Assembly (NCBI GenBank): GCA_964016885.1
Contig: OZ024747.1
Coordinates: forward strand, 6,262,001-6,326,000
Length of the DNA: 64,000 nucleotides
Reading direction: 5' to 3'
From: Eledone cirrhosa
Taxonomy: Eukaryota
Positions 1 to 64,000 of this stretch are shown one piece after another (within the stretch, counting starts at the first letter, position 1; every line of letters starts with the position of its first letter). The translations under genes and the position numbers were made by a program. Below the pieces are notes generated by a model. The model was not told the DNA's origin. It saw nothing but the letters and a program-made list of their open reading frames with translations, and did not search any database.

Positions 1-190
1 TAGTAGTGGTAGTAGTGATGGTGGTGGTGGAGGTAGTTGTTATAGTAGTGGTAGTAGTGGTGGTGGTGGAGGTAGTTGTTATAGTAGTAGTGATGGTGGT
101 GGTGGAGGTAGTTGTAGTAGTAGTGATGATGATGGTGGTAGTGGTAGTAGTAGTATAATAGTGGTGATGGTAGTAGTAGTAGTAATGGTA
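1..190. repeat. (GGT/AGT/GAT)n trinucleotide tract
   Basis: Direct reading. Confidence 0.95.
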
Positions 191-279
191 GGAAACTAAA
201 AAAAGATAAAACCAGTTGTGACAATAGGAATATCCATATGATGCCAGTGGTAGAGCAAGTAACCTGTCTTTAGTATCTA

Positions 280-316
<37 letters not shown>

Positions 317-470
317 GTAAATGTGTGTATGTATGTTAGTACATGTGTGTGTGTATGTGTGTATGTGTGTATATATATATATATAATAGAAAAAATGAGG
401 AAGTTTTGTTTACATATGAAAAATATACTACACTATATCATCATCATCATCATCGTTTAATGTCTATCTT

Positions 471-506
<36 letters not shown>

Positions 507-508
<2 letters not shown>

Positions 509-630
509 GTAGGTCCCGGGTTGAGTCGGGGATAACCACAGTAAGTAAGGTACTCAATACATGGCAGAGTAAACATTTTTTTATTTTATAGAAACAGTAC
601 TAGTCCTGTAGAAGTTCCTTCTATAAAATA

Positions 631-634
<4 letters not shown>
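507..634 (-). mobile_element. Same hammerhead-tail family as 22113-22283, with an inverted 5' segment
   Basis: Shares ...taaccacagtaagtaaggt(a/g)ctcaataca with 22143-22170; GAAACAGTACTAGTCCTGTAGAAG lies between 16-bp inverted repeats; flanked by (TA)n. Confidence 0.6.
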
Positions 635-713
<79 letters not shown>

Positions 714-992
714 GAAAAGATTCTGGACCCTGATGGCTGAGCTCCAGCCGTTTCGACAGCTAGAGCCATTGGGGTCCTGAATCTTTTCATATAACCCACT
801 GTACTACCCCAAGTATTGAGTACTCTGGTGGGTTATGGTCCACCTGGTTTTTTACCACACCCTATCTGATATATATATATAATTAGAAAGTGAACAATAC
901 AATATATAACTACAAATAGCTCTGTTCTATACATAGAGCACTATTTTTTCCTTCGGAATTAACTAACATATATATATATATTATTAATTTAG

Positions 993-1175
993 GTGGATTG
1001 GCAGTATCGGTAGAGGGTCGGACGCCATGCTTTCCAGCATAGTTATGTCCCTTTACGATCTGAGTTCAAATCCCGCCGAGGTTGACTTTGCCTTTCATCC
1101 TTACGGGGTCGATAAAATAAAGTACCAGTAATGCACTGGGTAATTGCTGGCCTTGTGCCTAAAGTAGAAACAATT
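993..1175 (+). mobile_element. tRNA-derived SINE, family A
   Basis: A-box-like tggcagtatcgg, B-box gagttcaaatccc, central gcctttcatccttacggggtcgataaaataaagtaccag, tail ggccttgtgcctaaagtagaaac; at least 10 copies in the window. Confidence 0.85.
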
Positions 1176-1515
1176 TATATATATTATATAAATGTTCAGT
1201 GTTCTTCTGTGCAAATTATTTTCCATATTTAAATCACTAATGCTATGAACTGTTGTTAAACATCTACTAATGTGTTGGTGATAGGAAGGGCATCCAGCTG
1301 TAGAAACAATGTCAAAGATGAAATGAATAATAATGACAAAATTATTGTGCACAGTGCTCAGCTCAGGTGAAAGCGCGACATGGGCCACAACCTGTCTGAG
1401 AGGAAAGTAATTCTAGTAAAGTACTGACTTGGTCTGTGGAAGATGATACATATATATATATATAAATATATGGACGTTAAATTGTGATATATGTAACTTT
1501 CTGTTCATTTAATAT

Positions 1516-1572
1516 TTGTCTGATGAGGTCATAACTGTTACATAACAGTTACCATTGAAATATGTATAACAG
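1516..1572 (+). ncRNA. Type I hammerhead ribozyme motif, short stem III, partly decayed
   Basis: TTGT-CTGATGA-stem II (TAACTGTT/AACAGTTA)-GAAA-T-ATGT-A-TA-ACAG; AATAAA at 1586. Confidence 0.65.
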
Positions 1573-1626
1573 CGATTGTGTAATGAATAAATGAGGTAAA
1601 TTCTAACCTGTTGATGTCTACTCCAT

Positions 1627-1672
<46 letters not shown>

Positions 1673-2772
1673 CCTTGTCCTTATAAACAAACAAGAGGTA
1701 TATATATTTTCTTTACATCATGTATGAAAAGTTGATTCTTTCCATTTATTTTTTCACTACATCACCAACATAAAAATGATAATGATGATGTGTATATGTA
1801 TATATGTGTGTGTGTGTGTAAATTGCATGCAAAGAGAGCCATCATCATTGACAGTGATGGAGATCCAACAGACATAATGTTAAGATGAGCTTATGGGAGA
1901 GAGGGGCTCCTTAATGGCCATAGGGATTGCTAGAAATAACCTCCAATCTTTTCCAATTCCTACACTTATTGTAACAAAGAAGAGGAACCCATATTGGATA
2001 ATGTAATACTGGATAGATCATCATCATCATCATCATTACCGGCTGTCCAATACACACACACACACACACATGTACACACACATACACACACAAATATTCT
2101 CTGCAGTTAATGGGTAACCAACCAGTCCTAGATAATAGACCAAAACTTTCAGAATGTGAGTCAGTCAGTCCCCCACCCCACCCCAGTACACAGTTATATA
2201 CAAGGCTGAGAACGAGAGGGGGGGGGATTAAGTAATATGCGAGATAGAGTAGCGAGGGTGGAGGTGATAGGGGTGGCAGTGAAGAATAAAGAAGGATTGG
2301 GTAGGGTAGGAGCAGTCTTAATTTTTGTGTGAATGGAACATTCTTTATTCAGTTATCAAATGTAGACACACCCATTTTCTTTTTCTTTAGAGGGCGGAGA
2401 AAATGTTCTGAGTGAATGTATGTATGGTTGTATGTGTGATATATATATGTGTGTGTGTGTATGGGTATATATATTATATATGTGTATGTATGTATGTGTA
2501 TATATGTATGTGTATATATATATATAATATATGTATGTGTATATATATATATATAATATATATATATATATATGTGTATATATATATAATATATATATAT
2601 ATAATATATATATATATATAATATATATATATAATATATATATATATATAATATATATATATATATAATATATATATAATATATATATATATATAATATA
2701 TATAATATATATAATATATATATATATATAATATATATAATATATATATATATATAATATATATATATATAT

Positions 2773-3287
2773 AGAGATGGAAGCTACGGAGTAGGTAGAC
2801 CCAGAAAAACCTGGGACGATTTGATAAATTCCGACCTTACACACTTACACCTCTCCAAGACAATGTCACTGGACCGAGATCTTTGGCGCTACACAGTAAT
2901 ACAGAAGACCCAGTAATACAGAAGACCCGCCTTGCCTGAGTACAAAGCGAAACCTACAGTCAGTAAGCTCCTCCTAACCAAAAATACGCCCCCACCCCCA
3001 TCTACACCTAAATTATGTTGGTACCACAACACCCAGTCCTGTAGGTGTCACAACAAAAAAACACACAGTCCACGCTGTAATGTGGCCGTGTAGGTAACAC
3101 GGTAAAAACCTCCCAGCCCCACACTGTAAACGTGGTTGGTGTTAGGAAGGGCATCCAGCCGTAGAAAACCTGCCAGATAGTCCTATATGAGCGAGACACG
3201 GTCACCCGACCAACCTTGCCTTAAGTGGGACAAGTCCCATCTAAACCCATGCTAGCGTGGAAGATGGACGTTAAACAACGATGATGA
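2773..3287 (+). mobile_element. RTE 3' fragment, same subfamily as the 10160 copy
   Basis: [37 protein letters not shown]; 3' UTR homologous to 11420-11780; internal 18-bp duplication cagtaatacagaagaccc. Confidence 0.9.
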
Positions 3288-3377
3288 TATATATATATAT
3301 ATATATATATTCATCCAACCCATGCGAGCATTAAAAAAATACGAATATAAAATGATGATACACACACAAATATATTG

Positions 3378-3412
<35 letters not shown>

Positions 3413-3567
3413 ATTTTAGAAAAGGAAAAGAATGATTTCACTTGTAGTTCTAAACAATTTAATTTTATTTTATATTATAATTTTACAATTTAGTTTGGTA
3501 GATCTAGTAAGATCATGATAAAAAAAAAAATTAAAAAAAGATATATATCATCATCATCATCTTCGTT

Positions 3568-10159
<6,592 letters not shown>

Positions 10160-10168
<9 letters not shown>

Positions 10169-11780
10169 TACTTAGCTTTTGTCGACCTGGAGAAAGCCTT
10201 CGACAGAGTCCCCCGCTCCATTATCTGGTGGGCTCTTAGAAAACTAGGCGTTGACGAATGGCTTGTGAGGGCTATACAAGCCATGTATAAAGAAACAGTC
10301 AGCAAGGTTAGAATTAACAACGAATATAGTGAAGAGTTTAGCGTAAAAGTTGGCATCCATCAGGGCTCTGTTCTCAGCCCCCTACTATTTATTATTGCCC
10401 TTCAGGCTATAACAGAGGAGTTCAAGACAGGCTGCCCGTGGGAACTCCTATACGCAGACGACCTGACACTCATAGCGGAATCAATGGCCGAGCTAGAGAA
10501 GAAATTCCAAACATGGAAGCACGGCCTAGAGTCAAAAGGACTTAAAATTAACCTGGCTAAGACCAAAGTACTAGTTTGTAGGAAAGAAAACAAGGCGGCG
10601 GTCCCTTCTGGGAAATGGTCGTGCTCGGTGTGTAGGAAAGGCGTAGGTAGAAACTCCATTTTATGTCCTAAATGCAAAGTATGGGTGCATAAAAGATGTA
10701 GTGGGATCACAGGTAAGCTAACTAAGAACATAGATTTTACATGTGGCCGGTGTTCTGGTGCAATAAGTAGCAGCAAGTGCCCACAAAATACTAGCTCTTT
10801 CAATTGCGCAGAGGGTTCTATAGAAATAGTGGACAGCTTCCGTTACCTGGGCGATAAAATCAGCAGTGGGGGAGGGTGCTCTGAAAGTACTGTAGCTAGA
10901 GTCAGAACTGGTTGGAAAAAGTTCAGAGAGCTTATACCACTATTAGCTGCTAAAGGGTTCTCCCTAAAAATGAAAGGCAGGTTGTACGATGCCTGCATAC
11001 GAACAGCAATGTTGCATGGCAGTGAGACCTGGGCATTGTGTGCAGAGGATATACGCAGACTAGAGAGGAACGAAGCTTGCATGCTCCGCTGGATGTGTAA
11101 CAGTAATATACGTAAAAGGCAAAGCATAAACGAACTAAGGAAAAAATTAGAGATAAGAGGGATCAGATGTTGTTTACTCGAGAGAAGGCTACGTTGGTAT
11201 GGACACGTGATGCGCATGAAAGTCGATAGCTGTATAACAAAGTGCAGGGCAATAAAGATAGACGGTAGCCACGGAATAGGCAGACCTAGAAAAACCTGGG
11301 ACGAGCTGATAAACTCCGACCTCACACACTTACACCTCTCCAAGACAATGTCACTGGACCGAGACCTTTGGCGGTACTCAGTAACAGAGAAGACCCGCCT
11401 TGCCAGTAGGCATCTCTAACAAAATACACCCCCGTCCCGCCACCACCCCCACCCCATCCACACCACCCCATTCTATGTAAAGTTATGTTGGTGCCGCGCC
11501 ATCCAGGCCGAAACAAATGAGATCGTGTAGGTGTCACGACAAAAAAACACACAGTCCACGCTGTAATGTGGCCGTGTAGGCAACACGGTAAAAACCTCCC
11601 AGACCCACACTGTAAATGTGGTTGGTGTTAGGAAGGGCATCCAGCTGTAGAAAACCTGCCAGACAGTCCTATGCGAGCAAGACAATCACTCTTGCCTCAA
11701 GTGGGACTACCCCCGTCCAAACCCATGCAAGCGTGGAACACGGACGTTAAACGTTGATGATGATGATGATGATGATGATG
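10160..11780 (+). mobile_element. 5'-truncated RTE-type LINE (RT C-terminal half with PHD-type finger, 3' UTR, (GAT)n tail)
   Basis: Open frame 10160-11419: [57 protein letters not shown]; 3' UTR motif ggttggtgttaggaagggcatccagc; ggacgttaaac(gat)n tail. Confidence 0.95.
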
Positions 11781-11946
11781 TAGGAGGTGAGTTTTATTGT
11801 AGCACAATAAAGCAATGCAGATATCGGATAAGTAGCACTCTACAGTTTGTAGGACTGGAGTATAAATAATATAACAGATCTACTGATATGTTGATTTTAA
11901 ACTGCACTATTCACAAGTCTGGTTTAACCTTCATATCATGTCTCCC

Positions 11947-12017
11947 TATTTTATCTGACGAAAATGCAAATGTTATTGCATGTTGATATTTGTTTTTGAA
12001 ATGCGCATAATAAAATA
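11947..12017 (+). ncRNA. Intact type I hammerhead ribozyme motif, short stem III
   Basis: Stem I TATTTTAT/ATAAAATA; core CTGACGA (11955-61); stem II AAA/TTT plus GCAAATGTTA/TGATATTTGT (with G-U pairs); GAAA (11998-12001); stem III T-GCGC-A; predicted cleavage AUA after 12009. Confidence 0.8.
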
Positions 12018-12176
12018 CATGGAACTCTATTAACCATCTTTTGATCTTATATATAAATATATACACACACACACATATATACACATACACACACACATAT
12101 ATATATACACACACACACATATATATACATACACACATATATATACATACACACACATATATATACATACACACAC

Positions 12177-12209
<33 letters not shown>

Positions 12210-12282
12210 TATATATATACACACACACACATATATATATACACACACACATATATATACACACACACATATATATATATAT

Positions 12283-12327
<45 letters not shown>

Positions 12328-12444
12328 TATATATACACACACACACATATATACACACACACACACACATATATATACACACACACACACATATATATAT
12401 ATCTATATATATACACACAAACACAGAGAGAGAGAGAGAGAGAG

Positions 12445-12884
12445 TAAAACTTCAGGAAAGAAGACAAGACTACTAGCATCTGGTATAATGGGGCGGGGTG
12501 CATGAATTCCACAAGGTGTACCCAGTGTAAACTAAGGGTGCAGAAGGGATGCAATGGGATCACAGGTAAGCTGAGAGAGAAGGAGAGTAACAGATGTGCT
12601 GATGTAGTTAGCAGTAAGAGGACCCATGAAATAAATTCTTTCAATCGTTCAGAGTGCTCCCTAGATGTAGTTGATAGCTTCTACTACATAGGTAAGCTCA
12701 TTAACAGAAGAGGGGGCAGCTCAGGAAACATAGTTGGTAGCCAGAGTAAAAAAAAGGGTGTAAAAGGTTTAGTGAGCTACTAACTACCCTTGCTGGCAAC
12801 AGAGGGGCTTTTCTTTTGAGTGAAGGGCAGACTGTCTGATGCTTGTGTATAAAGTGTAATGTTGCATGGGAGAGAAACATGGCC
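12445..12884 (+). pseudogene. Decayed RTE RT/PHD fragment
   Basis: NSTRCTQCKLRVQKGCNGITGKL...VDSFYYIG, homologous to 10650-11035, with frameshifts. Confidence 0.8.
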
Positions 12885-13045
12885 ATCATCATCATCATCA
12901 TCATTTAACGTCTATCTTCCCCGCTAGCATGGGTTAGATGGGAATTGTCCCACTTGACGCAAGGTTGATTGGGTGACCGTGTCTCGCTCGTATGGGACTA
13001 TCTGGCAGGTTTTCTATGGCTGGATGCCCTTTCTAACACCAACCT
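12884..13045 (-). mobile_element. RTE 3' UTR tail fragment
   Basis: (cat)n-ttaacgtc...gctagcatgggttagatggg...ggatgccctttctaacaccaacc; reverse complement of 3135-3287. Confidence 0.85.
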
Positions 13046-14121
13046 CAAAATGGCCAATAAATTCTTTCTTTTATTTTTTTTACTTATGTCAGGCATTTGA
13101 CTGTGGCCATGCTGGGGCACTGCTTTGAAGGGATCTGTTACTGACTTGGTTTCTACAGCTGAATGCCATGCCCTTCATAATGCCAACCACATTTACAGCA
13201 TGGACTGCGTACTTTTTATCAAGGCACCAATAATTTGAAGGATTACATTAACCAATATACCATTTAGCATTTAAACCAGCCATATCCAGACAGGATTCTT
13301 TCAGCTCTTTCTGTTCAAACTGGCCACTCATACTGATGTTAAGGTATTGTTCTCAAAATAAATATCAAAATCTCATAGATTATTATGGGAGATAAAGCCT
13401 TTACTGCAAAAATACAATAGTATATATAGAGTAATCATCATCATCACCGTTTTACGTCCATTTTCCACACTGCTGTTGTTTGTTGTTTAACCCTCAGGTC
13501 AGTACTGATTAAGCTGATCTATAATCAAAAGTATTCCAGCTGTGACCACCACCACTGCAAAAACCACTACCACTACACCGACATTACTGCCACTACTAAC
13601 ACCATTAGGTTGCTATTTAAAAAATAGTCTTGTTTACCACTACTCCAAGTCCATATGCACTCATATATATAAATATCCTTTCAGAGCATATAAACATACA
13701 GACACAGACATAAACATACTGACTCACACATACACACACACACATATACATGATGTAAAGAATCATGTGTAAAAATATATATATTCAGAATATATAAACT
13801 GACACACACACACACACACACACACATACATACATACATTTGTACATTATTCTATGTACTATACATGCACCTTTGATGAGTTGTAGTGCACCTGAGCACT
13901 GTACACAATAATTTCATTATTATTATACACAAACTGACAGACATATATACACAATTTGGCTATATAGTCTATTATAGTTCACCCTTTTGCTACCAAACAG
14001 CCTGAAATTGCTGATAGAAACCCATTTGGTTTAAAGTGTTTATAATTATCTAAAAAAAAAAAACCTCCATCCAAATTTTATGTAAGAACCTTTGTTATGT
14101 TCCAAGCACCAGCTTGATAAT

Positions 14122-14294
14122 TCTTTCTACATTTGGCATAAGGCCAGTAATTTGAAGGATTATTTTATTGACACCATAAAGATGAAAGGCAAAGCTAGCC
14201 TCGGCGAGATTTGAACTCAGAACGCAAAGGGCCATAACTCTATGCCCTAAAGCATGTTGTCCGACGCTCTACCAACACTGCCAATCCACCGCCA
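14122..14294 (-). mobile_element. SINE family A, nested in a MITE
   Basis: Reverse-complement match to 993-1175. Confidence 0.8.
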
Positions 14295-14782
14295 TTACAC
14301 CAGCTTCATAACAAGAAGGTTAGTTATATTACTAAATCTCTCCAAATTCTTTATTTTCAAAATTATTTTAAAATTCACAGGGAGTGCCTTATCTTTAAAA
14401 ATATGTTATCAAAGGGGTTAATTTTTATTTCATTCATAATATCCATGGTAACAACAGTAGCATGCCTTCACCTCAGATCTAGGATTACACATAAAATATC
14501 AACAACAAAAATAATACAATTTTGGACTAACCACACCCATAATCTTTGCTCTGCTAACAAGACTCTGATGAAGACTTTGATAAAGATAAGAGTCAGCATG
14601 GCTGGAACTAAAAATATATCTTTTCTTCTTGCATTCTTTTAGTCTTTTACTGGTTTTAGTAATCAGACTGCAATTGTACCAATGTCGGTACTTTAAATAG
14701 CAGCCAAATCTCCCTCAAATCTACCCTCTAGCATTTAAACTGGCCATATCCGGCCAGAATTCTCTCACCATTTTCTGTTCAA

Positions 14783-15006
14783 GCAAAGGCGTGTGGCTGA
14801 ATGGTTAGAGAACTGGATTCACAATCGTGAAGTTGTGAGTTCGATTCCTGGACCAGGCGATGCATTATGTCCTTGAGCAAGACACTTTATTTCACGTTGC
14901 TCCTTCTACCTGGAGTTGCAACCGATAGATAGTATTAGCAATTGGAAAGACCAACGGAAACATTATGTCCTCGGTCCGATTTGACGAAAGCCGATCGACA
15001 AATTTT
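14783..15006 (+). mobile_element. SINE family B variant with a different tail, inserted in a MITE
   Basis: 12-bp TSD ttttctgttcaa at 14771-14782 and 15007-15018. Confidence 0.85.
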
Positions 15007-15227
15007 TTTTCTGTTCAAACCGCCTATAACTGGCCCCTCATACTAACTTTAAGGTATTGTTCTCAAAATAAATACTATCAAAATCTCAGACTCGATATTA
15101 TGTGAGATATCTATGTGAAGTAAAGCCTTTTGTCTGAGAATACAATAGTATATATAGAATGTGAATGCTAAAGGGTGAACTGGAAAAAAAGGCACCTTAG
15201 CAGTATATGAGCCAATACATACACACA

Positions 15228-15878
15228 CACAGCCAGACATGGGGAGACACACACACACACACACAGAGCCAGACATGGGGAGACACACACACACACACAC
15301 ACACAGCCAGACATGGGGAGACACACACACACAGCCAGACATGGGGAGACACACACACACACACACACACAGGGCCAGACATGGGGAGACACACACACAC
15401 ACAGCCAGACATGGGGAGACACACACACACACAGCCAGACATGGGGAGACACACACACACACAGCCAGACATGGGGAGACACACACACACAGAGCCAGAC
15501 ATGGGGAGACACACACACACACAGCCAGACATGGGGAGACACACACACACACAGCCAGACATGGGGAGACACACACACACACAGCCAGACATGGGGAGAC
15601 ACACACACACACACAGCCAGACATGGGGAGACACACACACACACACAGCCAGACATGGGGAGACACACACACACACACAGCCAGACATGGGGAGACACAC
15701 ACACACACACACAGCCAGACATGGGGAGACACACACACACACACACACAGCCAGACATGGGGAGACACACACACACACACAGCCAGACATGGGGAGAGAC
15801 ACACACACACACACAGCCAGACATGGGGAGACACACACACACACACACACACAGCCAGACATGGGGACACACACACAT
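15228..15878. repeat. Minisatellite AGCCAGACATGGGGAG-(AC)n, about 20 units
   Basis: Fixed core with variable-length (AC) spacer. Confidence 0.95.
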
Positions 15879-17089
15879 AAGGCAAGCTATTTCTGTTCAT
15901 ATCCAATAAACATGTGCAGCGCGCGCACATAAACCCAGATAACACTTCTAATGGAACATGGAATGGTAGGGAGCAGGAGGGACAGCCCTTCCCCACCCTG
16001 GAGGGACACCCCTTCCCCACCCATCTCCCAGTCTGGGGTAAAAGAGAATATTGTTTAAACTGTCACTTACCACATCTCCACCCCCTCCCCCCTCACCATG
16101 CCCCCCACACCCTCAGTCCACTTCATTATCACTGCCCCACCCCTTGAATCTCCACCCTGCATCTCCAGCCCACCCCACCCCACCATCATCACTTGCCACC
16201 ACCGCCACCCTCTACATCTCACCACCACCCCCACCCTTCTATACCTCATGATATTGTCGCACCACCTCCACACACCACCCGGGTTGTTGCTCGTGCCCTT
16301 CCATCACCACCCCACCCCCCTCCACCACTCTCTAGACCACCATTTAATGGTGAACTTAAAACATGTGCAAGCTGAAACTACCAGAGAGTCTCCGGCTAAT
16401 TGTACCTAACCATGCCACAAACTGAACAACAAAAACTTGACACACTGTTAGAAGTGTGTGTGTGTGTGTGTGCTGTGTGCGTGTGTGTGTGCGTGTGATT
16501 ATTTTTATTGAGTTAGATGGATGTATCTGTGTATATTAGATGTTAGTGAAATAGCCCACACATGCATACATATATATACACATACATATATATACACATA
16601 CACATACACACATACACACATTAGAATAAATTTAAAATACTGTAGTATTTAAAACATCCAAACACACACACACACATATATACACACACACATACACATA
16701 TATACACATATATATATATATTGTCATAATCATCACCATTTAACATCATTTTCCCCTGAAAGAGTTGGACAGGTTATCAGAAACTATGTCACTTCTTAAT
16801 CAGAACCACTGATCCACCAGATGGTCTGGGATCTCATCTCTGGGATCTCATCTCTCTTACACACATTCTCAAACACTACAGAGTGCACTAGGTGCATTTT
16901 ATTATGTTAGAGAGGTCATCATGTCCTTAACACAACTGAAGGATCCTATCAACCCTTTGCTAAGCAAGTTTTTTTACACCTTGATGCCCTTCTTATCACC
17001 AACCACTTCACAAAGTATACTGAGTGGGTTTTACCGTACACATACACACATAGTTGTAAATGTTTATATGGAAATATATATACTACTTA

Positions 17090-17412
17090 CTTTGATGCTA
17101 AACTCCGCCAGTTGCAGATTGCGCATCAACATGAGATATTTTTCTCCACAAAGTTTGATAACCAACAGCAGAGTTTAAAGAGCAAAGATCAAGTTCAGTC
17201 CATAAGTTGACATTATCAAGCCATCGTTTTGGCTGCCGGCCTCTGCTTCTCTTACCAGCCAACCTTCCTTCCAGGAATATATAATACCTTTCGATCACCA
17301 ACAGCAGAGTTTAAAGAGCAAAGATCAAGTCGAGTCCATAGGTTGACATTATCAAGCCATCGTTTTGGCTGCTGGCCTCTGCTTCTCTTACCAGCCAACC
17401 TTCCTTCCAGGA
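17090..17412 (-). mobile_element. Divergent RTE/BovB-like LINE 3' fragment with a local tandem duplication (136-bp offset)
   Basis: LEGRLAGKRSRGRQPKRWLDNV...LWRKISH; 17161-17276 recurs at 17297-17412. Confidence 0.7.
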
Positions 17413-17661
17413 AGTTTCACACACTTATATATGTATAACAATGTAAATATAACATTGTATATGAGTGTATAAATATACATGTATTATTTTATTGCAATCT
17501 GAAACTCCTGAAATCTATGTGGGAGAGAGAGAGGTAGACATTGCTTCAGACTGTATGTGCATGTGTGAGGTAAATATTGTAGATTGTATGTAGGTATATG
17601 TATGCATAGTGTCATGTAGTGTGTGTGTGAGGCCATGCAGATAGCTAAACATGTCACTTAC

Positions 17662-17815
17662 CCTCAATACAAGGTTCAAACTGTACTTCGGTCAAATCAA
17701 TCCTAAAGAACCATTTGCCTGGTCTGCCAATATTGCTGCTCTGCGAGAAATTGAGGGCAGATCTAGGTCCTTCAATTTGGTAATGGGCAGCACCGTTCCC
17801 TGCATCCAGTCCAGC
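17662..17815 (-). CDS. Next coding exon of the same NIDO-domain protein (C-terminal part of NIDO)
   Basis: Minus strand ttttcag|exon|gtaagt; 154 nt, phase 0-1; translates AGLDAGNGAAHYQIEGPRSALNFSQSSNIGRPGKWFFRIDLTEVQFEPCIE, matching the NIDO end AGFNAGDG...SNVG.PG.W.FRID; joins in frame to the 50183 exon (Q|AG). Confidence 0.92.
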
Positions 17816-18203
17816 CTGAAAAGGTTAAAAGACAAAAACTTTGAGTTTGACAGACTATTTACTCGACTTCGTTATTGCAAAGTTAATCACTTAACTTTCA
17901 ATGTCCTGTACCACATGAAACCACATTAGCAAGGCATTCTTAGAAAAATGCAAAGCATCGCTGTGGCTGCATCATATAAAATATTAAAGTCTTTACACTA
18001 TTAATGCAAGTTTTCACAATGATCTGTCCTTAGTAAAGATACTACAAATATAGGAATTTACAAATCATCTTTTTATAAAGGTGTTTTCTGTGTTAATAGC
18101 TGCAACCCGTAAACTGGAACAAGTGAAGGGGTGAAAGTGACTGGTTTCTGAGAAGCGTGTAGTATCTGGGGTGTGTGTGTGTGTGTGTGTGCGTGTGTGT
18201 ATA

Positions 18204-18241
<38 letters not shown>

Positions 18242-18242
18242 A

Positions 18243-18532
18243 TCATGGCTTGGCTTCACGAATGAAAATTATGAAGCAGGTAGTTCATGTTGACTGCAGG
18301 CACGCCAGTGGCTGTTCAAGCCAATATGGGACAGGCATGCATGGTCGCAGTGGCTGCAGTTGAAGGTCTGGTCAGATTTTAATGGCTTGGCATTGTGATT
18401 CTTCCTACTGTGCCTTCTGTCCTTGGGGGTGGCTCCACAGGTGTTTTCAAAGGAGGATGTTGAGATGCCAGGTGTCAAAGTTCTCAGCTAAGGTGAGCCA
18501 CTGGTGATGGTCAATGTGACAGGCACCAAAGG

Positions 18533-18535
<3 letters not shown>
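18243..18535 (-). mobile_element. RTE/BovB-like LINE 3' end with C2H2-type zinc finger
   Basis: FNCSHCDHACLSHIGLNSHWRAC near the C-terminus; flanked by microsatellites. Confidence 0.65.
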
Positions 18536-18591
<56 letters not shown>

Positions 18592-18924
18592 TAAAGAAAG
18601 ACATTGCCAAAGATTTTCAAATCATTTTGAAAGTAAACAAGAATTTGAAGGAATTTAGTGAATATAAATAAACATTTTTAGATAACCTTATCACCAACAT
18701 CCAAATAAATGACCTAAACTAATACAAACACACAATACAAAATACTCAGGTAAAAAACATACCACATACATAAGACCTTGGATCAAAACATATGACAATG
18801 TAACAACACTAAGAATTCTAAGAATAATACTAATAACAAAAAAAAACAACCGATTATACTGGCACTTCATCAGGCTAATACACTGGTTTCTGTTTAATTA
18901 TCTTTTTCATTATTAAGTTGGTAG

Positions 18925-19148
18925 TGGGTGGAGCATTAGCTGTATTGGTAGAGAGTCGGACAACATGCTTTGGGGCATAAAGTTATGTCCCTTTACGTTC
19001 TGAGTTCAAATCCCACTGAGGCTAGCTTTACCTTTCATCCTTACAGAGGTCGATAAAATAAAGTACCCGTAATGCACTGGGGTTGATTTAATTGACTTTT
19101 CTCACCCTCAAAATTGTTGGCCTTGTGCCTAAATCAGAAACCTTTATT
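18925..19148 (+). mobile_element. SINE family A (long variant)
   Basis: Match to 993-1175 with an extra ttgatttaattgact segment. Confidence 0.8.
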
Positions 19149-19751
19149 TAAGCTGGTATTTAGAAACAACTGATTATATTGGCACAATGCTAGATTAGGA
19201 AATGGATGTGAAATGATAATGATGAGTGAATAAAATAAAAGTGAATGGTGGGGAGTAAGGTGTTTGATAGACAGGGTAAGAATGGGCGAGAGCTCGCAGT
19301 TTTACTCTTACCTTGTCTATCAATCATAAAGTAATGGATGACACAAACTGACAATATGGAGTAGAGAGTACCTGACAACTTCTCTAATGTTGATGCCATG
19401 ATAAAATGGATCCACTACACTTTGTAAAATGGTTGGCAATTGAATAGAAACAAAAAAGAGTAGCGAGAACTCTTCAGCCTAGTTGAGCATACAACCTCTC
19501 TAAGAGATGTTTTATACTTTTAAGAATATCTTGCTAATGTAATCTTAAAAGTTTGTATATCTTAAACTATGATGTCACTAGTTGATCATTGGTACTCCTA
19601 GTAGTATATTCTAATTTGTGACACTCCAAGTTAATCAGTCACAATCCCAAGTCATATATCATAATCTATGACATTATAGTTGATCTTGGGTTGTTCTAAA
19701 TTATAACCTAATCTCAGACAATCCAAGTTAATATCTTCCAAGTTAGCTGAC

Positions 19752-20168
19752 TTAACCCTTTCATTACTAAAGTTCTATTATAAGACCCACCCTATGATTT
19801 TCAGATAATTTCAAGAGATTTAGTAATACAACTTTCTCATTATTATGCTGGTGTTTGGAACATAAAGGTTCTTACATAAAATTATGGTGACAGGTTTTTA
19901 GATAACTACAAACACTTGAACTCTTTTGTTATCATATTTCTAATCAAAGAATGCCCTATGATTTTGAAATTATTTTGAAATAATAAAAAATGAAAGGATC
20001 TAGTAATATAATGAACTTTCTTATTAAGCTGGTGTTTGAAACATAAGAAAGATTCTTACATAAAATTATGATGGAAGGTTTTTAGATGAATATAAACATT
20101 TTAAAACAAGCAATTTTGTATCATAGAACCAATGGTGGTTTGAGTCAGGTTGGTATAAAAATGGTTAA
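19752..20168 (+). mobile_element. Older TTAACCCTTT-ended MITE (family M2); related pieces at ~13980-14420, 27478-27950, 48700-49110, 60909-61131
   Basis: Shared gatttagtaatataactttctcattattaagctggtgtttggaacataa..ttcttacataaaattatgatggaaggtttt; TTAA-bounded ends. Confidence 0.6.
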
Positions 20169-21738
20169 TCCATGATATTACTAAATTATCTATGGCAGTT
20201 CTGCTTCATATACAATAATCTCTTATATTCTAAATATGTCAGTGGCTGCTCTAAGTCATATACCATAGTCTCTCATTTGATGTAGGGCATCCCCAAATTC
20301 CTATATCATGATGTTTGAAATACCAAGCTAATCTGTGGCTTATTTTCATAAGTTTGTTAATCCTTCAGTATCCTGTCATATAACCAGCTGCACCATAGCT
20401 CCAATATATTACACTGATACACACACAGAAGGTTAATGCCCCAATAAATAAGGAGGTATAATAAGGTTTAAAGACATAGTATATCTAAGACTGTTGGGTT
20501 CATCTTTTTTGAAGATCATGCTATATATTTTTTTATTCTGTTTGGTCATTAATTAGACTGCTGCCATGCTGGAACACCCTATCAACCCCTACAACATATT
20601 TTCAAAACCTGGTATTTATTTTATCAATCCCTATTCGTGAAATCACTAAGTTGCAGGATATAACAGTAGTTATAAACATAGTCATGGAAACACACACAGA
20701 AACATATGTACATATAACAGGCTTCTGCACAGTTTCCATCAACTAAATTTCACCGATACAGCACTGGTCAACCAAAGGTTGCATAGTAGAAGACATTTGA
20801 TTAAAGTGTACACAGTGGGACTCAATCTGAAACCACATGGTTGTTGATGTGAACTTCCTAACTGCATAAACATGCCTGAGTCAATTAAAAGAAAAACTTG
20901 ACATCTTCCAAATTCCCACACTATTTCTATCAAGTTTCTTGAAAATCAAACAAAATACAAGGACATCACCGAGAAAGGAATTATTTTACAGATCATAACA
21001 TCCCCAAGATAAAGCTGAATTTTGTTTTGTACTTAACCTTTTAGATATCAAACCAGCCAAAAACTGACTCTGGTTCTATGAAACAAAAAACCACCAATTT
21101 TAAAGGATTCCTTAAGTTTTTCATAACTGAATTTTAAATTAAATACATTTCAATTAGTTAATTAAGAATTGTTGGAGTTGGTCCAGTAATGCACCAGCTT
21201 CAGCACTCAGCATTAAGAAGGGATGTAGGTAGGTAGGACAAAAAAAAAGCCAAACTTGCTATCTTTAATTGTGTTTGTGCCTACCCTTGCTTATGGTCAT
21301 GAATTTTGGGTAACAATTGGAAAAGTTGCCAAAGTGGGGTTAACCTGAGGGATCTTTGGAGTAATGTTATTCAATAGAGCTCAGAAATCGGGTGTTGCTC
21401 CAAGTACAGTCACTACTTCACCAATCAAGAGATCACAGTTCTGGTACTATGCACGTAGGTTAGAATATCTAAGGAAAGAATCTCTAGACAGATTTTACAG
21501 GCAAAGCCAATTGGTAGAAAACCCAGAGGTAGACCATGAATAAGATTGTTGGATAACACCGATAAGCTTGGGTAATCTTGTTTGGGAATCTAACCAGGTC
21601 AATTGGAGATGGTTACTTGTGGTATGAAAGCTTATGGTAAGTTATTTTAGTTATGAAATAATCAACAGAATTAAGAAGAATGAAACATATGTAAATCAAA
21701 TAATGTATTAATTGTTAAACCTTGGTTTTTATTTGTGT

Positions 21739-21770
<32 letters not shown>

Positions 21771-21978
21771 TTAGAAAGTGAGCAACACAAAATATAACTA
21801 CTCCATTACCAAAGGTTTCTGGATCCCAGACAATATTAATGGTCATGGAGTAGTTATATTTTGTGTTGTTCACTTTCTAATTAAATAGCTCTGTTCTATA
21901 CATAGAGCACTCTTTTTTCCTTTGCTTTTCTTTTGGAATTACCTAACACACACACACATATAAATATATATATATATA

Positions 21979-22057
21979 CAGGGTGTCCCCCAAAAATGTA
22001 TACACACTTTATCAACATTCTAATAAATATATGTATATATTTTTGGGGGGACACCCA

Positions 22058-22058
<1 letters not shown>
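21979..22058. mobile_element. 80-bp Tc1/mariner-type MITE
   Basis: TA-CAGGGTGTCCCCCAAAAAT ... ATTTTTGGGGGGACACCCAG-TA; related half at 27820. Confidence 0.75.
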
Positions 22059-22112
<54 letters not shown>

Positions 22113-22114
<2 letters not shown>

Positions 22115-22283
22115 ATAAGTTTATCCTGGGTTCAGTCGGGGGTAACCACAGTAAGTAAGGTGCTCAATACATAGCAAAGTATAAATGGCTAATATAGAAA
22201 TGGCTTCTACAGGACTAGAACCGTTTCATTCAGGAGAAATCATCAGGGCTTCCTGATGATTTCTCCTGAATGAAACAGTTCTA
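22113..22283 (-). mobile_element. Penelope-like terminal-repeat fragment with a foldback-duplicated hammerhead core
   Basis: Minus strand CTGATGA-TTTCTCCTGAAT-GAAACGGTTCTAGTCCTGTA-GAAGCC, then tail gtattgagcaccttacttactgtggtta; 32-bp inverted arms 22216-22247/22252-22283; lies in (TA)n. Confidence 0.6.
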
Positions 22284-22338
22284 TATTAAATATATATATA
22301 TAGTATAAACAAAAACGAAAAATCAGTGAACGAATTGC

Positions 22339-22437
22339 CCGTGTCCGAAGGAACCTGCAGCCGTAGAATCAGCCAGATCCATACAGGGACCACGTCTCGA
22401 GCTACCTGCCGGCGAAACAATTGTAACACGGAATAAA
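22339..22437 (+). ncRNA. Hammerhead-like motif with variant core (CCGAAGG)
   Basis: Stem I CCGTGT/ACACGG; CCGAAGG in place of CTGANGA; GCCG/CGGC; GAAA-C-AATT-G-TA; AATAAA immediately after. Confidence 0.6.
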
Positions 22438-22556
22438 CTGGGTCCAGATGCATCACTGACTTTTCGCTTTTTTTATACTATTCACACTCTGCTCTGTATG
22501 AATATTGAGTGCTAATTTTGGCATACCGCCTATGGAAGCACCATAGCTACCATTAT

Positions 22557-22590
<34 letters not shown>

Positions 22591-22918
22591 CACATATATG
22601 TGAGTGTATGTGTGAATCTATACACATATATGGACACACAAGGTTGATCAAGACATCATAGGTTCGAACCTTATTCAATCTATATTATTCCTAGCACTGA
22701 TCCATGTCTATGGGTCATTGAGAACATTAGAGAATGTGACACAAAAGAGCTGTGACTTTGTTAGTTTAGTAGCCGGATGGTTAAATAACCATCCGGCTAC
22801 TAAACTAATAAAAAAAATGGATTGGTTATATGACTAATAATAAAATTGAAGTGAAACTTAAATGGTGTATGTTTTTTAATTGGTAGCATGACCCACCATT
22901 TTGGTCTTGTGTATTATC

Positions 22919-22968
<50 letters not shown>

Positions 22969-23312
22969 TGTTTCTACTTTTGGCACAAGGCCAGCAATTA
23001 TCCCAGTGCATAACTAATAAAGTACCAGTAATACACTGGGATATTTGCTGGCCTTGTGCCAAAAGTAGAAACAATTATATGTATATATATATATATATAC
23101 ACACACACTGATATATACACACACACATACACATATAAGTATACACCTACACAACTATACACACACATACACATAAGTATACACCTACACAACTATATGG
23201 AAGAATGACCAACTCACATCGTCTGTACAGTAGGTGTGGAACTGGTTTGGAACTGGCTTTTTATGTGTTGTGTACTGACCTATAAAGGTTACATTTGTGT
23301 ATGTGTGCATAT

Positions 23313-23345
<33 letters not shown>

Positions 23346-23457
23346 GATATATATATATATAGCCCACACACTCATACACATCCAAGTATGGAGTTAAGTA
23401 TGAGTATAATACTCAAATGCGTATGTATGTGTTTATATATGTATGTGTGTGTCTGTT

Positions 23458-23525
<68 letters not shown>

Positions 23526-23614
23526 TATATATATATATATATAAATAAATATATATATTTGTGTGTTTATATATATATATATATAAATAAATATATATAT
23601 TTGTGTGTTTTTAT

Positions 23615-23646
<32 letters not shown>

Positions 23647-24049
23647 TTGTGTGTTTATATATATATACATATATATACACACACACACACTCCCCTACAA
23701 TACACAAGCATATATACAAATGTATATAAAGATTAACAAAACTAATATCAGATTATTTGTAGCTGTTTAACCCCACCCATAACCCCCGACGCCCTCACCC
23801 ACATACCCCAAGACCCCCCACCCACACTATTGTACAATGATGCTGTTCTAACAACCTGCACCACCTACCTTTTTGTCATCAATACCATATTTGGGCATGA
23901 ACAATGGTGTAACAAAACAAAAAGACAAAACAAATTGTCTGTGACATCACAAAATACCCGAGGGTGGGTGATAATGACATGGTAGAGTGCTCAATGACGT
24001 GTCTTCCTGTAGTTCAATCAGCTGAACATCCAGCTCATGAATTACCACT

Positions 24050-24402
24050 GGCTGAGTATTCCACAGACAAATGTCACTTTAGTGTAATTCCCAGGCACAA
24101 TCAACATAACACACTATGTGACAAGGTTGGGCCTTTGTATTACAGGTACAATCCATCTTGTCTTATAGAGTATATGGCTGAGTATTCCATAGACACGTGT
24201 GCCCTTAAAGTAATTCTCAGGGAGATACAACACTATGTGACAAGGTTGGGCCTTTGTATTACAAGTACAATCCATCTTGCAATATAGTGTATATAGCTGA
24301 GTATTCCACAGACATGTGTGCCCATAACAATTCTCAGGGAAAATCTTCATGACACAATATGTGACAAGGCTGGATTATTGAATTACATGTACAATCCATC
24401 TG
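24050..24402. repeat. Three ~120-bp tandem units; the same unit recurs at 63760-64000
   Basis: gctgagtattccacagac...tgtgacaagg...ttacaggtacaatccatct repeated. Confidence 0.85.
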
Positions 24403-24600
24403 ACAGGCTTCTATACAGTTTCTGTTTACCAACCTTCACTCACAAAGATTGTGTTCACCTGAAGTTAAGGGAAAAGATGCCACACAGTGGGATTGAACCT
24501 GGGACCTAATGATTGAGAAACAAACTTTAAATACCCAGCCATGCCTGTTGTGTTCACAGTTGCTAAATACATGACAGCTAACTCACCGCATCTATTGTCT

Positions 24601-24821
24601 TTAACCCTTTAACATTTACATTACTCTATATTTACTGTACTTTCAGAGTAAAGGTTTTACCTCACATATCTCACATAATACCGAATCTATGAGATTTTGA
24701 TATTATTTATTTTGAGAACAATACCTTAACATCAGTATGAGTGGCTGATTACAGCTGGTTTGAACAGAAAGACGTGAGAGAATTCTGGCCAGTTATGGTC
24801 AGTTTAAAGTTAAAGGGTTAA
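24601..24821 (-). mobile_element. MITE M1, the only reverse-oriented copy seen
   Basis: TTAACCCTTTAAC...GTTAAAGGGTTAA; interior is the reverse complement of 43083-43311. Confidence 0.8.
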
Positions 24822-25016
24822 ACTGGAGATCAGACGAGCCAATCTGATTAAGCCGTGCCTATTTCAGCACATCCCTCTTTTTAGCCTTCAATGAAGCAAC
24901 ATCTGATGTAAAGGACATGAGAGGATATGATACAATATGGCTGTTATTGTTGCTGCAGCAATTATCCTTGTTGCAACCCCTTACAATATTTCCAATGAAA
25001 GACTACCTATGATTTG

Positions 25017-25238
25017 GGCAGTGGATTGGCAGTATCGGTAGAGTGTCAGACACCATGCTTTGCAGCATAGAGTTATGGCCCTTTATGTTCTGAATTCAAA
25101 TCCTACCAAGGTTAGCTTTGCCTTCCATCCTTACAAGGTCGATAAAATAAAGTACCAGTAATGCACTGGGGTTGGTTTAATCAACTCTCCCCTCTCCCAA
25201 AATCGTTGGCCTTGTGCCTTAATCAGAAACCCTTATTT
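25017..25238 (+). mobile_element. SINE family A (long variant)
   Basis: Match to 18925-19148. Confidence 0.8.
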
Positions 25239-26694
25239 TACAAGACAATCTGTAAAGTCACAGCAATGTTGATGGTTTTGACAAGGTTTCAGGTTTGAGG
25301 AAATGGAGATAAATGAGGAGGGCGGGGCTGGGGGGTATTATGGTTTTTTAGGGGGTTGATGTTGAGTGGGAATTCTTAGTTATTGGTTGGAATAAGAGTA
25401 AAGTCCATAATAGATATTTCCATGGTAACAAACATAACATTGGACATCTTCCATCATATTGTACACTAGTGTGTTGTATAGGGGTGGAAGGTGGGGCGAT
25501 ACCTACCCAGGGGTGTGAAGAAGAATGGCAGATTCTGAAATACATGCAAGTATATATGTTATATATACACATACAACACACACACAACACACACACACAC
25601 ACTATATTATATATATACTCATACAACACATATACCAGTAGGTTGAAACTACACATACTCATACAACATAGACAAACACACACAAATATGTTACATATAC
25701 ACTAGTATATAATATACATATACACATTCTTATACAACATACATATACACACACACATTCTTATACAACACATACAAAGCTTGCACTCCCCTCTTTTACT
25801 GCTTAACATGTACACACACACATTTCCCAATCACATGCACTCCCCTCTTTTACTGCTTAACATGTACACACACATTTCCCAAGACACATACACACTCTTT
25901 ACAACATATCCAATTCCTCTCACGCACATACATTCTTTTTTCTTAACATACACACACCTCACAACAGACATATACATATACAAGTATATCGTTTTCTCAA
26001 CTCACAAACACACACACACACTTATTCAACTCACACTTCACCTTCTCGTAAACAGTATTGCTCACATTTTCTGTCCACAACACACACATATACACACACG
26101 TTTTATAATCGAAAATTGATACACACATGCACACACAAACTGATATATTAAAATATTAAAAAGATTGCATTTCTACATAACACCATCATCACCACTAAAC
26201 AAATCAAACCTTCCAACAGAGGTACAGTCCATTATTCAGAGGAGGGTATATCCAGTATTACAAAGGTAAAGTCCACTGTTTTCCAGGTAAATCCAGTGTT
26301 TTTAATGAAGGTTGAGTCCATTATTTTGTAATGGGTAAATAAATCCATAATTTTATACAGGTAAAAAGTTGGTTGTATAACAATAGTAATAGCAGTAGTA
26401 GTAGTAGTGCATTCAACATTTATGTAGGCAAGTCCATTCATTATAGCAGGGGGTAAATCCATGATTTGTACATGTGAAGATCAAAATTGTACAATGGTAC
26501 ATCCAGATGTTATATGGGCAAGTCCATTGTTCTGCACGGGTAAATCCATTACAGAGATTATATAAGTCCATCTGGGTAGATCCATTTTTTTCTTTTTCTT
26601 TAGGAAGTGATGAATTATTGGTTAAGGTAAATCCAAGATGCTTACACTCCACCACTCTCTCCTTGTATGCACATATGATTTTATTTATATATAC

Positions 26695-26742
<48 letters not shown>

Positions 26743-29358
26743 GTCATCCTTTTATGTCTGTTTTCAATGCTTGCATGGGTTAGCCGAATTGTCATGGTTC
26801 GAGAATGGACAACACCCTATTTTGTTCATATCTTCCATTATTAACATTATTTCTATAGTTGGATGCCCTTCCTAATACAGTATACTGTAAAGCACACACA
26901 CAATGTTCTTCAACATAGTGTTGTTATTTTCCAATATCATTTTTTCTTTCCATATTTCATTGGTAAATGTCTTTCCTTGTCTTATACAGTGTTTATATGT
27001 TATTCGTTATTGCATTGTATAATATTTTTACACTTTATGCAAGAACAGTTTCGATATTTTCCAATGTAGAATTATTATTATTATTATTTGTAGTGCCAGA
27101 TAAAAAACAATGTCTTGCAGTATTTTGTTATTATGGCCTTTTAACATTTTTAATTGAAATACCTGCCATTGAATGTTAACTTTTACCTTCCATCACTCAA
27201 GTAATATCACATATAAAATAAGTACCAGTAATACACTGGTAATTAATCCAATGAACTATTATACTCTTTCCTTCCCTTATACATTTTCAGACTTGTTCCA
27301 GAGTAAGAAAACATCATTAGTACCACCACCATCAGCTTCACCACCATATTATTAATCAATATGAATCTTACTATGAACAATAGCATACAAAACTAACTTG
27401 ATATCTGTACTCAGATAATTTAAACCACGGTCAATTATTCTTTTAAGTTTTGAAACTCACCTTTCTCTAGTCAACACAATCTTTTGTTACCATATTTCTA
27501 ATGAAAGACCCTGCCAATAGCTTTGAAATAATTTTGAGGGATTTACTAATATAACTAACTTTCTTATTATTAAGGTGATGTTAGGAACATAACTTTACTC
27601 AGGTTCTTATATAAAATTATGATGTAAAGTTTTTAGATAAATACAAACACTTATTACCATATTTCTAATGAAAAACACTGCTTGTAATTTTCAAATCATT
27701 TTGGAAATCAAAAATTTGAAAGGATTTAGGAATATAACAAACTTTCTCATATTAAGTTGTAAAGTAACAAACATTCTTACATAAAATTATGATGAAATAT
27801 TTTTAAATAACTATAAATACAGGGTGTTCCGAAAAAATTTATACACACTTCAACAGCATTCTATAAATATTGCTTGTACAGGTAATCAAAGTGTATGTTA
27901 AAATAGAACCATGGTGGTGGTTTTCATGTGATTTGGTATTAAAAGAGTTCATCTTTCTTTATTGACTTCCTTTTTTGTTTTGTTTTGTTTTGTTTTTGCC
28001 AATTGTCAACAAGTTTCCTAAGACACCATTTCTTTTTTTTTTTTCCAGCTTTTATTCTGCTGGGAAGAAACTGGTACCAGTAATGTACTGATGTCAATTT
28101 AACTGACCACACACAGACCTTTGTTTAAAGCAACAGCTATTGTGCCTTACACATTTTTATTTATTTTTTCATTTTGATTGTATAAATTGTTTACTAAAAA
28201 TACATAATAAAAATTACAATTTGAAACGAGAAAAAAAATTGTTGTCAATCTATAAAGTATAAATATATATCTTTGGTATTATATTGATTATTAATATTAT
28301 CACTATTGTGGTAGTGGTGGTGGTAGTGATGATGGCAGCAGTGGTGGTGATAGTAATGGTGGTGGCAGCAGTGGTAGTGACTATAATGGTGATGTGTTGG
28401 TATTAGTAATAGCAGGATATGAAATAAAATATAAAACTGAATCCAAATCCATGGATTAGCTCTGTTTTTCTTTCTTGTCAATAGGTGACATCAAATAATA
28501 ATAATAACAACAATGACAACAACAACAACAATAATAATAATGATAATAATAACTTTGCTGAAAAAGAGATGTAAATAAATGATGAAAATATGAGACTTGA
28601 AACTGAAACCTCCTCCTCCAAATGTGGAATCTACAAACCACAATAAAGATAGACATCATCAATCATCAAAGAACCCAATAGACATTTGAAGATGTCACCA
28701 TGACATATCAATTGAGCCCTAACAACAACAACAACAACAACAACAACAACCAATAGTTAACAACAAAAGTTCACAACAGAATTGGAAGGCCTGCTATATA
28801 GAAAAAGACTACTTTACATTCTTAGTAAAAGACACCTCTTCATTTGAACACTATCTGACCAATGTCACTTCATTTATTATCCAAAAAATACTTAAAACTT
28901 AGTTGCCTGACCACCCAGAAAATTTGTGGAAAACAACAACCAAAATATCAGATAACAAGAAGAGAACAGAATCTGCAAGACTTTAAGACCATTTAAAATC
29001 AAAACTGAAAAATAGTTTAACAACAATAGAAAAGTTACAAGAAATACGAACTAAAGTTCAAAAAATCAGAAGCTATAGAAAAAGTAACATCACTTACTAA
29101 ACAAGCCAAACTATTTACAGCAGTGATAAGGATTATTGTTGTTGTGGTTGTATTTCTGATTAGACAGGAAGCTAATTATAGAGAGGAAAGAGAGAGGAGT
29201 CTTGTGTCAGCAACTACCACACTAACAATGACAAAGATGACAAAGAGGATGATGATGATGATGTCAGTGTTACTACATGCACAACAATACACAAAATAAT
29301 TGCTATATGATCACTGAAAAAAAAAGAAAAGGTCATTTTTTAATCTGGTTTATGATTA

Positions 29359-29393
<35 letters not shown>

Positions 29394-29554
29394 GTATAAC
29401 AACAAACAAAAGAAATCACATTTGTATTCTGAAAATAACCAAAGTATGAAGGAAGAGGAAAGGGGGAGGGCAAGTGTTGGGAGTGGGGTGGGCTAGCATA
29501 TGTCAGTCATGGGAGGGGGAGTCAGTCAATTTAAACAATAAACAGATAAATTAT

Positions 29555-33735
<4,181 letters not shown>

Positions 33736-33923
33736 TACTCGTATAAAGTCATATCACCATTGTGTTTTTCCTTTCGTTATATAATATTTCAAGCCAATAT
33801 CAAAGAAGGCTTCATAGATAAACCACATATGGGTCCTCACACCAGATTCTTTTCAGTAAAAACCTACGACTTGTCTACGAGGATATTATGTGTATGTGTG
33901 TATATAAGGTCTGTGCTTGTATG

Positions 33924-33963
<40 letters not shown>

Positions 33964-34701
33964 TGTTTGGGTTATTAAGTGACAAATAACAACAAAGATT
34001 TACTCGTTGTAGAGTCAAATTTATTATACATAGGGTTACCTCTTGTAGCTTATTGAAACAGTGAGTAAAATACAGTATGTATGTATACATTATATAAACA
34101 TATATTTTCATGTGTGTGTGTAAACGTATTTGCATATGTATTTAAACATTTAACCCTTTAGCATTCAAACCGGCCGTATTCGTCCAGAATTCCCTCATCT
34201 CTTTCTGTTCAAACTGGCCACTCATACTGATGTTAAGGTATTGTTCTCAAAATAAATAATATCAGAATCTTAGATTTGATATTATGTGAGATAATACAAT
34301 AGTATATATAGAGTAATGTAAATGTTAAAGGGTTAAGTGTACCTGTGCATACGTGTGTGTATTTTAACAGGCATAGTTGGTTAATAAATGATAAATTTGC
34401 TTCACAATCATAAATAAAAGATACCAAGTTCAATCTCGGCCAAGGTATCTTGGATAATAAGTCTGAGCTCAACCCAAACCTTCTAAATAAAATTAGGCAG
34501 ACAGAAATTACTAAAGTGTGTACCTGTAATTCAATGGGCCAGCCTTATTACATACTATCCTACACTGATTCTTCTTGGGTAATACATTTAACCCTTTCAT
34601 TATCAAATTTCTTATGAAAGATGCTGCCAATCATTTTCAAATAATTTTGAAAATTATCAAGAATTTCTTGAGAATTAACTTTCTCATTATTAGAGTATGT
34701 A

Positions 34702-34888
34702 GAGCGGTGAATTGGCAGTATCGGTAGAGGGTCAGACGCTATGCTTTGCAGCATAGAGTTATGTCCCTTTACGGTCTCAGTTCAAATCCCGCCGAGGTTA
34801 ACTGCCTTTCATCCCTATGGGGGTGGTTAAAATAAAGTACCAGTAATGCACTGGGGTAATTGCTGGCCTTGTGCCTAAAGTAGAAACA
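34702..34888 (+). mobile_element. SINE family A with 16-bp target-site duplication
   Basis: attattagagtatgta at 34686-34701 and 34889-34904. Confidence 0.9.
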
Positions 34889-35470
34889 ATTATTAGAGTA
34901 TGTACGCGTATCGTAGGAGGCAACTAAAAGCGTTTATATCTATCTGGTTTAGACTAGTTACACTGTAAACTTATGTCATAAGAGGTGACTAAATGGGTTA
35001 GCACCAGGAAGGGCATCCATTTGTGCTTTGTTGTTGTTTTGTTCTTGTACAAAACTGGATATATTGGTAAATATACACAAATAGATATCTATAGATTGAC
35101 AGTCATGTAGACAGAGATGTAGGTAAGTGGATAGATAGATAGGTAGATAGACAGTTAAGTTAATAGATAGGTGTTATTTTTATTGTCCAAAGATAGATGG
35201 ACAGTAATTTCTTGACCATTGACATGTTTGTCATCACAGAGAAAAGAGGGAGGAAGATATCAAATTACTATTTCCCAAACAAATCTGACACAAAGTGATT
35301 GACACATGGCACATGTGTTTTATATATTTATATATATATATATATATATAAACATACTGACAATGTGAAATAAATACACAGTGTAAAATATATTAGTAGC
35401 ATATCCTGATCATATCATAGATACATCCAATATCAGTACATATACATTCAGACATACATACACACAAATG

Positions 35471-35545
<75 letters not shown>

Positions 35546-35546
<1 letters not shown>

Positions 35547-35713
35547 TGTATATGTCGGCATACAAGTGGATCTGGTACATAGGTCGACCCTTAAAATTCT
35601 AAGGTGTAGTTCAGATGAAGCAGCACATTTTATATTTGGCGGATAAGCTGCCCCCTGGTTTTGGAGAGATATTTTAAGGCTCCAAATGTCGACTTGTACA
35701 CTGACATATACAG
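35546..35713. mobile_element. pogo/Tigger-like MITE
   Basis: TA-CTGTATATGTCGGCATACAAGT ... ACTTGTACACTGACATATACAG-TA imperfect terminal inverted repeats. Confidence 0.65.
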
Positions 35714-37342
35714 TATATATATACATAAACATGCATGCATAGACTGGGATATGTCATTAGATTGTAGTGTACATAAATATATATATATATAAGCATAAGT
35801 AGGTTTGATACAGTTATTAGAGAAAGAAGCCATGTTAAATATATTATAGGGCAAACTTGAACATCAATGAGTAAATTCAACATTTATAATTACAATCACA
35901 CAACAGAATTTGTAGCTTTCTGCTCAAAAATACAATTGTTATTACAGTGAATAACATATCTTATTATTCCAAGATTCATTTCATTAGGAAAAAGGCTGGT
36001 TATGAATGAATATATACAGAAATAAAGATAATGTTGAAATATATAATGTCACTGTAGAAAACAGAGTTCTGTTGTGTAAAGGATTAGTAAAAATATAACA
36101 CATTCTACAGATGTTAAAGTGTGTAAAGATAGACAAGACATATTTAGAGGGTGTATGTGTGTGTATGTGTGTGTGTGTGTAAAGATAGACAAGATTTAGA
36201 GGATTGATGTAAGTATCTGTATGTCTGTGTATGTGAATAAGTGTGTAAAAATAAGCAAGACTTAGATTGTGTAAGTGTGAATGTGTATGTTGGTGAATAA
36301 GTGTGTAAAATAGATAAGACTTAGAGAACTGATGTAAGTATGTGTATGTCGGTATGTGTGTGAATACGTGTGTAAAAGACAGAGGACTGATGTAAGTATG
36401 TGTATGTCGGTATGTGTGTGAATACGTGTGTAAAGATAAACAACTTTTTTAGAGGATTCATGTATATTACATGACTACATGTATTCATGTATGTAATATC
36501 AACTATGAAGACACATGGCTTATTGGTTATGGTGTCAGGCTCACAATCGTAAGGTCAAGAGTTCAATTCTCAGATCAGGCAGTCAATTGTTTCCTTAAAC
36601 AACACACTTTATTTCACATCGCTCCAATTCATTCAGTTGGTACCAAGCTGTATCAGTCTTTCCTTTTCCCTTGTATAACATTAGTGGAATGGAAAAGGGA
36701 GACTGGCATGCTTGGATGACTACTGGTCTTCCATAAAACACCTTAGAGAGAAACTTTCCAGGTGTAAACCCTTGGAATCTCACCAAATGATCTGCAAATA
36801 TCACTAGAAACAGGATCACTGTCATACATGTCAATTCAATGTGATGAATCTCTTACCAAATTCCTAAGGCATTGGCAAATATGTGCTACTAGCAGTAAAC
36901 ATAGCAACTATACCATCTTCAAGGGATTAAAATAAATGTGATATAACAGATTTTACTGTCAAGCTGCCTGAAACCACCGTTTATTCTATATATAAGACTG
37001 TTTTAACCCATTAGCATTTAAACCGGCCATATCCGGCCAGAAGTCTCTCACCTCTTTCTGTTCAAACCGGCTGTAACTGGCTGCTTGTACTGATGTTAAG
37101 GTATGGTTCTCAAAATAAATATCAAAATTTCGTAGATTTGATATTATGTGAGATAATTATGTAAGATAAAACCTTTACCACAAAAATAAAATAGTAAATA
37201 TAGAGTAATGTAAATGTTAAAGGGTTTAAGTGTTCATATAAACATTTAAACTGGTTTAATTTTATGTAAGAAAAATTTTAACTTATGTTTCAAACACCAG
37301 CTATATAATTAAAATATATATTTTACTAAATCTTTCCAAATA

Positions 37343-37530
37343 ATTATTTCTACTTTTGGCACAAGGCCAGCAATTATCCCAGTACATTACTGGTACTTTA
37401 TTTTATCGACCCTGTAAGGATGAAAGGCAAAGTTAACCTTGGCGGGATTTGAACTCAGATCATAAAGGGACGTATCTCTATGCTGCAAAGCATGGCGTCC
37501 GACCCTCTACCAATACTGCCAATCCACCTG
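37343..37530 (-). mobile_element. SINE family A
   Basis: Reverse-complement match to 993-1175. Confidence 0.85.
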
Positions 37531-37612
37531 TCCTCTCTAAGTTGTGCAGCCAAGCAGTCACGGTATTAGTACTGTACACAACAAAATATTGTTCAATAGC
37601 TTTGAAATATGG

Positions 37613-37929
37613 TCATCATCATCATCACCGTTTTACGTCCGTTCTTCCACGCTAGCATGGGTTAGACGGGTTGTCCTGTTGTGGGCAGTGTCTGGTTGGC
37701 TGACCATGCCTTGCTCATACAGGAACTGATTTGGCTTGATTTCTACAGCTGGATGCCCTTCCTAACACCAACCTCATTTACAGTGAGTGCTGGGTGCTTT
37801 TTTCCGTGGTGCCTACACATCCACTTTACAGTGTGGGCTGGATGCTTTTTTGCCGTGGCACCTCCACGACCACCTTGCGGTGGGGGGGGGGGGGGGGGTA
37901 TTGTCTATATGCTTCAGCTTGTACCCATG
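37613..37929 (-). mobile_element. RTE 3' UTR fragment (45222 subfamily)
   Basis: Near-identical to 41174-41492. Confidence 0.9.
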
Positions 37930-38207
37930 GTCAGTAGCTTGGAATTCAAAATATTTCTCCTCAAAGCATCAAACATTCAGCTCAGTAGCTGGGGAAAATT
38001 AATTCAAGTATATATACAATGTATTTCAACTAGAAATTGATTGACATATATATATATATCTAAAATAAACATATGAAACAATCACAGGGAATAATTTGTA
38101 AAAGTGTGTAGGCACACATAGCCAGGTAGGTAACTAATTAAAGTTTAACTAGAACTTTAAAATTATTCCTTCATATGTTTATTTTAGATATATATATATA
38201 TATATAT

Positions 38208-38551
38208 GGAGGCACATGGCTTAGTGGTTAGAGCATTGGCCTTGCAATCAAAAGGTTGTGAGTTCAATTCTCAGACCGGGTGATGTGTTGTTTCCTTGAG
38301 CAAGACACTTTATTTCACATTGCTCCAGTTTACTCAGCTGTAGAAATGAGATGATAAGGACTGGGGTCCCTATCATTCCACTGCAAAGTGGACGTGGAGG
38401 TGCCACGGCAAAAAAGCACCCAGCACTCACTGTAAATGAGGTTGGTGTTAGGAAGGGCATCCAGCTGTAGAAATCAAGCCAAAATCAGTTCCCGTCCCAC
38501 CCTTGCAAGCAGGGAAAAGCGGACATAAAATGAAATGATGATGAATGATGA
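38208..38551 (+). mobile_element. tRNA-derived SINE family B (CORE-like centre) with RTE-derived tail
   Basis: A box tggcttagtgg, B box gagttcaattctc, centre ttccttgagcaagacactt, tail shared with RTE 3' UTR, (gat)n end. Confidence 0.85.
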
Positions 38552-38738
38552 TATATGTCAATCAATTTCTAGTTGATATAAAATGCTCGGATCTATTCAT
38601 TGGAATCTTGGAGCATATTCTACAGTGGATATGATGCATGTCTCTCTGACATGACACCCTTAATTTAATTTTGGATATATACAATGCATTTCATTAATTT
38701 CATTATAGATATGATAATGAAAGGGTTAATTCCTCACT

Positions 38739-38820
38739 CTGAAGATGGCATAAATATGGATCAACCTTGATACTGTATTTACTGCCAGAAACATGCATTT
38801 GCTAAAACATGTCAAGAATC
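38739..38820 (+). ncRNA. Hammerhead core with stems II and III; 5' strand of stem I missing
   Basis: CTGAAGA-TGGCA...TGCCA-GAAA-CATG...CATG-TC (GUC triplet). Confidence 0.6.
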
Positions 38821-39959
38821 AGATAAGGTAATGTTTAGATTTGGAATTAGTATGTATAACAGCATTGGTGATATTTTATATATAGATAAATAGACACATT
38901 GTTTCTGGTTATATTCAATAAAGAGATAGTCTTTAGTTTCGTACTTAATCTTTCTACATAAATAGGTAGATACACATTATATAACCATAATTTCTGATCA
39001 TATTCAATAAAGAGATAGTGTCTTTAGTTTCGTATTTAATGTGTCTACATAAATAGATACACAGTATTTAATTATATTTTAGTCATGAAAAGATGTCTTT
39101 AGTTTTGCTTTTAATGTTTCTGACAGAAAATCTAGATGATGGGGGTATTCTGCCATAACAATCTCGTTAAAGTGGAATCGTGTATATCCAGTTCAGAATA
39201 GGTACACTGTATCTGTGTGTGTCGACACTGTAATATGGATGGCATTTGGAAGAGCATTCAACTGTAGAAACTAAGCTAGAAACAGTTCCTTATGAGCAAG
39301 ACATGGTCACCTGATCTAACTTGTTTCATAATGTGACAATCCCTCTAACCCATGCAAGCATGGATAATAGACATTAAATGCTGATGATGATACATACACA
39401 CACACACACACAGCATATTTAATGTTGAGAATAAAGTATTGTTGTATATGATCCATATTATTGTTGCGGCATTTCATTGGTTGCATTTTTAACCAATGAA
39501 GAACAGTACATAGAGTACAGTAAAAAACCCATATATTGTAGAGCTTGGTCTTCTCTGGTACTTAGTAGATGTTTTGTTGAAGAAACAACCACAATTATAT
39601 CATTAATACACTTACTTCAACATAATATATAAAAAGCAGCAGGTTGGGTCAGACATTTCTATTAAATCTTTCTCTAACAATCTACCGAAAACTCCCCGAA
39701 ACTTCCTATTTTCTACTTAATTTCATATAAAAACTTTTTTTTTTGTTACAAATACCGTCTTAATCATTGGAATCATTTTAGTCAATCCCTCCAAGTTCTT
39801 TCATTGATTAATTCAAATAGTGTATTTTATCAGAACTATGGTAAGGAAGGGGTTAAGCAACATCTAAAAGCAAACAAAAGACATTATCTCTTCATGACTA
39901 AACAAACGAAACAACAACAAAAATGGGATTACAGATTTTTTTCTTATTACTATTATTAT

Positions 39960-40212
39960 ATCCTTTACGGGGTCGATAAAATAAAGTACCAGTAATGTAC
40001 TGGATAATTTATTGGCCTTGTGCCAAAAGTAGAAACAATTATTATTATTATTATCATTGCAGTATCGGTAGAGGGTCGGACGCTATGCTTTGCAGCATAG
40101 AGTTACGGCTCTTTATGATCTGAGTTCAAATCTCGACAAGGTTAACTTTGCCTTTCATCCTTACGGGGTCGATAAAATAAAGTACCAGTGCCAAAAGTAG
40201 AAACAATTATTA
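39960..40212 (+). mobile_element. Two adjacent truncated SINE family A copies
   Basis: 3' half at 39960-40045 and a second copy at 40058-40212. Confidence 0.8.
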
Positions 40213-40424
40213 GCAAAACGCTTACATATGGTCATTTCATATGAATGAGTTCCTTCTAGTCCTGTAGAAGCCATCTCCAACATACATATGTATACACATA
40301 TATACACATACATATACACACATTCTGAATGTAATAAATGGTTTTTAATGAACACACAGATTTTGACAATATGTCAGCCACTGAAGTACTTTCCAGTTTA
40401 TCTCCAAACTGTGTCTGTATATAT

Positions 40425-40578
40425 ACTGTGCTGGTCTGTATATATATATATATATACATATACTGTGCTGTGTCTATATATATATATATATACTGTGCTG
40501 TGTCTATATATATATATACTGTGCTGTGTCTATATATATATACTGTGCTGTGTCTATATATATATATATATACTGTGC

Positions 40579-40641
<63 letters not shown>

Positions 40642-40702
40642 TGTGCTGTGTCTATATATATATATACTGTGCTGTGTCTATATATATATATATATACTGT
40701 GC

Positions 40703-40755
<53 letters not shown>

Positions 40756-40760
40756 TGTGC

Positions 40761-40807
<47 letters not shown>

Positions 40808-42660
40808 TGTGCTGTGTCTATATATATATATATATATACTGTGCTGTGTCTATATATATATATATATATACTGTGCTGTGTCTATATATATATATATATA
40901 CTGTGCTGTGTCTATATATATATATACTGTGCTGTGTCTATATATATATATACTGTGCTGTGTCTATATATATATATATACATATACTGTGCTGAGTCTA
41001 TATATATATATATATATATATATACTGTGCTGTGTCTATATATATATATATATATACTGTGCTGTGTCTATGTATATATATATACATATACTGTGCTGAG
41101 TCTATATATATATATGTATATACTGTGCTGTGTCTGTATATATATATGTATATACTGTGCTGTGTCTGTATATATCATCATCATCATCATCATCACCGTT
41201 TTACGTCCGTTCTTCCACGCTAGCATGGGTTAGACGGGTTGTCCTGTTGTGGGCAGTGTCTGGTCGGCTGACCATGCCTTGCTCATACAGGAACTGATCT
41301 GGCTTGATTTCTACAGCTGGATGCCCTTCCTAACACCAACCTCATTTACAGTGAGTGCTGGGTGCTTTTTCGTGGTGCCTACACGTCCACTTTACAGTGT
41401 GGGCTGGGTGCTTTTTTGCCGTGGCACCTCCACGACCACCTTGCGGTGGGGGGAGTGGGGGCATATTGTTTATATGCTTCAGCATGTACCCATGGGAGGT
41501 CGGGTACCCTGTATTACTGCGTGACGCCAGAAGTCACGGTCGTGTGTCATTGACTTTGAGAGGTGTAGTTGGGTAAGGTCGGCTTTTATCACCTCATCCC
41601 AAGTCATCTTGGGTCTCCCCACTCCGCGGTTTCCATCAACTTCTAGTGCTCTGCACCTTTTTATGCAGCTGTCATCCTTCATACGCATCACATGTCCATA
41701 CCAGTGTAACCGCCTCTCCTGCACGCAGCATTTGATTCCTCTTATGCTCAGTCTCTCTCTCAATTCATTTATGCTTTGTCGTTCACGTATATTACTGTTA
41801 CACATCCATCGGAGCATGCAGGCTTCGTTTCTCTCTAATCTACGTAAGTCTTCCACCTTCAGCGCCCAGGTCTCACTACCATGCAACATCGCTGTTCGGA
41901 TACACGCATCATACAGTCTGCCTTTCATTCTGAGGGAGAAGCCTTTTGCAGCTAGCAGTGGTAGTAGTTCCCTAAACTTCTTCCATCCCGTTCTTACCCT
42001 AGTTATTGTACTTTCTGAGCACCCACCTCCGTTGCTAATTCGGTCACCTAGGTAGCAGAAGCTGTCTACTGTTTCTACAGGGCCCTCCCAGAGATTGGTG
42101 GTACTTGTTTCCTGTGGCTGTTTGCTTGCTGTTTCAGCACAGCTGCTGCATGTGAATCCTACATTCTTAATTAAGCTTCCTGAGATCCCGCTACATCTCT
42201 TGTGTACCCATTGTTTGCATTTGGGGCAAAGAATGGAGTTCCTACCTACACCTTTCCTACATACTGAGCAAGGCCATTTCCCTGAGGGGATCTGGGTTCT
42301 GTTTTCTCGTCTACTTATAAGGACCTTAGTCTTTGTCATGTTGACTTTGAGGCCCTTTCTCTCTAGTCCCTGCTTCCAGGTTTGGAATTTATTCTCTAGT
42401 TCTACCATAGTTCTACCATATATATATGTATATACTGTGCTGTGTCTGTATATATATATATACTGTGCTGTGTCTGTATATATATATATACTGTGCTGTG
42501 TCAATATATATATATACATATACTGTGCTGTGTCTGTATATTTATGTATATACTGTGCTGTGTCTGTATATATATATATATATATACTGTGCTGTGTCAA
42601 TATATATATATATATATATACTGTGCTGTGTCTGTATATTTATGTATATACTGTGCTGTC
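40425..42660. repeat. Minisatellite CTGTGCTGTGTC-(TA)n interrupted by an RTE
   Basis: Units at 40425-41173 and 42420-42660. Confidence 0.95.
41174..42418 (-). mobile_element. Shorter, near-identical copy of the 45222 RTE, inserted in a minisatellite
   Basis: Matches 45222-46458 at offset 4048 with only a few substitutions; flanks repeat tatatatgtatatactgtgctgtgtctgtatatat. Confidence 0.95.
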
Positions 42661-42948
42661 ATCATCATCATCATTGTTTAACGTCCATCTTCCACGCTGT
42701 GTCTGTATATATATATATGTATATATATATAGACACAGCACAGTATATGTATATATATATATACAGACCAGCACAGATTATATACAGACACAGTTTGGAG
42801 ATAAACTGGAAAGTACTTCAGTGGCTGACATATTGTCAAAATCTGTTGTGTTTCTACATAAATAGATACACAGTATATGTATACTGTGTATCTATTTATG
42901 TAGAAACATTAGTTAGTTGAATCATGGCTGGTCTAAGACTAAACAACA

Positions 42949-42983
<35 letters not shown>

Positions 42984-43082
42984 AGCAGCAGCAACAACAG
43001 AAATTAAAAAAAAAAATGAAATTTAAAGCTCACACCTACGTAGGTTTAGCTAGACCCTACAATATTATATCACATAGGTGTT

Positions 43083-43311
43083 TTAACCCTTTAGCATTTA
43101 AACTGGCTGTATCCGGCCAGAATTCTCTCACCTATTTCTGTTCAAACTGACTGTAACTGGCTACTCATACTGATGTTAAGGTATTGTTCTCAAAATAAAC
43201 AACAGCAAAATCTTGTAGATTTGATATTATGTGAGATAATTATGCAAGATAAAACTTTCTCTGTGAAAATACAATAGTATATATAGAGTAATGTGAATGC
43301 TAAAGGATTAA
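43083..43311 (+). mobile_element. ~230-bp piggyBac-like MITE (family M1), representative copy
   Basis: TTAA-CCCTTTAGCATT ... AATGCTAAAGG(G)-TTAA; further copies at ~13261, 14724-15179, 34150-34336, 37003-37229, 48829-49047, 50980-51187, 60291-60490. Confidence 0.8.
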
Positions 43312-43610
43312 TGATAAAGACCTAGTTCTATTCTAAAAAGGAACTTGAAATGAAGCATCTTGCTGAAGAACACAATGTAGCAATTGGTGTAGAATCAAAC
43401 CTAAGACTTATGAGTGTGTATCCAACACGTTAACCACTAGGCCACATGCCAACAACAATAGCTACAACAACAAAGACAAAAATAAGTAAGTAAATAGATA
43501 AAATAAATAGATGAATTAATTTCAAGCTGTTGCTGTTACTGCCACCTAGCTAATTTACCCAATTTCCTCTTCTTGTGAACTTTAAAAGGAAGACCCTCCA
43601 GAAAGATACT

Positions 43611-43665
43611 TGACGTCATGTGTCATGTGACCTACCGGATGACGTCATGTGTCATTCATTTAAAT
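43611..43665. promoter_or_regulatory. Candidate enhancer/promoter: two full CRE palindromes plus E-box and ETS-like motifs
   Basis: TGACGTCA at 43611 and 43640, GTCATGTGAC at 43622, ACCGGATG at 43634; motif evidence only. Confidence 0.4.
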
Positions 43666-43858
43666 CTTGTGGCTCTTTTCTTACCTATTGTTGTTATTGT
43701 TTATAATAACACTGCTAATTCTAAGAGTTGGGTTGAGACGTGACTGCAAGGCAGAATGGCGGGCTTTATCAAACATTTAGCTTTGTCTTTCTAATGATGC
43801 TAAACACAAACACACCTCACACACACATAAAATGGATATGTATGTATGTATGTATATT

Positions 43859-43889
<31 letters not shown>

Positions 43890-44056
43890 ATACGTGTGTG
43901 TATGTGTGTGTGTATGTGTGTGTGTGTATATATATCATCATCATCTTCGTTTAACGTCCATCTTCCACGCTAGCATGGGTTAGACACATATATATATATA
44001 TATAATCAATGCTAGTGTGGAAGATGGATGTTAAATGATGATGATGATCATGATAA

Positions 44057-44146
44057 ACTCCTGAGGATATGTAGAGAGATGAACAAATACCTTGTATGTA
44101 TTGTGGTATGGCCCACCACTCTATATTGAAACATATGTAGAATAAA
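44057..44146 (+). ncRNA. Type I hammerhead ribozyme motif, short stem III, long stem II
   Basis: ACTC-CTGAGGA-T-ATGTAGAG...CTCTATAT-T-GAAA-C-ATAT-G-TA-GAATAAA; stem I has one mismatch. Confidence 0.7.
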
Positions 44147-44364
44147 GATATGTTTTTAGTATAACTTGGTACTTCTCTCTACTTATATATATATATATTG
44201 TTATGCTTTGGGAGGGTCATGTTGCCAATAAGAAACACACGCACCAGTTGCTTTCACTTCAATTTATTATAAATTAAATTTATATCTGTGTATATGTATA
44301 TACATGTGTGCATATGTATATTCATGTATGTGTGTATATGTATATTCATGTATGTATGTATATA

Positions 44365-44811
<447 letters not shown>

Positions 44812-45221
44812 ATATAATGATTGAACTTTTCTATAAGCTGTTTTTAAGAGACAAGACATATGTTTGATTTTATATCAATCATGACATCCTTAAATGTAAA
44901 CAATATATATATATAAAGTTTGTCTCAAGCCCAGAGGTTCATTAAGTCGGTGTTTGTCCCAGTTTCCTTGGCATTAAGCAACTGAGAGTACAAAACTCCC
45001 CACTGTTCGTGACACCAGTCCAGCACATGTTAAACCCCCAGTTACAGCTGGTACTTATTTTCAGGTGAAATATATTGGAGCAGCATGAAATTAAATGCTT
45101 TGTTCAATAACACAACCCAGTCCAGAAATCAAATCCATAACATTATGATCACAAGTCCAACACCATAACTACTAGGCCACATTTCTTCACAGATATGTGT
45201 TTAAGTATATATATATAGTGT

Positions 45222-46782
45222 ATCATCATCATCATCATCATCATCGTTTTACGTCCGTTCTTCCACGCTAGCATGGGTTAGACGGGTTGTCCTGTTGTGG
45301 GCAGTGTCTGGTCGGCTGACCATGCCTTGCTCATACAGGAACTGATCTGGCTTGATTTCTACAGCTGGATGCCCTTCCTAACACCAACCTCATTTACAGT
45401 GAGTGCTGGGTGCTTTTTCGTGGTGCCTACACGTCCACTTTACAGTGTGGGCTGGGTGCTTTTTTGCCGTGGCACCTCCACGACCACCTTGCGGTGGGGG
45501 GAGTGGGGGCATATTGTTTATATGCTTCAGCATGTACCCATGGGAGGTCGGGTACCCTGTATTACTGCGTGACGCCAGAAGTCACGGTCGTGTGTCATTG
45601 ACTTTGAGAGGTGTAGTTGGGTAAGGTCGGCTTTTATCACCTCATCCCAAGTCATCTTGGGTCTCCCCACTCCGCGGTTTCCATCAACTTCTAGTGCTCT
45701 GCACCTTTTTATGCAGCTGTCATCCTTCATACGCATCACATGTCCATACCAGCGTAACCGCCTCTCCTGCACGCAGCATTTGATTCCTCTTATGCTCAGT
45801 CTCTCTCTCAATTCATTTATGCTTTGTCGTTCACGTATATTACTGTTACACATCCATCGGAGCATGCAGGCTTCGTTTCTCTCTAATCTACGTAAGTCTT
45901 CCACCTTCAGTGCCCAGGTCTCACTACCATGCAACATCGCTGTTCGGATACACGCATCATACAGTCTGCCTTTCATTCTGAGGGAGAAGCCTTTTGCAGC
46001 TAGCAGTGGTAGTAGTTCCCTAAACTTCTTCCATCCCGTTCTTACCCTAGTTATTGTACTTTCTGAGCACCCACCTCCGTTGCTAATTCGGTCACCTAGG
46101 TAGCAGAAGCTGTCTACTGTTTCTACAGGGCCCTCCCAGAGATTGGTGGTACTTGTTTCCTGTGGCTGTTTGCTTGCTGTTTCAGCACAGCTGCTGCATG
46201 TGAATCCTACATTCTTAATTAAGCTTCCTGAGATCCCGCTACATCTCTTGTGTACCCATTGTTTGCATTTGGGGCAGAGAATGGAGTTCCTACCTACACC
46301 TTTCCTACATACTGAGCGAGGCCATTTCCCTGAGGGGATCTGGGTTCTGTTTTCTCGTCTACTTATAAGGACCTTAGTCTTTGTCATGTTGACTTTGAGG
46401 CCCTTTCTCTCTAGTCCCTGCTTCCAGGTTTGGAATTTATTCTCTAGTTCTACCATAGATTCAGCTATGAGTGCGAGGTCATCAGCATACAGGAGTTCCC
46501 ATGGGCATCCGGTCTTAAACTCCTCCGTTATTGCCTGCAGGACTATGCTGAACAGGAGAGGGCTAAGAACAGAGCCCTGGTGGACCCCAACCTGTACGCT
46601 AAATTCCTCGCTATACTCATTGCTAATCCTAACTTTGCTGACTGCTCCCCTATACATGGCTTGTACCGCTTTCACAAGCCATTCATCTACTCCTAGTTTT
46701 CTAAGAGCCCACCAGATTACTGCACGTGGAACTCTGTCAAAGGCTTTCTCAAGGTCGACAAATGCCAAGTAGAGTGGCTTGG
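45222..46782 (-). mobile_element. 5'-truncated RTE-type LINE, second subfamily
   Basis: ORF 45527-46816 with the same RT motifs ([24 protein letters not shown]); 3' UTR and (GAT)n tail. Confidence 0.95.
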
Positions 46783-46929
46783 TGTACCATATTGTAGCTC
46801 CCACACACCCAACCATAGAGCCATGCCAACTCTAAGGAAATGATCCTTTGGCCCAGGATAGCCCTACTTCCAAGGGATGTTTGGCAAGAAAAGAAAAAAA
46901 CAGAAAATAACAAAAAAATAAATAATATA

Positions 46930-47023
<94 letters not shown>

Positions 47024-47649
47024 ATATATATGTGTGTGTGTGTATATATATATGTGTGTGTGTATGTGTGTGTTGAAAGAGAAAAAATAACCAAGACAGA
47101 ATTCATAGAGTGTTTGTATATTGTGTACATATGTTTATGTCTGGGTGTGTGTGTCTCTGTGTGCCTTTGTATGTACACATATATATATATATATGGGGAG
47201 GGGAGGGGTATGTGTATGTGTGTATATGGTATACACATGCATATGGTGTGTGTATATAGAAGCACACACACACACAGCATGTAAATTGAGACTGGGTGTG
47301 GCCTTCATCCTTTCCACATATCATTATCCAGCCAGCCAGAGCAATACACCACCAACACTGCCACCATGCTGCTACCGTCGTCGCCACCATTACTATTAAT
47401 ACATAACTCCCCACCACCACCACCACCACCACCATAACAGAATCACCATATTAGCTGGCACTCTCTCAAGTGACTTGTTTGTTATACCCTTCAAGCACAT
47501 GATTATAAGCCTTGCCCTCTTCTTCTTCCCTTGCTTCTCTCCCTTCTTCTACCACCACCACCCCCATCTCTGCAACCGCCAGCTTCCTTACCATCCTTCC
47601 AGCCTCCATTCTACTGTGTGAGAAGTTGAAGGGGATAGTTTGACTTTAA

Positions 47650-48583
47650 TGTAGTGTAGTGTAGTGTAATTATAGTGTTATGTAGTGTAGAGTAATCTAA
47701 GCGTATTGTATTGTAGTGTAGTGTAGTGTAATTATAGTGTTATGTAGTGTAGAGTAATCTAAGTGTATTGTATTGTAGTGTAGTGTAATTATAGTGTTAT
47801 GTAGTGTAGAGTAATCTAAGTGTATTGTATTGTAGTGTGGTGTAGTGTAGTGTAATTATAGTGTTATGTAGTGTAGAGTAATCTAAGTGTATTGTATTGT
47901 AGTATAGTGTAGTGTAATGTAGTGTTATGTAGTATAGAGTAATCTAAGTGTATTGTATTGTAGTGTGGTGTAGTGTAGTGTAATTATAGTGTTATGTAGT
48001 ATAGAGTAATCTAAGTGTATTGTATTGTAGTATAGTGTAGTGTAATGTAGTATTATGTAGTGTAGAGTAATCTAAGTGTATTGTATTGTAGTGTAATGTA
48101 GTGTTATGTAGTGTAGAGTAATCTAAGTGTATTGTATTGTGGTGTGGTGTGGTGTGGTGTAGTGTAGTGTAATGTAGTGCAATGTAATTATGTGTGGTGT
48201 AATGTAGTGTAGTGTAGTGTAGAGTAATATAGGTGTAGTGTAGTGTAGTGTGGTGTAAGTGTAGTGTGGTGTAAGTGTAGTGTAGTGTAATTATAGTGTT
48301 ATGTAGTGTAGAGTAATATAAGTGTATTGTAGTGCAGTGTGGTATGGTGTAATATAATGTAGTGTTTTATTAGTGTTATGTAACGATATGTAATGAAATG
48401 TAATATAAATATAGTGCAATTTAGTGTAGTATATTGTAGTGTAGTGTGTTGTAAATGTAAGGTAGTGCAATATAGTGTAGTGTAGTGTTATGTAATGATA
48501 TGTAGTGTAATCTAGTGTAATATAAATAGAGTGCAATTAAGTGTAGAGTTGTGTAGTGTAATTTAATTGTAGTATAGTATAAT
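47650..48583. repeat. (GTGTA)n-based minisatellite with a ~50-60-bp higher-order unit
   Basis: Recurrent tagagtaatctaagtgtattgtattg. Confidence 0.9.
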
Positions 48584-49134
48584 ATAATTGTTTCTACCTT
48601 TTGGCACAAGACCAGCAATTACCCAGTGCATTACTGGTACTTTATTTTATCAACCCCATAAGGATGAAAGGCAAAGTCAACCTTGGCATAGAATAATACA
48701 GTTTCATATCCTTTTCAAAATAATCTAGGGTTTGAAGAGATTTAGGAATATAACTAGAGTCTAGAATATAACTTAAAGTTTCTTACATTAAATTATGATG
48801 GAAGGTTTTTAAGATAAACATAACCACTTTAACACTTTAGCATTTAAACCGACCATATCCGGCCAGAATTCTCTCACCTGTTTCTGTTCAAACTAACCGT
48901 AACTGGCCGCTCATACTGATGTTAAGGTATTTTTCTCAAAAAAAGATAACATAAAAATCTCATAGATTCGATATTATGTGAGATAAAGCCTTTACCACAA
49001 AAATACAAAAGTATATATATAGAGTAATGTAAATACTAAAGGGTTAAAATAAACAGCTTTGTATCAACAAACTTAGGCTGTTTCAGGTAGTTTGGTATAT
49101 AAAGAATTAATAATGAGAAAGTTTGTGGTGTTTC

Positions 49135-49280
49135 AACTCATTTTTTCCAGCTGATTGATCTGGAGCAATGTGAAATAAAGTGTTTTGCTCAAGGACATAA
49201 TGTGCTGTTTGGATCAGGAGTTGAACTCATGACTTTACAATCATGAGCCAAGCAACCTAACCACTAAGCTACGTGCCTTC
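49135..49280 (-). mobile_element. SINE family B head (other decayed heads near 36505, 43340 and 45050)
   Basis: ggagcaatgtgaaataaagtgttttgctcaagg...aaccactaagc. Confidence 0.7.
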
Positions 49281-50182
49281 ACATTACATATACTACTATA
49301 TAGGTAAAGTTGAGTGGTTGGGACTTTATTGTGAGCAGAGTGGGAGTAGGGTTGAGTGTAAAGTAATGTGGGAGGTTACAAAGGCCAACAAAATGCAGTC
49401 AACTCTGGTGCAGACATTGTTGTTGTCTTTTTGTTGCTATTGTCCAAGAGAAACTTAAACAACAACAACTGCACAGCTGCTACACTAACATGCAATGAAA
49501 AAAGTCATTCATGGATGTTTAATTGTTATAAAAATATATATATATATATAAATGTATTTTAAAAAAAAGGAAAATATATACATAAAAAGCATGAAAACTA
49601 AATTTTGGCAGGTAACAATACAAAAACAGGTATTAAATATATATGTGTGTGTATGTGTGTGTATGCATGCGTGTGTGTATGTATCTATATGCATACACAC
49701 ATACACATACACACCCACATGTGTTTGCATGTGTGTAACTTTGTAAGGACAGGAAGAATTTTTTTTTTTTAAATTAGTGGGGTGATTTTTAAAATAAGCC
49801 TTAACAAAACAATGAAGCAACACTTGTTTTATAGTCGGGCATATTGGGGGTCACTGATTTGATCCCTGTCATTCACTGTATTTCCCTGCATTGAAGATGC
49901 TCTCATGTCAAAGGTCCACTTTCATTTTGAGTTAAATTTTGTTGGGGGCCTAAAAATTGTGGGGCCCCAGCCTGTTAGCTGACACATGCAATAGAGTAAT
50001 AGAGTAACATTAAACCAAAACTTTCAGCTAACAAGATGTAGTAAAGTAAATATTCCAGACTTATTCTGGGTGGGGCGGTGTGGTGGAGGAATATAGCATC
50101 TTCCATGTCAGGGAAATACAGTATATCCCTTCACTAAATGGAAGTGAAAAGATTGTTAGGGCTAATGTTACAATATACATAC

Positions 50183-50305
50183 CTGTACTTCTCTTGAGTC
50201 AACTGATGACTGGTTCTTGCGAGACACCCACTGAAGTTTGTTGTAGTTGAAAATAGCAAAAGACTGTTCCCAGTCAGTTATGAGAACAGCTTGGAATGTA
50301 TTTCT
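50183..50305 (-). CDS. Coding exon of a NIDO-domain protein (nidogen/SNED1/tectorin-like extracellular protein)
   Basis: Minus strand cttgcag|exon|gtatgt; 123 nt, phase 0-0; translates [41 protein letters not shown], matching the NIDO motif [19 protein letters not shown]. Confidence 0.92.
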
Positions 50306-51247
50306 CTGCAAGTACACAGTAAATCATTGATGTTTAAAGGAATTACTTTCACAGTCATTGGGAAAAGTTATTTACTAAATTAAAAAGAAAATACAGTGAA
50401 ATTCTCTTATAACGAAAGAGTAAAGTGGACTCTTCAGTCTTACCAAATACATGACAACCTCTCTAATGCTGGTGCCACAGTAAAATGCACCCAGTACATT
50501 CTGTAAAGTAGTAGTGCTGGTGTCACAGTAAAATGTACCCAGTACTTATATTAGACTTAATGAATATTGGGAGAGATTAACTAACATTTTTATTTCATTA
50601 AGATGGTATTTGTAATATAATTTAACACAAGGTTCCTAAAGATTTTAATTTAGTGGTTGTGGGTGGGTATGTGGGTTGATATCAAAAGGGCTACTCTTTG
50701 GACACAAAGACTGGGACAAATTATTCTAATCATTATCATCATCATCATTTTCATGCCTAGTTCTTCATGGGATTTTTTGAGGCAGTGTTTCATGGCTGGA
50801 TACCCTTCTTGACACCAACTCTTTCAGTCATCTTCTATGGCCCAGAGCATATATTGAATACTAAATAAGATAGACGTTAAACGATGATGATGATGATGAT
50901 GATGATGGAATTATTTTTAAGAGATACAAAAAGAATACAATGTGTTTTCTAAATATCTGAAGTCTGGAATTAACTTTCTTTAACTCTTTAGCATTTAAAC
51001 CGGTCAGAAATCTCTCACCTATTTCTATTCAAACCGACTGTAACCAGCCACTCATACTGATGTTAAGGTATTGTTCTCAAAATAAATAATATCAAAATCT
51101 CAGATTCGAGATAATTATGTGAGGTAAAGCCTTTACCATGAAAACACAATATTAAAGATAGAATAATGTAAATGCTAAAGGGTGAAACTCTTTCTTGGTC
51201 GTATCTCTAATGAAATACACTTTATTTCAATTAATTAATGAAGAATT

Positions 51248-51505
51248 TTGAGGTATGTGGTCAGAATGTCTCAAGGAAGAATCGCTGGACAGATTTTATT
51301 GGCAAAACCAACTGGTAGGAGACCCAGGGGTGGACCTGAGCAATATGGCTGGATAACATCCATGAGCTCAGCTTGTCTTGCTTGGGGATCTAACCAGATC
51401 AATTGGAGGGGGTTGCTTCTGACAGGACCTGCTGGGAGGAGTGTTTGAGGGCTCTGCTGCCTTGACCCTCTCAGGAAGAAGTGGGAGGAGGAGAAGAAAA
51501 AGAAA
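51248..51505 (+). mobile_element. Decayed RTE-like LINE 3' end (related decayed copy at ~21400-21620)
   Basis: YVVRMSQGRIAGQILLAKPTGRRPRGGP; similar to 21445-21615. Confidence 0.6.
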
Positions 51506-52039
51506 AAGGAATTTTTTTGGTGATGATAGTGATGGTAGTGCTGGTGATGGTGGTGGTGATGATGGTAGGGGTGGTGGTGATTGTAGTGGTGATGATGGTG
51601 ATGGTAGTGCTGGTGATGGTGGTGGTGATGATGGTAGGGGTGGTGGTGATTGTAGTGGTGATGATGGTGGTGGCAGTGCTGGTGATGGTGGTGGTGATTG
51701 TAGTGCTGGTGATGGTGATGGCAGTGCTGGTGATGGTGGTGGTGATTGTAGTGGTGATGATGGTGATGGCAGTGCTGGTGATGGTGGTGGTGATGGTAGT
51801 GCTGGTGATGGTGGTGGTGGTGATTGTAGTGCTGGTGATGATTGTGGTGATGTTTCTAAGGAGTAGAAAGCTTCAGACCCCCCCCCCCCCCAGTAATTTA
51901 GATGTTTCGCTGCTTATTTTCTGTTAGTGAAGGAATTTTTCAAGCTTTGTGAGCAAGTATATGTCCAGTTGTAGGCATGTGTGTATGTCTATGTTACTAT
52001 ATATGTATGTGTATGTTACTATATATGTATGTGTATGTT

Positions 52040-52424
52040 ATCATCATCATCATCATCATCATTTTACGTCCGCTTTTCCCTGCTTGCAAGGGTGGGACGG
52101 GTCTTATTCAGCACAGCATCTCTCCACTCGTCACGGTCCCTCGTCATCTCCACCGTGAGCTTCAACAATCTGAGGTCTGTTCTCACCACCTCCGCCCATC
52201 TTTTTCGTGGTCTACCTCTACCACGTCTTCCTTCAACTGGCATTTCCTGGCACTTCTTCACCCATCGGTCATCCTCCGTGTGCATCACATGTCCATACCA
52301 CCTCAGTCTCCTCTCCCGTACACTACATTCTATCCCTCTCAGACACAGTTTCTCTCTCAACACATTCATGCTGGGTCGTTCACGCACATTTACACTGCAC
52401 ATCCAACGGAGCATGCTTGCCTCA
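52040..52424 (-). mobile_element. RTE 3' fragment, third subfamily, with no long 3' UTR
   Basis: MLRWMCSVNVRERPS...RLRWYGHV...GRGRPRKRW...KTRPTLASREKRT* runs straight into the (GAT)n tail. Confidence 0.9.
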
Positions 52425-53615
52425 CTATATATGTATGTCTATGTTACTACATATGTGTATGTGTATGTTACTATATATGTATGTGTATGTTACTATATAT
52501 GTATGTGTATGTTACTATATATGTATGTATGTGTATGTTACTATATATGTATGTATGTGTATGTTACTATATATGTATGTATGTGTATGTTACTATATAT
52601 GTATGTATGTCTATGTTACTACATATGTGTATGTGTATGTTACTATATATGTATGTGTATGTTACTATATATGTATGTGTATGTTACTATATATGTATGT
52701 ATGTGTATGTTACTATATATGTATGTATGTGTATGTTACTATATATGTATGTATGTCTATGTTACTATATATGTATGAATGTCTATGTTACTACATATGT
52801 GTATGTGTATGTTACTATATATGTATGTGTATGTTACTATATATGTATGTGTATGTTACTATATATGTATGTATGTGTATGTTACTATATATGTATGTAT
52901 GTGTATGTTACTATATATGTATGTATGTCTATGTTACTACATATGTGTATGTGTATGTTACTATATATGTATGTGTATGTTACTATATATGTATGTGTAT
53001 GTTACTATATATGTATGTATGTGTATGTTACTATATATGTATGTATGTGTATGTTACTATATATGTATGTATGTCTATGTTACTATATATGTATGTATGT
53101 CTATGTTACTACATATGTGTATGTGTATGTTACTATATATGTATGTGTATGTTACTATATATGTATGTATGTGTATGTTACTATATATGTATGTATGTGT
53201 ATGTTACTATATATGTATGTGTATGTTACTATATATGTATGTGTATGTTACTATATATGTATGTATGTGTATGTTACTATATATGTATGTATGTCTATGT
53301 TACTATATATATATGTATGTGTATGTTACTATATATATGTATGTATGTGTATGTTACTATATATGTATGTATGTCTATGTTACTATATATGTATGTATGT
53401 GTATGTTACTATATATGTATGTATGTGTATGTTACTATATATGTATGTATGTGTATGTTACTATATATGTATGTGTATGTTACTATATATGTATGTATGT
53501 GTATGTTACTATATATGTATGTATGTGTATGTTACTATATATGTATGTGTATGTTACTATATATGTATGTATGTGTATGTTACTATATATGTATGTATGT
53601 GTATGTTATTATATA
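52424..53615. repeat. 22/26-bp minisatellite ATGTTACTATATATGT(ATGT)ATGTGT
   Basis: Direct reading; a few units also precede the RTE at 51985-52039. Confidence 0.95.
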
Positions 53616-53736
53616 TGTATGTGTGGCTACATATATGTATGGAAGAATGTATTTTGTATGTAACTATATATGTGTGTGTATGTCTTAACATGTATTCTAT
53701 GTGTATGGTGATGATGTCACTGTATGATTATGTGGC

Positions 53737-53770
<34 letters not shown>

Positions 53771-53967
53771 CGTGAGTGAGAATGTATTGGATGCCTGTCT
53801 TTATATATGTGTGTGCGTGTGTGAGATGTTTGTGTATGTGTACACTGGTATTTATATGTGTGTGTAGTGGCCATCTATATAACACTATGTGTGGGAATAT
53901 TGGTGCAAGGACAAGCTCAAGGACTAAACATAACATACACACATAACAAACACACATACACAATATA

Positions 53968-54028
<61 letters not shown>

Positions 54029-54030
<2 letters not shown>

Positions 54031-54170
54031 ATTGTTTCTACTTTTGGCACAAGGCCAGCAATTACCCAGTGTATTACTGGTACTTTATTTTATCGACCCC
54101 GTAAGGATGAAAGACAAAGTTAACCTCGGCGGGATTCGAACTCAGATCGTAAAGGGACGTAACTAATAAT
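54029..54170 (-). mobile_element. SINE family A, 5'-truncated (another 3' half at 48585-48688)
   Basis: Reverse-complement match to the family consensus. Confidence 0.8.
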
Positions 54171-54237
54171 GTAAACTACACACAAATATAACACACATAC
54201 ACAGAACATATACAAAACATATGCACACACATACATA

Positions 54238-54320
<83 letters not shown>

Positions 54321-54809
54321 ATTCATACAGAAACACACACACATACATATATACAAACACATACAAACACACACACACACACACACACAAACACACATAC
54401 ATACATACACACATTCATACACACAAACACACACACATACAAACACACACACTCACATACATACAAACACACGTTCATATATATACAAAAACTCATGTAT
54501 ATACACTGAAAACACAACACACATGGCATAAGCACATATAGAGATAAAGCCCCAACACCACCAAACTGGATGGTAATGGTGGATGGTAACACAAGGCGTG
54601 GTCCCTCTAACCACCAGGGCAACATGCCAGATTCTAGAACACACACACTCTAAACCATTCCTATCATCGCATTTTACACTACACCACACAAACAGCCATA
54701 CCACCACCACCACCCTCCACATACCACCACCACCTCCACCACCCTCCACATACCACCACCACCACCACCCTCCACATACCACCACCATCATCACAATTCA
54801 GACATTCAC

Positions 54810-55310
54810 AATACCACCACCATCCTCACCAGCCCCACAAATATAACCATCACCATCATCACCACCAGCCCCACAAATATAACCATCACCATCATCACCA
54901 CCAGCCCCACAAATATAACCATCACCATCCTCACCAGCCCCACAAATATAACCATCACCATCATCACCACCAGCCCCACAAATATAACCATCACCATCAT
55001 CACCACCAGCCCCACAAATATAACCATCACCATCATCACCACCAGCCCCACAAATATAACCATCACCATCATCACCACCAGCCCCACAAATATAACCATC
55101 ACCATCATCACCACCAGCCCCACAAATATAACCATCACCATCATCACCACCAGCCCCACAAATATAACCATCACCATCATCACCACCACCAGCCCCACAA
55201 ATATAACCATCACCATCATCACCACCAGCCCCACAAATATAACCATCACCATCATCACCACCAGCCCCACAAATATAACCATCATTACTACCATCACCAC
55301 CAGCCCCACC
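54810..55310. repeat. 36-bp minisatellite CCAGCCCCACAAATATAACCATCACCATCATCACCA
   Basis: About 13 units. Confidence 0.95.
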
Positions 55311-55389
55311 ACAAATATCACCACTAACATCATATAGGTATAGCCACAAATACCCCCCCCCCCCCTGCTGTATACAGCCCCAACATACC

Positions 55390-56255
55390 ACAACAACACC
55401 ACCACCAATCCACCACAACACCACCACCAATCCACCACAACAACACCACCAATCCACCACAACACCACCACCAATCCACCACAACACCACCACCAATCCA
55501 CCACAACACCACCACCAATCCACCACAACACCACCACCAATCCACCACAACACCACCACCAATCCACCACAACACCACCACCAATCCACCACAACACCAC
55601 CACCAATCCACCACAACACCACCACCAATCCACCACAACACCACCACCAATCCACCACCACACCACCACCAATCCACCACCACCACTACCACCAATCCAC
55701 CACAACACCACCACCAATCCACCACAACACCACCACCAATCCACCACAACACCACCACCAATCCACCACAACACCACCACCAATCCACCACAACAACACC
55801 ACCAATCCACCACAACACCACCACCAATCCACCACAACACCACCACCAATCCACCACAACACCACCACCACCAATCCACCACAACACCACCACCAATCCA
55901 CCACAACACCACCACCAATCCACCACAACACCACCACCAATCCACCACAACACCACCACCAATCCACCACAACACCACCACCAATCCACCACAACACCAC
56001 CACCAATCCACCACAACACCACCACCAATCCACCACAACACCACCACCAATCCACCACAACACCACCACCAATCCACCACCACACCACCACCAATCCACC
56101 ACCACCACTACCACCAATCCACCACAACACCACCACCAATCCACCACAACACCACCACCAATCCACCACCACACCACCACCACTACCACCAATCCACCAC
56201 AACACCACCACCAATCCACCACAACACCACCACCAATCCACCACCACCACTACCA
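55390..56255. repeat. 22-bp minisatellite CCACCACAACACCACCACCAAT
   Basis: Direct reading. Confidence 0.95.
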
Positions 56256-56552
56256 CCCATAGTATCAATAACCCCATCACCACTAAACTACCACTAACAT
56301 CATATAGGTATAGCCAGAAATACCATCAACCCCACTGCCGTATACAGCCCAACACCACCACCACCACCACTCTCTCTACTCTGGCAACAACAACAACAAC
56401 AACATCAACAGTCTCCACACCACCCCACTCATAAGTACTGTAACTACCAGCTGCTAAGGTGTGGTCCACCTTAGTTTGCCTCTCATAAAGCATGCTGGAT
56501 GTCTGGGCCATCTTTTTAACACTCTCTCTCTTCTTACGTCACTAGCAGCAAC

Positions 56553-57036
56553 ATAGTAGTAGTGGTAGTGGTAGTGGTAGTGGTAGTAGTGGTAGTGGTA
56601 GTGGTAGTGGTGGTGGTAAACGGCAGTAGTAGTGGTGGTAGTAGTGGTAGTAGTGGTGGTGGTAGTAGTGGTAGTGGTGGTAGTAGTAGTGGTAGTGGTG
56701 GTAGTGGTAGTAGTAGTGGTAGTGGTAGTAGTGGTGGTGGTAGTAAATGGTAGTAGTAGTGGTGGTGGTAGTAAACGGCAGTAGTAGTAGTGGTAGTAGT
56801 GGTGGTGGTAGTAAATGGTAGTAGTAGTGGTGGTAGTAGTAAATGGTAGTGGTGGTGGTAGTAGTAAATTGTAGTAGTAGAGGTGGTAGTAGTAGTAGTG
56901 GTGGTGGTAGTGGTGGTAGTAGTAGTAGTGGTGGTGGTGGTGGTAGTAGTAAATTGTAGTAGTAGAGGTGGTAGTAGTAGTAGTAGTAGTGGTGGTGGTG
57001 GTAGTAGTAGTAGTGGTGGTGGTAGTGGTGGTGGTG

Positions 57037-57071
<35 letters not shown>

Positions 57072-57227
57072 GGTAGTGGTGGTGGTAGTAAACGGCAGTA
57101 GTAGTGGTGGTGGTAGTGGTAGTAGTGGTGGTGGTAGTAAATGGTGGTGGTAGTAAATGGTAGTAGTAGTGGTGGTAGTAGTAAATGGTAGTGGTGGTGG
57201 TAGTAGTAAATTGTAGTAGTAGAGGTG

Positions 57228-57259
<32 letters not shown>

Positions 57260-57314
57260 GGTGGTAGTAGTAGTAGTGGTGGTGGTGGTGGTAGTGGTAG
57301 TAGTGGTGGTGGTG

Positions 57315-57349
<35 letters not shown>

Positions 57350-57607
57350 GGTAGTGGTGGTGGTAGTAAACGGCAGTAGTAGTGGTGGTAGTGGTGGTAG
57401 TAGTGGTGGTGGTAGTAAATGGTAGTAGTAGTGGTGGTAGTAGTAAATGGTAGTGGTGGTGGTAGTAGTAAATTGTAGTAGTAGAGGTGGTAGTAGTAGT
57501 AGTGGTGGTGGTAGTGGTGGTAGTAGTAGTAGTGGTGGTGGTGGTGGTAGTGGTAGTAGTAAATTGTAGTAGTAGAGGTGGTAGTAGTAGTAGTAGTGGT
57601 GGTGGTG

Positions 57608-57669
<62 letters not shown>

Positions 57670-57872
57670 GGTAGTACTAAATGGTAGTAGTAGGTTGTAG
57701 TAGTAGTGGTAGTAGTAAATTGTAGTAGTAGAGGTGGTAGTAGTAGTAGTAGTGGTGGTGGTAGTGGTAGTGGTAGTAGTAGTGGTGGTGGTAGTGGTAG
57801 TAGTAGTGGTGGTGGTAGTGGTAGTAGTAGTGGTAGTAGTAGTAGTAGATGGTAGTATGATGATGATGATGA
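56553..57872. repeat. (GGT/AGT)n array punctuated by AAATGG/AAATTG/AAACGGC
   Basis: Direct reading. Confidence 0.95.
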
Positions 57873-58154
57873 TTGTGATGTTTAACATTTATTACTCTAT
57901 GTGTGAGTACTTGCAGTGGTGTACAGAGGAAATGGGCTTCATGTGTTTATGTGCTTGCTGTATGTGTGTATGAGTATCTGTGTGTGAGTGTGTGTGTGTT
58001 TCATAAGAAATATGTTGTTCAGATGCAATGTGTGTGTGTGTGTGTGTGTATAAGGAGTATGCACAAGTATGAATGTGTGTGTTTGTGCATGTGTATATAA
58101 AATATGTGTGCAGGTGGGAATGTGTGTGTGTGTCGTGTGTCTGTGTAAAAGAAC

Positions 58155-59905
58155 TGTACACAGGTATATATGTATTACACAGGTATATATATGTATGTAC
58201 ACAGGTATATATGTGTGTACACAGGTAGATATGTATGTACACAGGTATATATGTATGTACACAGGTATATATGTATGTACACAGGTATATATGTGTGTAC
58301 ACAGGTATATATGTGTGTACACAGGTAGATATGTATGTACACAGGTATATATGTATGTACACAGGTACATATATACCTGTGTACATACATATATACCTGT
58401 GTACATACATATATATGTACACAGGTATATATGTATGTACACAGGTATATATGTGTGTGTACACAGGTATATATATGTGTGTACACAGGTAGATATGTAT
58501 GTACACAGGTAGATATGTATGTACACAGGTATATATATATGTATGTACACAGGTATATATGTATGTACACAGGTATATATGTATGTACACAGGTATATAT
58601 GTGTGTACACAGGTATATATGTGTGTACACAGGTATATATGTGTGTACACAGGTAGATATGTATGTACACAGGTATATATGTATGTACACAGGTATATAT
58701 GTGTGTGTACACAGGTTGATATGTATGTACACAGGTATATATATATGTATGTACACAGGTATATATGTGTGTACACAGGTATATATGTATGTACACAGGT
58801 ATATATGTGTGTACACAGGTATATATGTGTGTGTACACAGGTATATATATGTGTGTACACAGGTAGATATGTATGTACACAGGTATATATGTATGTACAC
58901 AGGTATATATGTATGTACACAGGTATATATGTGTGTACACAGGTATATATGTGTGTACACAGGTAGATATGTATGTACACAGGTATATATGTATGTACAC
59001 AGGTACATATATACCTGTGTACATACATATATACCTGTGTACATACATATATATGTACACAGGTATATATGTATGTACACAGGTATATATGTGTGTGTAC
59101 ACAGGTATATATATGTGTGTACACAGGTAGATATGTATGTACACAGGTAGATATGTATGTACACAGGTATATATATATGTATGTACACAGGTATATATGT
59201 ATGTACACAGGTATATATGTATGTACACAGGTATATATGTGTGTACACAGGTATATATGTGTGTACACAGGTATATATGTGTGTACACAGGTAGATATGT
59301 ATGTACACAGGTATATATGTGTGTACACAGGTATATATGTGTGTGTACACAGGTATATATATGTGTGTACACAGGTAGATATGTATGTACACAGGTAGAT
59401 ATGTATGTACACAGGTAGATATGTATGTACACAGGTATATATATATGTATGTACACAGGTATATATGTATGTACACAGGTATATATGTATGTACACAGGT
59501 ATATATGTATGTACTCAGGTAGATATGTATGTACACAGGTATATATGTATGTACACAGGTATATATGTGTGTGTACACAGGTATATATATGTGTGTACAC
59601 AGGTAGATATGTATGTACACAGGTATATATGTATGTACACAGGTAGATATGTATGTACACAGGTAGATATGTATGTACACAGGTAGATATGTATGTACAC
59701 AGGTATATATATGTGTGTACACAGGTATATATGTATGTACACAGGTAGATATGTATTACACAGGTATATATGTATGTACATAGGTATATATATGTATGTA
59801 CACAGGTATATATATGTATGTACACAGGTATATATATGTATGTACACAGGTATATATATGTATTACACAGGTAGATATGTATGTACACAGGTTTATATGT
59901 ATGTA
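58155..59905. repeat. 20-bp minisatellite GTACACAGGTATATATGTAT
   Basis: Direct reading; contains inverted units and a 638-bp higher-order duplication. Confidence 0.95.
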
Positions 59906-59961
59906 TGTTCATGTGTGAAGGATATTTGTGGAAAATATATTGTTCATATGAAATGTGTGAA

Positions 59962-60000
<39 letters not shown>

Positions 60001-61329
60001 AATGGAGAGTATATATCTGTGTATGTATGCGTGATATAACAAAGCGGTAGAAGTCATCTTGATGACGAAGTTGCAAATAAGAATTCATAAAGAATTCGTA
60101 GGTATGGAATTCTGGAAAATTACAGACTTTTTTATGGTCTCAACAATGTATAAAAGAATGACACTAGAATATCTATTTTTACAACATTTCGTCTGCTTTG
60201 TGAGAAATGAAATTTATGTAACAACCTTTGTTAAGTTAGGTTCTAAACACCAGCTCAATAAGAAGAAAGCTAGTTATATTACTGAATCCTTTAACCCTTT
60301 TGCATTTAAACCAGCCATAGCGGGCCAGATCTCTCTCACCTCTTTCTGTTCAAACTGGCTGCTCATACCTATGTTAAGGTATTGTTCCCCAAATAAATAA
60401 CATCAAAATCTCGTAGAGTCAATACTATGTGAGATAATTATTTAACCGTAAAAATACAATAGTAAATATAAAATAATGTAAATGCTTAAAATTCTTCTCC
60501 ATCTTCACCCACTTTATTATTGGGAGGCTTGTGAGGGTATTGTCCTCAAGCAGGTCTTCCAGTGAGTTCTATTACATATCCATAATATCAGAGCTGAGAT
60601 CTCTCAGTTTGGAGAAGAAGTGGCTCTACCTTGAGCGACTCATCTCTGAGCTACACTCTATTGAGTAACGTTACTCTAAAGACCCTTTGGAGGAACCCCA
60701 TTTCAGCTGCTTGTATTCACAATTATATTCTAGATTATTTTCAAAATTATTTGAAGAGCATTAGCAGGTGCTTTTCATTAGAAATATGCTAACAAAAAAG
60801 TTAAGGGAGTAGGTTGTGATTTGAGAGAAATTTGGTTATTATTTCTAGCAACTACATAGGCCTCATTGGTTTGAATCCTGAAATGCTATCTTTTGTTACC
60901 ATATTTCTTTAACCCTTTTGGTATCAACCTGCCTGATATTGGTTTTATGATATAAATATGTGTTCATATTTATATTAAAAGCTTCCATCATAACTTTTTA
61001 AAGAAATTCTTGTTTAAATGATGTTTGAAACAAAAGCTTACTAAAGAAAATGTTATCTTATTAAATTTCTCAAATTTTTAAATATTATTTTCAAAATAAT
61101 TTGAAACAGAAATATGGTAATGAAATGGTTAAATAATGAAAAAAAATGGAAGGATTTTAGTGTATAACTAACTTTTTCATTGTTATCTTTCTGTCTAGAA
61201 CATAACTTAAGAATAGGTTTAAATTGAAATATCAACACATTAAAACATGGCCTCTCATCACTGAACCAGGGCCAGTTACAGTTGAGTTGATATTAAAAGG
61301 GTTAGTGTGTGTGTGTATGTACATACGTG

Positions 61330-61363
<34 letters not shown>

Positions 61364-61516
61364 CATATGAATGTATGCATGGAGACATGGAAATACTCAG
61401 TTTGGTGCCCGAATGCACAGTTAGCCCACCGGGTGAGAGAGACCCCTAGTTCTTGTAAGGACATTATTTTAGAAGGAAAACTATGATGTAAAACCTGTGA
61501 CTTGATGGCAGCCAAT

Positions 61517-61706
61517 AATTGTTTCCACTTTAGGCACAAGGCCAGCAATTATCCCAGTGTATTACTGGTACTTTATTTTATCGACCCCGTAAGGATGAAA
61601 GGCAAAGTTAACCTCGGCGGAATTTGAACTCAGACCACAAAGGGCAGTAACTCTTTGCTGCAAAGCATGGCGTCCAACCCTCTACCGATACTGCCAATCC
61701 ACTGCC
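61517..61706 (-). mobile_element. SINE family A
   Basis: Reverse-complement match to 993-1175. Confidence 0.85.
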
Positions 61707-62300
61707 AATACTGTTGACCTGTTCTTCTATTTGAATAATTGTCACCATTGTTCAGAGAGTGGGATTGGTCCAGTGGGAGGCGTTTCCTTACTTAAAAGAG
61801 CTTCAATCACAGACATCACTTGATCCAAGTGATTTTCACATGTGTTGTGTGAACATGGCCTTTTCTTTTTCCTTTCACTGCAGCATATGTAGAAAGGTTG
61901 AATGCAAGTCCTTGGCAGGGTGAAAAAGTCATGTTTGTGCCACCCAAGTATGAGAAAAAGTTCAAGGGATGGCAATCCTTGAAACTGAGAGTGCAGTCAT
62001 TATATGTACTTATGTATGTATACATAGAGATCAAGAAAATAAAGTACCAGTCAAGTACTGGGGTTGATTTAATCGACTGATGGAAATGCTGACATGAAAT
62101 ATTCATGATGATGATAATGATGATGATGGTGATGACCGCTAGGCCCTCTTTTAAAGTAAGAGATGGGGGAAATATAAGAATTCTTTGTTCCATGCTTGTT
62201 TGTATTCATACAACAGGAGTGTGTGTACTTATGCAGCAGTTACTGAATATTATACATACATGTTCACACACACACACAACATACATACACACACACACGC

Positions 62301-62337
<37 letters not shown>

Positions 62338-62552
62338 CATACATACACACACACGCCATACACACACACACCATACATACACACACACGCCATACACACA
62401 CACACGCCATACACACACACACCATACACACACACGCCATACACACACACACACAACACACACACATATGTGAGAGAGAACTTCCACCACCCACAGATGT
62501 CCAATGATGAATTCAAAAACAATTGTTCACTTTGTCACTATTTTTTTATAGC

Positions 62553-62623
62553 TCTCTCCTCACCCACTCTCTCTTTCCTCACCCACTCTCTCTCTCTCCT
62601 CACCCACTCTCTCTCTCTTTCCT

Positions 62624-62661
<38 letters not shown>

Positions 62662-62915
62662 TTACTCTCTCTCTCTCTCTTTCCTCACCCACTCTCTCTC
62701 CTTACCCACTCTCTCTCTCTTTCCTCACCCACTCTCTCTCTTTCCTCACCCACTCTCTCTCTTTCCTCACCCACTCTCTCTCTCTCTCTCCTCACCCACT
62801 CTCTCTCTCTTTCCTCACCCACTCTCTCTCTCTCCTCACCCACTCTCTCTCTTTCCTCACACACTCTCTCTCTTTCCTCACACACTCTCTCTCTTTCCTC
62901 ACACACTCTCTCTCC
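62553..62915. repeat. Polypyrimidine minisatellite CCTCACCCA-(CT)n
   Basis: Direct reading. Confidence 0.9.
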
Positions 62916-63302
62916 TATCTCTATTTTCTCTATTAATTTCTCAATCTATCACTATCAATCTCTCTCTCTCTTCATTCTCTCTATTTAACACTATCTCTCT
63001 CTTTCATTCACCCCTCCCTCTCACCTCAACACTGTTTTCAAAATCCTATCAACTTTGTCCACACCTCCACCCACAATACATTGCAATACACAGAAAATAA
63101 CTGCTTATTGAATATATAGGTGAAAGGTGGGGGGTTAAAGATGGTCCTAGTTCAGTTCCCCCCCAGTGATGTTTAACAAACAACTGTGAGGTTGAGGTGA
63201 TGGTCTACTAAACACAGTCTAGAGCTCACACCCTATTGCCTTCATGAATCCTCCATTAGTTTCCACGAAGAACATTCAGTTGTTCCGTAGACATGTATTC
63301 CA

Positions 63303-63752
63303 TTAACCCTTTAGTATTTAAACCAGTCCCATCTGGACAGAATGCCCTCACCTCTTTCTGTTCAAACCGGCTGTAACAGGCCATTCATATTGATGTTAAG
63401 GTATTGTTCTCAAATTAAATATCAAAATCTCGTAGATCTGATGTTATGTGAGGTAAAGCCTTTACCATGAAAATATAATAGTATATATAGAGTAAATGCT
63501 ATGTAAATGCTATAGGGTTAAACCCTTTAGTATTTAAACCGGTCGTATCTGGCCAGAATTCTCTCACCTCTTTCCGTTCAAACAGGATATAACTGACCAC
63601 TCATACTGATGTTAAGGTATTGTTCTCAAAATAAATAACATCAAAATCTCGTAGATTCGATATTATGTGAGATAATTATGTTAGGTAAAGCCTCTACCGT
63701 GAAAATATAGTAGTATATATAGTATAGAGTAATATAAATGCTAAAGGGTTAA
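63303..63752 (+). mobile_element. Two head-to-tail MITE M1 copies
   Basis: Junction AGGG-TTAAA-CCCT at 63514-63526. Confidence 0.8.
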
Positions 63753-64000
63753 GGAAGTTCCCAAGTCAAATCAACATAACACAATATTTGACAAGGCTAG
63801 GCCTTTAAATTACAGGTACAGCCCATCTTGTATTATAGAGTAAGTGGCTGAGTATTCCACAGATACATGTGTCCTTAATGTAATTCTCAGGCAGAACCAG
63901 CGGGGACAATGCATGACATGTCTGAACTTTTGAATAACAGATACAATCTAGCTTGTATTATGTAAGTGGTTGAATATCTCATAGACATGTGCATTCTTAA

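Follow-up and report, generated by a model that had tools for sequence, protein, structure and literature searches.

The motif at positions 11947-12017 (+) of the window, i.e. the whole 64,000-nt stretch of Eledone cirrhosa contig OZ024747.1 that was analysed, raises the question of whether a hammerhead ribozyme with every core base in place is a working ribozyme of its host or part of something else. The evidence set out below indicates that it very probably belongs, as a type I hammerhead, to the pseudo-LTR of a Penelope-like element (PLE), likely of the Hydra clade, and is carried in a truncated and ORF-less passenger copy for which cleavage is predicted only upon pairing with another one.

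The motif and the insertion that holds it

All the conserved core bases named in an earlier note on this DNA are present, including GAAA at 11998-12001, U16.1 at 12008 and A17 at 12009, as is the perfect 8-bp stem I, in which every pair is A-U (Table 1). The layout is that of a type I hammerhead, i.e. CUGANGA, GAAA, U16.1-H17 and three helices with the opening at stem I, with the qualification that stem III is predicted to form only between two copies. The cut position was derived from standard hammerhead numbering. The stem III palindrome is also present, and comprises 8 nt when A15.1 and U16.1 are counted. Stem II had been described as 13 bp with G-U pairs; three G-U pairs are indeed found, but the helix is not continuous, as three A-U pairs (the closing pair being A10.1-U11.1) are followed by a U-U mismatch (11965/11994), ten pairs that include the G-U pairs, and an 8-nt loop. 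In most family copies the prediction is instead a 4-nt loop and 2 additional pairs. A proposed lengthening of stem I by CATG/CATG was among two predicted extensions, but gains no support from variation among 45 distinct family copies, in which changes on the 3' side occur without a match on the 5' side. A pseudoknot between loop II and the CATG motifs was rejected, as loop and tail vary with no matching changes.

The bare core pattern had 5 matches in the window against 0.51 expected, while the pattern combining core, stems and palindrome had 1 match in the window and 0 in 200 composition-matched resamples. Monomer folding energy was no better than that of shuffles (z 0.05), and searches with the Rfam hammerhead models returned no match at gathering score or at E <= 10. 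The hammerhead class is not defined by matching an Rfam model.

Table 1. Features of the window at and around the hammerhead motif
Feature	Position	Strand	Remarks
5'-truncated LINE, RT + PHD finger, outside PLE	10163..11780	+	PF00078 E 1.4e-22, PF00628 E 1.7e-06
PLE tail, unit positions ~162-256	11778..11874	-	95.9% identity to L064 4951-5047
3' end of PLE pseudo-LTR, unit positions 1-167, inverted arm	11886..12052	+	88% identity to matching part of ORF-bearing L064
Stem I 5' strand	11947..11954	+	complement of 12010-12017; 99.7% of cells paired in 45 distinct family copies
Core C3-A9, CUGACGA	11955..11961	+	N7 is C here, U in ORF-bearing elements inspected
Stem II	11962..11997	+	3 bp, pyrimidine mismatch 10.4/11.4, 10 bp, 8-nt loop
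G12-A15.1, palindrome 12001-12008 (predicted dimer helix III), A17	11998..12009	+	predicted cut after 12009
Stem I 3' strand	12010..12017	+	pairs with 11947-11954

The hammerhead lies within a PLE fragment of 275 bp (11778-12052) that is itself ORF-less, and sits in the inverted arm, in an orientation opposite to that of the tail. This arm is 97% identical to the nearest fetched copies (5 of 167 positions differ) and terminates in a (TA)/(CA) microsatellite. The tail sequence leads into the ORF in full elements, and other copies are arranged alike. A tblastn search found no remnant of the PLE ORF in the 64-kb window.

On the other side the fragment is bounded by a LINE, which we take to be RTE-type, that terminates in (GAT)n at 11755-11780. 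Directly upstream of this LINE is a (AT)n-rich tract of 6.6 kb (3583-10160), and another LINE fragment with RT and PHD finger lies at 45527-46831 (-). Near-identical LINE copies also adjoin family hammerheads at loci L012 and L013, which suggests shared microsatellite targets.

The parent Penelope-like element and its relatives

The retroelement context was overlooked in the earlier note. Of nine regions picked for spaced copies, six (L061, L063-L067) contain the family ORF, whole or partial, between hammerhead repeats; L078 is a further ORF-bearing locus of the family. Full-length members have a single ORF of 800 aa, and 3,940 nt separate the two cut sites of L063, the first being ~215 nt before the start codon. 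Contigs of two sequencing runs, aligned to L063, contain the element but are uninformative on RNA ends or expression. Tandem and inverted repeats were found in the ORF-bearing elements L061, L063, L064 and L078, and inverted 5'-truncated copies adjoin full elements. The family therefore displays the layout of an EN+ PLE, i.e. pseudo-LTRs, tandem and inverted 5'-truncated copies, a tail and a hammerhead borne on the repeats.

Pfam identified no domain in the ORF or in five homologues, and PDB sequence searches with the ORF gave nothing meaningful; eighteen homologues were found at 29-38% identity. The best PDB match of an AlphaFold model of the ORF (pLDDT 72) was telomerase TERT (Foldseek E 3.5e-08), in agreement with the telomerase-like RT in a single ORF expected of EN+ PLEs. 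For the modelled C-terminal domain, the top three VIA matches were I-TevI (Z 7.9, rmsd 2.9, 89 aligned), T4 EndoII (Z 6.5) and UvrC GIY-YIG (Z 4.9), and Foldseek ranked the GIY-YIG family first, at best with E 0.1. The GIY-YIG endonuclease of EN+ PLEs was thus recovered at moderate scores, from the VIA matches and Atlas leads. The L064 ORF also contains a low-confidence insert of ~70-80 aa at residues ~575-655, rich in N, P, T and S, which is located between the RT thumb and the zinc linker and is absent from 13 aligned homologues.

The Hydra clade is defined, in the accessible text of PMC8557442, by DKT in place of DKG, a CxCX5C linker, CxxC/CxH around E and N, and insertion at (TA)n. In the L064 ORF, DKT, CxCX5C, CxxC-E and CxH are present at positions 123, 659, 759 and 787, with no CCHH-type Cys pair inside the GIY-YIG domain, and copy ends run into TA repeats in 41/47 and 23/25 cases, with overlapping loci counted twice. 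These sequence motifs and TA targets make the family a likely Hydra-clade PLE. Counter to this, the units measure ~3.9 kb, against 'generally <3 kb' for Hydra (PMC8557442), and the N-terminal RWK motif reads RWT or RWI in the family whereas it is RWK in most aligned database homologues.

As far as the accessible parts of the published sources extend, the hammerhead shares with those of Hydra-clade PLEs its type I form, its position near the 3' end and a short near-palindromic stem III, and the elements share the C-terminal endonuclease, DKT, CxCX5C and (TA)n targets (PMC8557442). Hydra-1_Obim, a Hydra member from Octopus bimaculoides, has a different hammerhead (Craig et al. 2021, PMC8557442), and the start of its ORF, as given in the supplement, is colinear by eye with the family ORF. 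The elements differ in their longer unit and in a tail of ~79 nt here compared with the usual 30-40 (PMC8557442 and preprint), and in stem II, which is 3-7 bp with no inner mismatch drawn in the 26 Hydra rows of File S2, whereas here it comprises ~13-15 bp and has two mismatched pyrimidines at position 4. Small palindromic helices III are also reported for PLE hammerheads of other metazoans, namely Aedes, Drosophila, Marsupenaeus and Saccoglossus (Cervera and De la Pena 2014, PMC4209133), and the location in pseudo-LTRs, the prevalence of single truncated copies, the close pairs on opposite strands, the palindromic helix III and the dimer model all recur here. Relative to the hammerheads in the accessible parts of that paper, the present ones have no extra base between A9 and 10.1, a stem I of 8 bp rather than 2-5, and, in place of G-C (2/51 sequence types), an A-U or G-U pair at 10.1-11.1 in 47/51. 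The published tables examined show no hammerhead that combines a long stem II with a conserved mismatch of C and a pyrimidine at the fourth position. The hammerhead motif itself is real and its type is already described in PLEs, of which the family here is a further member.

As judged from listings and text passages, literature searches found no paper on the stem II mismatch or on this family; Lunse et al. may cover similar variants. Within this genome, related ORF pieces were found at 5 of the 11 sister-family loci tested, with 46-66% identity in the main matches. Separately, L016:1-1251 contains the end of another GIY-YIG-like ORF and, after it, a minimal hammerhead whose stem II is short, and this motif recurs in L081 alongside a third small type. 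Several unrelated PLE hammerhead families are present in this genome.

Copy number and stem variation across the genome

Across the whole 3.0-Gb assembly, a tight pattern with intact core had 16,553 matches, compared with 0 for a reversed-pattern control, and a looser family pattern had 27,910. When the same flanks were searched with the core left free, 17,617 matches were obtained, of which 94% keep the core. Sister families with other stem III sequences contributed a further 53,761 intact-core matches. As the two sets are disjoint by stem III, the architecture occurs with an intact core at least 70,314 times, or once per ~43 kb at a count of at least 70,000. The exact 71-mer of the window motif is unique in the genome, and its combination of C7 and U10.4 is common to 64 copies.

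The claim of the earlier note that this is the best candidate for a catalytically active copy consequently holds inside the window only, where it is the one full-architecture match: 16,553 of the 17,617 family copies share its intact core, and the ORF-bearing elements have two tandem hammerheads where the window copy stands alone, with no same-family partner within 164 kb (the window and 50 kb on each side). The window copy differs from the majority of copies at three positions. It has U at 10.4, compared with C in 36/45 distinct family copies, and U at 11983, found in 6/45, which breaks a stem II pair and opens loop II. It is the best-formed motif of its window and average or slightly poorer genome-wide. 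As family cores are intact by default, an intact core in this genome is no sign of function, and caution is warranted in reading as meaningful what is the default state of a recent repeat.

Covariation was assessed within and across families. The within-family set comprised 45 distinct copies, after exclusion of nine indel-bearing matches among 107; 99.0% of cells pair and eight extra pair types occur, but two-sided changes were seen at 0/23 pairs and the shuffle control was not exceeded. The cross-family set comprised 51 sequence types anchored on the core (185 matches, 104 distinct), including 30 loci chosen by similarity to the window, with the core and a palindrome-like stem III imposed by the search pattern. 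Across these types all four bases occur at N7, and stem II positions 2, 3, 5 and 6 swap between A-U, G-C, C-G and U-A pairs. Positions 5-7 of stem II were unconstrained in the search patterns by which most of these loci had been retrieved. Here 130/153 cells hold Watson-Crick pairs, whereas 2,000 shuffles averaged 97.5 and never exceeded 115, in a control that ignores kinship between families. Relatives with compensatory stem changes, the absence of which would have counted against a hammerhead according to the earlier note, were thus found across families in stem II, with only one-sided changes within the family.

Position 10.4/11.4 is paired in 0/51 types, although this mismatch is partly imposed by the pattern, and stem I position 9 is paired in 5/51. 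When 10.4/11.4 was freed in sister families, a purine at 11.4 occurred in 791 matches and a base other than C at 10.4 in 2,490, compared with 53,761 with C and a pyrimidine. Common descent could explain part of the conservation of the stem II mismatch and of the break in stem I, and conservation of the mismatch may also point to a tertiary contact. A tentative extension, which we consider doubtful, is that the family represents an undescribed extended subtype, in which the stem II mismatch and the break of stem I after 8 bp would together form a rate-raising tertiary contact and the palindromes would restrict pairing by family. Any copy that is transcribed would then have abundant partners in trans among the at least 70,000 intact-core copies.

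Predicted dimer cleavage and competing readings

Folding predictions gave the active monomer fold a probability of ~5e-05 for each of five copies. When two copies were folded together, the palindromes were predicted to pair over 8 bp, unprompted, with the stem I strands exchanged, at -40.5 kcal/mol compared with -27.6 kcal/mol for two monomers, so the suggestion that the active form is a dimer is borne out in prediction. For the window copy, with C7, a mispaired form is predicted to be more stable than the fully open double hammerhead by 2.0 kcal/mol; in three U7 copies the gap is 0.6 kcal/mol. A predicted dimer of the window copy with a family copy from another subfamily reached -12.5 kcal/mol, and heterodimers with two sister-family copies were predicted to be weak (-3.6 and -2.7 kcal/mol, one copy each and a lead only). 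Lunse et al. (2016/2017) are said to have worked on dimer cleavage.

A possible mechanism follows from the full element, in which two hammerheads ~3.9 kb apart can be seen to flank the RT-endonuclease ORF. Within a tandem transcript, pairing of the 8-nt palindromes with each other would create a helix III common to both copies, and an exchange of stem I strands would complete two active sites; cuts ~215 nt before the start codon and ~1.3 kb past the stop would then release a unit-length RNA. The window copy presumably arose when an insertion beside a TA microsatellite left this piece as its inverted, 5'-truncated arm, and would be cut only if read-through transcribed on the + strand and met in trans by another copy. 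It is likely to have no function of its own.

Copies end at unit position ~177 or ~256, and with the cut at 124 the insertions extend ~53 or ~132 nt beyond it; the likely insertion template is accordingly RNA that was uncut or had been re-ligated. This is in agreement with the PLE hammerhead of the anole, which, in the accessible text of PMC11167929, cuts only with its protein and is dispensable for insertion in vitro.

The single window copy matters little. The family is of interest as a large natural set for the open question of what hammerheads do in PLEs. Young copies number in the tens of thousands and belong to several families, intact ORFs are available, insertions stop at either of two fixed ends beyond the cut site, and the conserved mismatch in stem II lends itself to direct testing.

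The same insertion ends bear on an alternative in which the structure is kept for another job, such as protein binding or the positioning of reverse transcription, and has little cleavage activity, or none unless protein assists. The protein dependence and dispensability of the anole hammerhead (PMC11167929) and the slow cleavage of published PLE hammerheads (PMC4209133) fit this alternative too, as far as the accessible parts of those papers go. It is nevertheless unlikely, as stems have been exchanged among families whose ORFs are only 46-66% identical in matched stretches and the full catalytic core has nonetheless persisted, with the caveat that the core was itself selected by the searches. 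Such a role modifies the PLE reading rather than excluding it.

A second alternative, that the window copy is an active ribozyme used by the host and cuts a read-through or intronic transcript at 12009, is very unlikely. The copy has its core and stems intact, a LINE on the same strand ends just upstream, and thousands of family copies could act as trans partners, one such dimer being that predicted at -12.5 kcal/mol. Against this, family copies have an intact core by default, the LINE upstream has lost its 5' part, the surrounding 164 kb holds no family partner, the U residues at 10.4 and 11983 are atypical, and the predicted gap to the mispaired dimer is wider than in the U7 copies.

Also very unlikely is a non-autonomous retrozyme or SINE-like unit of 150-450 nt propagated through a small circular RNA. 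The majority of the fetched copies lack an ORF and are short, and in the accessible parts of PMC7229834 such repeats typically have type I hammerheads with a palindromic helix III; the non-LTR retrozymes and the newt and axolotl satellites also resemble the present family in dimer cleavage, which is predicted here, and in very high copy number (126,247 in axolotl). Retrozymes, however, are short head-to-tail non-coding repeats (PMC7229834), whereas the same sequence here ends ORF-bearing PLEs. The short copies consist either of two inverted units placed head to head or of an inverted piece joined to a tail, no head-to-tail non-coding repeats of 150-450 bp were found in the 69 loci examined for arrangement, and inverted 5'-truncated copies are typical of PLEs, according to the accessible text of the preprint of PMC8557442.

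A chance match in AT-rich sequence, with which the unremarkable monomer folding energy and the lack of an Rfam match would be compatible, is refuted by the resamples, by the 16,553 copies against none for the reversed-pattern control and by the cross-family covariation.

Other core-like sequences occur in the window. A sister-family core at 1520-1568 (+), on the same strand and 10.4 kb upstream of the 11947 motif, has stem III TATGTA, C/C at 10.4/11.4 and a decayed stem I. At 22224-22275, small hammerhead-like cores form a head-to-head pair beside (TA)n and are likely a relic of another PLE family. Core matches at 50203-50252 and 38739-38791 (+) fail the stem and palindrome filter and are probably decayed or due to chance; the one at 38739 has a palindromic CATGCA/T stretch 3' of its GAAA.
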